From Candidatus Pampinifervens sinense (lineage in GTDB: Bacteria; Aquificota; Aquificia; Aquificales; Aquificaceae), in assembly GCA_037927135.1 (NCBI GenBank), contig JAXSPP010000007.1, positions 50,073 to 114,072 of the forward strand: a stretch of 64,000 nucleotides of DNA. The letters run 5' to 3'. Below, in pieces: positions 1-64,000 of this stretch. The notes below the pieces were generated by a model that was not told the DNA's origin, did not search any database, and saw nothing but the letters and a program-made list of their open reading frames with translations. How positions within the stretch are numbered: position 1 is the stretch's first letter; the number at the start of each line of letters is the position of its first letter. Made by a program: the position numbers and the translations under genes.

Positions 1-14
1 ACAAGGGCAGGATA

Positions 15-1154
15 ATGACGGACCTTCTCAAAAAGCTTCCAAAGGCTTTGCAAGAGGTCATAATAGAACACAAGGAAAAGAGGGCTATAGATATACCGGA
101 GGAGAAGAGGAAGGAAATAATAAAGAGCCTGAGGAACATGCCCGACTGGATGAGGGACTACTTAAAACAGATGTCCTACTTGGATATGATAGAAAGGGAT
201 GTGGAGTTTATAAGGCACTTTTTGCCAAAGACCTTGGAGGTGGATATAGAGCATAGGGGTTTCCTTAGCTTTTTGATAAAGGGGTGGGAGGAACAAAAGA
301 GCACAGCTTCCAGCGGTTTGAGCCTTGGGGGAAGGTCCGAAGAGAAGTCTCAAGAGGACAGGCTGTATGAAAAGGCCTACGGGATGAACAAGGAGGAGTT
401 TAAGGCCTACAGGAGGATGATATCAAACATATTGCCCTATGTGGAGGCACTAAAGAGAAGGCTTAGAAAGCTAATGCCTGAGGAGGAGGAAGGCTGGTCT
501 GGAAAATACTTTTATGGAAGAAGGCTTAACCACAAAGTCCTAAGCTTGGAGGCTTCCATAGGAAGGGGGAGGATGTACATGAGGAGGGAAGAAGGCATAA
601 GAAAGGAGCTTGCCTTTAAGCTTCTCATAGATATATCCACATCCATGAAGAGGGAGGAGAAGATAAGGAAGGCTATAGAGGCCCTTCTTTTGTTCTCTGA
701 AGTCATAAGCACTCTGAGGATGCCCTTTTCCATTGATGTGTTTAGCGACAGGGTGTTTAGATTGAAGGAATTCCATGAAGATTACAAGCTTGTAAGGTGG
801 AGGATTTTGGAGCTTTTTAACATGCTTGGTGGCGGAACAAACCTTGAAAAGGCCCTCCTTTACGCATATGAAGATATACAAACCTTTTGTAAGAAGAACA
901 ACATAAGAGGCTGTATCCTTGTCTTCTCCGATGGTGAGCCCACAAGGGGCCTAAAAGGAAAAGAGCTAAAGGACCTTATAAACCAGATAAAGGCCATCAC
1001 ACCCATAATAGGCATAGGTGTAGGACTAGAAAAGAACTATGTGGATTACTACTTTGAAGGCACTGGGATAAAGATAAAGGATGTGTCTGAGCTTACCTTA
1101 GCCTTTACAAGGATAATAGAAAATCAGGCAAGGAGGCTTCTGGCCTTTCAATAA
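15..1154 (+). CDS. vWA (MIDAS) domain protein, CbbO/NorD-like AAA-ATPase adaptor; may be 5'-partial
   Basis: C-terminal vWA motifs LLIDISTSM (DxSxS), GGGTN and FSDGEP. Confidence 0.7.
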   Translation: MTDLLKKLPKALQEVIIEHKEKRAIDIPEEKRKEIIKSLRNMPDWMRDYLKQMSYLDMIERDVEFIRHFLPKTLEVDIEHRGFLSFLIKGWEEQKSTASSGLSLGGRSEEKSQEDRLYEKAYGMNKEEFKAYRRMISNILPYVEALKRRLRKLMPEEEEGWSGKYFYGRRLNHKVLSLEASIGRGRMYMRREEGIRKELAFKLLIDISTSMKREEKIRKAIEALLLFSEVISTLRMPFSIDVFSDRVFRLKEFHEDYKLVRWRILELFNMLGGGTNLEKALLYAYEDIQTFCKKNNIRGCILVFSDGEPTRGLKGKELKDLINQIKAITPIIGIGVGLEKNYVDYYFEGTGIKIKDVSELTLAFTRIIENQARRLLAFQ

Positions 1155-1467
1155 GGAGGCTTATACCTTCTTCAGGCTTTTCTATCAAAAAAGCGTATTG
1201 AGTTATCTTTGGATAGCTTTTTGCTTCGTTGAAGAACTCTTCACCTTGGGACCTTTGACCGAGGGCATAGTTTATAAGGGCCAAAAGCATATACTTCTCT
1301 TGGCAGTCCTCTGCCAGCATGAGCCACTTGGTGGCCTCCAAATACTTAAACTCTACCACATACCTCATGCCCACATAAAGGGGATCCCTATTCTTTAAAA
1401 AATGTTCCTTCCCAAGCCTATTTCCTTCCTTATCCACTATCCTTATCCTGAACCTGACCCTCATCAC
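1105..1467 (-). CDS. hypothetical protein, short TPR-like helical segment
   Basis: 120-aa ORF with typical codon usage; overlaps the 3' end of the vWA gene. Confidence 0.55.
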   Translation of the reverse strand: MMRVRFRIRIVDKEGNRLGKEHFLKNRDPLYVGMRYVVEFKYLEATKWLMLAEDCQEKYMLLALINYALGQRSQGEEFFNEAKSYPKITQYAFLIEKPEEGISLLIERPEASLPDFLLSL

Positions 1468-1515
1468 AAAGAACTATCATGGAGTAAGTTTTAGTATGTT
1501 TTTAAATTAAAGCAC

Positions 1516-1728
1516 ATGAGAGTATACTTCAAGGATGAGCTAAAGGAGAAAAACATACTTTTGGCAAAGTCTGGTGAAGTTCCGGAAAAGATAGAGGTAG
1601 GGGAAGACACGATAAAGGTCTACGCAAAAGATGAGGTATATCATATACCTACCTCCTCTTTAAGAGGAAAGGTCATAATGGACAGGTTAAACTACAAGGG
1701 AGAACTTACACAGGAGATATATATTTAA
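1516..1728 (+). CDS. small hypothetical protein
   Basis: 70-aa ORF filling the gap upstream of bioB. Confidence 0.55.
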   Translation: MRVYFKDELKEKNILLAKSGEVPEKIEVGEDTIKVYAKDEVYHIPTSSLRGKVIMDRLNYKGELTQEIYI

Positions 1729-1753
1729 AACAAATTAAGCCAAGGAGGTTTTT

Positions 1754-2758
1754 ATGGATAGGTGGGAATCTTTTCTTTTTGAAGTGGCGGAAAAGGCCAT
1801 AAACTACCAAAAGCTTACAAAGGAAGAAGCGCTAAACATACTGAGAACACCCGATGAATATGTGGCCCTTATGGTCTATCTTGCACAAAAGGTTAAGAAC
1901 CACTTTCATCCACCCGATAGGATAGAGTTCTGTTCTATCATAAACGCCAAGAGTGGTGCATGTTCGGAAGATTGCAAATTCTGCGCCCAGTCTAAGTTCT
2001 ATAAAACACCTATAAACGTCTATGGCCTTGTGCCAAAGGAAGAGATAGTGGAAGGTGCCTACAGGGGTGTGGAGTTTGGAGCAAACAGATACTGTGTGGT
2101 TCTGAGTGGAAAGTGTGCCACAAGGGAAGAAGTGGAAAGAATATGCGAAGGTGTAAGGGAGATAAAAAAGGAAGGACTTCCCATAAATGTGTGCGTTTCT
2201 GCCGGAACCCTTGATGAGGAGTCTTTAAGAAAGTTAAAAGAGGCCGGTGTGAGACGTGTAAACCATAACCTTGAGGCATCGGAAAATTTCTTTCCAAAGA
2301 TAGTGTCCACCCACTCTTGGAGAGAAAGGTATGAGACCATAAAGAGGATAAAGGCTGTGGGCCTCTCCACCTGTTGTGGTGGCATATTCGGTATGGGAGA
2401 AAGCGATGAGGACAGGGTGGACCTTGCCCTAACTTACAGAGACCTTGAGGTAGACTCCATACCCCTTAACTTCCTTATGCCCATTGAAGGAACACCTTTG
2501 CAGAATGCACCGGGCATATCACCCATAGAGGCCCTAAAGGTCATAGCCATGTTTAGGTTTACAAACCCAAAGGCAGAGCTAAGGCTGTGTGGTGGAAGGG
2601 AGCAAAACCTCAGAGACTTTCACGGTATGGCTGTGCTTATGGCAAATGCCATGATGGTAGGTGGATATCTCACAAGGGCAGGAAGGGATATAAAGAAGGA
2701 CTACCAGCTTTTAAAGGATCTAAAGTTTGAAAGGCTTGTAAAAATAGAACCTGTCTAA
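1754..2758 (+). CDS. bioB: biotin synthase
   Basis: Radical SAM CSEDCKFCAQS, NHNLE, CCGGIFGMGE, GGYLT; SD AGGAGG. Confidence 0.95.
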   Translation: MDRWESFLFEVAEKAINYQKLTKEEALNILRTPDEYVALMVYLAQKVKNHFHPPDRIEFCSIINAKSGACSEDCKFCAQSKFYKTPINVYGLVPKEEIVEGAYRGVEFGANRYCVVLSGKCATREEVERICEGVREIKKEGLPINVCVSAGTLDEESLRKLKEAGVRRVNHNLEASENFFPKIVSTHSWRERYETIKRIKAVGLSTCCGGIFGMGESDEDRVDLALTYRDLEVDSIPLNFLMPIEGTPLQNAPGISPIEALKVIAMFRFTNPKAELRLCGGREQNLRDFHGMAVLMANAMMVGGYLTRAGRDIKKDYQLLKDLKFERLVKIEPV

Positions 2759-2762
2759 TTCT

Positions 2763-3287
2763 CCCTGTGAATTTCCTCTTTTTCTTTTTCTTTTTTTTAT
2801 TTTTGTCTTCTATTTAATTAAATTAAAAATAATAATAGGACCCCCCGAATTTCACACCCCCTTCGCAAGTGCTTGATTTTCAAGGATTTGCCGAAAAGAA
2901 ATTTCACACCCCCTATGAAAGCCTTGATTTTTCTTGATTTTATGAAATCAGAAAGTCCTTGAGTATCAAGGATTTTAGAAGAATTTCACAATTTCACACC
3001 CTCTAATTCTAAGTATGGGTCTTTCTGAAATTTTTTGATTTTATACCCTGTAAAATTTTTACGGAAAATACAACACTTAGGATGGGGGGTGTGAAATTCC
3101 TTCACAGGGTGTGAAATTCTGTCCAAAAGGTGCATATACCCTGTGAAATTCTTTGTAAAAATTTTACGGAAAAAGCCATACTTAGAAACAGGGTGTGAAA
3201 TTCTGCCGGGGGTGTGAAATTCCCCTGTGAAATTCTTTGAATAAAAATTATGGAAAAGGCCATACTTAGGAATAGGGTGTGAAATTC
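2763..3287. repeat. iteron-like repeat locus (GGG/CCC-TGTGAAATTC) with an AT-rich tract, between convergent genes
   Basis: 7 plus-strand copies (3087, 3107, 3139, 3191, 3210, 3223, 3275), 4 minus-strand copies (2847, 2899, 2981, 2990) and variants at 2763 and 3046; AT tract about 2776-2838; no ORF of 60 aa or more. Confidence 0.9.
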
Positions 3288-3301
3288 TTTTATGATTTAT
3301 G

Positions 3302-4828
3302 TCATAATGTGGGTGCCTTTTCGTTTATCCTGAACTGAAGGGCCTCTGCAATATGGTGGCTTGCTATCTTTTCTTCACCTTCAAGGTCTGCTATGGTCCT
3401 TGAGACCTTCAAAACCTTCATATAGCCTCTGCCTGTAAGGTTTAGCTTCTCAAGGGCACTCCTCAAGAGGTTTTTTGCCTCCTGCGTCATCACACAATAC
3501 TTTTTCACCTCTTCATTGGTCATACGTGAGTTATACTTTGTTTTGCTGTTTTTGAACCTCTCCCTTTGGATTTCCACAGCTCTAATGACCCTCTCCCTTA
3601 TCTGAGCGGATGTTTCTCCCGAACTCATACTAAGAAGCTCCTCCTTTTCCACTGGGTTTACCCAGACCCTTAGGTCTATCCTATCCATTATGGGCCCAGA
3701 TATCTTGGATTGATAGGCTTTTAGTTGCATTGGGGTGCATGTGCAGGCCTTGTATGGGTTTCCATAGTTTCCACAAGGGCATGGGTTCATGGCCACCACA
3801 AGCAAAAACTCTGAAGGAAAGCTCACCCTTCCTCCAACCCTTGAAACGGTAACCTTTCCATCCTCTAAGGGCTGTCTTAGAGATTCTATGGCCTTTCTGC
3901 TAAACTCTGGAAACTCATCAAGGAAGAGAACACCCCTATGGGCTAAGGAAATCTCCCCCGGCTGTGGTATGGTGCCACCTCCCACAAGGGCGGACTCTGA
4001 GGCGTTGGTAAGAGGATTTCTAAAGGGCCTTTTGGTTATTATGGGAGTCTTCTCATCCAAAAGGCCTGCCACGCTGTATATGCGTGTTATTTCTATAGCC
4101 TCTTCAAAGGTCAAGGGTGGCATTATGGTTATGAGCCTTTTGGCGAGCATGCTTTTGCCAGCTCCTGGAGGGCCAATAAGCATTACAGGATGAAAACCCG
4201 CTGCCGCTATCTCCATAGCCCTCTTTGCTTGATGCTGTCCATAGACCTCGCTAAAATCCACATCAAAGCTTTCAAAGTTTGAAAAGACCTCTTGAAGGTC
4301 CACCCTTACTGGCTCTTTTTTTATATTACCCGCTAAAAAATCCACTACCTCTTTTAAAGATTCAAAGCCATAAACCTCCACACCTTCCACAATGCCAGCT
4401 TCCTTTGCGTTCCTCATAGGCACTATAAAACGCCTATAGCCCAGCTCTTTCAAGGATAAAACCACCGGCAAAACGCCCTTCACAGGGTTTATCTTCCCAT
4501 CAAGGGAGAGCTCGCCCATGACCACATAATCCTCTGGGAAGTCCAAGCCTGTGGAAAGCCTTATGATGCCAAGGGCTATGGGAAGGTCGTAGAAGGTGCC
4601 TTGCTTTTTAAGATGTGAGGGAGAGAGGTTTACCGTTATCCTTTTTACTGGAAGCTGAAAGCCTGTGTTCTTTAGGGCTGACCTTACCCTGTCCTTTGCT
4701 TCGTTTATGGCCTTGTCTGGAAGGCCCACGATGGAAAACTGAGGAAGCCCGTTGGATATGTCCACCTCCACATCCACCTCAAACCCCTCTATCCCCAAAA
4801 CCCCACCGCTTTTTATCCTACAGAACAT
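3302..4828 (-). CDS. comM: YifB/ComM family Mg-chelatase-like AAA+ ATPase
   Basis: ChlI-like N-terminus (IVGLPD..E.K.RVRSA), Walker A GPPGAGKS, LFLDEFPEF, AMNPCPCG. Confidence 0.9.
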   Translation of the reverse strand: MFCRIKSGGVLGIEGFEVDVEVDISNGLPQFSIVGLPDKAINEAKDRVRSALKNTGFQLPVKRITVNLSPSHLKKQGTFYDLPIALGIIRLSTGLDFPEDYVVMGELSLDGKINPVKGVLPVVLSLKELGYRRFIVPMRNAKEAGIVEGVEVYGFESLKEVVDFLAGNIKKEPVRVDLQEVFSNFESFDVDFSEVYGQHQAKRAMEIAAAGFHPVMLIGPPGAGKSMLAKRLITIMPPLTFEEAIEITRIYSVAGLLDEKTPIITKRPFRNPLTNASESALVGGGTIPQPGEISLAHRGVLFLDEFPEFSRKAIESLRQPLEDGKVTVSRVGGRVSFPSEFLLVVAMNPCPCGNYGNPYKACTCTPMQLKAYQSKISGPIMDRIDLRVWVNPVEKEELLSMSSGETSAQIRERVIRAVEIQRERFKNSKTKYNSRMTNEEVKKYCVMTQEAKNLLRSALEKLNLTGRGYMKVLKVSRTIADLEGEEKIASHHIAEALQFRINEKAPTL

Positions 4829-4840
4829 AGGAAAATTATA

Positions 4841-5914
4841 TCAATCAAAAACCCTTACAATCCTATAATAGGTATCCCTCTGGGCTGGCACAAAGCCCGC
4901 AGACCTTATGGCCTCCACCATATCCTCCACCTTTGGAATGCTTACCTTGTAAGAAGTGGAAGATATCACATTCTCCTCAATCATCACGCTTCCAAGATCG
5001 TTGGCCCCAAAGTGAAGGCCTATGATGCCTATCTGCATGGTTTGGGTCACATGGGAGCTTTGAATGTTTTTGAAGTTATCAAGATATATCCTTGATATGG
5101 CAAGAACTTTTAAGTAGTAGTTGGAAGAGGCCTCTTCCAAGTTGTCAAGCTGGGTGTTGCCCTTTTTGAAGGTCCAAGGTATGAAGGCTGTAAAGCCTCC
5201 CGTCTGGTCCTGTATCCTCCTTACCCTTTCTAAGTGTTCTACTATATGCCAAGGCTTTTCCACATGACCAAACATCATGGTGGCTGTAGAGGTCATGCCA
5301 AGCTCATGGGCCGTCCTGTGGACCATCTCCCACTCTTCAACGGTGCATTTACCGGGGCTCAAAAAGCTTCGGACCTCTTGAGAAAGTATCTCTGCACCAC
5401 CGCCGGGAAGGGAATCAAGACCAGCCTCTTTTAACCTTTTTAACACTTCCCTTATACTCAGCCTCTCTATCTTTGCAAGATAGACTATCTCCGGTGCAGA
5501 AAAGGAGTGTATTTGAACCTGTGGAAATCTTTCCTTTATGGAGCTTATAAGGTCCTCATAGTAGCTAAGTGGTAGGTCTGGGTTTAGGCCACCTTGCATA
5601 AGAAGGGTTGTCCCACCCCATTCTATAAGTTCTTCAACCTTTTTGAGCACCTCCTCTTTTGAGAGCACGTAGCCCTCTGGAGAGCCTACCTTCCTTTGGA
5701 AGGCGCAGAACTTGCACCCTGCCACGCATACATTGGTGTAGTTTACATTCCTATCTATGACAAAGGTGGCTATGTTTTCTGGGTGGTGCCTTTTTCTTAC
5801 CTCGTTGGCAAGGTAGCCCAAAACTGTTATATCTTCCTCAAAAAGGCTTAAAGCCTCTTCTGGGCTTAGCCTCTCTCCTTCCAAAACCTTTTCATAGACC
5901 TCTGTCTGCACCAT
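4841..5914 (-). CDS. mqnC: cyclic dehypoxanthine futalosine synthase (radical SAM, futalosine menaquinone pathway)
   Basis: DRNVNYTNVCVAGCKFCAF, PGGGAEIL, TATMMFGH, GANDLGSVMIEENV; start moved to ATG 5914. Confidence 0.85.
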   Translation of the reverse strand: MVQTEVYEKVLEGERLSPEEALSLFEEDITVLGYLANEVRKRHHPENIATFVIDRNVNYTNVCVAGCKFCAFQRKVGSPEGYVLSKEEVLKKVEELIEWGGTTLLMQGGLNPDLPLSYYEDLISSIKERFPQVQIHSFSAPEIVYLAKIERLSIREVLKRLKEAGLDSLPGGGAEILSQEVRSFLSPGKCTVEEWEMVHRTAHELGMTSTATMMFGHVEKPWHIVEHLERVRRIQDQTGGFTAFIPWTFKKGNTQLDNLEEASSNYYLKVLAISRIYLDNFKNIQSSHVTQTMQIGIIGLHFGANDLGSVMIEENVISSTSYKVSIPKVEDMVEAIRSAGFVPAQRDTYYRIVRVFD

Positions 5915-5930
5915 GCTTAGAAAATTTATC

Positions 5931-7148
5931 TCAGGCTCCAAACTTAGCAAGCCTAAGAGAATGGGCAAGCATGAGGTTTATCAGCTTTTTGGCTGGAAAG
6001 ATGCCAAGCTCACCCTTCAAACACTCCCTTTCTGTAAACCTTTCAGATGTTCCACCAAGCACATAGGGAGAGTGCAAAAGCACGGGCACAGGATGCCAAG
6101 AGTGTCCCTTTAAAACAGAGGGTGTAGAGTGGTCCCCCGTTATCACAAGCACATCAGGCCTCAGGTCCAATATCTGTGGAAGGTTCTTATCAAACTCCTC
6201 TATAACCTTTATCTTACCTTCGTAGTTTCCATCCTCTCCGTAAGAATCTGTCTTCTTTATGTGAAGGAAGAAAAAGTCATAGTCCTTCCACACCTCTTTT
6301 AGAGCCTTTATCTCATCCTCTATGCTTTGTCCTTCAAAGCTGATTAGGTCCATGCCTACAAGGCTTGCAAGGCCTTTATACATAGGGTATACCGCTATGG
6401 CGCAGGCTTTTAGACCAAATCTCTCCTCAAAGCTTTCCATCTTTGGCTTTTGAGAAAAGCCCCTAAGGAGCATGTAGTTGGCTTTATCTTCATCCTTCAG
6501 CACCTCTTCAACCCTCTCTAAAAGCCTTCTTACCACCTTTGCCACCCTTTCGGAAGCCTCCGTCTCACCCCTTGGCTCTATAGGTTCCAGCCCTTCCTTC
6601 TGCGGGTCCGTATCCCTTATCCTGTCGCTACCTTCTGGAAGTTCCTCTGGAAATCTAAGGAGTATGGCAACCCTGTGCTCCATACCCGGCGCAAAAAAGA
6701 CCTTAACCCCGTCTATCTCCTTTATCTTTTCGGATAGCCTTGATGTTATCCTTCTGTTTTCTTCTGTGGGTATCCTTCCGGCCCTTCTGTCCTTTACTAC
6801 AAGCCTTCCGTTTAGTCTTTCTACTGTGGCATAGTTGGCCCTTATGGCTATATCGGTGGACTTCACTTCTAGCCCAAGGCCCAGAGCCTCAAGTATGCCC
6901 CTTCCTATTTGGTACTTCAAAGGGTCATAGCCAAAGAGGGCAAGATGCCCCGGCCCACTGCCGGGAGTTATGCCATAATCTACAGGGATATGGAGGCCAA
7001 GGGCAGACCTTTTTGCCAAGCTATCAAGGTTTGGCGTGCTTGCAAGCTCAAGCTCCGTTTTTCCATCCTTTACAGGAAGACCACCTATGCCATCAAGCAC
7101 AATAAGTAAAAGCTTTGTATTGTTCTTTTGAACCAGGGCCTCAAGCAT
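5931..7148 (-). CDS. apgM: 2,3-BPG-independent phosphoglycerate mutase, archaeal ApgM type
   Basis: [36 protein letters not shown]. Confidence 0.9.
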
Positions 7149-7166
7149 AAAAGTTATTTTAGCACC

Positions 7167-8576
7167 TTATGGCCCTATCTGCCTTAAGAAAGGTGGTATT
7201 TCCTCCGTCTTTAGCCATCCACACTCTTCCAAAGCCCTCTCTACGGACTCTCTTGACAGCCTTGTCCTCTCCATCAAAAGCTTTACAAACTCTTCCCTCC
7301 TACCTTTAAAGCCCTCTATCTCTTCATAGCTCACCTCTGGGAATCTGGATACTATCCTATCCTTTACTATGTTCCAAGCTGCAAGGTTGGAGTATAGGTT
7401 AAACTCCTTATTTCTGACTGTTTCTTTCACCGTTAAAGATTTGAGGAATTCAATCCTCTCTGGCCTTATGGTTAAAATGGCCTCTGCCATAAGCGGGTCC
7501 ACCGTATAGAAAATGCCAAAGAGCTTTCCAAGTATCCTCCTTTGAGTTCTTATCATCTGGTCCAGTATGTCCTGCACCTCTGGTTCCACCTTATCGTATA
7601 TGAGCTCAAAGTAGTTTAGCTCTTCTAGTTCTAGGCCTCCTAGGTACCTTATAAAGTTGGCAAGCTCATGATAGCTTACAGATTCTCCTTTTATCTCTTC
7701 CTTTACCACTTCCTTTTTAGCTTCTCCGTAGTCAAGGACCACATCTGTGTGTATGGGTGGTATTATGTGGTAGGTTTCCGACTCCCATCCAGCCTTTCTA
7801 AGGATCTGCTCTGCCGCATCCATAGTGATGTTATACTTCTGCATAAGAAGCCTCTTTAGACCTTCCCTGTCCTTTTTGTATTTGTCCAATTCTTCGTCCG
7901 GTATATCCACTTCCACATATACAAGCTTTTCTTTTCCATCCTCCACAAGGATGACATTCTTTCTACCCTTTATATGCCTCTTTATAAAGCTCCAATCCTC
8001 ATCGGTCATTATAGGCTCTGGATGCCACTCTTTGGACATTTCCTCTTCAAGCTCAAGGTATGGCACGCTCTCATACCACGTGGCTTTGTTTAGCTTAGAC
8101 TCTATCACCTCTTCACTTTCTCCAAGCCTGTCTTTTACATACTCTATAAACTCTCTTCTTTTGAACTTAAACTTCTCTATCTCATCTAAGCTAAGCTCTG
8201 GAAAGAGGACCTTCAGCTTATACTTTATAAAATCCCAGTTTCCAAAGAGGTTTTGTGGCTCAAGGGCTTCATAGCCATAGGGGTTTGTCCTCAAAAACTC
8301 AAAGTAATAGCCTATGAACTTCCTCACCCTTGGGTCTGTCAGCGCCAAGGTTTTTATAAAATCTGGGTCATAGAACTCTATTATGCTAAGTAGCCTTGCT
8401 ATGTTTACCTTTTTAATGTTGTGAAGATGGCAGAGCTCTACAGCATACTTTTTGGGTATATTATCTACACCGCAGTATTCGTTGAGCACGTCCATCTCCG
8501 ACTTTAAAAGGCTTCTAAAGAAGGAAAGCTTTTCCCTTTTGGATAGGTTTTCTTTCATAAGGAGCACGCCCAACAT
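7167..8576 (-). CDS. hypothetical protein with internal repeats (CsbD-like x3, ferritin-like helical hairpin x2)
   Basis: GGAGG SD before ATG 8576; repeated W..IK.......FP..S..EIE.FK..R.EF....ER...S....E..L...GW segments. Confidence 0.75.
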   Translation of the reverse strand: MLGVLLMKENLSKREKLSFFRSLLKSEMDVLNEYCGVDNIPKKYAVELCHLHNIKKVNIARLLSIIEFYDPDFIKTLALTDPRVRKFIGYYFEFLRTNPYGYEALEPQNLFGNWDFIKYKLKVLFPELSLDEIEKFKFKRREFIEYVKDRLGESEEVIESKLNKATWYESVPYLELEEEMSKEWHPEPIMTDEDWSFIKRHIKGRKNVILVEDGKEKLVYVEVDIPDEELDKYKKDREGLKRLLMQKYNITMDAAEQILRKAGWESETYHIIPPIHTDVVLDYGEAKKEVVKEEIKGESVSYHELANFIRYLGGLELEELNYFELIYDKVEPEVQDILDQMIRTQRRILGKLFGIFYTVDPLMAEAILTIRPERIEFLKSLTVKETVRNKEFNLYSNLAAWNIVKDRIVSRFPEVSYEEIEGFKGRREEFVKLLMERTRLSRESVERALEECGWLKTEEIPPFLRQIGP

Positions 8577-8663
8577 CCTTCTCACCTCCCTTACCTTTTA
8601 AGTTATGATCTTAAGTTTTCAAGACAATAAAAGTTTCTTATGAGGCTATAATAACTTAGTGTT

Positions 8664-9356
8664 ATGGAATGTGTAGCTTCCTTTGATATTGAAACCTTCT
8701 GCCCCATTGAAAGACTCTCCCAAGAGGACCTTCTTTACCTTATAGGTAGGAAAGAACATGCATCAAAAGAAAAGCTATACAGAGAGCTCTCTACAAACCC
8801 CTATGTCTCTTACCTTATCTCCTTCTCCTTATTCTTTATAGACTCAAACAGGGCGGAGGTTTACTACATCTCTGATAAAGAGGAAAGGAAAAAGGAAGAA
8901 TACAGTATAAAGGACAGGATCATAAAGGTGGAATATTGCTCAGTGGTTTACCATCCGGAGATTTCCTTTGCAGAAAGGAAGATCCTTGAGATGTTTTGGG
9001 ATAGACTTGGTGAAGTGCAAAGACTTATAACCTTTTACGGCGAAGATTTTGATATGGAGTTTATAAAGGTAAGAACCATAATACATAACCTAAAACCTCA
9101 AACCTTTCTCCTCTATCTACAATCTAAACATCCACAAGTTTTGGATATATCAAAGTTTTTCAAAGTTGGGAAAAACCATTATTCTCTCAGTTTTATATCT
9201 ACAAAGCTTAACATTCCCATAGATAAAGGTGAGATGGAAGGTTCAAAGGTGAGGGAAGCCTTTCTCAAGGGTAGATACAGGGATATAGCTGAATACAATC
9301 TTAGGGATGCTCTAATAACCGGCATGCTGTACGAAAGGATAAAGGAATACATTTAA
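8664..9356 (+). CDS. stand-alone RNase H-like DEDDy 3'-5' exonuclease (PolB exonuclease-like)
   Basis: ExoI FDIET, ExoII TFYGEDFD, ExoIII YNLRD. Confidence 0.75.
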   Translation: MECVASFDIETFCPIERLSQEDLLYLIGRKEHASKEKLYRELSTNPYVSYLISFSLFFIDSNRAEVYYISDKEERKKEEYSIKDRIIKVEYCSVVYHPEISFAERKILEMFWDRLGEVQRLITFYGEDFDMEFIKVRTIIHNLKPQTFLLYLQSKHPQVLDISKFFKVGKNHYSLSFISTKLNIPIDKGEMEGSKVREAFLKGRYRDIAEYNLRDALITGMLYERIKEYI

Positions 9357-9408
9357 AGCTTGTTTGGAAGGTTTAAAAGGCTTATATTTAAAGTTAAGGA
9401 GGTTTTGT

Positions 9409-10545
9409 ATGTCTTTGAAGCCTTTAAAGCTTAGAAACAAGGTTGTGCCCATACCTATAATACAAGGTGGGATGGGGGTAGGCATATCTTGGGAAAGGTT
9501 GGCGGGAGCTGTAGCAAAGGAAGGTGCAGTAGGCGTGGTTTCCGCCGTTGGAACTGGCTATAGATACCCTGAGCTTGTCAAAAGGGATAAGTTTGGAAGA
9601 CCTATAGGTTCCATATACACCCATAATAAGGAGGCCTTAACGAGGATAATAAAGGAGGCAAAAAGGATATCAGAAGGCAATGGTGCCATAGCTGTAAATA
9701 TACTCTGCGCCATAACAGATTATGGCAGGGTGGCTGTGGATGCGGTAGAAGCTGGAGCGGATGCCATAATATCCGGTGCAGGCCTTCCGTTAAAACTTCC
9801 AGAATACGTAGGAGATGCGGATGTGGCTTTAATTCCCATAGTGTCTTCAGCAAGGGCCTTAAACCTTATATGCAGAACATGGGAAAAAAGATATAAAAGG
9901 CTTCCAGATGCAGTGGTATTAGAAGGTCCAAAGTCTGGAGGCCATCAAGGCTTTAAATATGAGGAGTGTTTTATGCCCGAATACCAGCTTGAAAACCTTT
10001 TTCCTTCCGTTCTTGAGGAGGCAAAAAAGTGGGGTGATATACCTGTTATAGTGGCTGGCGGCATTTGGAGCTATAGGGATATAGTCTATTACATGGAAAG
10101 GGGGGCAAGCGGTGTTCAGATAGCCACCCGTTTTATAGCCACCTTTGAGTGTGATGCGCCACCCATATATAAAGAAGTGCTTCTTAGCGCAGAAGAGGAG
10201 GACATCATACTTTTCAAGTCTCCAGTGGGCTATCCATTGAGGGTTGTAAAAACTCCCTTTATTGAAAGATTGCTTGCAGGCTACAACGGATGGAACGGGT
10301 GCGTTTCTCACTGCATAACTCCATGCAACAAAGGAGAGGAAGCAAAAAAGGTAGGCTTTTGTATAGCCGATAGGCTGGGTGCGGCCTGGTTGGGCAACTA
10401 CGAAGAAGGTATATTTATAAGCGGAGCAAACGGACATCTTTTGAAGAAACAGGGTATAATAAGCGTAAAGGAGTTGATTGAGATATTAACAGGCAAAAGA
10501 CCTGATCCTACATTAGAGGAGAGCAAGGAGGGGTGCCATGTTTAG
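9409..10545 (+). CDS. fabX: nitronate monooxygenase-family flavoprotein, FabX-like dehydrogenase/isomerase
   Basis: [20 protein letters not shown], Cys cluster CVSHCITPC...GFCIAD; SD AAGGAGG before ATG 9409. Confidence 0.7.
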
Positions 10546-11326
10546 AGCCTTATGGACATCGGCCTCAGGTATGATAGCTCAGCAAACAAACCTTGATGTG
10601 ATATCCCACAACATGGCCAATGTAAACACGGTAGGCTACAAAAAGATGAGACCAACATTCCAAGACCTTATCTATCAAACGATCAGAGACCCAGGGGCTC
10701 CAACCTCTCCCGCTACCCGTAATCCTTCCGGATTCCAAATAGGCTTAGGAACCTATGTATCGGACACCTACGGTATATTTACCCAAGGTAACATAATTCA
10801 AACGGGGAACACCCTTGACATAGCTATTCAAGGTGATGGCTTCTTCAAGGTGGTTATGCCCGACGGTACCATAGCCTACACTAGGAATGGTCAATTTAGG
10901 CTTGACGCGGATGGAAGGATAGTTAACCCCGATGGCTATCCTTTAGACCCGGAGATAACCATACCACCGGATGCCATAAGTATAGGCATAGGGCCGGACG
11001 GCACCGTAACCGTTCTCAGACAGGGTGCCACAACGGTGGAAGAGGTTGGAAGGATAGAGCTTGCAAAGTTTGTAAACCCGGCTGGCCTTCGCAGGATTGG
11101 CAACAACCTATTTATACAAACGGATGCCTCTGGAGAACCCATCGTGGACAATCCAGGAAACCAAGGCCTAGGAACACTGCTACAAGGCTATTTGGAATCA
11201 TCCAACGTGAACATAGTGGAAGAAATGGTAAACCTTATAATAGCACAAAGGGCCTTTGAGTTTAACACTAAGGGTATAGTTGCGGCTGATGAAATGCTTG
11301 GCCAAACGGCCAATCTAAGAAGATAG
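10538..11326 (+). CDS. flgG: flagellar basal-body distal rod protein
   Basis: [36 protein letters not shown]; 262 aa. Confidence 0.95.
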
Positions 11327-11341
11327 TGTATAATTAAAGGC

Positions 11342-11815
11342 ATGGCTGAAGAAGCAAAGGAGGCCAGGGAGGAGAAAAAGGGGAAGTCAAAGCTAATCTT
11401 AATAGTAGGGCTTCTTCTGATAATCTTGGCTGGTGCCTCTGGTACATACTTTTTCTTCTTTGTCAAAAAGGGTAAAAAGGAAGATAAAGTGCCATTGCCT
11501 TCCCAAGTAGGTGTTATGATGGAAGTGGGCACCTTTACGGTGAACTTGGCTGATAAGGATGTGGATGCTTATGCAAGGGTATCCATAACCTTGGAACTAT
11601 CCGACGAAAAGGTGCGCCAAGAGGTAGAAAAAAGGCTCCCCATAATAAAGGATGCCATAATTGATGTTATAAGCAGCAAGACCTCTTCTTTTGTAAAGAC
11701 ACCGGAAGGAAGGGAAAGCCTAAGGTTGGAGCTTATAAAGAGGATAAACACTATACTCTTTGAAGGCGGTGTAAGAAACATATACTTTACAGAGTTTGTG
11801 GTACAGACCACATGA
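11342..11815 (+). CDS. fliL: flagellar basal body-associated protein
   Basis: Single N-terminal TM, FTVNL, IYFTEFVVQ. Confidence 0.9.
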   Translation: MAEEAKEAREEKKGKSKLILIVGLLLIILAGASGTYFFFFVKKGKKEDKVPLPSQVGVMMEVGTFTVNLADKDVDAYARVSITLELSDEKVRQEVEKRLPIIKDAIIDVISSKTSSFVKTPEGRESLRLELIKRINTILFEGGVRNIYFTEFVVQTT

Positions 11816-12087
11816 CAGACCTCTTCTTTAACCTTTTGCGCGTTCTTATCTCCTTAGCCATAGTGATAGTCCTTATACTAATCCTCTTGCCCTATCTTGT
11901 CCCTTTGCTACAAAAGTGGAGATGGGCAAAGGAAGATAAAGATTCTAGCGTAAAGCTAAAGAGGATTATCCCAATAGGTAGAAACATGTTCTTAATTGAG
12001 CTTGAGATAAAAGGGAGGCTTTTTGTAGTAGCTATCAACGAAAAAGCTGTAGAGGTAATCTACAAAGATGAAGTGGTTTCTGATTAA
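11812..12087 (+). CDS. fliO: flagellar export protein FliO
   Basis: N-terminal TM plus short beta-rich domain, located between fliL and fliP. Confidence 0.7.
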   Translation: MTDLFFNLLRVLISLAIVIVLILILLPYLVPLLQKWRWAKEDKDSSVKLKRIIPIGRNMFLIELEIKGRLFVVAINEKAVEVIYKDEVVSD

Positions 12088-12799
12088 CCTTCTGATGATC
12101 AGCTTGGCCTTCTCCCAGCAGATACTGCCAAATGTAGAACTGAGGATAGGAACAGGACAGCTTGATACTTCAATAAGGCTCCTTATACTCCTTACCATAC
12201 TTTCTCTTGCACCATCCATACTCATAATGACCACCTCTTTTATAAGGATAGTTATCGTCCTTTCATTGCTTAGGCAGGCCCTTGGCACACCCACAGTTCC
12301 TCCTAACCAAGTAATAATCTCCCTTGCCCTATTTTTAACCTTCTTCATCATGAAACCTGTGTTTGATCAGATAAACCAAGAAGCCCTTCAACCCCTTTTG
12401 AAAAACCAGATAACTGATAGAGAGTTCTTTGAAAGAAGCACAAGCATAATGAAGGATTTTATGATAAAGAATACACGTAAGGAGAGCCTAAAGGTTTTTC
12501 TTGATATGGCAAACCTCCCAAAGGAAGAAAAGGAGAAGATAAAAAGCCCTAAGGATATCCCCCTTAGCGTGGTAATACCAGCCTTTATGGTCAGCGAGAT
12601 AACGGTAGCCTTTCAAATAGTATTCCTTCTGTATCTTCCCTTCCTCATAATAGACCTTGTGGTAGCCTCCATACTCATATCCATAGGTATCCTCATGATA
12701 CCTCCACAGATCATATCCCTACCCTTTAAGATCATGCTCTTTGTTCTTGCAAACGGGTGGGAGCTGGTGGTATTATCTCTTGTAAGGAGCTACCAATGA
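12068..12799 (+). CDS. fliP: flagellar export gate protein
   Basis: MTTSFIRIVIV, PPNQV, PAFMVSE, ISLPFK.MLFVL. Confidence 0.95.
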   Translation: MKWFLINLLMISLAFSQQILPNVELRIGTGQLDTSIRLLILLTILSLAPSILIMTTSFIRIVIVLSLLRQALGTPTVPPNQVIISLALFLTFFIMKPVFDQINQEALQPLLKNQITDREFFERSTSIMKDFMIKNTRKESLKVFLDMANLPKEEKEKIKSPKDIPLSVVIPAFMVSEITVAFQIVFLLYLPFLIIDLVVASILISIGILMIPPQIISLPFKIMLFVLANGWELVVLSLVRSYQ

Positions 12800-13065
12800 G
12801 CCCGGATATGGTTGTGTCCCTTGGACAAAAAGCCCTGGAGATGGCCCTAATCCTATCAGCACCAGTCCTTATCATAACTTTCCTTGTAGGTCTTGTAATC
12901 AGCATACTTCAGTCAGCCACCCAGATACAGGAGATGACCCTAAGCTATATACCAAAGATAATAGCAGCCTATATAACTGTGCTCTTGCTTGGAGCGTGGA
13001 TGCTGAACAAGCTCCTTGATTATACAAAGGAGATCATCATCAATATACCCACTTGGCTCCGATGA
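12796..13065 (+). CDS. fliQ: flagellar export gate protein
   Basis: SILQSATQIQEMTLSYIPK; ATGA overlap with fliP. Confidence 0.95.
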   Translation: MSPDMVVSLGQKALEMALILSAPVLIITFLVGLVISILQSATQIQEMTLSYIPKIIAAYITVLLLGAWMLNKLLDYTKEIIINIPTWLR

Positions 13066-13820
13066 GCCTTGATATAAACACCCTTCTTACCCTCTTTATC
13101 ATATATGTGAGGGTCCTCAGCTTCCTTATAATGGTTCCCATCTTTGGCAAGGAAACTCTACCACCTACCTTTAAGCTCTTTTTAGCAACGGCCATAAGCT
13201 TTTCCCTTTTTCTCTACTATGAGATAGAACCTTCCCATTTTCCAACGACTGCGCACCTTATGCTTGCCTTTTTGAAGGAGTTTATCTTTGGTTTTACAGC
13301 TGGCCTTTTACTTAGGCTCATCTTTGATGCTATGCATATAGCCGGTGAGTTCATAAGCGTAAACATGGGGTTAGGTCTAGCAACAGTCTTTAACCCTCAA
13401 CAGCCTCAAACTACTATAATCTCTTCCTTTTTTTCCCTCCTTGCCACATTGCTTTTTCTAGCCATAGGTGGTGCGGAGATAATCCTCCTTTCCCTTGGCA
13501 AGAGCCTTGAGAAAATTCCTCCTGGCTCTTTCAATCTTTACGATATAAACCCACAGCTACTACTGGACTTCTTTTATGAAAGCTTCCTTTTAGCCTTTAA
13601 AGTTTCCTTACCCATAATAGCCGTAATGCTACTTTTGAATATAGTGCTTGCTCTGATAAACAGGTTCATACCACAGATAAACGTTTTTATGGTAGGGTTG
13701 CCTATACAGATCTTCTTAGGGCTTTTGATATTAACCCTTGCCACACCTTTTATACTATGGTCCTTTTCCACCCATCTAAAGGAGTATATAATTAGGTCTA
13801 TAGCCCTTTTGGGTGGCTAG
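13062..13820 (+). CDS. fliR: flagellar export gate protein
   Basis: Hydrophobic; MGLGLA, RFIPQINVF..G.P. Confidence 0.9.
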   Translation: MSLDINTLLTLFIIYVRVLSFLIMVPIFGKETLPPTFKLFLATAISFSLFLYYEIEPSHFPTTAHLMLAFLKEFIFGFTAGLLLRLIFDAMHIAGEFISVNMGLGLATVFNPQQPQTTIISSFFSLLATLLFLAIGGAEIILLSLGKSLEKIPPGSFNLYDINPQLLLDFFYESFLLAFKVSLPIIAVMLLLNIVLALINRFIPQINVFMVGLPIQIFLGLLILTLATPFILWSFSTHLKEYIIRSIALLGG

Positions 13821-13822
13821 GT

Positions 13823-14869
13823 ATGGCACAGGAGAATAAGACGGAGAAGGCCACACCTTACAGGCGTAGAAAGCTTAGGGAGGAGGGAAATGTAGCAAAG
13901 AGCCCAGAGCTTGCTTCATCCCTTTTGGTATTCCTATCATCCATCATCCTCTTCCTCACAGGCGCCTATATCTTCTACGAAGTCTTAAAAATAATCTACC
14001 TTGTTATAGAAAACCCCTATTTAGGCTATTCTACCATCTTTAGCCTTTTGAGCAAAAGCCTACCATCGCTACTCTTTCCCTTCTTCCTGATAGCGGTGCT
14101 TACAGTAGTAATAGCTCATATAGGGCAGTTTGGCTTCATCTTTACATTAAAGCCCTTACAATTCAAATGGGAAAGGTTAAACCCTGTTGAAGGAATAAAA
14201 AGGATCTTTTCCCTTAATGCCCTTTTTGAACTCATAAAGAACACTCTAAAAGTGTCTATCTTTGCTTTAGTTGCTTATTTTCTCATAAAAGGTGATATTG
14301 AGCATATATTGACAACACCCTTTTACGACGCGAAAAGCTCCACCCTTTTCCTTCTTAAATTTACCTTCAAGCTGATAATTATCCTTAGCCTTCTTGCCAT
14401 ATTTATATCAATCCTAGATTACGGCTATAAAAGATGGGACTATGAGAGGAGGATAAGGATGAGTAAAGAGGAGGTAAAGGAGGAGTATAAACAGCATGAG
14501 GGAGATCCTCTCATAAAGAGCGCTATTAGAAAGAGGATGAGACAGCTTGCGCGCGGAAGGATGATGAAGGAAGTGCCAAAGGCAAGCGTAGTCATAACAA
14601 ACCCAGTTCATATAGCCATAGCCCTAAGGTATGATCCAGAAAAGGGGGATAAAGCTCCGAGGGTTTTGGCAAAGGGTAAAGGATCTGTAGCAGAAAAGAT
14701 AGTTCAGATAGCACAAGAACATGGCATTCCAATAATTAGAAAAGAAGAGTTGGCAAGGGCCATGTATCCTTTGGTTGAAGTGGGTGAAGAGATACCTCCA
14801 AAGTTCTACAGAGCTGTGGCAGAGATAATAGCCTTTATAATGTTTAGAAAGAAGAGGGTGGCCGTATGA
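13823..14869 (+). CDS. flhB: flagellar export switch protein
   Basis: KTEKATP, EGDPLIK, autocleavage motif as TNPVH. Confidence 0.95.
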   Translation: MAQENKTEKATPYRRRKLREEGNVAKSPELASSLLVFLSSIILFLTGAYIFYEVLKIIYLVIENPYLGYSTIFSLLSKSLPSLLFPFFLIAVLTVVIAHIGQFGFIFTLKPLQFKWERLNPVEGIKRIFSLNALFELIKNTLKVSIFALVAYFLIKGDIEHILTTPFYDAKSSTLFLLKFTFKLIIILSLLAIFISILDYGYKRWDYERRIRMSKEEVKEEYKQHEGDPLIKSAIRKRMRQLARGRMMKEVPKASVVITNPVHIAIALRYDPEKGDKAPRVLAKGKGSVAEKIVQIAQEHGIPIIRKEELARAMYPLVEVGEEIPPKFYRAVAEIIAFIMFRKKRVAV

Positions 14870-15093
14870 GTGAAATGGGAAAACTTTTAGTATTTTTAGG
14901 CTTTATCCTCATAATTCTAGGCCTTTTTCTGACCTTTTTTGAAAAACTGCCCTTTGGCCTTGGGAGATTGCCTGGAGATATACTCATAAAAAGGGATGGA
15001 TTTACCTTCTATTTTCCAATAGCCACTTCCCTTCTTATCAGTCTCCTTCTTTCCCTCCTTCTTATGCTTCTAGTTAATATACTTAAAAAATAG
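14866..15093 (+). CDS. DUF2905 family small membrane protein
   Basis: LGRLPGDI....GFTFYFPI.TS motif. Confidence 0.85.
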   Translation: MSEMGKLLVFLGFILIILGLFLTFFEKLPFGLGRLPGDILIKRDGFTFYFPIATSLLISLLLSLLLMLLVNILKK

Positions 15094-15171
15094 TGGCGGA
15101 GCCGACGGGATTTGAACCCGCGCCCTCCGGCTTGACAGGCCGGCGTTCTAACCGGGCTGAACTACGGCTCC
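15094..15171 (-). tRNA. tRNA-Asp(GTC)
   Basis: Reverse complement GGAGCCG...CCGGC-CTGTCAA-GCCGG...GGTTCAAATCC...CGGCTCC-G-CCA folds as a cloverleaf; CCA encoded. Confidence 0.97.
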
Positions 15172-15188
15172 TACAGATTTATATTATA

Positions 15189-15503
15189 TCATTTTCTTAA
15201 TAAAAGGGAAGCTAATCTTTCTATCTCTGAAGCCAGTCCAAAATCCCTATCTGTGATGCCACCCGCTTCGTGCGTAGTCAGCTTCACTTTTACCTTTTTG
15301 TAGCTTACTTCTAAATCAGGATGATGCCAATGAGCTTCTGCAAGACCCGCTATCGTATTAAACAGAAGAACCGTTTCCTTCCAATTCTTTGTATCATAGT
15401 CTCTAACCAGGAAATTACCTTCATACCTCCAGCCAGGAATATCCTTTAGCCTCTCCTCTATCTCTTCCTTGGAATAAGTTTTTAGCTTTCCTTCTGTTGA
15501 CAT
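15189..15503 (-). CDS. phhB: pterin-4a-carbinolamine dehydratase
   Basis: AEAHWHHPD, LTTHEAGGIT..DF.LA. Confidence 0.9.
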   Translation of the reverse strand: MSTEGKLKTYSKEEIEERLKDIPGWRYEGNFLVRDYDTKNWKETVLLFNTIAGLAEAHWHHPDLEVSYKKVKVKLTTHEAGGITDRDFGLASEIERLASLLLRK

Positions 15504-15910
15504 TGCGGACAAAGGCCATATATATGCACTGAATAGTTATAAACCTTGTATCCTTCCATATACTGTGGAAGATTCCAATCTATGCTAAACTCTACATCCT
15601 TTATAGCTCCACATTGCACACATATAAGATGATGATGGTCGCTCACATTAGCATCATAGCGCACAGACCCACCCCAGTAGGCCACTTTTTTCACAAAGCC
15701 CAGTTCTTCAAGCGTTTCCACCGTTCTGTACACTGTCGCAAGAGATACAAAGGGATATTTCTTCTTTATCTCATTGTATATGTCCTCCACAGTAGGATGG
15801 TCATCCCTGCTTAGGAGCACTTCATACACCGCCATCCTCTGGGGCGTAATCTTTAGCCCCATATTCTTACAAGCATCTATAAACTCCTTAATCCTTTCCT
15901 CCTTAAGCAT
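15482..15910 (-). CDS. Fur/PerR family transcriptional regulator
   Basis: TPQR, HPT.E.IY, SLATVYR, HHHLICVQC, CPQC. Confidence 0.9.
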   Translation of the reverse strand: MLKEERIKEFIDACKNMGLKITPQRMAVYEVLLSRDDHPTVEDIYNEIKKKYPFVSLATVYRTVETLEELGFVKKVAYWGGSVRYDANVSDHHHLICVQCGAIKDVEFSIDWNLPQYMEGYKVYNYSVHIYGLCPQCQQKES

Positions 15911-15918
15911 AGGTATAT

Positions 15919-15951
15919 AATATAAACCACATGCTAATAATTTTCAATATC
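15919..15951 (-). promoter_or_regulatory. sigma70 promoter of the Fur-family gene overlapped by a Fur-box-like site
   Basis: TTGAAA-N17-TATATT; GATATTGAAAATTATTAGC (15951-15933) matches 15/19 of the Fur consensus GATAATGATAATCATTATC. Confidence 0.55.
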
Positions 15952-15960
15952 ATATATTAC

Positions 15961-17040
15961 CTATCTTAGCTTCAGTGTTGCCAAGGTCAATATACCAAGC
16001 AGGATAGATATGATCCACATCCTTACCACTATCTTTGACTCTGGAACTCCGGAAAGTTCAAGATGGTGGTGAAAGGGAGCCATCTTGAAAAGCCTTTTAC
16101 CTTTCGTAAGCTTAAAGTATGCCACTTGAAGTATTACAGAAAGCGTCTCAAAAACAAAGATGCCACCAGCTATAGGAAGCAAAAGCTCTGATTTGGAAAC
16201 CAAGGCTATAACCCCTAGTCCAGCACCCAAAGAAAGAGCACCTACATCTCCCATAAAAAGCTGTGCGGGAAAGGCATTAAACCATAGAAAGCCAAGCCCT
16301 GCACCCACTATGGCAAAGCACAAAATGGTAAGGTCTCCAGCGTAAGGTACATAGGGAATGTTAAGGTAGTCGGCTATCTTCATATGACCTGTTGCATAAG
16401 CTACTATTCCAAGGCTTGCAGCCGTAGTCATAACAGGTCCAATGGCAAGGCCATCAAGCCCATCGGTAAGATTTACAGCGTTTGATGTGGCCACTATAAC
16501 AAGCACTGCAAAAGGTATGTAAAGGATGCCTAAGTCAATCTGTAGGTTTTTAAACAGAGGAAAGTAGATCTTTGTGTCTATATCACCATACAAGTAGATA
16601 AAAAGGGCTGTTATACTAGCTACGACCACTTGCGCTAAAAACTTCTTCTTTCCAGATATACCTTTTTTGTTCTTTAGCTTTACCACATCATCCCAAAGGC
16701 CAATGAGGGCAAAGCCAAGAATGCAAAAGGTTATTATCCAAAAGTACAAAAGGTCAAGCCTCATAAGTAGGAAAGAAGAAAAGAGAACAGAGAGCACTAT
16801 AATAAGACCACCCATCGTAGGAACATATCTCTTTACCAAATGTCCTTCCGGCGTATACTCCCTTATATAGCCTTTAAAAAGCCTTTGTATGGCTTTCATC
16901 TTCTTCATAAAGATGGGTGTAAGTATGAGCGTTATTGTAAAAGCTATAAACACTGCTAAAAAGGACCTAAAGGTTATGTATTTGAACACATTGAAGGCGA
17001 AGAAGTAATCCCTAAGGTAAAGGGCCAAATGGTATAGCAT
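15961..17040 (-). CDS. mraY: phospho-N-acetylmuramoyl-pentapeptide transferase
   Basis: [30 protein letters not shown]. Confidence 0.97.
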
Positions 17041-17041
17041 T

Positions 17042-17614
17042 TTAGCACCTGTTCCTGCTTAGAAGTCTGTCAAGTATGATGGCAACGGCGTTCCTCACGG
17101 AAAGATGGTTCCAGTCTCCAGCGCCATATATGGGTTCAAGTATGTAATCAAAGGTGTTCATAAGGGATGGTGGAATGCCATAACCTGTACCAAAAACTAT
17201 CAAAAAGTCCCTTTCTCTTTTATGTATCTCCTCCGAGAGCCATCTGTAAGATATGGTATTAGGGTATTTTCTAGCGTCTGTGCCAACGATTACCGGCTTT
17301 TTTCCCCTTGTTGCTATTATGTCTTCAACCACTTCTTCAAAGGTATAGCATAGTTTTACAAGTCTTACCACTTCATTCCTTGTAGGGTTTGTCTTTTTCC
17401 CTTCCTCCGAAAGCCAATAGTCTATCTGCTTTTTAATTACCATCCTTTGACCATCAACCGGTTGGACTATATAGTAGGTATTTATCTCATAGGCCCTTGC
17501 AGGCCTTGCAATATCATGAAGGTCCATGGTGGTAAAGGAGGTTATAATGGTCCTCCCTTCCTTATCCATGGCTGGAAAGTGGAGGAGGGCGATAAAAACG
17601 TTATGGTTTATCAT
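17042..17614 (-). CDS. SPOUT-family RNA methyltransferase (TrmD C-terminal-associated type)
   Basis: [31 protein letters not shown]. Confidence 0.75.
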
Positions 17615-17632
17615 AGATCATTTATTATAACA

Positions 17633-19471
17633 CTAAAACTCAACTCTAACCGCAACTCCATGCAACTTTCCATGGGGAAACCTATAGAATTCTACAAAAC
17701 TGGGGGTAGAACGTTTAATCCAGCTAAAGATTTTCCATGGGAGTCTATCCGTATATATGTGTTCAACACCGTAGAAGATAACCCTTTCCCTTATTCCAAC
17801 CTTTGAGAGTTCTTTATCAATATCCAAAACCTCCATATATCCATACCTTATCTCAACGAGCCTGAGGCCTTCAGCTATGCTTCCTTTTACAAAAGTCTCT
17901 GTACCAAAAGGTTCATCCTTTTTTATTAAAGAGAGAAATACATTATCCTCGTATAGTATGCCGTGGTCAAACATGGTTTGTATAACGTAGGGAGGTATAG
18001 CCTTTAAATCCCTTATCAAAAATATAGCTGTGCCTTCTATCTTTGGCGAGCTTTTGTAAACATCTTCAAATTCAATAACAAACTCTTTAAATGGTTTAAA
18101 TCTCATTTTTTTGTAAAGTTTTTCCTGACCTTTTATATAAAGCGTCATTACAGATAGAGGCACAGAAGCAAAGAGGATGGACCAGTATGCACCGTGAGGT
18201 ATTTTTGTAATATTGGATAACCAAAAAACTATATCTACAAGGAATAAGATGATGGAAATAAAGAAATGGAAAAAGGATTTTTTAAACAAGTAAATCATCA
18301 TAAGGAAAAAACCAGTTATGCTCATTGTTGTTATAACAGCAAAGCCGTAAGCTGCAGCCATATTGTCTGAAGTTTTGAAGTTGAAATACATAAATATAAC
18401 ACCCAACATTAAGGCCCAATTTACCGCTGGTATGTATATCTGCGTGCTTATCTCTGTAGATGTGTGTTTTACATTAAGAAGTGGAGCTATCCTTGTGTTT
18501 ATGGCCTGAAATACAATGGAAAATACACCGCTTATGAGAGCTTGGGAGGCTATGATGCCGGCTATTATTACGAGTAAAAGAAAAGGTACATAAAACCTAT
18601 CTCCTAGCAATGCCTTTGCTGATGCAAAAAATACGGACTGTCCCTCTACATTGTTGTTAAGTATGACAAAGGCCACCTGTCCAAGATAGTTTAAAGTTAG
18701 CATAAAAAACACAAAGACCCATGCCCTTCTTATAGAGACTCTTCCAAGATGTCCCATATCTGCGTATAGGGCCTCTCCTCCTGTAGCTGCCAAAATAACC
18801 TCAGATAAAGCTATAAAGCCTTTCAGCGGGTTTGATATTAAAAACTCAATGGCGTAGTGGGGACTAAGGGCTTTTATGACCTGTGGTGCTTGTAAAATAT
18901 AGTAAAGTCCTATTATACCTATGGAAGTAAACCAAAGGACCATTATGGGTCCAAAGAAACTGCCTATCTTGCCCGTTCCCTTACTTTGAATGGAAAAGAG
19001 TGCTATTGTTATGATTATGGCTATGAGAATTACTTCCGATTGGGGCATGTTTTCAAAGCCAGGGATAAGCCTTATACCCTCGGAAGAGCTTAGGATGGTT
19101 ATGGCTGGTGTGATTACACCATCTCCCATAAGGAAGCTAAGGCCCAATACTATGAAAGCCCTATAAAGTTTTCTAAGTTTTTGGTTTTTTGTGAGAGACT
19201 TGGCTATTTCACCCAAAACTACTATTCCACCCTCCCCTTTTATGCTCAGGTTCATGGCAAGCCATGCATACTGTACAGAAACCAGTATGATTAGCGTCCA
19301 AATAATGAGGGATGCTATGCCTATCATCTGATCCTTTTCTGGCTTTGTGAGTAGCATGAGGACTGTTAGTGTATATATTGGGCTTGTTCCAATGTCGCCA
19401 AAGACTGCCCCAATGGCCCTTATAATATCCCTTATCTCTTTTAACATTCCAAACAGATACATTTTAAACAT
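17633..19471 (-). CDS. kup: KUP/HAK/KT potassium transporter (start may be ATG 19447)
   Basis: GAVFGDIGTSPIY, GEGG, GDGVITPAI, TGGEALYADMGH. Confidence 0.95.
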   Translation of the reverse strand: MFKMYLFGMLKEIRDIIRAIGAVFGDIGTSPIYTLTVLMLLTKPEKDQMIGIASLIIWTLIILVSVQYAWLAMNLSIKGEGGIVVLGEIAKSLTKNQKLRKLYRAFIVLGLSFLMGDGVITPAITILSSSEGIRLIPGFENMPQSEVILIAIIITIALFSIQSKGTGKIGSFFGPIMVLWFTSIGIIGLYYILQAPQVIKALSPHYAIEFLISNPLKGFIALSEVILAATGGEALYADMGHLGRVSIRRAWVFVFFMLTLNYLGQVAFVILNNNVEGQSVFFASAKALLGDRFYVPFLLLVIIAGIIASQALISGVFSIVFQAINTRIAPLLNVKHTSTEISTQIYIPAVNWALMLGVIFMYFNFKTSDNMAAAYGFAVITTMSITGFFLMMIYLFKKSFFHFFISIILFLVDIVFWLSNITKIPHGAYWSILFASVPLSVMTLYIKGQEKLYKKMRFKPFKEFVIEFEDVYKSSPKIEGTAIFLIRDLKAIPPYVIQTMFDHGILYEDNVFLSLIKKDEPFGTETFVKGSIAEGLRLVEIRYGYMEVLDIDKELSKVGIRERVIFYGVEHIYTDRLPWKIFSWIKRSTPSFVEFYRFPHGKLHGVAVRVEF

Positions 19472-20240
19472 AGCCCAAAAGCTCCCTTAGCTTTTTGAAG
19501 GGATCTTGGCTTTTCATAAGGCTTGTGCCAACTAGGAAGGCATCCACTCCAAGGTTTTCCAGCTTTAGGATCTGCTCCCTATTTTCTATGCCACTTTCGG
19601 CGATCACAAACCTTGCACCCATCTCCTTTATCTTTGGTGCAAGTCTTTCCGATAGGCTTACATCCACCTTTAAAGTATCAAGGTCCCTGTTGTTTATACC
19701 TATTATGTGTGCTCCTGCCTTTAGGGCCCTTTCTGCCTCCTCAAGGGAAAAGACCTCCGCTATATGGGAGAGGCCAAGCTCCTTTGAATAATCAAGAAGA
19801 TCCTTCAAAAGGCTATCCTCAAGGATTCTTACTATAAGCAAAACTATATCTCCGCCGTAGGCCTTTGCCTCAAGCACCTGCACTGGATGTAAAATAAAGT
19901 CCTTTCTAAGCAATGGCAGACTCACTGCCCTTCTTACCTCAAGGAGGTCCTCCAATGAACCGTTAAAAAAGCTTCTATCTGTAAGAACAGAAATGGCAAT
20001 AGCTCCAGCTTTCTCATAGACCTTTGCCTGGTCTGCTGCGCACACATCCTTTATCTTGCCCTCCGATGGCGAGGCCCTTTTTACCTCTGCAATTATCCTT
20101 GTCCTACAGGAGGTTAAGGCCTTCTCAAAAGGGTAGTAGTCTTTTCTCTCCTTTATAAGGCCTTCAAGCTCTTTTATATACTCTGAAGAGGTGTTTATCT
20201 CCTTCCTCTTTTGCTCAAGTATCCTTTCTAAGACTCCTAT
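19464..20240 (-). CDS. trpC: indole-3-glycerol phosphate synthase, proposed AUA start
   Basis: IIAEVKRASPSEG lies upstream of the track's GTG start; also ISVLTD, LRKDF, GINNRDL, AESGI; frame is open to ATA 20240 with an SD. Confidence 0.9.
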   Translation of the reverse strand: MGVLERILEQKRKEINTSSEYIKELEGLIKERKDYYPFEKALTSCRTRIIAEVKRASPSEGKIKDVCAADQAKVYEKAGAIAISVLTDRSFFNGSLEDLLEVRRAVSLPLLRKDFILHPVQVLEAKAYGGDIVLLIVRILEDSLLKDLLDYSKELGLSHIAEVFSLEEAERALKAGAHIIGINNRDLDTLKVDVSLSERLAPKIKEMGARFVIAESGIENREQILKLENLGVDAFLVGTSLMKSQDPFKKLRELLGYV

Positions 20241-20824
20241 GGATAGACCCTCCTGTATCCCTTTCCTTCCTTCTTGTATATGGCTTCTACGCCAAAGCCT
20301 TCCCTTTTTAGCTCTTCATATATTTCCTTGGCCTTTCCAAAGCCATACACAGCCAAAACTACTCCACACCTTGGGTCTATCTCATCGGGTATGGGTATAA
20401 GCTTTGCTTTTCCTTTAAGGTGCTTTTCTGCCCTTGTGCCTTCCGATATTGCCGTAAAGGTTATAAAGTGGTCTGGCTTTTTGCTAAAAGGGTTTATCTG
20501 CATGAGTATATGCCTTATGTGAAGCTTTACACCCAGAGAGTGGAACTTTATCCAATACCAAAGACTCGGCTCTATAGCCTGAGACCTCTTCCTCAAAACT
20601 GCCACAACCTTGCCGTCCTCCTTTTTGAGTTTGACAAGCTCGTTGCCCGTTTGCATACACCAGCTCATAATGTCCCTTTCAAAGCCTGGGTCTGTAGAGA
20701 TGACAATAAGAATTTGCCCTTCTTTCATCTTTCTCATCTTCTCCGATGTTATAACCACAGGTAGTGGGCACATAAGCCCAGTTAAATCAAGGTACTCTTC
20801 TTTCAATTCATCTACCACCCTCAT
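20237..20824 (-). CDS. TusA-like sulfur carrier fused to a DUF3343-like domain
   Basis: LDLTGLMCPLP (TusA CPxP motif); C-terminal PIPDEIDPRCG. Confidence 0.75.
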   Translation of the reverse strand: MRVVDELKEEYLDLTGLMCPLPVVITSEKMRKMKEGQILIVISTDPGFERDIMSWCMQTGNELVKLKKEDGKVVAVLRKRSQAIEPSLWYWIKFHSLGVKLHIRHILMQINPFSKKPDHFITFTAISEGTRAEKHLKGKAKLIPIPDEIDPRCGVVLAVYGFGKAKEIYEELKREGFGVEAIYKKEGKGYRRVYP

Positions 20825-20833
20825 GGCTCCACC

Positions 20834-21679
20834 TCACACCGCTATAACCTTTGCTTTACGCCCTTCTTCAAAACCCTCTATGTACAAGCTTATAAATTTA
20901 CTAGCCTTTTCAAGGTTTTTCAATAGTTCTTGATCATAAAGTTCCATAGGATTGTTCACATAAAAACTTACCCTTGCTTCTCCCTTTTCAAGCCTTATAG
21001 GCACATGAAATCCACCATTGGAAAAGTCTATCTCCTTTGAGGAATGTTCGTATAGGGGTGTGATACTTATAGCCTTTAGACTAAACCTCTCCTTTATAGC
21101 CTTTAGATAATCTTCAAGACTTTGACTTTCTTGAAGGGTATCCAAAAGCTCCGCCTGGGCTCTTAAAATGACCATTTCCTTTTCCAGCTTGCTGTAGTCT
21201 GCAGTTATCTTAGAGTAAGCCTTCCTTAGGTTCCTCACATAGAACCTTTCCTTTCTTAGTGCATCCACAAGGTCTGGATGTAAGGAAGATATATATAAGG
21301 CTATGAGAAATGGAAGTAGAGAAAGACCAAGCTTACCATAATGATAAAAGGAAAAACCGACTGTAAACCAAAGGAATAACATACCGTAAAATACTCTTCT
21401 GCTTGAGTAAAGAGATATGAAGGGTAGAAGGGCAAAAAAACCTTCCTTTTGCCCGGAAAATATGGCTAAGGCAGGCACAAAGATTATGTCTCCATAGTTT
21501 TTGAAAAGCTTTAATTTCCCAGGATAAAGGTAGTGATACATGCTGAAAAGGAGGTAGATCACAGAGGGAACTATAAGAAGTGCTTGTTTAGTTGGTGGTT
21601 TTCCCACAGATAAAGCTATAAAGTATACAAATACTAGAACTCTGAGTGCCAAAAAGATTAATGCCATGTCTCTAAGCAT
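20834..21679 (-). CDS. hypothetical membrane protein with coiled coil and soluble C-terminal domain
   Basis: About 5 hydrophobic segments followed by a charged helix. Confidence 0.65.
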   Translation of the reverse strand: MLRDMALIFLALRVLVFVYFIALSVGKPPTKQALLIVPSVIYLLFSMYHYLYPGKLKLFKNYGDIIFVPALAIFSGQKEGFFALLPFISLYSSRRVFYGMLFLWFTVGFSFYHYGKLGLSLLPFLIALYISSLHPDLVDALRKERFYVRNLRKAYSKITADYSKLEKEMVILRAQAELLDTLQESQSLEDYLKAIKERFSLKAISITPLYEHSSKEIDFSNGGFHVPIRLEKGEARVSFYVNNPMELYDQELLKNLEKASKFISLYIEGFEEGRKAKVIAV

Positions 21680-21686
21680 ATGCCTT

Positions 21687-21944
21687 CTACTCCACTTCTA
21701 TTCTTTTAACCTTTCCCTTCCTTTCAACCTTTTCTATCTTCCCTTCCAACTTGCTAACCTCATGATCTACTATTGCTTTAAGGATCTTCCAGAAGGAGAG
21801 CTCTATGACGTAAAGGTTTTTAATCACTTCCCTTCTTACCTCCTTAGGGGGAAGGAGTATTTCAAGTACCTTAAAAAGATCCCTTCTTAACTCTTCTACC
21901 TGCTGTTCAAGGCTCTCTTGATCTACCTTTTCCTTCCCTTCCAT
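21687..21944 (-). CDS. hypothetical coiled-coil protein
   Basis: 85-aa ORF, E/K-rich, co-oriented with its neighbours. Confidence 0.6.
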   Translation of the reverse strand: MEGKEKVDQESLEQQVEELRRDLFKVLEILLPPKEVRREVIKNLYVIELSFWKILKAIVDHEVSKLEGKIEKVERKGKVKRIEVE

Positions 21945-21959
21945 GGCTTTAAATATATT

Positions 21960-22691
21960 CTACAACTTCATAAGCTTCAAGAATTCCTTCACAGCCCTTT
22001 CCATACCCCACAGTATGGCATTGGATACTATAGAATGTCCCACGTTTAACTCTTCCACCACATCCTTTAACTCCCTTACAAGAAGGGGAGTATTTTTATA
22101 GGTGAGGCCATGACCAGCATAGACTTTTAATCCTAAGGATCTAGCCTTTATTCCCGCTTCTTTTAACCTCTCAAGCTCCCTTTTTGCCTCCTCTATAAGG
22201 TGAGCATTAAAGAGGTTCGCATACCTTCCTGTATGAAGCTCTATAGCATCCGCTCCGACTTCCTTACTTGCATACACTTGATCTTCCTCAGGTTCTATAA
22301 ACAAGGAAACCTCTAGGCCATTCTCCTTAAAATCTTTAATATACTCCTTCAAATAATCCTTCATCTTGACCACATCAAGCCCACCTTCTGTAGTGATCTC
22401 TTCCCGTCTTTCTGGCACTAAAGTTATCCTGTTAGGCTTTACCCTAAGGGCTATTTCTTTCATCTCCTGTGTAGGTGCCATCTCAAGGTTTACAGGCACA
22501 TGAACAGCTCTCTTAATTAATTCTAGATCCTCCTCCTGTATATGTCTTCTGTCCTCTCTTAAGTGAAGGGTGATCTGGTGAGCACCCGCTTGCTGAGCCA
22601 AAAGGGCAGCAAAAAGGGGACTTGGTTCAAAGGTTCTTCTTGCCTGCCTTACGGTTGCCACATGGTCTACGTTTACACCGAGCCTCATCAA
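21960..22691 (-). CDS. pdxJ: pyridoxine 5'-phosphate synthase
   Basis: LGVNVDHVAT.RQAR, HLREDRRHI, TTEGGLD, AGHGL. Confidence 0.97.
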   Translation of the reverse strand: MMRLGVNVDHVATVRQARRTFEPSPLFAALLAQQAGAHQITLHLREDRRHIQEEDLELIKRAVHVPVNLEMAPTQEMKEIALRVKPNRITLVPERREEITTEGGLDVVKMKDYLKEYIKDFKENGLEVSLFIEPEEDQVYASKEVGADAIELHTGRYANLFNAHLIEEAKRELERLKEAGIKARSLGLKVYAGHGLTYKNTPLLVRELKDVVEELNVGHSIVSNAILWGMERAVKEFLKLMKL

Positions 22692-22707
22692 GGTTTATAT
22701 TATAACT

Positions 22708-23586
22708 ATGCTGGAGCTAAAAGAAAGAGATCCCTTAAGCAACTTACTTTTGGAAGTGCTGGAAGACCCATCAAAAAAGGAAATGATCTATTATCTTATA
22801 TGCTATCTACAGCTTGTAAGAAGGGAGGACAGTTTTAACATAGAGCTAAACAGGTTTCTATCCTGTGCTTACAAAAACTTTCAAAGAGCAAGAAGCTATT
22901 GGAAGGATCTGTTGGTTAGCATGAACGTCTTTGTTATCTCAGACCTCTATGGAAACCTTTACATGGGTAAAGACATATATAAGGTGGAGGAGGAAGGGAT
23001 ATACCTGATAAGCTTAAGGCACGAGTATTTGAATCAGGTTGATGAGATAGGTCTAAAAGCTTTAAAGTTGTGGAATATACTCAGTAAAACTGCTGTTTAT
23101 AGAAAGTTTATAACAGCGCAGGATGCGGTAATCATATCCACTCTACTCTTTAACGAAGGACTCTACCAAGAGGTTATAAATTACTGTGAGCTTTGCATTG
23201 AGAGATATCCCTCCGAGGCTTCATACTTTAGAATACTTGATAGGCTTTCTAGATTGTATACAGAGGCTAAAGATGTAAAAGGGATAATTAGAGAGGTTCT
23301 AAAGGAGCTTGAAAGGCTGGGAGAGGTATTCTATGGTGTGAACCTTTTGAAGCTAAGGAGAGATATGGAGGTTATGTTAAAGAGGGTTGAGAGGGGGCAG
23401 AGCATTGGACCAATACGTATTGAATTTGTAAAGTACAGAGATAGGGGAAAGGGCCTACTTGGTAGAATATTTAGGAAGATAAGGGAGTTGGCCATAAGTA
23501 TATTTAGAAGAAGGAAGGAGGGTTATAGTTCCTTTGGGGAGGTCTTATGTTCAAAGAATTTTCAGACCCAATACATCAGCTTATAA
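22708..23586 (+). CDS. hypothetical protein (possible degenerate DUF309/TPR-like segment)
   Basis: 292-aa ORF; LLFNEGLY.EV segment. Confidence 0.6.
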   Translation: MLELKERDPLSNLLLEVLEDPSKKEMIYYLICYLQLVRREDSFNIELNRFLSCAYKNFQRARSYWKDLLVSMNVFVISDLYGNLYMGKDIYKVEEEGIYLISLRHEYLNQVDEIGLKALKLWNILSKTAVYRKFITAQDAVIISTLLFNEGLYQEVINYCELCIERYPSEASYFRILDRLSRLYTEAKDVKGIIREVLKELERLGEVFYGVNLLKLRRDMEVMLKRVERGQSIGPIRIEFVKYRDRGKGLLGRIFRKIRELAISIFRRRKEGYSSFGEVLCSKNFQTQYISL

Positions 23587-24656
23587 AGGCCGATCCTTGT
23601 GAAACTAAAGTAATAAACAGCTTTCCAATGCAGAGGTTAAGGTTTATAAAACAGCTGGGTATAACTTACCTCGTCTTTCCGTCCGCACAACATAGCAGGT
23701 TTGAACACTCCCTTGGCACCATGGAGCTGGCTGGAAGAATTTATGTAGGCCTTGGTCTCAAGGATGAAAGACTTTATAGCCTTTTTAGGCTTGCTGGTCT
23801 TTTGCATGATATAGGGCATGCACCCTTTTCCCACACTACAGAGGTCCTTCTCGGAGACAAAAGTCACGAAAGCATAGGCGAAAGGGTTATCTTTGAAGAG
23901 GGTGTGGCGGACATTTTAAAGGATTGTGGATACACAGATGAAGAGATCAACATAATTGTGCGTATAGCCTTTAAGAAGGATAAGAGCCTTCCGATGATAA
24001 TAACGGGAGAGTTTGGTGCAGACAGGATGGACTATCTCAGAAGAGATGCCTACTTTTGTGGCACTTCCTATGGCTTTTTTGATTACAGCAGGCTTCTTGA
24101 GAATATACTTTTGGTGGATGGTAAAAAATGTGTTCATATTAGCGCCTTAAGGTCCTTGGAAAGCTTTATACTTGGCAGGTACTTTATGTACTCTCAGGTC
24201 TATTTTCATAAGGTTGTGCGCATACTAAACATACATCTAAAAGAGGTCATTGAAGACTTTTTCAAAGAAGGTCTTTTGGATCCAAGAGATTTCCACAGGA
24301 AAACGGACCATCATGTCATATCCCTTATGTTGGATAGACATAAGGAAGAGAAGGTAAGGAGAGTTTTGGGAAGGGAGCATTACAGAGAGGTTTTCTTCAC
24401 TTCATCTAAAGATGTTTTTGAATATGTAAAAGAGAGGCTTTTGGAGAGGTATGAGGAGGACCTTTTGCGCTTTGACCACATAAGCAAAAAAGTTCTGGAT
24501 GAAGACATACCCTTATGGGATGGGAGCAAGCTTAAAAGCCTCAGAGAAGTTTCACACCTCGTCTCTTCCCTAAGGGATATAGAATTTTACAGAATATACG
24601 CCCATCCTAAGCACAAGGATGATGTAAAAAGCTATGTTCGCAAAATATATGGATAA
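23547..24656 (+). CDS. HD-domain phosphohydrolase (dNTP triphosphohydrolase-like)
   Basis: DPIH, QRLR.IKQLG, HSRFEHSLG, LLHDIGHAPFSH, ADRMDYL.RD. Confidence 0.9.
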   Translation: MFKEFSDPIHQLIKADPCETKVINSFPMQRLRFIKQLGITYLVFPSAQHSRFEHSLGTMELAGRIYVGLGLKDERLYSLFRLAGLLHDIGHAPFSHTTEVLLGDKSHESIGERVIFEEGVADILKDCGYTDEEINIIVRIAFKKDKSLPMIITGEFGADRMDYLRRDAYFCGTSYGFFDYSRLLENILLVDGKKCVHISALRSLESFILGRYFMYSQVYFHKVVRILNIHLKEVIEDFFKEGLLDPRDFHRKTDHHVISLMLDRHKEEKVRRVLGREHYREVFFTSSKDVFEYVKERLLERYEEDLLRFDHISKKVLDEDIPLWDGSKLKSLREVSHLVSSLRDIEFYRIYAHPKHKDDVKSYVRKIYG

Positions 24657-26559
24657 TTCCAGATTTATCACCCTTCTTTTGGTGCATCTTACTGCCCTTA
24701 TAGGCATACTTTCCTTGTGGAATGTGGCTGAAAGTCTCTACTTTTTTGTATTTCTTTTTGTCTATCTTCTTGGCGTTTATATGGATTTTAAGGGCTTTTA
24801 TCCCATAAGAAGAGTTTTTCTAACCCTCTTTGGCTTTATACTTAGCCTCTACTTTTTGTCCTTTTTGAGCCTTGAAGACCTATTAAAGCCCTTTGCCCAT
24901 GTGGTCCTTTTGCTTCTTTCCATAAAAAGCCTTGAAGAAAAAAGGCCAAGGGACCTATACCAGATACTCCTTCTTGGCCTTTTTGCCCTCTCCATATCAA
25001 CGGCCTATAATCTTAGCCTTAGCTTCCTTTTGGTCTTTTTGCTTTATAGCTTTCTTGGTCTTACTTCCCTTGTCTTTTTAAACCTCTATAGAAAGGTTGG
25101 AGAAAAAAGGCTTGGATGGCTTAGCTACAAGGGCTTTTTCTTTGTAAGCCTTGTTTTCTTTTTGTTTGTGCTTTTCCTTACTCCAGCCTTTTTCTTCTTT
25201 TTACCACGAAGCCAAGCGCCTCTTTTTGACCTTTTTTCCAGAGGTAGTGGTCTAAGGACTGGCTTGGCTGATAGCATAAGCCTTGGAAAGGTAGGAGAGA
25301 TACAGGAGGACAACACAGTTGCCTTCAGAGTCTATGGACTTCCACCAAGCTTAAAAGAGCCATACTGGAGGGCTATAGTTTTTGACAGATATGAAAATCA
25401 CACATGGCTTAAGGAAAGGGAGGTGCCACTGCCTCAACCAAGCGGTGTGGGAGAATACGTTTATACCTTAGTAATTGAGCCATCCTTTGACAACATCATA
25501 CCAGCCCTTGATTACCCTTATAGCATCCTTAAGGTGGAAGGCATAAGCGCCAATGCTTATATAACATTGGGAAACACTCTGCGCCTTGAGAGGGAGATAA
25601 ACAGAACCATAAGGGTAAGGCTTAGTTCCTCAAGGGAGATGTATATAAAGGAAAGCCCAGAAAGGTACTTGGATGTGCCAAAGGATATTAGTCCAAACAT
25701 AAAAAGGCTTGCAAGAGAACTTGAAAAGGGTGCAAAAGATGATATGGAAAAGGTAAAAAGGGTTATAAATTACTTTTCCAAAGGCTATAGCTATACTTTG
25801 AGGCTTGAAAAGTATGAAGGAGATCCTCTTGATTACTTCCTTTTTGTATCAAAAAAGGGCAACTGCGAATACTATGCCAGCGCAACCGCACTGCTTTTGA
25901 GAGTTATGGGGGTGCCAGCAAGGGTGGTGGGTGGCTATAAGGGAGCTTTGTGGAATCAATACGGTGGCTATCATATAGTTACCAACTCTATGGCCCATGT
26001 GTGGGTAGAGGCCTACGTTAACGGAGAATGGATAAGGGTGGATACCACACCACCCTACATACCCCCAGCCGTCAAAAGAATATCCACCCTTGCCCTCATA
26101 AGGGACTACATAGTTAGCTTTTGGTATTCCAATGTGGTGGGATATTCTTCCGAAAAGCAGATAAGGCTTTTTAAAAACATTGGGGAAGGTTTAAAGTCTG
26201 AATTAAAGCTGGAAAGCCTAAGGAAGAGGTTTTTGCAAGCCTTTTATCTTTTGGTATTCACAGCCGGTCTTTATTTGACTGTCCTTTTTGTCCTAAAACA
26301 GAGAAGAACGCCGGAGAACCTATACGGTAGGACAAAAGCCCTGCTTGTAAAAGAAGGCATAATAAAGGAGGATGCCCTCCCTGAAGAGATACTCTCCTCT
26401 TGCAAAGACAAAGAATACTACAAGCTGGTCAAGTTTATCCTTTCCATATACCAAAGACACAAATACTCTCCCTACAAGGTCTATCCAGACGAGGTAAGGG
26501 AAGGCTACAATGCTTTGAGCAAGTTAAAAGATCTTATCCGTAGTTCTCGTCGCTCCTGA
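24649..26559 (+). CDS. membrane transglutaminase-like protein (TgpA/DUF3488)
   Basis: Multi-TM N-terminus, [26 protein letters not shown]. Confidence 0.85.
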
Positions 26560-26914
26560 CCCTTACAACCGTATGCACGTTTCCCCTTGGATTGAAATCT
26601 CCTATTACTTCCAAAAATCTGGGCTTTAAAAGCTCGTAGAGGGCTGAATATATCTCGTTTGTGGCCTGCTCATGAGAGATATACCTGTTTCTAAACTTGT
26701 TTAGCCAAAGCTTTAGGGACCTTAGCTCCACTATCTTTTTGTCCGGTATGTATCTTATCTTTATGGTGGCATAGTCTGGATAGCCAGAACGGGGACAAAG
26801 GCAGGAAAACTCTGGAAAGGTAATCTCAATCATGTAGTTCCTCTCTGGTGTAGGATTATCCCAAGCTTCCAGCTCCGCCTGCTCTATAGCAATCTCTCCA
26901 TACTTCTTTTCCAT
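26534..26914 (-). CDS. queF: preQ0 reductase (short, single-domain type)
   Basis: [30 protein letters not shown]. Confidence 0.95.
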
Positions 26915-26919
26915 AGGAT

Positions 26920-28185
26920 TTATTTTAAGCCACCATTACACTCAAGCAAGGCATAAACTCCGTCAAACTCCTTGCCCTTTAGAAGAAGTTTGCAACTCGA
27001 TAAATCTTTTAGATGGCTTTCCTTTGTTATGATTAGGCCTTTCGCCCGAAGGGGGTCTTCAAGCCTTTCTATGCATCTTTCTGAGTAATAAACCAAGGCT
27101 GAGTCTTCTGCCTTGTAAAAATAGACTGGCCCTTGATAGGCTTTGACTATGGGGTATGCCTTAGGTGTAAACCTGTTGGACTGATAGAGGTATAAAAGGG
27201 GCAACAAAGAGAAAAGCACAAGTAGGGAGAGGGAAACAGCAAATCTCAAATAGCTTTTGCTTGCCACATGGGCCAGAAGGATGGCAAGGGGTGGGTAGGC
27301 AAAGAGTATGTAGTGGTGTAGCTTGTTGCTGGCAAGGCTAAAAAAGATAAGCACAAAGGAAAACCAAAGAAGTAGAGGGGTCCACTCCCTTTTAAAGCCT
27401 TTCAAAAGCCTTGGGTATAGGGGTAGGTACCAAAGGGTGCCTACGGCGAGGACAATAAGATAGTAATAAAAAGGTGCAGGATGGGTGGACCTCTGCCCTG
27501 TGTATCTCATAAAGTTCTCATATATGAAAAACCTATAGAAGTATTCGTAGCCATAATGGGCTATCATGAAGGCATATCAAGAGAAGCCAAAGACAAAGAA
27601 AAGGAATAAACCTTTTGGGTTGAGAAATCTAAAATCCCTTTTCCAAAGGAGATAAACACCTACGCATAGGACCACACCTACAGGACCTTTTGTAAGGAAG
27701 GCAAGGGACAGGGCAAGCCAACCCAAAAGGAACCTTTCTTTTAAAAAGGCGTAAAGCCCAGCAAAGGTGAAAAAGGTATTTAGCATCTCTGGAACTACAG
27801 CCCTTGACTCTATCCAAAGATGGGGAAAGGTAAGAAGTATTAAAGAGGCTTTTATGGCTATGTCCTTTGAGTAAAGGTCTCTTGCCAAAAGGTATGTTAG
27901 GACTGTTAGGCCTATGGCCGAAAGGCCTGAAACAAGTCTTGCAGAAAATTCATTTAAACCGAAGAGAAAAGAACTTATGGAAACAAGCCAGTATAGCATT
28001 GGAGGCTTTTCAAACCTTGGCTGGCAGTTATACATGGGGAAGATAAAGTCTTTACTTTTTAGCATGTGCTGGACTGCGCTCATATTCCTCCCTTCATCAA
28101 GGGAGGTAAAGGACAATATACAGTTGCCAAGGAGGAAGTAGAGGAAGGATAAGATTAAAAGACCAAGTAGGCCACGAGAAAGCAT
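26920..28185 (-). pseudogene. ArnT/GT39-family glycosyltransferase interrupted by an in-frame TGA (27579-27577)
   Basis: Two same-frame ORFs; DEGR, FEKPPM.YW, LTKGPVG, then FGFS*YAFM; C-terminal half has KLHHYIL..YPPLA. Confidence 0.75.
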
Positions 28186-28655
28186 AGCACTCCTATAAAC
28201 CATCCTACCACCACATCAAGGGGAAAATGCACACCCATATAAACTCTACCATAGCCTATGAGAAGGGGGTATAAAAGAAGAAAGGGCCTTAGCCAAGGTG
28301 GGGAGACTTCTATAAGACATAGGGCAATGCTCATGGCCATGGCAGAGTCTCCAGAAGGGAAGGATTTTAGATGTAGGTCCTCTAAGGCATAAACCTTTGG
28401 AAGGACAGAGGGAGGCCTTTTTGCCCTTATGGTATACTTTAGTGCTTTTACGATAATAGTTTGTAAAACCATTACAAGAAGATACTTTGGAAAAGCCTTT
28501 TTTAAAAGGGTAAAGAACAGCACACCCACTAAGGCACCAAACCAGCCCTTTCCAAGATGGTGAAAGTATCTGTAAAAGAGGTCCAAAAAGGCATGTCTGT
28601 TATGGTTTATAAGATAGAAAAGCCTATGGTTAAAAGGAATATTTTCTATGTCCAT
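28155..28655 (-). CDS. PAP2 family phosphatase (undecaprenyl-PP or lipid A phosphatase-like)
   Basis: K....AKRP, SFPSGD, GRVYMGVHFPLDV. Confidence 0.85.
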   Translation of the reverse strand: MDIENIPFNHRLFYLINHNRHAFLDLFYRYFHHLGKGWFGALVGVLFFTLLKKAFPKYLLVMVLQTIIVKALKYTIRAKRPPSVLPKVYALEDLHLKSFPSGDSAMAMSIALCLIEVSPPWLRPFLLLYPLLIGYGRVYMGVHFPLDVVVGWFIGVLCFLVAYLVF

Positions 28656-29071
28656 TTATAGACTATTTTGCCCCTACTTACCTCCTCTGGCACAAGTACC
28701 ACTTTTTGATCGCTCATAAAGGAGACAAAGCCCTCTATCAGCCCTGCAAAGAAGTAAACCACTGGTGATTTCATAAGGTCGTTGCCTACTATGGCATCGG
28801 TGAATATGTCCTCCTCCGCTATAACCTTGTCCCCTTCCATCTTTATTGATTTGGCAAAGCCAAGGTCCTCAAGTATGGCGCAGGACCTCCTTAGGGCCTC
28901 TTCCTTTTGCAAGACCTCTGGGAAATGTCCAATTAGACTCTCTAAAAGCCTTGGACCTGCTTGCTTTCCCGCATCGCGCATTACAGCCTTTGCCCCCTTA
29001 TCACCTATGAGGCTCTTTACACCCTCCGCCATATTTACAATGGCAAGCAGCAGTATGTCCGCATCAATCAT
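28646..29071 (-). CDS. hypothetical protein, possibly V4R-like small-molecule-binding fold
   Basis: A.MRDAGKQAG and FFAGLIEGF patterns. Confidence 0.55.
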   Translation of the reverse strand: MIDADILLLAIVNMAEGVKSLIGDKGAKAVMRDAGKQAGPRLLESLIGHFPEVLQKEEALRRSCAILEDLGFAKSIKMEGDKVIAEEDIFTDAIVGNDLMKSPVVYFFAGLIEGFVSFMSDQKVVLVPEEVSRGKIVYKWT

Positions 29072-29151
29072 GCTAATTACCCCCTTGTCATTATATCCTA
29101 AAATCTGATATGAATTTAATTAGTCCTCCTTATAAGGTTTATAAGCTTTCT

Positions 29152-30513
29152 TTAACCCACCACCTCATATACCCTTCCCCTAAACTTGGCACCAAGGGAT
29201 CTGGCAAGCTCCTCCGTTTTTTTCATATCCACTCCATCAAAATCTACTGCCGTGGCTACCACTTCAAAGCCCTCCTTAACAGCTTCCTTTATAAAGTCTA
29301 TCACCATTTCAAAGGCGTTGGCTTGGGCTGGCCTGCATACCCTATCATAAGTTTCCTTATCTGGCGCATTGAGGCTTACAGACCAAACATCCACCAATCC
29401 CTTTAGCTCTTTTAGCTTCTCCCTTGGCAAAAAGGTAAACATAAGGCCGTTAGTATCCACCCTTACCCTTCCACCTCTCTCCTTTACCCATTTGGCTATC
29501 TCTTTTAGTGCAGAAAACCTTAAAGTAGGCTCTCCATATCCACAGAAGACTATCTCCTCATATTTCTTTGGGTCTCCTATCTCCCTTATCACCTCCTCTA
29601 CGCTTGGGTCCCTTGAGACCCAAACCCAGTAGCCCTTTACCATAAAGTTCCTCTCCCTTTCCCTTTGACAGAAGGCGCAGTGAAGGTTGCACTTATTGGT
29701 AAGGTTTATATAAAGCTTGTTGTTTATCACGTAGGTTATGGTCTCCTTTTTTCCGTTTATGAGGTTAAACAGAAGCTTGGCGTTTTCTGAGGTCATCCTC
29801 TCTACATCTTCAAAGGAGCTGTTGGGTATTAGCTGGGCCAAAACCTCTGCCGTATACCTTATGTATGGTGGCTTATTTGGCTTTCCTCTCACAGGCTGGG
29901 GTGCCAAAAAGGGAGCATCCGTCTCTATCAAAAGCCTGTAGGTAGGCGTCTTTTTTACCACTTCCCTGAGGGCTTGTGCATTTGGGTATGTGATTATGCC
30001 AGAGTAGGATATATAAAAGCCAAGGTCCACGCAAGCCTTCATAAACTCATAGGACCCTGTAAAGCAATGCATCACACCCCCCACCTCATAAGCCTTTTCT
30101 TCCCTCAAGATCCTAATAGTTTCCTCTTCTGCATTCCTTGAGTGGACCACAATGGGAAGGCCAAGCTCCCTTGCTATGGCTATCTGTCTTCTAAAGACCT
30201 CCTCCTGCCTTTTTCTATCTGAATACTCCTTATAGAAATCAAGGCCCATCTCGCCAAGGGCCTTAACCTTTGGATGCTTAGTTGCCAGCTCCTTTAGCCA
30301 TTCAAAATCCTCTTCCTTTACCTTGTCCGCCTCGTGAGGATGAAAGCCTATGGCACAAAAGACATGATCATGTTCTTCTGAAAGCCTTATGGCGTTCTTT
30401 ATGGTCTTCCTGTCATAGCCTACGGTAATAAGGCACTCTAAGCCCTCATCCTTTAGCGTCTCTTCCAAATCTTCCTTCTTCAAAAGGTCTAAGTGGCAAT
30501 GGGTGTCTATCAT
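29152..30513 (-). CDS. TatD DNase fused to a TatD-associated radical SAM domain
   Basis: IDTHCHL, GEMGLD, HCFTG, ETDAP, then LYINLTNKCNLHCAFC and VFCGYGEP. Confidence 0.9.
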   Translation of the reverse strand: MIDTHCHLDLLKKEDLEETLKDEGLECLITVGYDRKTIKNAIRLSEEHDHVFCAIGFHPHEADKVKEEDFEWLKELATKHPKVKALGEMGLDFYKEYSDRKRQEEVFRRQIAIARELGLPIVVHSRNAEEETIRILREEKAYEVGGVMHCFTGSYEFMKACVDLGFYISYSGIITYPNAQALREVVKKTPTYRLLIETDAPFLAPQPVRGKPNKPPYIRYTAEVLAQLIPNSSFEDVERMTSENAKLLFNLINGKKETITYVINNKLYINLTNKCNLHCAFCQRERERNFMVKGYWVWVSRDPSVEEVIREIGDPKKYEEIVFCGYGEPTLRFSALKEIAKWVKERGGRVRVDTNGLMFTFLPREKLKELKGLVDVWSVSLNAPDKETYDRVCRPAQANAFEMVIDFIKEAVKEGFEVVATAVDFDGVDMKKTEELARSLGAKFRGRVYEVVG

Positions 30514-30546
30514 GGAAATAGAAAGATATAAAAAAGCCGTGCTTTT

Positions 30547-31821
30547 TCAAGGTCTATTTTTTATCCTTACCCTCAAAAAGTGCGTAGCACAGGATATGCA
30601 TGGGTCAAAGTTCCTTATCATAGGCTCTGCCATGTCTTGAAGGTCCTCTTCCCTCATATTCTCAAGGCCCTTTATATGCTCCCACAGGGAAAGCTCCATG
30701 GCTGGAAGGTTTTGGGCAGTGGGTGGCACTATGTCGGCCTTTAAAATCCTTCCCTCCTCATCAAAGGCGTAGTTGTGCCACAGCACACCCCTTGGTGCCT
30801 CAGAAACTCCAAAGCCCTCAGACCTCTTTGGCCTAAACTCCACAAGGCTTTTCTCTGGCCTTTTGTAGCCCTTGACAATATCAAGGGACCTCTCAAGGGA
30901 GTGGATGATCTCCAACATCCTCACAAGAAGGCTCTTGTAGGGATTTTTCAAAGGTGGCACAAGGCCAAGCCTTAAGGCCATCTCTTTTGCTAACGAAGAT
31001 AGCTTTTCAAAGGCATTGTTAAAGCGTGCTAACGGTCCAACCAAATAGACCCTTCCATCCCTTAGCTTGGCATGCTTGGCCGTAGAATATGGCACCTCAA
31101 ACTCTTCAAAAATCTCCTTAAAGGAAGAGGGCCTTATCCTTTGACCCTCAAAGTATATATCACCCTTTAGTATGGGGTATTCTTCTTCCCAAAGGGAGAC
31201 AAAGACTATATCTTTTAGCTCAAAGTCTGGGAATTTGAGGCCTTTTAGCCTTTCCATCACCCAAAGGCTCTTCTCTAAGGCAAGGCCTATGGGCTCAATA
31301 AGGTGAGAGAGATCCTCTGGAAGGTGGCTAAAGCCTCCTGCCACCACAGAAACCGGATGGGAGGTCCTACCGCCAAGGCTTTGTATTATAAGGCTTCCAG
31401 CCCTCTTTATCTCCATACCAGCCATCACAATCTCCTTGTCCACCTTGGACATCTCAACCAAGGAAGGCACACCATAAAAGTCCGGAAGGTGTAAAAAGAA
31501 AACATGAAGGGCATGGCTCTGTATCCATTCACCAAAGTACATAAGCCTTCTTATTTTCTCTATTTCCTTTGGAACTTCAACGCCGAAGGCGTCCTCTATG
31601 GCCTGAACACCGCTCATCTGATAGGCCACTGGGCATATGCCACATATGCGCGCAGTAATATCTGGAATAAGATGGTAGGGCTTACCCTTTAGTATGCCCT
31701 CTATGAACCTGGGTGGCTCGTATATGGAAAGCCTCAAGGCCTTTGGCTTCCCATCCTCAAGGTATACCTCAAGGGCACCCTCACCCTCTACCCTGGTAAG
31801 GGCGGAAAGCCTCAGCCTCAT
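30547..31821 (-). CDS. group 3b NiFe hydrogenase large (alpha) subunit
   Basis: RVEGEG, L1 RICGICP, EAPRG, L2 DPCISCATH plus a cleavable tail. Confidence 0.93.
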   Translation of the reverse strand: MRLRLSALTRVEGEGALEVYLEDGKPKALRLSIYEPPRFIEGILKGKPYHLIPDITARICGICPVAYQMSGVQAIEDAFGVEVPKEIEKIRRLMYFGEWIQSHALHVFFLHLPDFYGVPSLVEMSKVDKEIVMAGMEIKRAGSLIIQSLGGRTSHPVSVVAGGFSHLPEDLSHLIEPIGLALEKSLWVMERLKGLKFPDFELKDIVFVSLWEEEYPILKGDIYFEGQRIRPSSFKEIFEEFEVPYSTAKHAKLRDGRVYLVGPLARFNNAFEKLSSLAKEMALRLGLVPPLKNPYKSLLVRMLEIIHSLERSLDIVKGYKRPEKSLVEFRPKRSEGFGVSEAPRGVLWHNYAFDEEGRILKADIVPPTAQNLPAMELSLWEHIKGLENMREEDLQDMAEPMIRNFDPCISCATHFLRVRIKNRP

Positions 31822-32561
31822 AGCCAGCTCCTTATGTTTTTATTAAAGCCGTTAAAAGACAACCTCAAAAGCTCCCTTAGGTCTTCTTCTTCTATTCCAA
31901 GCCTCTCATAGGCTTCCTTTAGGGCCAAAAGGTTAGGATTTTCTATGGGTCCATAACAGCCATAGCATCCCCTTTTAAAGCTAGGACATAAGGCACCACA
32001 GCCTGCCATGGTTATTGGCCCAAGGCAGGGCCTCTGGTAAGCCACCATCACGCAAGGAATTGCCTTCCTTTTGCACTCAAGGCACAAAGGATAAGAAGGT
32101 AGGTTTGCAGACCTGTTTTCAAGGAAGGCCATAAGGACCTCTCTGAGGTGTTCCTTGTTTATGGGACAGCCCCTTATTTCTAAATCCACCTTTACAAAGT
32201 CCGACAGGGGCCTTGATTGTGGGTTTACATCATACTTTTGAGAATAAACGGAAGAATAAAGGCTTAAAAAGTCTTCAAAGTTCCTCGCCGACTGGATGCC
32301 ACCGGAGACGGCACAGGCCCCAATGGCTATCAAAAACCTACAGCTTTCCCTTATCTTCCTTATCCTCTCTTCCTCCTCCGGCGTAGACACAGACCCCTCC
32401 ACAAAGGCAAGGTCAAAAAAGCCCCATCGGTTTGCAGACTGCGCCTCAAGGAAATATTCTATGCTTACAATTTCGGAAAACTTAAAAAACTCCTCTTCCA
32501 GTTCAAAGAAGGCAAGCTGACAGCCATCGCAAGAGGAGAACTTAAAGACGCCTACCCTCAT
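31818..32561 (-). CDS. group 3b NiFe hydrogenase small (delta) subunit
   Basis: SCDGC, GACA..GG, GCP, C.GP.T.AGC.A.CP....C.GC.G. Confidence 0.9.
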   Translation of the reverse strand: MRVGVFKFSSCDGCQLAFFELEEEFFKFSEIVSIEYFLEAQSANRWGFFDLAFVEGSVSTPEEEERIRKIRESCRFLIAIGACAVSGGIQSARNFEDFLSLYSSVYSQKYDVNPQSRPLSDFVKVDLEIRGCPINKEHLREVLMAFLENRSANLPSYPLCLECKRKAIPCVMVAYQRPCLGPITMAGCGALCPSFKRGCYGCYGPIENPNLLALKEAYERLGIEEEDLRELLRLSFNGFNKNIRSWL

Positions 32562-33352
32562 ACCTCCTTCCTTTCAAAGTATTCCTTTATCAAATCATAC
32601 CTAAATATGGGCCCATCCTTGCAGACGAAGTAGGGCCCTATCATACAGTGCCCGCAGGTACCCACAGAACACTTCATATGCCTCTCAAGGGAAGCATAAA
32701 TTCTATTCTCTTCAATTCCCTTCTCTTTTAGAAGGCTTACGCAGGCCTTTACCATAGGGTCTGGACCGCATATAAAGACTAAAGAATCCCTTTCAATATC
32801 CAATTCCCTCAAAAGGTCTGTTATAAGCCCCGTTTTGCCCTTCCACTGTGGATGAGAGGTGCCTATTATGGCCCTAAAGTCCGCCTTTGAGGACCACTCC
32901 TCATAAAGATACTTATACAGAAGGCTGTCGTAGTCCTTTGAGCCATAAAGGTGTATTAGCCTTTTTATGGGCCTTTTCATGGCCTCTTCAAAGACCCATC
33001 GGGTTGCCGCAAGGCCAAGGCCACCAGAGAGGATAAGGAGGGTTTTTCCATAGGCCTCTTCCAAATTCCACCTGTTGCCATAGGGTCCTCTCCAGTATAG
33101 AAGGTCTCCCTCCCTCAGGCTATCTATATACCTTGTCACATCACCCACAGCCCTCACCGTATGGACCAGATAGCCTTCCCCCTTACTTGCTATGGTTATG
33201 GGTGCCTCGCCCCTTCCGAAGGCATAAAGCATGTTATACTGTCCAAATTGTGCCTCCTCCTCTGTGGCAATATGAAAGGTATAAACACCCTCACACTCCT
33301 TTATCACCCTTATTATCCTTGAGGCCTTTAGCCTGTAAGGGTTTTCAACCAT
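32558..33352 (-). CDS. group 3b hydrogenase gamma subunit (FAD/NAD(P), 2Fe-2S)
   Basis: RGPYG, GGLGLA, CGP..M, MKCSVGTCGHC, CKDGP. Confidence 0.9.
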   Translation of the reverse strand: MVENPYRLKASRIIRVIKECEGVYTFHIATEEEAQFGQYNMLYAFGRGEAPITIASKGEGYLVHTVRAVGDVTRYIDSLREGDLLYWRGPYGNRWNLEEAYGKTLLILSGGLGLAATRWVFEEAMKRPIKRLIHLYGSKDYDSLLYKYLYEEWSSKADFRAIIGTSHPQWKGKTGLITDLLRELDIERDSLVFICGPDPMVKACVSLLKEKGIEENRIYASLERHMKCSVGTCGHCMIGPYFVCKDGPIFRYDLIKEYFERKEV

Positions 33353-34451
33353 GGGCAAGCCTTTTTACCTCCTGTCTTATGTCTATGCCCGCAGGACACC
33401 ATGTGATACACCTTCCACAGCCCACACAGCCAAAGCTATCAAACTGGTCCACCCAATAGGCAAACTTATGCATAAGCCACTGCCTATATCTGGAGTGGAT
33501 GCTCTGCCTGATATTAAATCGGTGGACTGTGGCAAAGGAAGGAGAAAAGCATGAGTCCCAAAGCCTTACCCTCTCACTACAATCTGATTCTAAGCTGTTT
33601 CTCTCCACTATATCAAAGCAAAAGCAGGTGGGACAAACTTGCGTGCAAGAGGTGCAAGCAAGGCACCTTTTCTCAATATGCTCCCAGTAGTAACTATCCA
33701 TCTTACCATAAAGCCTCTGTGCTAGCCCTTTTCTCTCAAAAAAGTTCTCCATAGAATCCTTCAGGTCCTTTAACCTCCTTTCCTTCTCTTCAAAGTGTCT
33801 TTCCTCTGCCCTCTCCTTCTTCTCCAAAAGGCTAACCATCTTCTCACCCCTTTCTGAACCCACCTCCAAAAGGAAAGAATCCTCCAGCTCTGTGATAAGG
33901 AGGTCAAAGCCATCTTTTACCTCTGGACCAGTGCCCATTGTATTACAAAAGCAGGTGGAGGTCCTATAGGTGCAGTTTACGGCCACTATGAAGGCCCTTT
34001 CTCTTAGGCTCTTGTAGTATGGGTCTGGGTGTGAGTTCTTTTCAAGGAAAACCCTGTCAAGAATTTTTATGGCAGAAAGGTCGCAAGCCCTCACATCAAA
34101 AAAGCAGTACTTTTCTTCTACCCTCTCCATCTCGAAGCTTAAAGCCCCATCGGACCTTTTTACCTTCATAAGCCTTAGTTCCGGTGGATGCAAAAAGGCT
34201 TTTGGAGAGTTGGCAGGATGGGTGTAGGTAAAGTAGCCATTTGAAGCCTTCTCAACAGCATAAAGGGCAGGTCCTTCTACATTTTTGTAGCCCAAGGCAA
34301 GGCTTTCAAAGTCTTTAACATGGTCGTATACCAAAAGGCCATCCCTCAAAGTTGGAGCAATAACCTTATAGCTTTCGCTAAGAAGATAAAAGAGCTCCCT
34401 TAACCCCTCAATCCCTATTATGTAGCCTTTGCCTTTTCCTTTGCCTTCCAC
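33345..34451 (-). CDS. group 3b hydrogenase beta subunit (4Fe-4S, AsrA-like)
   Basis: [28 protein letters not shown]; start lies inside the prfB 3' end. Confidence 0.9.
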
Positions 34452-35530
34452 CTCAAATATTCCTCTATAAATGGGTCTATCTCTCCATCCATCACAGCGT
34501 TCACATCACCTATCTCTAGACCAGTTCTAAGATCCTTTACAAGCTGGTAGGGCTGGAACACATAGGACCTTATCTGATGGCCCCACCCTATGTCCGTCTT
34601 TTCTCCTTCTAGGGCCTTCTTCTTCTCCTCAAGCTTTTGAAGCTCAAGCTGGTAGAGTTTAGCCTTCAAAAGCTCCAAAGCCTTTATCCTGTTTTGGTAT
34701 TGAGACCTTTCCTGCTGGCATGTTACCACTATGCCCGTTGGCTTGTGCCTTATCCTCACCGCCGTGTCCGTCTTATTTACATACTGGCCTCCAGCACCGC
34801 TGGCCCTGAAGGTCTCCATCTCAATGTCCTCTTCCCTTATCTCTATGTTTATGCTTTCATCTATCTGTGGCATGACCGAAACGGAAGCAAAGGAGGTGTG
34901 CCTTCTTGCGTTGGCGTCAAAGGGTGAAATCCTTACAAGCCTGTGGACTCCATGCTCTCCCTTCAGATAACCGTAAGCATATGGCCCCTTTATAAGAAGA
35001 GTTGCGCTTTTTATGCCTGCCACATCGTCTGGGTTGATATCCACCACCTCCACCTCATAGCCATGCCTTTCCGCCCACCTTTTGTACATCCTCAAAAGCA
35101 TACTTGCCCAATCGCAAGCCTCCACACCGCCCGCACCAGCCTGTATGGTAAGGTAGGCGTTCTTTGAATCCATCTCCTCAGATAGAAAGGCCTTTATCTC
35201 AAGGTCCCTAATGGGCTTTTCAAGCCTGTTTAACTCCTCCATCAGCATCTGTATGGTTTCAAGGTCCTCTTCTGATGTCTCTTCCAAAAGCTCCTCTATA
35301 TCCTTAAGACTTCTTTCTATCTCCTCAATCTCCTTTAGGTTCTCCTCAAGCCACTTCCTTCTTTGTGTTAGACTCTTTGCCTTTCCCTGATCGTTCCAAA
35401 AATCGGCAGAAGCCATACTCCTGTCTATTCTCTCAATCTCCTCCCTAATGGATTGCACGTCAAGGGTGGTTTTTATATCCTCAAACTTATCCTTCAATAT
35501 ATCAAGCTTTTCTCTCACCTCAGTCAGCAT
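34418..35530 (-). CDS. prfB: peptide chain release factor 2, no programmed frameshift
   Basis: SPF specificity motif, [11 protein letters not shown]; start ATG 35530. Confidence 0.95.
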
Positions 35531-35549
35531 AGAATTTAATATTAAGCGC

Positions 35550-36032
35550 ATGGTAAGGGAGATGCAACTCTCCGACTTGGAAGAGGTCCTAAGGATAAGT
35601 AAAGAGTGCTTTAACTCAGATGCATGGAGTAAACAGGCCTTTGAAAAGGAGTTCAACCTTGACTATTCCCACAGGTTCGTCCTAGAGGAGGAGGGTGAGA
35701 TAATAGGCTATGCGGTAGTGTGGCAGATGTACGATGAGGCCACCATCATGTCCATAGCCATAAAAAAAGACAGGTGGGGAAGGGGCTACGGCAAAAGGCT
35801 TATGGAGTTCATCATAGAATACTTTAAGGGCAAGGTAAGCAGAATTTTGCTTGATGTGAGGAGGTCCAACATAAGGGCCATAAGGCTCTATCAGTCCCTT
35901 GGCTTTAAAATAATATCCGAAAGGCGTGGCTATTATTCCGATGGTGAGGATGCCTTTTTGATGATACTTGATCTGGAGGAGAAAGGTGGAGATAAAGGGA
36001 AGGCCCTTGAAGCTGTTAATACCGGAGGATAA
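35550..36032 (+). CDS. rimI: ribosomal protein S18 alanine N-acetyltransferase
   Basis: GRGYG, L.VR.SN..A..LY...GF, R.GYY.DGEDA. Confidence 0.85.
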
Positions 36033-36510
36033 GATCCTCCAAAGGGTAAAGGAGTTGGCAAAGGAGATAGAGGACTATTTTGCAGGCCCCTTTTTTGTGG
36101 TAAGCCTTCTAAAGGGTGCCTTTATCTTTACGGCGGACCTGATAAGAAGCTTTAGCATTCCTGTGCAGGTGGACTTTATATGGGTCTCCAGCTATGGCTC
36201 CTCTCAAGAGAGTCAAGGGCATGTAAAGGTGATAAAGGACCTAGATAGGGACATAGAGGGGCTAAGGGTTCTTTTGGTGGATGATATCTTAGACACGGGC
36301 TATACCCTTGAGGAGGTCTACAGGCTTCTCAAGCTAAAGGGTGCAAAGGAGGTAAAGACCTGCGTCCTTTTGGACAAAAAGGAGAGAAGAAGGGTGCCCT
36401 TTGAGGCGGACTTTGTAGGCTTTGAGGTGCCAAACCTTTTTCTTGTGGGCTATGGTCTAGATTGGGACGAAGAGGGCAGGAATCTGAGGGGCATATACGC
36501 AGTGCTTTAG
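35986..36510 (+). CDS. hpt: hypoxanthine phosphoribosyltransferase
   Basis: LLKGA.IF.ADL, VSSYG, LVDDILDTG.TL, VGYGLD. Confidence 0.93.
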   Translation: MEIKGRPLKLLIPEDKILQRVKELAKEIEDYFAGPFFVVSLLKGAFIFTADLIRSFSIPVQVDFIWVSSYGSSQESQGHVKVIKDLDRDIEGLRVLLVDDILDTGYTLEEVYRLLKLKGAKEVKTCVLLDKKERRRVPFEADFVGFEVPNLFLVGYGLDWDEEGRNLRGIYAVL

Positions 36511-37091
36511 CCTATATCCTCTATGCTTATGCCTACGGCACCAGCCCTAAGCATCTCCTCTATGGCCCTTTCCGAGTCTCCAGGGTTTACATCCACACCC
36601 TTTATACCATCAAGGAGGAGAAAGGCCTCATAGCCAAGGTTTATAGCACCAAGCACGGTGTTTTTCACACAGTAATCGGTGGCCACACCACCCACAAAGA
36701 CTCTCCTTATACCCCTTTCCTTTAGAAGGCTGTCAAGAATGGTTCCTTGAAATCCAGAGTAGGCGTCAAAGTCTTTACTTGTGCCCTTTGATATAATAAA
36801 GCGGTTGTCCTGTGGTATAAAAAGGTCCTTATGGAACATGGCCCCTTCCGTGTTTTGAACGCAGTGAGGAGGCCACACACCCCCTTGCTCTTTGAAGGAT
36901 ATGTGGTCCGGTGGATGCCAATCCCTTGTAAAGAATACGGGAAGCCCTAAGGAGTTGAAAAGCTTTGTGTATTGGTTAAGCCTTGGTATTATCTTGTCTC
37001 CCTCTGGCACTGGAAGGGCTCCTCCCGGCATAAAATCCTTTTGCATATCCACCACTATAAGCGCATCCTTTGGGCCAAGCCTTATCTTCAT
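36507..37091 (-). CDS. pncA: nicotinamidase/pyrazinamidase
   Basis: VDMQKDF, DWHP..H, WPPHC, GVATDYCV. Confidence 0.93.
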   Translation of the reverse strand: MKIRLGPKDALIVVDMQKDFMPGGALPVPEGDKIIPRLNQYTKLFNSLGLPVFFTRDWHPPDHISFKEQGGVWPPHCVQNTEGAMFHKDLFIPQDNRFIISKGTSKDFDAYSGFQGTILDSLLKERGIRRVFVGGVATDYCVKNTVLGAINLGYEAFLLLDGIKGVDVNPGDSERAIEEMLRAGAVGISIEDIG

Positions 37092-37732
37092 GGCAAAACC
37101 TCCACAGGTATCTCATCTTTTAATTTAATCTCTTCAAGGCTGACAGAACATCGGTAGGCCCTTGCCTCCAAGCCAAGCTTTACATACCTCAGAAGGGCTT
37201 CAGAAAACTTTGGATCCACACGCCAGTTGGGAGAGAAGGCTCTGCAGTCTTCCCTTTGGACCACAAAGACCACAAGAGGCTCATATCCTTCCATTGAAAG
37301 CTCAATAAGCTTTTCAATATGCCTTCTTCCCCTTTCTGTGGGTGCATCTGGAAAAAGGGCAATGCCATCCTCTACCAAGTTTACAGACTTTACCTCCACA
37401 GGCCTATGGCCTAAAAGCAGGTCAAACCTTTTATCACCAAAGGTAGGTTCAAAGGAGACTGGAACTTTTATATACTCTGCATAAAGCTTTGGAGCAATAT
37501 GAGAATCAATGCAAACAAGGTAGTCTTTAAACTCTGCAAGGACTATTTCAAAGGAGTGTTTTCCTTCTTTCCTTTTTGCCACATAAACTTTATTGCCCTC
37601 AAATAGGAGCTCCTTTAGCCTTCCCGTATTCCTTATGTAGGCTGTATAATCTTTGCCTTCAAACTCTATAAGCCCTACAAACCTGTTTAACCTTCTTTTG
37701 AACTTTGCTTCCTTTAGCTCTGGAAATCTCAT
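37088..37732 (-). CDS. sfsA: DNA/RNA nuclease SfsA
   Basis: R.NRF, NTGRL.EL, VEVKSV, FPDAPTERG.RH. Confidence 0.93.
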   Translation of the reverse strand: MRFPELKEAKFKRRLNRFVGLIEFEGKDYTAYIRNTGRLKELLFEGNKVYVAKRKEGKHSFEIVLAEFKDYLVCIDSHIAPKLYAEYIKVPVSFEPTFGDKRFDLLLGHRPVEVKSVNLVEDGIALFPDAPTERGRRHIEKLIELSMEGYEPLVVFVVQREDCRAFSPNWRVDPKFSEALLRYVKLGLEARAYRCSVSLEEIKLKDEIPVEVLP

Positions 37733-37736
37733 TTTT

Positions 37737-37825
37737 TAGAAAGGCCCCACCTGGCGGTGGGGCAAAACAGTTAGGGGAGGGAGGGGGAGGGAGTTTCTCA
37801 CTTCCCCCAACTTCTCTATCTAAGT
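37737..37825 (-). ncRNA. candidate small RNA or attenuated leader, about 88 nt
   Basis: Upstream consensus promoter, 10-bp stem enclosing a CU-rich loop, terminal GC hairpin followed by CUUUCU. Confidence 0.55.
37738..37763 (-). terminator. Rho-independent terminator-like hairpin
   Basis: GCCCCACC-GCCA-GGTGGGGC followed by CTTTCT. Confidence 0.7.
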
Positions 37826-37830
37826 CTAAA

Positions 37831-37858
37831 ATTATATCCAATAATTTCCTTTTGTCAA
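37831..37858 (-). promoter_or_regulatory. sigma70 promoter
   Basis: TTGACA (37858-37853), N16, TATAAT (37836-37831). Confidence 0.75.
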
Positions 37859-37869
37859 CTTGTAAAAAA

Positions 37870-38580
37870 TTAAAGTCTTTTCAAGGATGCATGCCACATA
37901 GCTATAGCTCCAGCAGAAGAAACGTTTAAAGAGTTTATCTTTCCCACCATCGGTATGGAGACCACAGCATCCGCTATTTCCAGAAGGCTCTTTGATACAC
38001 CCTCTCCCTCCGATCCTAGCACAAGGGCACAGCCTTGAGGAAAGTCAAACTCCCTTATATCCTTACCACCCCTTTCTATAGCTATGATCCAGCCACCCAT
38101 CTCTTTAAATTCCTTCAAGGTCCTTGCCAGGCTACCCACCTTTGAAAGCATAAGGTAGAACACCGCACCAGAGGATGCTTTAACCACCGTTTCATTGATA
38201 GGACAGGCCCTATCCCTAGGTATTAAGGCACCTACACCACCAAAAACCTCGCAGGTCCTCAAAAGGTTTCCCACATTTTGAGGGTCTGTGATGTGGTCAA
38301 GGACTAGGAAAAAGGAACCGCTTTCCAAGGTCCTTTTAAAGAGTAGGTGAGGCTCCACATACTCTATGGGACTAAGGATAGCCAAAATGCCTTGAGTTTT
38401 CTTTGTGCCAGAAAGCTCCTCTATTTTTTGTCTTGGCACCTTTTGTATCTTAATACCCCTTTCTTTGCATAGCTTTACCACTTGATAAGGTGGATGGGAA
38501 TCGTGTGCCACAAGCACCTTCTCTACAGACCTTCCAGAACGTAAAGCTTCTATCACCGGATTCTTCCCATAAACTATCAT
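37870..38580 (-). CDS. rlmB: 23S rRNA Gm2251 methyltransferase
   Basis: YG.NPV.EAL, DPQN.G, GSEGEG, SLNVS. Confidence 0.9.
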   Translation of the reverse strand: MIVYGKNPVIEALRSGRSVEKVLVAHDSHPPYQVVKLCKERGIKIQKVPRQKIEELSGTKKTQGILAILSPIEYVEPHLLFKRTLESGSFFLVLDHITDPQNVGNLLRTCEVFGGVGALIPRDRACPINETVVKASSGAVFYLMLSKVGSLARTLKEFKEMGGWIIAIERGGKDIREFDFPQGCALVLGSEGEGVSKSLLEIADAVVSIPMVGKINSLNVSSAGAIAMWHASLKRL

Positions 38581-39626
38581 AGCTTTATTACACCACCTCC
38601 AAGCAATACATCATCCTCGTAAAAAGCGCATACCTGACCGGGAGTGATGCCCTTTATAGGCCTTTCAAACCTCACCACATATCCATCCTCTGTTCTTTCT
38701 ACATCCTTTACCTCCACCATTTGACTCCTATACCTCACCTGCGCCTTTGGCCTCTCCCACAGGTTTATGTCAAGATGGAAGTTTATATCCTCAAGCAAAA
38801 GCCAATCTCTATAAAGCTCCTCCTCCCTGGAGAGATAAACTATGTTGTTCTCTGGGTCTATGGAATGCACATAGACGGGAAAGCCAAGGGCTATGCCCAG
38901 TCCCTTCCTCTGACCCACCGTGTAGTGGAAAAAGCCCCTGTGTTTACCCACAGGCCTTCCCTCAAAGTAAAAGTAGCCTTCCTTAGATCCTACCTTCTCT
39001 TCTATGAACTCCCCCGGCCCCCTTCCCATAAGGAAGCACACATCCTGAGAATCCCTCTTGTCCCATACGGGAAGGCCCCTATCCCTTGCTATCTTCCTTA
39101 CCTCCTCCTTTGTTAGACCTCCTAGGGGAAACTCTAAAAGGTCCAAATGCTCCCTCTTTACCAGGCTCAGAAAATAAGACTGGTCCCTTTTGAGGTCCAT
39201 TGCCCTCCCTATAAGCCTCTCACCCTTATACTCCACAAACCTAGCATAATGACCTGTGGCAAGCTTGTCTATGTTGGCCACTTTTCTGAGATAGTCTGCA
39301 AGGAAACCAGTCTTTACCTCTCTGTTGCATATAGCACATGGGTTTGGGGTTTTTCCAGAAAGGGACTCCTTCAAAAAGTAATTTATGACCTTCTCCTCAA
39401 ATACCTTCTCCCAGCTTAGTGTTATGTGGGGTATTCCAAGGTATTCTGAAACCCTTGCTGCATCCCTCACATCCTCTGGAGAACAGCAAACCCTAAGATC
39501 TTCTGTAGAACACTCAAGCTGGTGAAACCTCAAGGTTACACCTATGACCTCATGTCCAGACTCCTTCATGAGGAGCGCGCAAACACTGCTATCTACACCA
39601 CCACTCATACCTACAGCCACTCTCAT
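38577..39626 (-). CDS. mnmA: tRNA 2-thiouridylase
   Basis: SGGVDS, TPNPC..CN, ATGHY, DQSYFL, DSQDVCF, TPGQ. Confidence 0.95.
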   Translation of the reverse strand: MRVAVGMSGGVDSSVCALLMKESGHEVIGVTLRFHQLECSTEDLRVCCSPEDVRDAARVSEYLGIPHITLSWEKVFEEKVINYFLKESLSGKTPNPCAICNREVKTGFLADYLRKVANIDKLATGHYARFVEYKGERLIGRAMDLKRDQSYFLSLVKREHLDLLEFPLGGLTKEEVRKIARDRGLPVWDKRDSQDVCFLMGRGPGEFIEEKVGSKEGYFYFEGRPVGKHRGFFHYTVGQRKGLGIALGFPVYVHSIDPENNIVYLSREEELYRDWLLLEDINFHLDINLWERPKAQVRYRSQMVEVKDVERTEDGYVVRFERPIKGITPGQVCAFYEDDVLLGGGVIKL

Positions 39627-39637
39627 AAGGAAATAAT

Positions 39638-40051
39638 TTAGACCCCAAAGAACCTTTTCATAAAGCTTATAACTTCTGAGCTTTCCTCTTCCATCTCTAG
39701 CCCAAGCTTTATTATCCTATCTGGATTGTCCTTTTCCTTCAAAAGCCCAAGGCTTATGGCTGTTTGCAGCTTTTCTATAACACTTTCAGAAATATGTATC
39801 ATAGTCTGATCAAAGCCAAACCTTTTATACAGTTCAAACCTCTCCCTCTCCCCCTTCTTCATCATACTCCTGCAAAAGGCGCATATCTTCCTCCAAGTGT
39901 TTAAGGTCCTCTCCCAATCATCCCTTGGAAGGTTTTCCAGCTCAAGCTTTATCAAGTCTATGAGTGAGCTCCTAAGATAGGCTTTAAAGCCTTCCGGCGT
40001 CCAGTTTTGATCATCCTCCTTTTTTAAAAGGCCAGTTAGATCAATTTTCAT
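39638..40051 (-). CDS. hypothetical protein
   Basis: 137-aa ORF with typical composition. Confidence 0.6.
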   Translation of the reverse strand: MKIDLTGLLKKEDDQNWTPEGFKAYLRSSLIDLIKLELENLPRDDWERTLNTWRKICAFCRSMMKKGERERFELYKRFGFDQTMIHISESVIEKLQTAISLGLLKEKDNPDRIIKLGLEMEEESSEVISFMKRFFGV

Positions 40052-40086
40052 GTTATTCTAATATATACACCTTTTGGAGGTTAGGC

Positions 40087-41679
40087 ATGTACAAAATCCT
40101 CATAACGGACCCTATCTCCGAAAAGGGTATTGAACTGCTAAGGCGTGAGCCAGATTTTGAAGTGGACAACGAACCAGACATATCTTATGAAGAACTCCTT
40201 GAGGTGGTAGAAAACTACCACTGCATAATCACAAGGAGCAGAACGCCTGTGACGGCAGAGCTTATAGAGAGGGCAAAAAACCTCAAGGTTATAGGAAGGG
40301 CTGGTGTGGGTGTAGACAACATAGATATAGAAGCGGCATCTATGAGGGGCATACTTGTAATAAACACTCCTGGTGCGAACACCATAGGAGCTACAGAGCT
40401 GACCCTTTGCCACATGTTAAACGTTATAAGGAACGCACACACAGCCCACAATAGCATGGTGGAGGGAAGGTGGGACAGGAAGAAGTTTATGGGTAGGGAA
40501 CTGTACGGTAAGACCCTTGGCATAATAGGCCTCGGAAACATAGGTTCTCAGGTGGCCATAAGGGCAAAGGCCTTTGGCATGACCGTATACGCTTACGATC
40601 CATACATACCAAAGGAAAAGGCAGAAAGGCTAGGTGTTAAGCTCTTTGACAACCTCCATGATATGCTCCGTCAGGTAGACATCCTTACCATCCATGCACC
40701 CTTAACTCATGAGACCAAGCATATGATAACAAGGAAAGAGTTTGAAATAATGAAAGATGGTGCCATACTTATAAACTGTGCCAGAGGTGGAATAGTGAAG
40801 GATGAGGATTTAATCTGGGCTTTGGAGAGCGGAAAGCTTGCCGGAGTGGGCCTTGATGTCTTCTCTGTAGAGCCTCCCCCAAAGGAGTTTATAGATAAGA
40901 TATCCAAGTTTCCCAACGTGTCCCTCTCTCCCCATATAGGAGCCAACACTTACGAGTCTCAGGAGAATGTGGCTGTGATCATTGCCCAGCAGGTCATAAA
41001 GGCCCTAAGGGGCCAAACGGTAGAGTATGTGGTAAATGCTCCCTTCCCAGACCTCTCTGTTATCACCCTTATAAAGCCTCATCTTGATCTGGCGGAAAGG
41101 ATGGGAAGGTTTTTGGTCCAGTGGGCCGAGGAGGGCATAAGGGAAGTGCACATTGAGGTAAGGGGAGACATAGCCCAACACTTTCATCCCATAGCCTCCG
41201 CCGTGCTTATGGGTATTCTAAAAGAAATTGTGGATTTTCCGGTAAACATCATAAACGCCAGCTATGTGGCAAAGGACAGGGGCATAAAGGTGGAGGAGCT
41301 CACTTCCGAAGAGAGTGAAGACTTCAAGCACTATATAAGGGTGGTGGCAAAGGGGAACGGTATGGAGAGGGTAGTGGCAGGCTCTGTGCTTGAGGGACAC
41401 ATTCCAAGGATATTCCAGATTGACTCCTATAGGGTGGATGTGGAGCCTGAGGGCATAATGCTTGTTTTTGAAAACAGGGATGTGCCCGGTGTGATAGGAA
41501 GGATAGGCACAATCCTTGGCAATGCTGGTATAAACATAGCGGGCTTTAGGCTAGGAAGAGAAAAGAAGGGTGGTATAGCCCTCGGCATTTTAAACCTTGA
41601 TGACCCGGTGCCTCAAGAGATCATTGAAGAGCTAAGAAAGCTACCCCATATCATCTTTGTAAAACAAGTGATAATATGA
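40087..41679 (+). CDS. serA: D-3-phosphoglycerate dehydrogenase (type I with ASB/ACT domains)
   Basis: RAGVGVDN, GLGNIG, NCARGG, PHIGA, D.PGVIG ACT domain. Confidence 0.95.
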   Translation: MYKILITDPISEKGIELLRREPDFEVDNEPDISYEELLEVVENYHCIITRSRTPVTAELIERAKNLKVIGRAGVGVDNIDIEAASMRGILVINTPGANTIGATELTLCHMLNVIRNAHTAHNSMVEGRWDRKKFMGRELYGKTLGIIGLGNIGSQVAIRAKAFGMTVYAYDPYIPKEKAERLGVKLFDNLHDMLRQVDILTIHAPLTHETKHMITRKEFEIMKDGAILINCARGGIVKDEDLIWALESGKLAGVGLDVFSVEPPPKEFIDKISKFPNVSLSPHIGANTYESQENVAVIIAQQVIKALRGQTVEYVVNAPFPDLSVITLIKPHLDLAERMGRFLVQWAEEGIREVHIEVRGDIAQHFHPIASAVLMGILKEIVDFPVNIINASYVAKDRGIKVEELTSEESEDFKHYIRVVAKGNGMERVVAGSVLEGHIPRIFQIDSYRVDVEPEGIMLVFENRDVPGVIGRIGTILGNAGINIAGFRLGREKKGGIALGILNLDDPVPQEIIEELRKLPHIIFVKQVII

Positions 41680-42822
41680 GATCATCTCCTTTATGATCCT
41701 TTCTCCAGCTTCCAGCTTGCTCTGGGCCTTTACTTCTATTAGCTTGCCATCTTTAAAGATCATCAGGCCCTCGTAGGCCTCAGAGCCCATACTCTCCAAA
41801 GGATTGGCTATTATTAGGTCAAGGTTTTTCTCCCTTAGCTTCCTTATGGCCTCATCCCTTAGCCTTTCCCTTTCTTCTAGAGCAAAGCCCACAAGGACCT
41901 TTTGACCTTTCGCCTTTCCAAGCTCCTTGAGTATATCTGGATTTTTTACAAGCTCAAGGCTAATCCTCTCTTGCTTTTTCATCTTTCCCTCATAGGCCAC
42001 CAGAGGCCTATAGTCGGCCACCGCTGCGTTCATGACTATTATGTCTGCCCAATCTTTTAAGTCCATAACCTTTTTTAGCATGTCCTGTGCCGAGACAACC
42101 CTAATTATCTCCACCTCCGGTGGCTCTTTGGCCGTTGTAAAGCCTGCTATTACTTTGACCTCTGCACCATACCATCGGAAGAGCCTTGCCAAGGAAAAGC
42201 CCATAAGACCGCTAGAAAGGTTAGATATGAACCTCACCCTGTCTATAAACTCCCTTGTGGCACCTACGGTGATAAGAACCTTTTTCCCCTTTAGTGGCTT
42301 TGGCCTCAGACCATACTCTACCCAGTCAAGCAATCTTTCTACGCTTGCAAGTCTGCCTTGGCCCTCTTCTTCGCAAAGAAGTCTTCCTTCCTCCGGTTCT
42401 ATCACTATCACACCCCTCTCTTTTAACCTTCTTATATTCTCCTGCACTGCAGGATTTTTATACATCTCCACATTCCCAGCCGGAGCCACCATAAGCGTTC
42501 CCTTATGAGATAGGGCGCATGTGGTCAAAAGGTTATCGCCTATGCCAAGGGCCACCTTTGAGAGGGTGTTTATGCTACAGGGAGCAATGAGAAAAAGGTC
42601 CGACCATCTTGGTAGGTTTATGTGCAAAAGTGGGTCATCCTCCCAATCTACATAGGCCTTGTGGCCCGAAAGGGCCCAAAAGGTAAGCCTGCTTATAAAC
42701 CTTTCAGAAAAGGGAGAAAGGACCACCCTTACCTCATGGCCTGCCTTTTTTAGCTCCCTTATGAGCTCACAGGCCTTGTATATGGCTATGCTTGAGCTAA
42801 CTCCCAAAAGTATCTTAGCCAT
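41641..42822 (-). CDS. coaBC: phosphopantothenoylcysteine decarboxylase/ligase
   Basis: SIA.YK, LLCEEEG.GRL, RFISN.SSG.MG, AAVADY, KNPDIL. Confidence 0.93.
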   Translation of the reverse strand: MAKILLGVSSSIAIYKACELIRELKKAGHEVRVVLSPFSERFISRLTFWALSGHKAYVDWEDDPLLHINLPRWSDLFLIAPCSINTLSKVALGIGDNLLTTCALSHKGTLMVAPAGNVEMYKNPAVQENIRRLKERGVIVIEPEEGRLLCEEEGQGRLASVERLLDWVEYGLRPKPLKGKKVLITVGATREFIDRVRFISNLSSGLMGFSLARLFRWYGAEVKVIAGFTTAKEPPEVEIIRVVSAQDMLKKVMDLKDWADIIVMNAAVADYRPLVAYEGKMKKQERISLELVKNPDILKELGKAKGQKVLVGFALEERERLRDEAIRKLREKNLDLIIANPLESMGSEAYEGLMIFKDGKLIEVKAQSKLEAGERIIKEMISYYHLFYKDDMG

Positions 42823-43702
42823 CCTTCAAAGCCCAATAGATCACAGCCATCCTAACATAAAGGCCCATCTCCACCTGCTTTAGAACCAAGGACTTTTCCG
42901 AGTATAGCACCTCTGCGTCAATATCCACATAGAGGTTTACAGGCCCCGGGTGCATAAAGTAGCCCTTTAAAGCCCTATGCCTTTCTTTTGTTAAGCCAAA
43001 CTGCAAAAAGTAGCTTTCCTTGCTGGCTATGTAGTTTTCTTTGAACCTCTCCTCCTGTAGCCTTAGCCATACGCAAAGGTCTGCCCATTCTATGGCATCT
43101 TCTACCCTGTCAAAGACCTCCTCCACGCCAAAGGGAGAAAGGTCGGAAGGTATCAAGGTTCTTGGGCCACACACACCAAGCCTTGCACCAAAGAGCTTAA
43201 AAAGGTAGGCTGAGGACCTAAAGACCCTGCTGTGGAGTATATCACCGATAAAGACCACCTTTAAGTTTTCCACCTTTCCGTAGGCCTCAAGGGCAGTAAA
43301 GAGGTCTATAAGGCCCTGTGTGGGATGCTGATGGGTTCCATCTCCAGCGTTTATAAGGCTCATGCTTTCTTTTAGATAGTTTTCGTAAGGGAAAAGCACA
43401 AAGGGAACCCTGAATATAAAAGCCCTAAAGCCAAGGGCGGAAAGGGTCTTTATTGTGTCAAAAAAGCTCTCACCCTTTTCTATGGAGCTTTCCCTGTTTC
43501 CCACATAGTAGGTCCTAAGGCCCAAAAGCCTGCAGGCTTTTTCAAAGGAGAGGCGTGTCCTTGTAGAACTCTCCAAAAAAAAGAGGGCCACATCACCCTC
43601 AAGGCTTTCCCTTCTTCCCCTTTTGAAGTCTTCACAAAGGCTTTTTAACTCTTGTATATCTTCCTTTTCAAGGTCTCTCACAGAGATAAGGTGCTTTGCC
43701 AT
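42815..43702 (-). CDS. pyrB: aspartate carbamoyltransferase catalytic subunit
   Basis: STRTR.SF, NAGDG.HQHPTQ, RLQ.ER, HPGPVN. Confidence 0.95.
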   Translation of the reverse strand: MAKHLISVRDLEKEDIQELKSLCEDFKRGRRESLEGDVALFFLESSTRTRLSFEKACRLLGLRTYYVGNRESSIEKGESFFDTIKTLSALGFRAFIFRVPFVLFPYENYLKESMSLINAGDGTHQHPTQGLIDLFTALEAYGKVENLKVVFIGDILHSRVFRSSAYLFKLFGARLGVCGPRTLIPSDLSPFGVEEVFDRVEDAIEWADLCVWLRLQEERFKENYIASKESYFLQFGLTKERHRALKGYFMHPGPVNLYVDIDAEVLYSEKSLVLKQVEMGLYVRMAVIYWALKDG

Positions 43703-43732
43703 ACTGGGAGTATAATTTTAACACAGAGAGTG

Positions 43733-44233
43733 TTATATTTCTTTTCTCAAGTCTCTTGTCATGGCTTCTTCATAGGTGTAGGGACACTTCTTAGGTAAGT
43801 CTCTTTTAGAGAGATTTAGATTATTATCCCTTGCCCATCTTAGGATTTTGGGTATGGCAAAGGTCCAAGCTTTATCCATTTCTTCTGGTAGCTTTTTTCT
43901 CAAACTTGGATAGATTTCAAAAAGTGCTTCTATTTCATCCCTTGCGTTTTCTATGCTTTTTATCCATCCCATACCGCCCGCCTCTTCCCCACCAGTGGTC
44001 AGCCCTCTAAAATGGTCCCATTTGTAGAGGTGTTCCAAGATGATAGCCAAGTAGCTAATACAAGCCTTTAGGTCAGACCTTGCCATATCCTCTATTTCCT
44101 CCAGAAGGTTTTCCCAATCCACCAAATCGTAAGCCTTTTCTCTGAGAAGTTCTAAGTTTATCTCCGCCCAAAGAGGAAAGTCCTTATGGTAAAGCTCCTT
44201 TAGTTCTTCTTTGCTTATGGTCCTCATCTTCAT
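43733..44233 (-). CDS. DUF29 family protein
   Basis: LY..DF..W, DWENLLEEIEDM, HLYKW, CPYT.EE. Confidence 0.85.
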   Translation of the reverse strand: MKMRTISKEELKELYHKDFPLWAEINLELLREKAYDLVDWENLLEEIEDMARSDLKACISYLAIILEHLYKWDHFRGLTTGGEEAGGMGWIKSIENARDEIEALFEIYPSLRKKLPEEMDKAWTFAIPKILRWARDNNLNLSKRDLPKKCPYTYEEAMTRDLRKEI

Positions 44234-44331
44234 AGGAATAAATATAAGTAAGTAAGAAGGAAGTATTTATTTTTAGAACAGTCATTGATTTTTTTACTGT
44301 CTCTTTCCTTTTTCAGCATTATAATTTTAAC

Positions 44332-44907
44332 ATGGACAGAAAGGAACGGATAGTGGAGCTGATAGCTCAGGGCTATAGGAATGTAAAGTCCTTGGCCCAA
44401 TACTTTGGCGTTTCCCTTATGACCATCTACAGGGATGTGAGGGAGCTTGAAAAGGAAGGAAGGATTGTAAGAAAGCATGGGGAACTGCTTTTAAGAGAAG
44501 AAGCGGGAGAGCTGGTAGAGGAATCTCTTCCCACATGCGCTTATTGCACCAAGCCCATAGAAAAGAGGCTCGAGTTTACATATAGGCTAAAGAAAGGAAG
44601 GATTGTAAGGGCATGCTGCGCCCACTGTGGCCTACTTCTTTACAAAAACATAAAAGAGGAAGATATAGAGTCTTGCATGACTTGGGATTTTATAAACTGT
44701 AAGCCTCTTAGCTGTTTTTCAGCTTGGTATGTGGTGGGCTCTTCCGCTTTGCCTTGCTGTTCTCCATCCGTCATTGCCTTTGCTAGCAAAGAAGATGCGG
44801 AGAAGTTTGCAAAGGGCTTTGGGGGAGTGGTTTTAGACTTTGAAAAAGCCGTAGAAGGCATTGAGCAACTTATGAAAAGAGGAACACCGGTTAAAATGAA
44901 CCTATAA
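44332..44907 (+). CDS. DeoR-HTH plus NosL-like metal-binding regulator (YcnK-like)
   Basis: FGVSLMTIYRD.RELE HTH; CAYC, CCAHCG, PCCSPS.IAF...EDA.KF..GFGG. Confidence 0.8.
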   Translation: MDRKERIVELIAQGYRNVKSLAQYFGVSLMTIYRDVRELEKEGRIVRKHGELLLREEAGELVEESLPTCAYCTKPIEKRLEFTYRLKKGRIVRACCAHCGLLLYKNIKEEDIESCMTWDFINCKPLSCFSAWYVVGSSALPCCSPSVIAFASKEDAEKFAKGFGGVVLDFEKAVEGIEQLMKRGTPVKMNL

Positions 44908-44917
44908 GGAGGTAAAG

Positions 44918-46798
44918 ATGGAAAAGGTAAAGATATACGTAGATGGAATAGAGTATGAGGTGGAAAAGAACAAGCCCTTGCTACAGAACCTTCTTGACCT
45001 TGGCATACAAGTGCCTTACTTTTGCTACCATCCCCGCCTCAAGATAATAGGTGCCTGTAGGATGTGCATAGTTTTTAACGAAAAGACTGGAAGGCTTATG
45101 ACCTCTTGCAACACCTACCCAGAGGAGGGCATGTCCATATCTACCAAGCATCCCCTTGTGGTAGAAAACCAAAAGTATCTTTTGCAAGCCTTTATGACAA
45201 GGCATCCCCTTGACTGTCCCATATGCGACAAGGCTGGAGAGTGCGACCTACAAAACTACGGAGCCCTTTTTGGACCGCAAAAACAGATAGTCCCAGTCTC
45301 GGCCCTTGAAAAGGAAAGGCACCAGCTTGATTGGGAAAGCGATTTCCTTGAGTATTACTCCAACAGATGCGTAGTTTGTTATAGATGCACAAGGGCCTGC
45401 GATGATGTGGTGGGGGCCCATGCCTTGTATGTGGAAGAGAGGGGCTTTCAGGCAAACATAGCACCCACCATAAGGCCCATGGATACCTCCACCTGCGAGA
45501 TGTGCGGTATATGCGTCTATGTATGCCCTGTTGGTGCCATAATCTCCAAGCCCTTTAAGTATTGGACAAGGAGCTGGCTACTTAAGAAGGGGAAAACTAT
45601 ATGCAATCTCTGCCCTGTGGGCTGTGAGGTCCAGATTGAATACGGAGTAGGAGACTGGAGGTCAAAGGATAAGGTTTATAGGACAAAGCCCACTGATGAG
45701 CTAAACATATGCGCCAAAGCCTTTTTTGGCTACGATGTGCTAAACTACGAAAGGCTTAGAACTCCAAAGATGTTTGGAAAGGAGGAAACGAGGGGCAACT
45801 TGGCCAACTACCTCTCCATGTTGCTAAGAAGGGACCCAGAGAACACACTCCTTGTGCTATCTTCTTATATGAGCAACGAGGACTACAGCCTTATAAAAGA
45901 GATAGTTAAAAGGACTGGCGCAATGGTAAGCACTCCCTTGAGCCTTGACCTTTTGCCCTTCCTGTCTTCCTACGGAGAGTATGAAGGCCTAAGCATAAAG
46001 GACTTGGAAGATGCAGACTTTTACGTGTTTATAGGTGAGGATATCACCTCCACGGCGCCCGTTCTTTCTTACTATACAAAGAAGAAGGTCTATAAGATAG
46101 GAAAGGTGCAAAGGGATTCAAAGCTAAAGCCTGTAATGATTGAAAAAGAGGAGCTTTCCAAGCTGGAAGGTAAAGGTGTAGTAGTTTTCAATGCGGTGGG
46201 AATGAAGGCCGAAGAGGCAAGCCAGTGGGGGAATTATTTAAAGGATCTTTGCAAGGAAAAGGGCTTTGGGCTTGTGCTTCTTCACGATGGGAACTTTATG
46301 GGCCTAATAAGGCACATACCCATAGATTGGATATCCAGCCTGCCGAAGGCCCTAAATAGGGCAAAGAACCTTATCATCTTTGGAGAGGATCTGCTGGATT
46401 ACATGGCCATAGAAGAGGTGGAAAATCTCTTTGAAAAGGCTGAACATACAGTGGTCTTTTCTCCCTTTGAGGACGGCATAGCCCAGCTTGCGCACATAAG
46501 GGTGCCCATGGACCTCTTTGGTGAGATAGAAGGCACCTACTATACCCTTATGGGTGAAAAGAAGGCAAAGAGAGTTCTGCACAAGTTCTTTGACCACACT
46601 AGCCTCTTGAGGAGCATCCTTGAAAGCTTGCCGGCGGAAGAGAAGACTCCAGCTGTTCTAAAGGGTGGGTCCTTTGAAGGCAAAAGGTTTGTGCATCTTT
46701 ATAGGAGCAACTGGATAACCAAGAGGAGCGAAAACCTCACAAGGCTTTATGAGAAAAACACAGCCCTTGAGGAGGTATTAAGGTTGGGAAGCTCATAA
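44918..46798 (+). CDS. nuoG: NADH-quinone oxidoreductase subunit G
   Basis: FCYHP.L...GACRMC, HPLDCPICDKAGEC.LQ, C..C.RC.R.C, C..CG.C...CPVGA. Confidence 0.88.
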   Translation: MEKVKIYVDGIEYEVEKNKPLLQNLLDLGIQVPYFCYHPRLKIIGACRMCIVFNEKTGRLMTSCNTYPEEGMSISTKHPLVVENQKYLLQAFMTRHPLDCPICDKAGECDLQNYGALFGPQKQIVPVSALEKERHQLDWESDFLEYYSNRCVVCYRCTRACDDVVGAHALYVEERGFQANIAPTIRPMDTSTCEMCGICVYVCPVGAIISKPFKYWTRSWLLKKGKTICNLCPVGCEVQIEYGVGDWRSKDKVYRTKPTDELNICAKAFFGYDVLNYERLRTPKMFGKEETRGNLANYLSMLLRRDPENTLLVLSSYMSNEDYSLIKEIVKRTGAMVSTPLSLDLLPFLSSYGEYEGLSIKDLEDADFYVFIGEDITSTAPVLSYYTKKKVYKIGKVQRDSKLKPVMIEKEELSKLEGKGVVVFNAVGMKAEEASQWGNYLKDLCKEKGFGLVLLHDGNFMGLIRHIPIDWISSLPKALNRAKNLIIFGEDLLDYMAIEEVENLFEKAEHTVVFSPFEDGIAQLAHIRVPMDLFGEIEGTYYTLMGEKKAKRVLHKFFDHTSLLRSILESLPAEEKTPAVLKGGSFEGKRFVHLYRSNWITKRSENLTRLYEKNTALEEVLRLGSS

Positions 46799-46892
46799 GG
46801 TTCATAGTAGCGTGTGCTTTGTGTGTAGGCTTGGCTTTTCTTATATATTTGCTGGTAAGTACTTTAGGCTTTTAACACACCCTCCCTCGGTA

Positions 46893-46921
46893 TTGACAAA
46901 AGAAGGGTTCAATGTTAAAAT
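46893..46921 (+). promoter_or_regulatory. sigma70 promoter of tRNA-Ala
   Basis: TTGACA-N17-TAAAAT with a TG extended -10. Confidence 0.75.
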
Positions 46922-46937
46922 AAAATACGTTAAGTTA

Positions 46938-47012
46938 GGGGCGGTAGCTCAGTGGGAGAGCGCCTGCTTGGCGTGTAGGAGGTCGGGGGTTCAAATCCCC
47001 TCCGCTCCACCA
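46938..47012 (+). tRNA. tRNA-Ala(GGC)
   Basis: GGGGCGG/CCGCTCC acceptor stem with G3:U70, anticodon arm CCTGC-TTGGCGT-GTAGG, TTCAAAT T-loop, ACCA end. Confidence 0.97.
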
Positions 47013-47038
47013 AGCAAAAATAAAAAAATAAAAGGGGC

Positions 47039-48337
47039 TTAAAGCCCCATGTCTTTAGCTTGTTCCTCTGTGAGATGTCTGTCCTCTTGAGCTTCCCTCT
47101 GCAAGGCTTCACACTTGTCAAGGAGCTCTTTTAGCCTTACAGGTGCCTCCGTCAAAGGTAGAGAAGAGTCGTAGATTTCCGCTTTTACACCGCACTCCCT
47201 CATGGCCTCATAGAGCATCCTAAGACCCTTTTCCGCTTCAGGACCGTTTCTTCTCACCACCCATATCCAGTTTGGATTTAGCTTCCCTTCCTTATAAAGA
47301 TCCCTTATGGCATTGGCCACACCTTCACCCAAAGTCACATCAATCCTCGTATTGTTGGCCGTTCCACCACATACTAAAACCCCCCTAATGCCGGGCTTTG
47401 AAAGTATGATGCGCGTTATCTTATACATCTTCTCAGCTGGTGGATTTCCACCTATATCTGTAAAGTTGGCTGGCCTCAAACCTATGGCATAAGCCGTTTC
47501 AATGGTAACAGTGGAACCACCTCCTCCAAAGGTCATCATGGCAATATCACCATCCATCTCTACATATGATCCTGCCTTACCCCTATGATCATCCCTATCT
47601 ATAAGAGAAGCCTCTATCTCCCTCTCTGTAGGAGGCCTCTTCATAGCTGTCCTAACACCGTATATCTTTGCTGGTGGTATGCTTGCATCATCGTCTATTA
47701 TGACCACAGCATCCAAGGCCAAAACCTTTTGCTTTCCTTCCACATCACATATGGCAAGTGGGTTTATCTCTAAAAGTCTGGCTTCTGCCTCCCAAAAGGC
47801 CCTCCACATGTTGGCTATTACTTCTGATAGCTCCCTTAAGACTCCCATGTATTCTTTTGGAAAGCCAAGCTCAAGAAGGTAATTCCTTACCATATGTGGA
47901 TATAGGCCCTTTATTGGGTCTATTACCCAGCTTTTTACCTTTTCCGGTGGGACTTCTTCTATGTCCATTCCACCTTCAAGGCTCAAGGTCAAAACAGGCG
48001 CTCTTACCTCTGTAGAGTAGGTTATAGAAGCGTAAAGCTCCTTTAGTATGTTTGCCTTTTCTGCAACCAAAAGGCCCACGGGCATTTCGCCATAAACGGG
48101 GTAATTAAGCAGTGCCTTAAAGGTTTCTATAGCTTCCTCTGGGCTTTTACAAACCTTTACAGCGCCAGCCTTTCCCCTCTTTCCCACAAGCACTTGGGAC
48201 TTTATTACACACTCACCTAGTTGATTGATAAAATTGACTATCTCATCACTAAGATGGTTATCAAACATAAACCTTGGCGTGGGAATACCATACTTTTTAA
48301 ATATCTTCTCGTAAGCCTCATACTCATAAAGGTTCAT
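47039..48337 (-). CDS. ccsA: citryl-CoA synthetase large subunit (SucC-like, reductive TCA cycle)
   Basis: MNLYEYEA, GKRGKAG, EINPL, FGGGGS, ANFTDIGGNP, GGTANNT (citrate-type, not SucC NGAG/FGGI). Confidence 0.8.
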   Translation of the reverse strand: MNLYEYEAYEKIFKKYGIPTPRFMFDNHLSDEIVNFINQLGECVIKSQVLVGKRGKAGAVKVCKSPEEAIETFKALLNYPVYGEMPVGLLVAEKANILKELYASITYSTEVRAPVLTLSLEGGMDIEEVPPEKVKSWVIDPIKGLYPHMVRNYLLELGFPKEYMGVLRELSEVIANMWRAFWEAEARLLEINPLAICDVEGKQKVLALDAVVIIDDDASIPPAKIYGVRTAMKRPPTEREIEASLIDRDDHRGKAGSYVEMDGDIAMMTFGGGGSTVTIETAYAIGLRPANFTDIGGNPPAEKMYKITRIILSKPGIRGVLVCGGTANNTRIDVTLGEGVANAIRDLYKEGKLNPNWIWVVRRNGPEAEKGLRMLYEAMRECGVKAEIYDSSLPLTEAPVRLKELLDKCEALQREAQEDRHLTEEQAKDMGL

Positions 48338-48411
48338 CCTCAAACCTCCTTTTTCAAAGGTATGACTAAAATTATAACATTTTGCTTGAGTAATCTATAA
48401 TTTAATAGCGG

Positions 48412-49143
48412 ATGAAAAAAGCTATTATAACTGGCATAAGAAGAATTGGCTATAAATTAGCCAAAAGCCTCTTAGAAAAGGGTTGGACTGTAGGGGTTGT
48501 TTATAAAACTTCCGAAGACGTTTATAAAAGCCTCTTGAAAGAGTTTGGTTCAAGGGTTTTTGGAGTAAGAGCCGACCTTAGCCTTTGGCAAGATTGTGAA
48601 AGGGCAGTAAGGGAGCTTTCTGAGAGGCTTGGTGGAGTGGATGCCTTTTTGCACTTGGCAAGCCCCTATGAAGCCACACCCCTTGATAGCCTAAAGGAGG
48701 AAGACATAGATAAGCACTTTAAACCCATAGCCCAAGCCTTTTTGGTCTTTTGTAAGGAGCTTTACCCTGTGATGCTAAAAAACCCAGGAGATATTAAAGG
48801 TAGGATAATAGCCTTTGGAGACTGGGCTACCAACACCACACCCTATAGAAATTACTGTGCTTACTTTGTAGCAAAGGGAGCTCTTCACACGGCAGTAAAG
48901 GTGATGGCAAAGGAGCTTGCCCCTCATATCTTGGTAAACGCCATAGCCCTTGGACCTACACTCAAAGCCTGTCAGATCTCTGAAGAAAAATGGCAAGAGT
49001 ACATAAACAAAACACCGCTCAAAAGACCAGTCTCTATGGATGACGTGATAAAGCTTACCCATTATCTTCTTGAAGTAGAAAGTATGACAGGGGAGATAAT
49101 AAACCTTGATAGTGGAAGGCATGTATCGGGAGAAGGTGCGTAA
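48412..49143 (+). CDS. SDR oxidoreductase, pteridine reductase/FolM-like
   Basis: TGIRRIG, YFVAK (YxxxK), VNAIALGP, TGEIINLDSG. Confidence 0.75.
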   Translation: MKKAIITGIRRIGYKLAKSLLEKGWTVGVVYKTSEDVYKSLLKEFGSRVFGVRADLSLWQDCERAVRELSERLGGVDAFLHLASPYEATPLDSLKEEDIDKHFKPIAQAFLVFCKELYPVMLKNPGDIKGRIIAFGDWATNTTPYRNYCAYFVAKGALHTAVKVMAKELAPHILVNAIALGPTLKACQISEEKWQEYINKTPLKRPVSMDDVIKLTHYLLEVESMTGEIINLDSGRHVSGEGA

Positions 49144-49729
49144 AGTGGTGGTGCTCTTTAGCGGTGGTGTGGAGAGCACTTGCCTTTTGTATCTCTATCT
49201 GAAGGAGGGCTGGCTTACATACCCTCTTTACATAAGGTCTGGCTATCCATGGGAAGTGTTGGAGCTTGAAAATGCAAAGGACCTCTGGAGATATACAAAG
49301 GAAAAGTTTAAAAACCTTATGGCTTTAAGAGTGGTCTTTTATGCTAATCCTGAAAAGGTCAAAAACAGGGATCACAGAAAGGACCTCTTCATGCCCTTGA
49401 GAAACCTAAACCTTATAACCCTAGCATGTAATTATGCCCTCCTCAAAGGTATAGATCATGTGGCCATAGGCAGTTTAGGCATTTACCCCTTTTACGACAA
49501 CAACCAAGAATACATGGACCTGATGCGAAAACTTACACGCATGAGCATACTTACCCCTTTTATGAACATGGAAAAAAGTGAGGTAGTATTAAAGTATGCA
49601 AAGGGTGTGCCCTTAGAGAAGACCCTCTCTTGTATAGCACCAAGGAGATCAAGAGGTAAGATATTGCCTTGTGGAAGGTGTCCAAAATGTAAAGAAAGGG
49701 AAGAGGCACTCAAAGGCCTATCACTTTAA
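49121..49729 (+). CDS. QueC-like PP-loop ATPase
   Basis: [15 protein letters not shown]....[10 protein letters not shown] zinc site. Confidence 0.75.
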
Positions 49730-50123
49730 CCACAACCCTCTTTCTTCTTTGGCCGTCAAACTCTGCATAAAAGATCTCTTGCCATGGCCCAAGGTCAAGC
49801 TTGCCATTGGTGACAGGAAGAACCACTTGGAGGTGTGTAAGAAGGTTTTTAAGATGGGCATCTCCGTTATCCTCTCCCGTTTTATGATGCTTATAGTCCT
49901 CTCGGTACGGAGCTAGCCTTTCAAGCCACTCCCATATGTCTTGATGCAAACCCTCCTCATCATCTTGAATTATTACGGAAGAAGTAAGATGCATAGAAGA
50001 AACAAGGCATAGACCCTCTTTTATACCAGACTCTTCTACTATCCTTTTTACCTCATCCGTTATCCTTATGAGCTCTCGCCTGTTCTTTGTATGAAAGGTA
50101 AGGTAAGCTGTATAACTCCTCAT
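49710..50123 (-). CDS. YjbQ/UPF0047 family protein
   Basis: H.TSS, NGDAHLK, LGPWQ.IF..EFDG.R. Confidence 0.9.
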
Positions 50124-50344
50124 GTTTGCCTCTTTAAATATTCATTTATCATAGCCTCCATCATATCCTTATGGTATAGCCTTTCCCTCTTTAGGGCTTC
50201 TATTTCCATCTCAAGCTCATGCGTCATAGGATGATGCTTTTCAAGTTTGTCAATTTTTGCATCAAGCTCATGATGCCTTTCGTAATGATATCTAAACTCT
50301 TTGCTTTCTTGCAAAAGCTTTTGAATGATTTCCTCTCTGTTCAT
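50120..50344 (-). CDS. DUF465/YdcH family small helical protein
   Basis: H.ELD.KI..LE, LKRERL..KD. Confidence 0.75.
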
Positions 50345-50757
50345 ACCACGTCCTCCTCTCTTGGTCTTACTAATATTAAACCACAAAGGCTAAGCAAATA
50401 CCCAATAAAGAGAGTATCAAGGAGGGCAAAGACAATGAAGATAACAAGGGAAAGGGCAAAGGGTAAAAGGGCAAGGGAGAAGAGCCAAAAGTACCTGCGG
50501 GTGGCCGTATAGCTCCAATGTATATCCTTAGAAGACTCTATGGGAAAGGACCTTTTCCTGATGAGGTAAAGTATGGGTAGGATTATAAGACCTATTATAA
50601 GAAGGGAAAAGTTTGTAAAGAGGGGGAGGTTGGGATGGACTGGTAGTCTAAAGTAAAAGTATAGAGGAAGGCAGGCCAAGAAGATTATTCCTGATGAGAT
50701 TATAAAGGCGCGATAAAGGTCTTTTGCCCTTTTTCTATAAAGTTGTAATCTATCCAT
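50341..50757 (-). CDS. hypothetical membrane protein
   Basis: About 4 TM segments; start moved to ATG 50757 to avoid overlap with the ArsR gene. Confidence 0.65.
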   Translation of the reverse strand: MDRLQLYRKRAKDLYRAFIISSGIIFLACLPLYFYFRLPVHPNLPLFTNFSLLIIGLIILPILYLIRKRSFPIESSKDIHWSYTATRRYFWLFSLALLPFALSLVIFIVFALLDTLFIGYLLSLCGLILVRPREEDVV

Positions 50758-50775
50758 ATTAGCATGATATAATAT
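50756..50775. promoter_or_regulatory. possible ArsR-type operator and -10 element
   Basis: Inverted repeat ATATTA-N8-TAATAT containing TATAAT, upstream of the ArsR-trxA-trxB run. Confidence 0.3.
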
Positions 50776-50794
50776 AGGCAAGTGAGGTGTGAAC

Positions 50795-51085
50795 ATGCAG
50801 ACTGAGATTTTGAGTGAAGAGAGGTTAGAGGAGTGGGCTGAGTTTTTAAAAGCCCTTGCCCATCCTATAAGGTTAAAGATAATATCTGTTCTCATTGAGG
50901 GAAAGCAATGTGTTAAGAACCTTAGTGAGCTCCTCCACACATCTCAGCCCAATGTATCCCAACACCTTAGCATCCTAAGAAGTAAGGGCATACTGGGCTG
51001 TAAAAGGGATGGTTCTATAGTATGCTACTACATCAAGGATGAAAGGGCTGTAGAGATCTACAAAATACTTAGTAAGGAGGCGTAA
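50795..51085 (+). CDS. ArsR/SmtB family regulator
   Basis: LKALAHP.RL.I, SQPNVSQHL..L. Confidence 0.9.
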   Translation: MQTEILSEERLEEWAEFLKALAHPIRLKIISVLIEGKQCVKNLSELLHTSQPNVSQHLSILRSKGILGCKRDGSIVCYYIKDERAVEIYKILSKEA

Positions 51086-51086
51086 G

Positions 51087-51413
51087 ATGGCAGGAAGCGT
51101 AATAGTTTTGACAGAAGCCAACTGGCAAAGGGAAGTGATAGAATCGGATATGCCGGTAGTTGTGGACTTTTGGGCTCCGTGGTGTGGGCCATGTAGGATA
51201 ATAGCACCCATCATTGAAGAGCTTGCTATGGAGATGGGAGACAGGGTGAAGTTTGGAAAGCTAAACACAGACGAAAACCCCAATATAGCCATGAGGTATG
51301 GCATAAGGGCCATTCCAACCATAATGCTCTTCAAAAACGGTGAGGTGGTAGATACCCGCATAGGTGTACAACCTAAAGAAGCACTAAGGCAGATGATATT
51401 GAGCCACCTTTAA
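51087..51413 (+). CDS. trxA: thioredoxin
   Basis: DFWAPWCGPC, IPT. Confidence 0.97.
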   Translation: MAGSVIVLTEANWQREVIESDMPVVVDFWAPWCGPCRIIAPIIEELAMEMGDRVKFGKLNTDENPNIAMRYGIRAIPTIMLFKNGEVVDTRIGVQPKEALRQMILSHL

Positions 51414-51415
51414 AG

Positions 51416-52354
51416 ATGGAGCTTTCTGAGGATATACTTTACGATACCATTATAGTAGGTGGTGGGCCAGCTGGGTTGACCGCTGGCCTATACTGTGCTA
51501 GAGCAAAGTTAAAAACCCTTCTTTTTGAAAAAGGAACACTCGGTGGGCAGATAGCCATTACAGACCTTGTGGAGAACTATCCTGGCTTTCCAGAAGGGAT
51601 AAGCGGTAAAGAGCTCACCAGAAGGTTCAAAGAGCAGGCTGAGCGTTTTGGCCTTCAGATAGTAAGAAAAGAAGTGATAAAGATAGAAAGGGTGGGTAAA
51701 GAACTCTTTGTTCATTTGAGGACCGGAGAGCTTTTGAGGAGCAAAACGATCATACTTGCGGTAGGATCCACTCCTAGAAAGCTTGGTGTGCCTGGTGAGG
51801 AGGAGTTTTTAAATCGTGGTGTATCTTACTGTGCTACCTGCGATGGAGCTCTCTTTGAAGGGGTTCCTGTAGCTGTAATTGGTGGAGGAGACTCGGCCAC
51901 GCAAGAGAGCCTATTTTTAACAAGGTTTGCAAACAGGGTTTATCTCATACATAGAAGAGATCAGCTAAGGGCCCAAAAACACCTTCAAGAGAAGGTCTTT
52001 TCCAACCCAAAGATAACCTTCGTTCCTAACAAGGTGGTGGAGGAGATAAGGGGTAAGGACTTTGTGGAGAGTTTATTACTCAGAGATACAAAGGATGGTA
52101 GTCTTTCGGAGCTTCCCGTGGAGGGTGTCTTTATATTTATAGGCCTTGAGCCCAATACGGGATTCCTTAAAGGAGTAGTAGATTTGGACGATAAAGGATA
52201 TATCATCACCGATGAGAGGATGAGAACTTCTATGGAGGGTGTTTTTGCTGCTGGAGACTGTAGAAGTGGTGCCACAGGACAGGTAGCTGTGGCTGTTGGA
52301 GAAGGATGTATTGCGGCCATAGAGGCAGAAAGGTATATAGAGAGTAAATTCTAG
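51416..52354 (+). CDS. trxB: thioredoxin-disulfide reductase
   Basis: GGGPAG, ENYPG, GVSYCATCDG, GGGDSA, FAAGD. Confidence 0.97.
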   Translation: MELSEDILYDTIIVGGGPAGLTAGLYCARAKLKTLLFEKGTLGGQIAITDLVENYPGFPEGISGKELTRRFKEQAERFGLQIVRKEVIKIERVGKELFVHLRTGELLRSKTIILAVGSTPRKLGVPGEEEFLNRGVSYCATCDGALFEGVPVAVIGGGDSATQESLFLTRFANRVYLIHRRDQLRAQKHLQEKVFSNPKITFVPNKVVEEIRGKDFVESLLLRDTKDGSLSELPVEGVFIFIGLEPNTGFLKGVVDLDDKGYIITDERMRTSMEGVFAAGDCRSGATGQVAVAVGEGCIAAIEAERYIESKF

Positions 52355-52367
52355 AGGGTAAGAAGGA

Positions 52368-53450
52368 ATGAACTATCAGGGAGGGTTTGAAACTTTTAAG
52401 GAAGCAACCAAGTATATGTTTGAATCTCCTAGTCTTTATGATGTGATCTTTGTTGTAGTTGGATTTGTTTTTGCCGTAGGTCTTCTAATAGTTTTTCCAT
52501 ATATGTGGTCAAGGTACAAGGCTAGGATACATCTAAAAGAGGAGTTCTTTTCTACGGGTAAAAATGTGGGCCTTTCTCTTCCTGAGCTGTCTTTGATGTG
52601 GAAATGTGCAAAGGCTATGGATGAACCTACTAAAGTGCTTTATAACAAAGCTGTTTTTGAAAAATGTGTAAACAAGCTTGTTAAAGAAGATATATCTGTG
52701 ATAGAACAGGTGTCTCATATAAGAAAGAAGCTTAGGTTTGATAGCTTGCCATGGTTTTTACCCCTTAGTAGTACAAAGGATATTGATGTTTATCAAACGG
52801 GTTTTTTATCCTTTGAAGATGTAGCTTACAGTGCTGCCGTATGGGACAAGAACGAGTTAGAACTTCATATAGCCATACTTGATATAGTTATAAAAGCTCC
52901 AAAGGAAGGTGATAAAGTTAAGTTCTCTTTTCTAAGGGAGGATGATGGTAGATATTACTTTCAAAGTGAGGTTATAAGAACCTATAAAGATGGGACTAAG
53001 CTTGTGGTTGTTGTTCCTCATACAGATCAACTTTCAAAAATACAGCTAAGAGAGCACCTAAGATGGAAGGTGAACATACCGGCAAAAGTGTTTTTTGGCT
53101 TGGATAAGATGAAGTTCTTTGAGGAGGAGCCAGAAGAGTATATAGATGCTGTCATAGAGGATATAAGCCCGCAGGGTGCCAAGGTTTGTGTGCAAAGGTT
53201 TATAGAAGCAAAGCTTGAGGACAAGATAATCTTACAGTTTGAACTAAAGTCCATACCTATAAGGACTGTAGGAACGATAAAGAACATCAGGACAGGGTTT
53301 GAAAAGGTATGCTTTGGAATCAAATTTGAAAGCATAGGAAAGGCAGAGGAGGATTTTATAAGAAGGTTTATACTAGAAGAGCAAAGGGAAATACTTAAAG
53401 CTTATAAAATGGGTGAATTTAGAGAAGGTTCCTCTTCTTTAGGGCCTTGA
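52368..53450 (+). CDS. membrane-anchored YcgR/PilZ flagellar brake-like protein
   Basis: PilZ motifs QLREHLR and DISPQG; N-terminal TM. Confidence 0.8.
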
Positions 53451-53619
53451 TTATCCTCTTTCTTGCTTGTCTTTCTTTCCTTTTTCTCTTTTCACTGGGC
53501 TTTTCGTAAAACTGGCGCCTTTTCACTTCTGTTAATATACCTTCCTTTTCCACGATCCTCTTGAACCTCTTTAAAGCCTTCTCAAAAGGCTCATCCTCCA
53601 AAACTTCCACTATCGCCAA
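53419..53619 (-). CDS. rpsU: 30S ribosomal protein S21
   Basis: [11 protein letters not shown]...KEG, FYEKPS..RK. Confidence 0.97.
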
Positions 53620-53633
53620 CCTTCATCACCTCC

Positions 53634-56009
53634 TTAAGTTTTTCTTGAACTATTAAAAATTATATCAAAAACTTCCTCCAAGTGTTCAACAAAGTAAAGC
53701 TTCATGCTCTCTCGCACATAGGAAGGAAGGTCTTCCATCACCTCTTCCTTGTTCTTAGAGGGCAAGATAACCTCATAGATGCCAGCCCTTTTGGCTGCCA
53801 ATATCTTTTCCTTTAGGCCACCTACTGGAAGCACCCTACCCCTTAGGGTAACCTCGCCAGTCATAGCTATATCCGTCCTAACCTCTTTGCCCGTAAAGAG
53901 GGAAAGCAAGGCCACCGCAATGGTAATGCCCGCAGAGGGCCCATCCTTTGGCACAGCACCCTCCGGCACATGTATATGAACATCCACCTGAGAGAAGATA
54001 TCTGGATCTATGTTATACTCCTCAGCCTTTGACTTTATATAGGATAAAGCTGCCTGAGCAGATTCTTTCATCACATCTCCCAACGATCCTGTAAGTATAA
54101 GGTTGCCCTTTCCTTTAAACTTTGTAGCCTCTATTATCATTATCTCTCCACCTACTTCTGTCCATGCCAGACCTACCGCTATACCTACCATAGGCTTTTC
54201 TTCCGATATTACATACCTTTTAGAAACTCCTAGGAAGGTCTTTATATCCTGGGCCCTCACTTCAAAGGGTGGGGACTCTCCCTTGAGACGTTTTAAGGCA
54301 AGCTTCCTCAGTATGGAGCTTATCTGTCTTTGAAGGTTTCTTACACCAGACTCCCTTGTATAACCCCTAATGACCTCAAGGAGGGCATCGTCGGTAAATA
54401 TGACCTGTCCATCCTTAAAACCATGTTCTGGCAAGAGTTTTGGAATAAGGTGGTTCTTTGCTATAAAGACCTTCTCTTCTTCTGAGTAGCCAGAGAGGTA
54501 TATCACCTCCATCCTATCAAGAAGTGGCCTAGGTATTGTATCTACCCTGTTGGCCGTGCAGATAAAGAACACATCCGAAAGGTCAAAGGGAAGGCCAATG
54601 TAGAGGTCCACAAAGCTTTTGTTTTGTTCTGGATCTAGCACTTCAAGTAGGGCTGCCGCCGGATCTCCCTGGAAGGAAAGGGAAAGTTTATCCACCTCAT
54701 CAAGCACTATAAGAGGGTTCTTTGTGCCCGCCTGCTTTATGGCCTGTATTATCCTGCCAGGCATGGCACCCACATAGGTCCTCCTATGCCCTCTTATCTC
54801 CGCCTCATCCCTTATGCCACCTAGGGATATCCTTACGAACTTTCTCCCTAAGGATTCTGCTATGGACCTCCCAAGGGAAGTCTTTCCAACGCCTGGAGGC
54901 CCAACAAAGCAGAGGATCTGTACCATATGGCTTTTGCCCTTTGTTAGCTTCTTGACAGCCAAGTACTCTATTATCCTCTCCTTTACCTTCTCCAGGTTGT
55001 AGTGATCCCTATCCAATATCTCCCTAGCCTTATCCAGGTCGTACCTGTCCTTTGTTCTTTTGTTCCAGGGAAGTTCAAGCACCCATTCAAGCCATGTTCT
55101 TAAAACCCCTGCCTCGGCAGAGTCAGGATGAAGCTTTTCCAACCTCCTTATCTGCTTTTCTATCTCCTCCTTTGAATCCTTTGGTATCCTTAACTTGCTA
55201 AGCTTCTTCTTATACTCCTCTATCTCCGCCTTCCTTTCATCCCCTTCTCCCAATTCTTCCAATATGGCTTTGAGCTGTTGCCTTAGGAAATACTCCCTCT
55301 GCTCCTTCTCTATCCTTTCCCTTGCCACACCCCTTATCTTGCTTTGAACTTCTAGCAAAGCTACCTCACTTTGAAGTAATTGATGCACAAGCTTTAACCT
55401 TTCTATAGGGTCAAAGGTTTCTAAGACCTTTTGAGCATCGGTAGCCTTTATCTCTAAAATGGATGCGGTAAGGTCGGCCACTTTACCCGGATCTTCCAGA
55501 TCCTTTATAAGCATAAGAAGGTCGGGTATGATCTGCTTGCCAAGCGAGACAGCCACATCCAACTGCTCTTTCACAGACCTTATATATGCCTTTACTTCCT
55601 TAGAGAGGCTTTCAGGGTCTATCTCCACTTCATCCACAGGTTCAACAGTGGCCGTAAAGAAGTCTCCCGTTTGCCTGTATTCTATAAGCCTTGCCCTCTT
55701 TATGCCTTGAACAAGGAGCTTTAGCCTGTTTTCCTCTATAGGCGCAGACCTTATGATATGGGCTATGGTGCCCACCGTGTATAGATCATCCTTTGTGGGC
55801 ACCTCTATGTTCTTATCCTTTTGAAGCACAAGGAATATGAGCCTGTTTCTTCTTAAGGATTCTTCAACAGCCCTAATAGAGAAGTCCCTTCCAACGAAGA
55901 GGGGAACTACCATGGAAGGGAAAACAACAAGGTCTCTGAGGGGCATGGTAGGAATATCAAAGGCTCCTGAAGGCACCTCTGGAATCTTTATAAACTCTTC
56001 TGGAAACAT
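53634..56009 (-). CDS. lon: ATP-dependent Lon protease
   Basis: [32 protein letters not shown]. Confidence 0.97.
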
Positions 56010-56018
56010 GCCTTCCTC

Positions 56019-57392
56019 CTAAGAGATTAGTTCTTCTACAAAGTATTTTGCATCAAAGGGCTGAAGGTCCTCTATGCCTTCACCTACACCTATGAGTTTT
56101 ATAGGTATGCCAAGCTCTTTACATATGGGCACCACCGCACCTCCTTTGGCCGAGCTATCCAGTTTTGTCAGCACTATACCAGTTATGTCCACAGCCTCTT
56201 TAAAGACCTTTGCCTGTTGGATGGAATTTTGACCTGTGGTAGCATCAAGGACCAAAAGGGTTTCTGTGGGCTCTTCAGGAAAGAACTTCCTTATCACCTC
56301 CTTTATCTTTCTGAGTTCTCTTATTAGGGGCTCCTTTGTGTGAAGCCTTCCTGCTGTGTCTATGAGGATAACATCATAGCTTTCATCTTTAGCCTTCTGC
56401 ATGGCTTCATACACCACGGAGGCTGGGTCCGCACCCTCATGCTTTTTCACTATATGGGCTCCGCTCCTTTGGGCCCAGGCTTCTAGCTGTTCTATGGCGG
56501 CGGACCTAAAGGTGTCTCCAGCCACAAGGAGCACCCTTTTGCCCTCCTTGACAAACCTGTAGGCCAGCTTCCCTATGGTGGTAGTCTTGCCAGAGCCGTT
56601 CACTCCCAAAAAGAGATAAACACTTTGACCCTCATGGGGCTCTTTTAAGCTCTCTTGACATCTTCCTATCTGTTCCAAAAGTAGCCTTTTGAAAGTGTCC
56701 AAAAGCTGGTCGGAGGTCTTTAGGTTTTTCCTTATTGCCTCCTTTCTTAGCTCTTCCACTATATACAAGGTGGTTTTGCTTCCCACATCAGCCCTTATTA
56801 GCTTCTCCTCCAGCTCCTCAAAGAACCCTTCGTCTATCTTCCTTCCTGCAAAGATTATTCCAAACTCTATGGCCTCTTTTGTCTTCTTTAGTCCCTTTCG
56901 TAGCCTCTCCAAAAGGCCCTCTTTTGGCAAAAGGCCAAGCTCTTCCTTTATCTTATTTATCACCTCCTCCACTTCCTGCCTTTTGAGAAGGGGTGCTAAA
57001 GAAAGGGACCTGTTTAAATACTCAAGAGCCTCTTGGGGCTTTTTTGCCTGCCACATAAGCATTCCTGCCTTTTTAAGGCTCTCCCAGTCTCCAAGCTTGG
57101 CATACTCCTTGGCAGACTTTTCAAGCTCTCCAACCTTCTCGTATATGAGTGCCTTTTCCTTTGCGCTGGCAAGATCTGGGTCGTAGTGTTCTATGAGCTG
57201 GTAGGCATAGTAGTATTTGCCCTCTTCCATATAAAGCCTGAAGAGAAGGCCCCTTAGCTCTTTGTTTTCTTTGAACCTTTCTAAAATCTCAATGGCCTTT
57301 TCCTTTTTGCCCTTCTCTATAAGGGCCAGTATGGCCCCCTTGTCTCCTTCTTCTGCCAGCTTTTCTTCCTTGGACTTTTTCCAGAAGAGCAT
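56019..57392 (-). CDS. ftsY: SRP receptor FtsY with a TPR-like N-terminal extension
   Basis: GVNGSGKTTT, DTFR.AA, DTAGR, TKLD. Confidence 0.95.
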   Translation of the reverse strand: MLFWKKSKEEKLAEEGDKGAILALIEKGKKEKAIEILERFKENKELRGLLFRLYMEEGKYYYAYQLIEHYDPDLASAKEKALIYEKVGELEKSAKEYAKLGDWESLKKAGMLMWQAKKPQEALEYLNRSLSLAPLLKRQEVEEVINKIKEELGLLPKEGLLERLRKGLKKTKEAIEFGIIFAGRKIDEGFFEELEEKLIRADVGSKTTLYIVEELRKEAIRKNLKTSDQLLDTFKRLLLEQIGRCQESLKEPHEGQSVYLFLGVNGSGKTTTIGKLAYRFVKEGKRVLLVAGDTFRSAAIEQLEAWAQRSGAHIVKKHEGADPASVVYEAMQKAKDESYDVILIDTAGRLHTKEPLIRELRKIKEVIRKFFPEEPTETLLVLDATTGQNSIQQAKVFKEAVDITGIVLTKLDSSAKGGAVVPICKELGIPIKLIGVGEGIEDLQPFDAKYFVEELIS

Positions 57393-57404
57393 AGGATTAA
57401 TATT

Positions 57405-58178
57405 TTACTCTACCAAAGCCTGCTTAATCTCCCTCACACTCCTTCTTAACTCCTCAAAGTTCTTCTCCCCAGAAAGTTTTACAAAGTGGCTCCCTACCAC
57501 CACGCCGTCCGCAAGCTTGGCTATCTCTCTTGCATGTTCTGCCTTTGATACACCAAAGCCTACCACCACTGGCTTTTGACATAGGGATCTGTAAAGCTTT
57601 AGCTTCTTCCTTAGTCTCTCTAAAGGCAAGCTCTCCCTTGCTCCCGTTGTGCCAGTAAGGGATACAAAATAGACCATATGATCCGAGTTTTCACATATTA
57701 GCCTTAGCCTTTTTTCCGTGCTTGTGGGAGAGGCTAAAAAGACCAAGGAAAGGCCAAGGCTTGAACAGACCTCTTTTAACTCTTTTCCTTCTTCAGGTGG
57801 TAAGTCTGGCACGATAAAGCCGTCTATGCCAGCCTCTTTTGCCCTTTTGCAAAAGTTTTCATGGCCCATCTTAAAGATGGGGTTGTAGTAGGTCATAAGA
57901 AGGAAAGGCCTTTCTGGAAACTCCTCTCTTAAAGTAGAAGAGAGTTCAAAAACATGATCTGACCTTATACCATTCTTTAGGGCTATCTCGTGGGCATACT
58001 GGATGGTGGGGCCGTCCGCCACAGGGTCCGAAAAGGGAAAGCCTATCTCTAGTATATCTGTGCCTTCCTTTAAGAGTATTCTAAAGGCCTCAAGGGAAGT
58101 CTCATAATCGGGGTAGCCCACCATCATGTAAGAAAGCAATGCCTTTTTACCCTCCTTCCAAAAGCTCTCAAGCCTCAT
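57405..58178 (-). CDS. trpA: tryptophan synthase alpha chain
   Basis: EIGFPFSDPVADGPTIQ, MTYYNP, PDLPPEE, GTTG, GFG. Confidence 0.97.
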   Translation of the reverse strand: MRLESFWKEGKKALLSYMMVGYPDYETSLEAFRILLKEGTDILEIGFPFSDPVADGPTIQYAHEIALKNGIRSDHVFELSSTLREEFPERPFLLMTYYNPIFKMGHENFCKRAKEAGIDGFIVPDLPPEEGKELKEVCSSLGLSLVFLASPTSTEKRLRLICENSDHMVYFVSLTGTTGARESLPLERLRKKLKLYRSLCQKPVVVGFGVSKAEHAREIAKLADGVVVGSHFVKLSGEKNFEELRRSVREIKQALVE

Positions 58179-58572
58179 TTATCACCTCAAAGCTCACATC
58201 TATATCACAAGCCTTAGAAAGCATGGCATAAACACTACAGTATTTATTTACAGAAAGCTTTACAGCATCCTCTACAGCCTTCTCCTTTATGTCCTTACCA
58301 TAAACCTTATACCTTATGCTTATCCTCTCATAGACCCTTGGATGCTCATCCCTCCTTCTACCGACCACCTCAATCTGAATGTCTTTTACCTCTTGCCTTT
58401 TCTTTTTTAGGATGTGAGATATATCTACTCCAGAACAGCCAGCTAGGGCCACAAGGAGGAGCTCCATGGGCCTGTGGCCTTCCTCTCCCACCAGAAATTC
58501 ACCATGGGAAGTTTGGGCCACATATGTGTGTTCTAAGTCCGAAAGCTTAAGGATTACCCTTTTTTCCTCCAT
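58168..58572 (-). CDS. OsmC/YhfA family protein
   Basis: PMELLL.ALAGC, KYCSV. Confidence 0.9.
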   Translation of the reverse strand: MEEKRVILKLSDLEHTYVAQTSHGEFLVGEEGHRPMELLLVALAGCSGVDISHILKKKRQEVKDIQIEVVGRRRDEHPRVYERISIRYKVYGKDIKEKAVEDAVKLSVNKYCSVYAMLSKACDIDVSFEVINEA

Positions 58573-58574
58573 CT

Positions 58575-59012
58575 TTACACGTTGGTGTCTATCAAAAAGA
58601 GTGGCTGTCCATACTCCACCGTCTCACCGTTCTCCACAAGTATTTTTACCACCTTGCCCCTCACATCGCTTTCTATCTCATTCATCACCTTTAGGGCCTC
58701 AATTATGCATAGCACCTGACCGGGGGAGACTATATCTCCTACTTCCACAAAGGGTGGAGCACCGGGTGCAGGAGACCTATAAAAGGTGCCTACCAGAGGG
58801 CTCTTTATAACATGTAGGTTTTCCTTTGGTATGTCCTCCGATGGTGGCATGATCTCCTGATGGCGCACCTGCAAAGGAGCTTCTATCCTTTGAGATATCT
58901 CCTTCTGGTGTGTCTCTATAAAGAGCTTAAAGCCTTCGGCCTCTATGCTTATCTGCTTTATATCGCTTCCCTTTACCAAGTTTATAACTTCCTTTATAAA
59001 CTCTTTGTCCAT
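58575..59012 (-). CDS. accB: biotin carboxyl carrier protein
   Basis: SPLVGTFY..P.P, EALKVMNEI (biotinyl-Lys in ALKV). Confidence 0.93.
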   Translation of the reverse strand: MDKEFIKEVINLVKGSDIKQISIEAEGFKLFIETHQKEISQRIEAPLQVRHQEIMPPSEDIPKENLHVIKSPLVGTFYRSPAPGAPPFVEVGDIVSPGQVLCIIEALKVMNEIESDVRGKVVKILVENGETVEYGQPLFLIDTNV

Positions 59013-59587
59013 TAGGCCCTCTTTACCACTTCTATGTATGCGCCTGTGCGCGTATCAACCCTCACTATATCCCCTTCCTTTACAAAGAAAGGCACTTGAA
59101 TTACCGCGCCCGTCTCAAGCTTGGCAGGCTTTGAACCGCCTGCGGCCGTATCTCCCTTAAAGGCTGGCTCCGTTTCCACCACGGCAAGCTCCACCTGCTT
59201 TGGCAGTTCTATACCTATGGGCTGTCCCTTGTAGAGGAATACCACCACCGTCATACCCTCTTTCAAAAACTTTATCTCCTCTTTGATACTCTCCCGAGGC
59301 ACTGGTATCATGTCATAGGTGGTCTGACTCACAAAGTAATAGTAATCTCCATCGTTGTAAGAATACTCCGCAAAGACTTGCTCAAAGTCTGCCAGCTCAA
59401 TGGCATCGGAGGACTTGTAGGTGATCTCAATCACGTTTCCCGTCTGCATGTTCTTTGCCTTAATCCTCACAAAGGCCTGACCCTTTCCCGGCTTTACATG
59501 CTCGTAGTCCAAAACCCTATGGGGCACTCCATTGTGTTCAATAAACATATCCCTCTGTATGCTGTTTATATCTATCTTCACACCCAT
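59012..59587 (-). CDS. efp: elongation factor P
   Basis: HVKPGKGQAF, KGDTA, KPAKLETG..IQVP. Confidence 0.97.
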   Translation of the reverse strand: MGVKIDINSIQRDMFIEHNGVPHRVLDYEHVKPGKGQAFVRIKAKNMQTGNVIEITYKSSDAIELADFEQVFAEYSYNDGDYYYFVSQTTYDMIPVPRESIKEEIKFLKEGMTVVVFLYKGQPIGIELPKQVELAVVETEPAFKGDTAAGGSKPAKLETGAVIQVPFFVKEGDIVRVDTRTGAYIEVVKRA

Positions 59588-59633
59588 GGTATAAGATTTT
59601 AGCATATATTAGAAGAATCTCCGGAGGTTCAAG

Positions 59634-61016
59634 ATGGTAAAGGAAATGCTAAAGGAGAAAGCTGGTTATCTTCTTTCAAACCTTTTGTCTCAAGGTGGAG
59701 AGTATGGAGAGATCTTTTATGAGAGGGTTCGCACCTGTAGGATACAGCTTGAGGACAACAAGATAGACAAGGTCCAGTGGGGCATAGATGAGGGCGTGGG
59801 CATAAGGCTGATAAAGGATGGCAAAACCTACTACGGATACACCACTGAACCTACCTTTGAAAACCTTATGGAGATAGTGCGTACATTGGCAAGGGGACAG
59901 GGGCATGGGCCTGTTAAGGTGGGCCAAAGGCGCATACGCGGGTGGACAGACTTAAAGATAGATCCAGATGAAAAGGGGATAGACTACAGGGCGGAGTTCC
60001 TCCTTAGGGCAAACGAGACAGCCAGAAGCTATGGAGACAAGGTAAAACAGGTGATGGTGGTCCTCACAGACAGGACGAGGGACATCCTTATCATCAACAG
60101 CCTTGGTGAGATGGCGGAGGACCTTCAAAAGAGGGTGGTCTTTTTCACAGACGTGGTGGCAAGCCAAGATGGCATAATGCAAAGGGGCTATGAATCAGTA
60201 GGAATTAAGGGTGGCTTTGAGATCTTTGAAAGGATAAAGCCTGAAGATGTGGCAAAGAAGGCCACAGAGAGGGCTCTTTTGATGCTTAAGGCCAAGCCTG
60301 CTCCTGCTGGCAACTTTACCGTGGTTTTGGCTGGTCAAGCGGGTGGAACTATGATACACGAGGCTGTGGGCCATGGCCTTGAGGCGGACCTTGTGCAAAA
60401 GGGTCTATCTGTATACAGAGGGAAGATTGGGCAAAAGGTTGCCAGCGAGCTTATAACCGTTTTGGACGATGCCACCCTTGAAAACCACCTTGGTTCCTTT
60501 ACCGTAGACGATGAGGGTGTGCCAGCCCAAAGGACTGTGCTTATTGAAAAGGGCTATCTTGTGGGCTATATGTACGATAGGCTGACGGCCATGAGGGAGG
60601 GAAAAGAATCTACGGGCAACGGCAGGAGGCAGAGCTATGCCCATGTGCCCATAGTTAGGATGACCAACACCTTTATAGCCCCCGGCAAGGACAACCCTGA
60701 GGACATAATAGCGGATACAAAGAAGGGAGTGCTTGTTTTGAAGATGGGTGGTGGTGAGGTAAATACGGTGACTGGAGATTTTGTCTTTGAGATCATGGAG
60801 GGCTATATGATAGAGAATGGGAAGATTACCTACCCCATAAGGTCTGCCACCCTCATAGGCAACGGGCCAAAGGCCCTTATGGATGTGGATGCTGTTGGCT
60901 CAGACCTTGGCTGGAGTATAGGCACATGTGGAAAGGATGGACAGGGTGTACCAGTAAGCGATGCCCAGCCCACCTTAAGGATAAGGTCCATGGTTTTGGG
61001 TGGAACGGAGGTGTGA
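59634..61016 (+). CDS. tldD: TldD metalloprotease
   Basis: HEAVGHGLEAD, DDEG, STGNGRR, RMTNT, CGKDGQ. Confidence 0.95.
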   Translation: MVKEMLKEKAGYLLSNLLSQGGEYGEIFYERVRTCRIQLEDNKIDKVQWGIDEGVGIRLIKDGKTYYGYTTEPTFENLMEIVRTLARGQGHGPVKVGQRRIRGWTDLKIDPDEKGIDYRAEFLLRANETARSYGDKVKQVMVVLTDRTRDILIINSLGEMAEDLQKRVVFFTDVVASQDGIMQRGYESVGIKGGFEIFERIKPEDVAKKATERALLMLKAKPAPAGNFTVVLAGQAGGTMIHEAVGHGLEADLVQKGLSVYRGKIGQKVASELITVLDDATLENHLGSFTVDDEGVPAQRTVLIEKGYLVGYMYDRLTAMREGKESTGNGRRQSYAHVPIVRMTNTFIAPGKDNPEDIIADTKKGVLVLKMGGGEVNTVTGDFVFEIMEGYMIENGKITYPIRSATLIGNGPKALMDVDAVGSDLGWSIGTCGKDGQGVPVSDAQPTLRIRSMVLGGTEV

Positions 61017-61898
61017 AAGGATCTCTTCTACGGCCCCCTCCTTTCCTAGCCTTTCCATAGGTATCTCTATCCAGCCTTGCCTTCTGAACCACCTTATCTG
61101 CCTCTTGGCATACTCCTTTGTGTTCTTTATCATCTCCTCAAGGCACTCCTCAAGGCTTTTTTCACCCCTAAAGTAAGGTATAAACTCCTTGTAGCCTATG
61201 GCCTGCGGCGATGTCAAAAAACTCTCAAAGCCCTTCTTTAAAAGACCTTCTATCTCCTTTAAAAGCCCAACCTCCAGCATTCTATAGGCCCTCTCCTCTA
61301 TTCTTTTGCTTAAGGCCTCCCAGCTCCAGCTAAGGTAAAAGCCCATATAATCAAACCTTGGCCTATCCCATTTGTGAAAGGAAGAGAAGGGCCTTCCGGA
61401 GTTTATAAAGACCTCCAAGGCCCTCACTATCCTCCTTGTATCATTGGGAGAGATCTTTTTGGCATACAAAGGGTCAATGGCCAAAAGCTTCTGATAAAGG
61501 TAAGGGCTTCCCTTCCTTTGGGCTATGTGGTATAGCCTCTCCCTTAGCTTCCAGTCGGGAAGAGGAGTCTCCGCCATGCCATACAGAAGGGCCTGAATGT
61601 ACAGATAGGTCCCACCGCACACAATGGACAAGGCTTTTCTTTCTTCTATCTCCCTTATGGCCTTTAAAGAAAGCTCCTCAAAGAGCTTTGCATCAAAGAC
61701 CTCCCCCGGGTCCACAATATCAACAAGATGATGCCTTACATCCCTCATACAATCCAAAGGCTTTGCCGTGCCTATATCCATGCCCCTATAGACACACATG
61801 GAGTCTGCGCTTATGATCTCTCCCCCCACCCTTTTTGCCAAAAGACAGCAGACCTCCGACTTTCCGCTAGCCGTTGCTCCCCCAATCACTATCAACAT
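60975..61898 (-). CDS. miaA: tRNA dimethylallyltransferase
   Basis: GATASGKS, ADSM.VYRGMDIGTAK, GGT.LY, YAKRQ..W. Confidence 0.95.
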   Translation of the reverse strand: MLIVIGGATASGKSEVCCLLAKRVGGEIISADSMCVYRGMDIGTAKPLDCMRDVRHHLVDIVDPGEVFDAKLFEELSLKAIREIEERKALSIVCGGTYLYIQALLYGMAETPLPDWKLRERLYHIAQRKGSPYLYQKLLAIDPLYAKKISPNDTRRIVRALEVFINSGRPFSSFHKWDRPRFDYMGFYLSWSWEALSKRIEERAYRMLEVGLLKEIEGLLKKGFESFLTSPQAIGYKEFIPYFRGEKSLEECLEEMIKNTKEYAKRQIRWFRRQGWIEIPMERLGKEGAVEEILSHLRSTQNHGPYP

Positions 61899-62460
61899 GT
61901 TCAAAAAATAGGCCTATGCCAGCTATCCCATAGGCTCCGTTTTTATAACAGAGCCTTATCTTCTCCCAAGTTATACCCCCAAGGGCATAAACTGGTATAG
62001 AAAGGCTTTGAGACACCTCCTTTAGCACCGTAAGGCCTATGGGCTCCCTCTCCGGATGGCTTTGAGTTTTAAAGATAGGGCTAAGGGTTATAAAATCCGC
62101 ACCTTCCCTTTGGGCGTAAAGGGCCTCTTCCAAGCTATGGGCAGAGTAGCCCACCAAAAGCCCCGGAGCCATCCTCTTTACCACGCTTGGTGGAAAGCCC
62201 TTCTCCGGAAGATGCACACCATCGGCACCCACAGCCAAAGCTATATCCACCCTATCGTTTATAAAAAGCAAGGCCCCATAATCCTTTGTCATCTCCCTAA
62301 CTTTAAGGGCAAGCCTGTAATACTCAAGGCCCGAAATCTGCTTTTCTCTAAGTTGCACCATTTTTATGCCCTTTTTTAGGATCTTTTCAAGCCTTTCAAG
62401 GAAGTCTGGATACCTTTTGCTATCGGTGATGGCATAAAGCCTTGGGAGCTCCAGCTTCAT
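61867..62460 (-). CDS. thiE: thiamine-phosphate synthase family protein
   Basis: QLREK, INDRVD.A, DGVHL, SAH, ALGGI. Confidence 0.8.
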   Translation of the reverse strand: MKLELPRLYAITDSKRYPDFLERLEKILKKGIKMVQLREKQISGLEYYRLALKVREMTKDYGALLFINDRVDIALAVGADGVHLPEKGFPPSVVKRMAPGLLVGYSAHSLEEALYAQREGADFITLSPIFKTQSHPEREPIGLTVLKEVSQSLSIPVYALGGITWEKIRLCYKNGAYGIAGIGLFFEHVDSDWGSNG

Positions 62461-63014
62461 AGATACTGTTCTACTATCTCATCGTGGCTTGGTATCCTTT
62501 TGGAGATATCCGACCCTGTAAACTGGGCCACCCAGCCCTCTGGAATGGAGAAGAACCTAATGGCCTTAAAGAAGGGCCTTGTTCCCATATCAAACCAATG
62601 CTTTGTGTTGGCTGGCACGCTTATAAAATCCCCTTTTTCACACAAAACCACATAAACCTTATCATCGGGATGCAGATAAAAGGTGCCGCTTCCGTCCACA
62701 AAGAACCTCACCTCAAAGTCCGAATGGGTATGCTCAGAAAGAAACATGTTTCTGAGCTCTTCCCTCTTGGGATGGTCTGGAGTGAGGCTCACCACATCTA
62801 TGGATTTAAAGTCAAACTCCTTTACAATCCTCTCCACCTCTTCCTTGTAAGCCTGTAGAACCTCTTCCTGCGTAGCAGACCAAGGGAGCTCTCTATCTGT
62901 CTTCCATCTTTCAAAGCGCACACCTATGGAAGCAAGCCTCTCTTTTATGCTCTCATAATCCTTTATCACCTCTAAGGCCTTGCCACTTTCATCAAAAACC
63001 ACAAGCAGGCTCAT
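62457..63014 (-). CDS. mtnD: acireductone dioxygenase (methionine salvage)
   Basis: EHTH.D.EVRFFV.G.G, VPANTKHWFD. Confidence 0.9.
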   Translation of the reverse strand: MSLLVVFDESGKALEVIKDYESIKERLASIGVRFERWKTDRELPWSATQEEVLQAYKEEVERIVKEFDFKSIDVVSLTPDHPKREELRNMFLSEHTHSDFEVRFFVDGSGTFYLHPDDKVYVVLCEKGDFISVPANTKHWFDMGTRPFFKAIRFFSIPEGWVAQFTGSDISKRIPSHDEIVEQYL

Positions 63015-63564
63015 GTAAGGTATTATAAACCTTTCTTCCCACCAAGGTGGATATATTAAACTCCTCCCTGTAATATATGACCTCAAGCCCCTTGAAAAGC
63101 TCCAAAAGCTCACCCTCTTTCAGTAAATACTCAGGGTTAAAATCCTCCCTTACGCAAAGATGTTTGTAGTTGTATGTCTCAAAGATAAGCAAGCCACCTA
63201 TCTTTAAAGCCTTGATTATTTTAGGACATAGATTTCGGTTCAGGTAATAGAAGTTTATTACAAGGTCGTAGGCATCCTCCAAAAGCTCATAATCATCCAA
63301 GTCCGCACAGATAAAATTGACCTTTAGACCCCTTGCCTTGGCCTCTTGCCTTGCCATCTCTATGGCTGTGCAGGATATGTCTATGGCATCCACCAAAAAG
63401 CCCTTGCTTGCCAGGAAAAGGGCATTCTCTCCCGTTCCACAGGCAAGCTCCAGAGCCCTTCCCACCTTAGCCAAGTGATAAAAATCAAGAAGAGTCTTAT
63501 GCAAGCTTGACCTCCAACCCTTCTTATATCTTTCTTCCCATCTTTCCTTATCCTTTTGAGCCAT
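62992..63564 (-). CDS. class I SAM-dependent methyltransferase (TehB-like)
   Basis: ALELACGTGEN..FLA, DIS, L..GG.L. Confidence 0.8.
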   Translation of the reverse strand: MAQKDKERWEERYKKGWRSSLHKTLLDFYHLAKVGRALELACGTGENALFLASKGFLVDAIDISCTAIEMARQEAKARGLKVNFICADLDDYELLEDAYDLVINFYYLNRNLCPKIIKALKIGGLLIFETYNYKHLCVREDFNPEYLLKEGELLELFKGLEVIYYREEFNISTLVGRKVYNTLHEPACGF

Positions 63565-63573
63565 GGTAGGATA

Positions 63574-63903
63574 TTAAGAGTGATTTTCTGTAAGAGCTAT
63601 CTTAACCTTCTTAAAAATCTCCTCTACGCTATTTACAACAAAATCCTTATACTCATTAGGGGGATCATTCTTGCTGTAAATAAACAACAAAGTTCTCACG
63701 TTAATTCCATTGAAAGTCTTTACCTTTGGCTTGCCTTGATCCATAAAGATCTCCTTATAGCCATCTATCTTGTGCTGGTAATCTGTATACGTTAGTCCTT
63801 TAGGATCCACAAAAACTATAGCATACTCATTTCCTTTTTTAAACCAGAAGATAAAATCTGGATAATACTTTCTATATACGCCGAGTGAGAAATTCCCTTT
63901 AAG
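63574..63903 (-). pseudogene. C-terminal remnant of a type III restriction enzyme (Res) nuclease domain
   Basis: Frame reads YYPDFIFWF...IVFVDPKG (PD-(D/E)xK); in-frame TAG at 63906-63904; no helicase part. Confidence 0.6.
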
Positions 63904-63933
63904 CTAAACCTTCCATATCAATAAAAAGACAGC

Positions 63934-63956
63934 AGGGCTACTATAATAGTAGCCCT
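63934..63956. promoter_or_regulatory. perfect 11-bp inverted repeat containing TATAAT (operator or terminator)
   Basis: AGGGCTACTAT-A-ATAGTAGCCCT. Confidence 0.55.
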
Positions 63957-63979
63957 AAAAACCATCGGAGGTTTTTACC

Positions 63980-64000
63980 ATGGAAATTATACCACCTTAC
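63980..64000 (+). CDS. possible start of a CDS cut by the window end (MEIIPPY...)
   Basis: GGAGG SD followed by ATG at 63980. Confidence 0.4.

Follow-up and report, generated by a model that had tools for sequence, protein, structure and literature searches.

The replication origin of E. coli contains about a dozen 9-bp DnaA-type boxes that fall into two groups of opposite orientation, and it is present as a single copy per chromosome. Helix 434–451 of DnaA reads TnCACA within the box, and Arg399 reads the A/T-only 5′ part by way of the minor groove (all in the account given by PMC5742627). An AT-rich tract biased to T on one strand lies at one outer edge of this origin, where boxes R1 and R4 point outward and R1 reads TGTGGATAA on the T-rich strand. 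The basal unwinding system (BUS) of B. subtilis and other bacteria can be sought by a simple rule, namely a DnaA box and a GC-rich spacer, then at least three DnaA-trios (3′-NAN-5′, consensus GAT) lying no more than 16 bp from the box, with AT-rich DNA after them (the form in which it appears in PMC8287927 and PMC7561715). The B. subtilis origin is inactivated when its boxes 6 and 7 are reversed, as reported in PMC6669920.

Some lineages have boxes of their own. In the epsilonproteobacteria H. pylori, A. butzleri, S. denitrificans and W. succinogenes the mapped boxes are described by HTWTTCACW and HHATTCACA, having a TTCAC core at positions 4–8 and variable positions 1–3, and the recognition helix of DnaA carries changes at the equivalents of E. 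coli residues 435, 438 and 439, with tyrosine among the residues found at 439 (from the description in PMC5043019). Those origins are bipartite and flank the dnaA gene. In the deep-branching thermophile Thermotoga maritima a lineage-specific box is found by an AT-rich region; the boxes are longer, at 12 nt, and the minimal origin is 149 bp (a system cited in PMC1888806). Its activity has been reconstituted in vitro. The iteron origins of plasmids and phages and the ORB origins of archaea likewise have phased repeats beside an AT-rich element.

We have analyzed a 543-bp gap between two genes in a bacterium of the Aquificaceae. It lies within a stretch of 64 000 nucleotides, which we call the window, and it is most likely the chromosomal oriC of this organism, with DnaA as the protein predicted to bind there. 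The locus combines what is expected of an oriC: a cluster of DnaA-type boxes, an adjacent AT-rich candidate unwinding element, a single occurrence per chromosome and a dnaA gene in the genome.

The resemblance to E. coli oriC lies in the number of boxes, their two opposed groups, the single copy and the T-biased AT tract at one outer edge. The locus differs in that the arrays point inward, as they also do in the sister genus g16, in that the box is AATTTCACA instead of TTATCCACA, and in that there are no neighbors of the gidA/mioC type nearby. As in the BUS, there is a box (box 1) followed by a 9-bp GC cluster, at least five consecutive trios with a central A and an AT tract; unlike the BUS, no tandem boxes lie beside the trios, the double box being 134 bp away, the trio-adjacent box is opposite to E. 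coli R1, and the DnaA proteins of the family lack a linker between domains III and IV. TTCAC at positions 4–8 and a changed recognition helix with tyrosine at the 439 position are shared with the epsilonproteobacteria, but here there is a single cluster that is unlinked to dnaA, in another phylum, and the box is known from sequence. The likeness to T. maritima is that of a lineage-specific box beside an AT-rich region in a deep-branching thermophile; the T. maritima box differs in sequence from AATTTCACA, and where that origin has been rebuilt from its components, this one has been read from the genome. The G-run beside the core recalls the G-strings of archaeal ORB. Yet neither a Rep nor an Orc1/Cdc6 gene lies alongside, the repeats are 9–13 bp and not iterons of 17–22 bp, they match the DnaA box, and the locus is chromosomal and conserved at the level of the family.

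Organization of the intergenic region

The features of the region are as follows (window coordinates; strand given where there is one).

1754–2758, plus strand: BioB-like gene (Radical_SAM and BATS), flank
2759–3301: whole intergenic region, candidate oriC; biggest gap, top genomic 9-mer cluster, one cluster per genome in relatives
2768–2838, plus strand: candidate DNA unwinding element, an AT-rich tract whose plus strand is rich in T
2821–2838, minus strand: DnaA-trio-like run, reading CTA TTA TTA TTT TTA ATT on the minus strand
2839–2847: GC cluster GACCCCCCG, the 9 bp that separate box 1 from the trio-like run
2848–2856, minus strand: box 1 (the plus strand reads AATTTCACA), in 12 of 14 aligned genomes
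2872–2884: palindrome CTTGATTTTCAAG, possible site for a second factor
2900–2908, minus strand: box 2, 52 bp from box 1, an interval kept at 52–53 bp in relatives
2958–2970: palindrome CTTGAGTATCAAG inside TCCTTGA-N3-TCAAGGA
2982–2998, minus strand: double box with its cores offset by 8 bp, at 82 bp from box 2
2848, 2900, 2982 and 2990, minus strand: the four minus-strand TGTGAAATT cores
2999–3089: central spacer between the inward-pointing arrays, ∼67% AT with CTAAGT motifs, candidate alternative unwinding site
3090–3286, plus strand: right array of seven boxes, at 3090, 3110, 3142, 3194, 3213, 3226 and 3278
3104–3271, plus strand: 84-nt unit repeated twice (box, box, TTTTACGGAAAA, CCATACTTAG), 79% identity
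3302–4828, minus strand: ComM-like gene (ChlI, Mg_chelatase, Mg_chelatase_C), flank

An earlier note on this DNA had singled out the gap as the largest in the window, lying between the 3′ ends of convergent genes. Measured between ORFs of at least 100 aa it is indeed 543 bp, the next largest being 319 bp in the window and 428 bp in the whole contig, and it sits between the 3′ ends of the BioB-like and ComM-like genes. The 11 cores that had been noticed there, four pointing left and seven right, are all recovered as TGTGAAATT by exact search of the 64-kb window, at 2848–3286, where the minus strand has four and the plus strand seven. Chance would provide very few of these, for in 100 shuffles the mean was 0.62 and the maximum 2, and none of the 100 reached 11. 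The core positions first reported are correct for a longer motif and are displaced by 1–3 nt for TGTGAAATT; that longer motif, GGTGTGAAATTC, does occur, but in six of the 11 copies, so to have called the copies ‘mostly’ of this form was generous. There are three further copies with one mismatch; the central spacer holds two 1-mismatch cores, at 3024 and 3049.

The spacings had been correctly read as 84 bp (3110/3194/3278 and 3142/3226) and 52 bp (2848/2900). The 84-bp recurrences correspond to the direct repeat of 3104–3187 and 3188–3271. The exact phasing is kept in relatives for the interval 3194–3278, but the interval 3110–3194 is 95 bp there; the pattern of seven boxes in the right array is itself found in the relatives, where the spacings are 20, 33, 62, 20, 12 and 52. 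In the left half the intervals that are conserved across genera are those of 52–53 bp and, from box 2 to the double box, 82–89 bp. The double box TGTGAAATTGTGAAA is found in genera g1, g13 and g22.

Composite units akin to the 84-nt unit are visible in g22 and g13.

Other elements are interspersed with the boxes. The motif TTGAAAATCA has six copies genome-wide, and three g16 genomes have it in their clusters too. The conservation of extra motifs, the TCCTTGA-N3-TCAAGGA palindromes and CTAAGTATGG, suggests that there are further binders.

The gap has a strong single-strand fold (z = −8.4), which arises because the boxes stand opposed. The gap has a single promoter-like and a single terminator-like site, which is no excess over shuffles. 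An RNA gene was considered and rejected, as Rfam returned only sub-threshold miRNA-like matches that come from the inverted repeats. Nor is the array a regulatory site of its neighbors, since the flanking genes and their orientations vary between genera: bioB and comM flank it at nine of 10 loci each in g1, genes for MnmA-like and MlaD-like proteins in g22, and those for a PMT glycosyltransferase and an AI-2E transporter in g13. Across these three genera the contexts are convergent, co-directional and divergent, convergent in g1 only.

A single cluster conserved in the family

In the 1.55-Mb genome 11 of the 15 exact copies of TGTGAAATT fall within the cluster, and three of the four outside it are inside ORFs. 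When one mismatch is allowed there are 14 cores in one 600-bp window, and the next best window of the whole genome has three. An unbiased genome-wide scan for clusters of 9-mers places this locus first, with 11 copies against six. No second cluster built of canonical TTATCCACA boxes was found anywhere in the genome, the maximum being four per 600 bp among 770 matches with at most one mismatch.

The 12-mer is present in 19 of 24 genomes of the same genus. In the four relatives for which all copies were listed there is a single cluster per genome, holding 11 of 21, 12 of 25, 10 of 14 and four of 12 copies. The cluster also occurs in genera g22, g13 and g19 of the family, and perhaps in g14, and over 25 independently assembled genomes from several genera show the same architecture. 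The earlier note had proposed a scan of the genome and its relatives, and this reveals a single conserved cluster; an array that is unique and kept across genera supports its suggestion that an initiator made elsewhere binds here, and the locus is probably a chromosomal origin peculiar to the lineage. Among other families, the neighborhoods of ComM contained no cluster in f3 (12 loci) or f2 (seven loci with a full ComM match).

The box and its co-variation with DnaA

The box AATTTCACA has four mismatches to the TTATCCACA consensus, and the statement that it is not the canonical DnaA box is correct in that sense; to take it as unrelated to the DnaA box would be wrong, as it retains the TnCACA half and the TTCAC core and is one position off each of the epsilonproteobacterial consensus sequences. 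The sister genus g16 is informative here. It has a DnaA recognition helix of sequence DHTTVIHA, and a single cluster of canonical TTATCCACA boxes in seven of eight genomes. In those clusters a plus-strand group is followed by a minus-strand group, giving the same inward-pointing layout as the array of the window, and they share the side motifs TTGAAAATCA and CTATTATTA beside a GC cluster. The initiator is most likely DnaA itself, because AATTTCACA resembles a DnaA box and the homologous cluster of g16 has canonical boxes. The dnaA gene of the genome is on another contig, and its product matches the A. aeolicus DnaA chain 1L8Q with E = 3e-90.

The recognition helix varies between the genera at the position of E. 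coli His439. This is tyrosine in all 21 DnaA proteins of g1, and also in g22, g13, g19 and g14; it is histidine in g16 and g15, and asparagine in g17, g21 and f3. Tyrosine is found at this position in g18 and the family f2 as well, where searches gave no cluster of the AATTTCACA box. From the likeness to the DnaA box and the co-variation with the helix, AATTTCACA is most likely a lineage-specific DnaA box, and it seems that this unusual version of the box and DnaA itself changed in concert.

A stronger reading is that, inside a single family, origin and initiator were re-coded jointly. All the oriC boxes would have changed from TTATCCACA to AATTTCACA and the helix from DHTTVIHA to DHTSALYA (with His439 becoming tyrosine), the side motifs, spacings and module of trio, GC cluster and AT tract remaining unchanged, and with both arrays facing inward and box 1 inverted relative to E. 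coli. We regard this as about evenly poised between being true and not. The inward arrays and the inverted box 1 may be tied to the fact that these DnaA proteins have no linker joining domains III and IV, and would imply an open complex of different geometry.

A candidate unwinding element

The AT tract had also been remarked upon, and it is exceptional: the only 60-bp windows of the 64 kb with an AT fraction of at least 0.85 begin at ∼2768, and 40-bp windows at 2791–2798 reach 92.5% AT. A pyrimidine-rich AT tract lies at the equivalent place in an alignment of 14 genomes. At its box-proximal end is the trio-like run, for which the complement of the minus strand reads 3′-GAT AAT AAT AAA AAT TAA-5′. 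TAATAG is found at this position in 11 of the 14 aligned genomes, from three genera, and G024, G048 and three g16 genomes likewise have CTATTATTA at the cluster edge. A G+C-rich spacer of 8–10 bp occupies the same place in three genera. Indeed, the order of the whole module is kept in three genera, as AT tract, TAATAG, GC spacer, box 1, 53 bp, box 2, 82–89 bp and double box. A search by the BUS rule would find the locus, with the spacer of 9 bp, trios 3′-GAT AAT AAT AAA AAT-5′ and then the AT tract.

The polarity of the box relative to the AT tract and trio-like run is opposite to that of E. coli R1, and this speaks against an oriC. The trio strand reads AATTTCACA here where that of E. coli reads TGTGGATAA. 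Both orientations of the proximal box are found within g16, canonical in G051 and inverted in G085.

We may envisage initiation at the locus in the following way. DnaA, encoded on another contig, would bind some 11 to 14 boxes in two arrays that face each other. The bound protein would then oligomerize and open the DNA, most likely at the AT tract 2768–2838, which adjoins the trio-like run, the GC cluster of 9 bp and box 1, or alternatively at the AT-rich center, 2999–3089.

Skew, gene orientation and the location of dnaA

In the complete genome G024, sampled along its length, cumulative GC skew and gene orientation both reach their global minimum at the cluster. The 200 kb to the left contain 136 minus-strand and 56 plus-strand genes, and the 200 kb to the right 102 plus-strand and 77 minus-strand genes. 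The genomes are heavily rearranged, and GC skew and gene orientation disagree among them; the synteny around the locus between G000 and G024 extends over only ∼10 kb. On the contig of the window the raw cumulative GC skew peaks at the locus, and 44 minus-strand against 20 plus-strand genes on the right side run toward the cluster. The flanks in this genome look weakly terminus-like. For the residual skew we obtain +0.026 to the left and −0.014 to the right, and the confidence intervals touch zero. There is no switch of skew or orientation at the cluster in G016 (400 kb analyzed) or G015, and a mild one only in G072 (120 kb around the cluster analyzed). If replication starts at the cluster, the rRNA, rpoB and rplB operons run with it in three of three cases in both G016 and G015, two of three in G024 and none of three in G072. 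Removal of the coding-strand effect to give a residual GC3 skew yields a coding skew c of ∼0.16 and a replication term r of ∼0.03, the latter analysis being noisy and conflicting among genomes.

Seven genomes have dnaA and the cluster on one contig. The distance between them is 15, 34 and 70 kb in three of these, and dnaA is far away in the other four, at 363, 480, 783 and 864 kb.

Alternative explanations

Could the cluster bind DnaA and yet not be the origin? It might be a titration or regulatory locus like datA or DARS of E. coli or the clusters of B. subtilis, with oriC elsewhere. Secondary DnaA-box clusters have precedent (those treated in PMC5742627 and PMC2533591), dnaA is not adjacent, and the skew of the organism's own genome fails to mark the site as an origin. 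But neither box type forms a further cluster in the genome, where the best of the remaining windows hold three per 600 bp for the AATTTCACA box and four for the canonical box, and g16 has just one canonical-box cluster per genome. A titration locus would have no need of the adjacent extreme AT tract and the trio-like and GC module, and in G024 the cluster is at the skew minimum; we consider this explanation improbable. A platform for some protein other than DnaA seems to us similarly doubtful, whether a centromere-like partition site, which the earlier note had offered as an alternative, or a replication terminus or fork trap in which two groups of sites face each other. The opposed orientation groups, the convergence of genes on the site with the peak of cumulative skew on its contig, and the extra conserved motifs TCCTTGA-N3-TCAAGGA and CTAAGTATGG would all fit such a role. 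A search for the 16-bp palindromic parS (up to two mismatches to the consensus) gave no site in any of five genomes, which leaves room for a different partition site, but together with boxes that are not palindromic it tells against a centromere of the familiar kind. A search for dif using XerC/D arm patterns gave no convincing site. Against any such platform, the core equals the DnaA box in the half that is recognized, the homologous cluster of g16 is composed of canonical DnaA boxes, the locus of G024 is at a minimum of skew and orientation and not a maximum, and the flanking genes are convergent in g1 only.

That the array is the remnant or target of a mobile element (a MITE, IS ends, or an integrated plasmid or phage iteron origin), or an assembly artifact, is very improbable indeed, and has largely been refuted by the conservation. 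What gives it substance is a multi-copy IS at most contig ends, having terminal repeats with GGGTGAGAAATT, which matches the box and G-run at 11 of 12 positions. However, the IS variant alters the CACA part of the box, there is no flanking Rep gene, and the exact core is not dispersed in the manner of MITE or REP elements, with four of 15 copies outside the cluster. Presence of the 12-mer in most of the close relatives, and an architecture shared by more than 25 independent assemblies of several genera, exclude both an artifact and a recent insertion. The analogies to plasmid and phage iterons and to archaeal ORB origins that had been drawn are likewise not borne out, given a chromosomal locus with no adjacent Rep gene, conserved at family level within varying flanks. 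We therefore return to a chromosomal oriC predicted to be bound by DnaA as the explanation that we prefer.

Significance

The DnaA of Aquifex aeolicus is a structural model for bacterial initiators. Among the papers searched we found no description of a cognate origin for the Aquificaceae. Programs that scan for TTATCCACA in the vicinity of dnaA would overlook this locus, because its box has four mismatches and is unlinked to dnaA. A defined origin in close relatives would give thermostable cognate pairs of DnaA and origin for biochemistry and cryo-EM, and the usefulness of these would be raised by a natural specificity pair, in which a His-type DnaA goes with TTATCCACA and a Tyr-type DnaA with AATTTCACA. 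The family would also offer a natural experiment in the co-evolution of an initiator with a dozen sites, and would test the universality of the rules of box polarity that come from E. coli and B. subtilis.

A single array of opposed boxes

The 9-mer TGTGAAATT occurs 11 times as an exact match in the window, always within 2848-3286, and shuffled sequence gives a mean of 0.62 copies with a maximum of 2. The repeat array described in the earlier note is therefore real. The copies form two opposed groups.

Exact TGTGAAATT cores in the window
2848, 2900, 2982, 2990; minus strand; exact matches (n = 4), left half (box 1, box 2 and double box)
3090, 3110, 3142, 3194, 3213, 3226, 3278; plus strand; exact matches (n = 7), right array

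These coordinates agree with the spacings first noticed: 3110, 3194 and 3278 are separated by 84 bp each, as are 3142 and 3226, and 2848 and 2900 by 52 bp. The 84-bp recurrence coincides with a direct repeat of 84 nt with 79% identity. Neither the window nor the contig has a longer gap between ORFs of at least 100 aa than the one that holds the array (2759-3301, 543 bp), which is bounded by the 3′ ends of BioB-like and ComM-like genes. Only in its AT tract do 60-bp windows of the 64 kb attain at least 85% AT. Rfam finds no RNA family at the locus, and its strong single-strand fold arises because the repeats are opposed.

The array is also singular in the whole genome (12 contigs, 1.546 Mb). 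The scan for the motif that the earlier note proposed gives one cluster without dispersal, holding 11 of the 15 exact copies; three of the four outside it lie within ORFs. At up to one mismatch a single 600-bp window contains 14 copies, the runner-up containing 3. An unbiased search for 9-mers of any sequence that recur inside 600 bp puts the array first with 11 copies; the runners-up are palindromic words with 6 copies, hence counted on both strands. The canonical box TTATCCACA forms no cluster in this genome, with a maximum of 4 per 600 bp among 770 matches at up to one mismatch. Away from the cluster, exact copies of the 9-mer are fewer than those of a reversed control word here (4 versus 24) and in the relative G015 (4 versus 25), an effect absent from G024 (10 versus 8) and G016 (13 versus 12); avoidance of stray boxes is thus possible, with a crude control and inconsistency among the four genomes.

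Conservation of the array and its unwinding-type module

How widely is the array conserved? The 12-mer GGTGTGAAATTC is present in 19 of 24 genomes of the same genus; a second family (f2) has single copies in two of eight genomes, and a third (f3) has none in eight. The four fully listed relatives each have one 9-mer cluster with both orientations, holding 11/21, 12/25, 10/14 and 4/12 of their copies. Within the genus the cluster is flanked by bioB on one side and comM on the other, each found at 9 of 10 cluster-bearing loci. Genera g13 and g22 have the same box cluster, including its signature double box TGTGAAATTGTGAAA; g19 has 6 copies within 550 bp, and g14 perhaps has a cluster, judging from 3 copies of TGTGAAAAT. 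Conservation in relatives, which the earlier note proposed to check, is found within the genus and in g13, g22 and g19.

Genes flanking the cluster in two other genera
g22; MnmA-like gene and MlaD-domain gene; both plus
g13; PMT-family glycosyltransferase and AI-2E transporter; divergent

Since the neighbours and their orientation differ between genera, the array travels as an autonomous single-copy element. No box cluster lies beside ComM at 12 loci of f3 or 7 of f2, and the eight f2 genomes have scattered box copies only. As a separate matter, the comM match of one f3 genome (G038) is in two pieces on the same strand, about 9.5 kb apart (C1:231710-232537 and 242045-242704; residues 3-278 and 285-504), apparently a gene that an inserted element has split.

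Alignment of 14 genomes of three genera reveals a shared order. In the window's orientation a pyrimidine-rich AT tract leads to TAATAG (in 11 genomes of the 14), a spacer of 8-10 bp that is G+C-rich across the three genera, and box 1, followed by CCC in 12 of 14. Box 2 comes after 52-53 bp and the double box after a further 82-89 bp, with CTAAGT-type and TTTTCCGTAA-type motifs about 10 nt beyond. The window strand leaving box 1 reads CTA TTA TTA TTT TTA (complement 3′-GAT AAT AAT AAA AAT-5′), and the 9-bp spacer GACCCCCCG separates box 1 from this trio-like run. In the sections cited here, DnaA-trios are by definition preceded by a GC cluster (PMC7561715), and the search rule for the basal unwinding system (BUS) asks for three or more trios no further than 16 bp from a box (PMC8287927); the trio-like run and its spacer fit both, so far as those sections set them out.

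The right array is more variable than the left half, although the seven-box pattern is retained in relatives. Spacings there are 20, 33, 62, 20, 12 and 52, against 20, 32, 52, 19, 13 and 52 in the window. The 84-bp phasing put forward earlier thus holds for both intervals in the window, but in relatives only for 3194-3278; the counterpart of 3110-3194 is 95 bp. The left half also contains two palindromes CTTGA-N3-TCAAG (2872-2884 and 2958-2970), of just six such sites in the genome, and the half motif CCTTGA recurs in clusters of other genera. A second origin-binding factor, acting as a dimer, may bind there.

The boxes change with the DnaA recognition helix

Read on the opposite strand the core is 5′-AATTTCACA-3′. 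As described in the cited part of the Katayama review (PMC5742627), helix 434-451 of DnaA reads TnCACA, the 3′ part of the box, in the major groove, and the A/T-only 5′ part is left to Arg399, which reads it in the minor groove. The cited portion of Jaworski et al. (PMC5043019) gives footprinted epsilonproteobacterial boxes as HTWTTCACW, HHATTCACA, TTWTTCACN and TCATTCACN, with a common TTCAC core at positions 4-8 and variable positions 1-3; the DnaA proteins vary at E. coli positions 435, 438 and 439, the last of which can be Tyr. Compared with the boxes given there, that of the window has the identical TTCAC core and is one position off two of the consensus sequences.

The DnaA of the window's genome is encoded on contig C1, outside the window, and matches the A. 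aeolicus DnaA chain 1L8Q (E 3e-90). By alignment, and on the part of PMC10721633 that we cite, both have about 16 residues fewer between domains III and IV than B. subtilis DnaA. The recognition helix is DHTSALYA, in contrast to DHTTVIHA in B. subtilis (8BTG chain) and A. aeolicus. Where E. coli has His439, all 21 genomes of the genus have Tyr, as do g22, g13, g19, g14, g18 and f2; g16 and g15 have His, and g17, g21 and f3 have Asn. The E. coli helix is DHTTVLHA.

The sister genus g16, in which this stretch of the helix is as in the A. aeolicus chain, is informative. In a search for canonical core pairs, seven of eight g16 genomes have one cluster of about 8-12 TTATCCACA-type boxes within about 400 bp, always a plus-strand group then a minus-strand group, pointing inward as in the window. 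Many of these boxes are spaced 11 bp apart.

Canonical-box clusters of g16
G051, locus L297:1400-2000
G085, locus L295:1400-2000
G061:C1:166939-167315

Such a cluster is probably the oriC of g16. TTGAAAATCA, found six times in the entire genome of the window and once in the array, occurs 2, 2 and 1 times in three of the g16 clusters; CTATTATTA lies beside a G+C-rich stretch at one outer edge of both the g16 clusters and the window locus, and CGTAAGT/CTAAGT modules are common to them. From the common layout and side motifs we infer that the locus is homologous across the family. The boxes thus appear to change in step with the recognition helix of DnaA, and this co-variation is the strongest argument for identifying the repeats as DnaA boxes and the locus as oriC. 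No cluster of the window's box was found in g18 (one genome) or f2 (eight fragmented genomes), despite their Tyr.

Box polarity

In the annotated E. coli oriC, R1 reads TGTGGATAA on the strand with the T-rich 13-mers, and R4 at the far end reads TTATCCACA; R1 and R4 point outward, R1 towards the unwinding element. Box 1 differs from R1, reading AATTTCACA on the strand with the T-rich AT tract and TAA TAA TAG, and both arrays point inward in the window and in the g16 clusters. All boxes point towards the AT-rich centre (2999-3089), and unwinding may occur there; alternatively, the family's DnaA, lacking the III-IV linker, possibly uses the opposite box polarity beside the trio module. Reversal of boxes 6 and 7 inactivates the B. 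subtilis origin, according to the cited part of PMC6669920, so that neutral polarity is unlikely. Among g16 genomes, G051 has a canonical box closest to the trio-like run and G085 an inverted one; sequence alone gives no fixed rule.

Strand asymmetry and rearrangement

The raw cumulative GC skew of the window's contig peaks at the locus, a peak that the large coding-strand skew (~0.16) and the convergent genes here could produce. Estimating plus- and minus-strand genes separately leaves a residual of +0.026 (0.000 to 0.054) on the left and -0.014 (-0.047 to 0.018) on the right; with gene counts of 25 plus/25 minus and 20 plus/44 minus, respectively, this is weakly terminus-like. The complete genome G024 (59% of the first 1.22 Mb sampled, the remainder fully covered) has the opposite asymmetry, and more strongly: 56 plus/136 minus genes in the 200 kb to the left and 102 plus/77 minus in the 200 kb to the right, and a residual GC3 skew that is negative to the left (-0.028) and positive over 50 kb to the right (+0.047). 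Both weighted cumulative curves reach their global minimum in a 20-kb window ending about 550 bp before the cluster. No skew or orientation switch is seen at the cluster in G016. In G015 (47% sampled) the orientation minimum lies at about 0.84-1.07 Mb, the cluster at 0.26 Mb, and the sign of the residual skew flips at some point between 60 and 330 kb. G072 (120 kb only) gives a one-sided, mild origin-like signal (47 plus/24 minus genes on the right). The rRNA, rpoB and rplB genes are co-oriented with replication from the cluster in 3/3 (G016), 3/3 (G015), 2/3 (G024) and 0/3 (G072) cases, about 5 of 8 independent loci since rpoB and rplB are linked. These signals conflict and are not decisive.

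The disagreement likely arises because the genomes are heavily rearranged. Comparison of G024:C1:1223001-1623000 with G016:C1:996001-1396000 shows that these closely related genomes (83-97% identity) differ by a ~115-kb inversion. One of its ends lies 10-40 kb from the cluster, which is therefore found at opposite ends of the inverted block in the two. Synteny around the cluster between the window's genome and G024 extends only ~10 kb, and in seven measurable genomes the cluster is 15, 34, 70, 363, 480, 783 and 864 kb from dnaA.

A probable lineage-specific chromosomal origin

From sequence comparison we conclude that the locus very probably serves as the chromosomal oriC and as a target of DnaA, which would bind it by way of a lineage-specific box. 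Conservation and box-helix co-variation uphold the main proposal of the earlier note, an initiator-binding platform and lineage-specific chromosomal origin; its iteron/Rep, ORB and centromere readings fall away, the boxes being DnaA-type by sequence and co-variation. A datA-like titration locus is unlikely, as the array bears an unwinding-type module and no other cluster was found to take the role of origin. The extra conserved palindromes suggest further binders, as might be expected of a non-DnaA platform such as a centromere or fork trap, yet this too is unlikely given the likeness to DnaA boxes, the DnaA helix and the canonical-box homologue in g16. Dispersal is lacking and conservation extends to family level, which rules out a mobile-element origin or MITE; the many independent assemblies rule out an assembly artefact.

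Two kinds of repeat end recur at the termini of most contigs of the genome (e.g. C7:1-125 and C7:113950-114072, on the window's contig), and a multi-copy insertion sequence is therefore where the assembly breaks. The terminal inverted repeats of this element include GGGTGAGAAATT, matching the origin box with its G-run at 11 of 12 positions, and C1:79468-79975, inside a 1.6-kb gap, resembles a short internal-deletion (MITE-like) copy. DnaA is a host factor for IS50; the likeness may be functional, with DnaA as host factor here too, or due to chance.

The papers searched gave no published origin for the family and no report of the motif in an origin context; the papers listed for the motif were unrelated, and those listed for an A. 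aeolicus origin make no mention of one. A prediction of the locus may exist in an origin database. Relative to the papers searched, the box type is new in this phylum. So too are the inward polarity of the arrays and an apparent concerted switch of the box with the DnaA recognition helix within one family.
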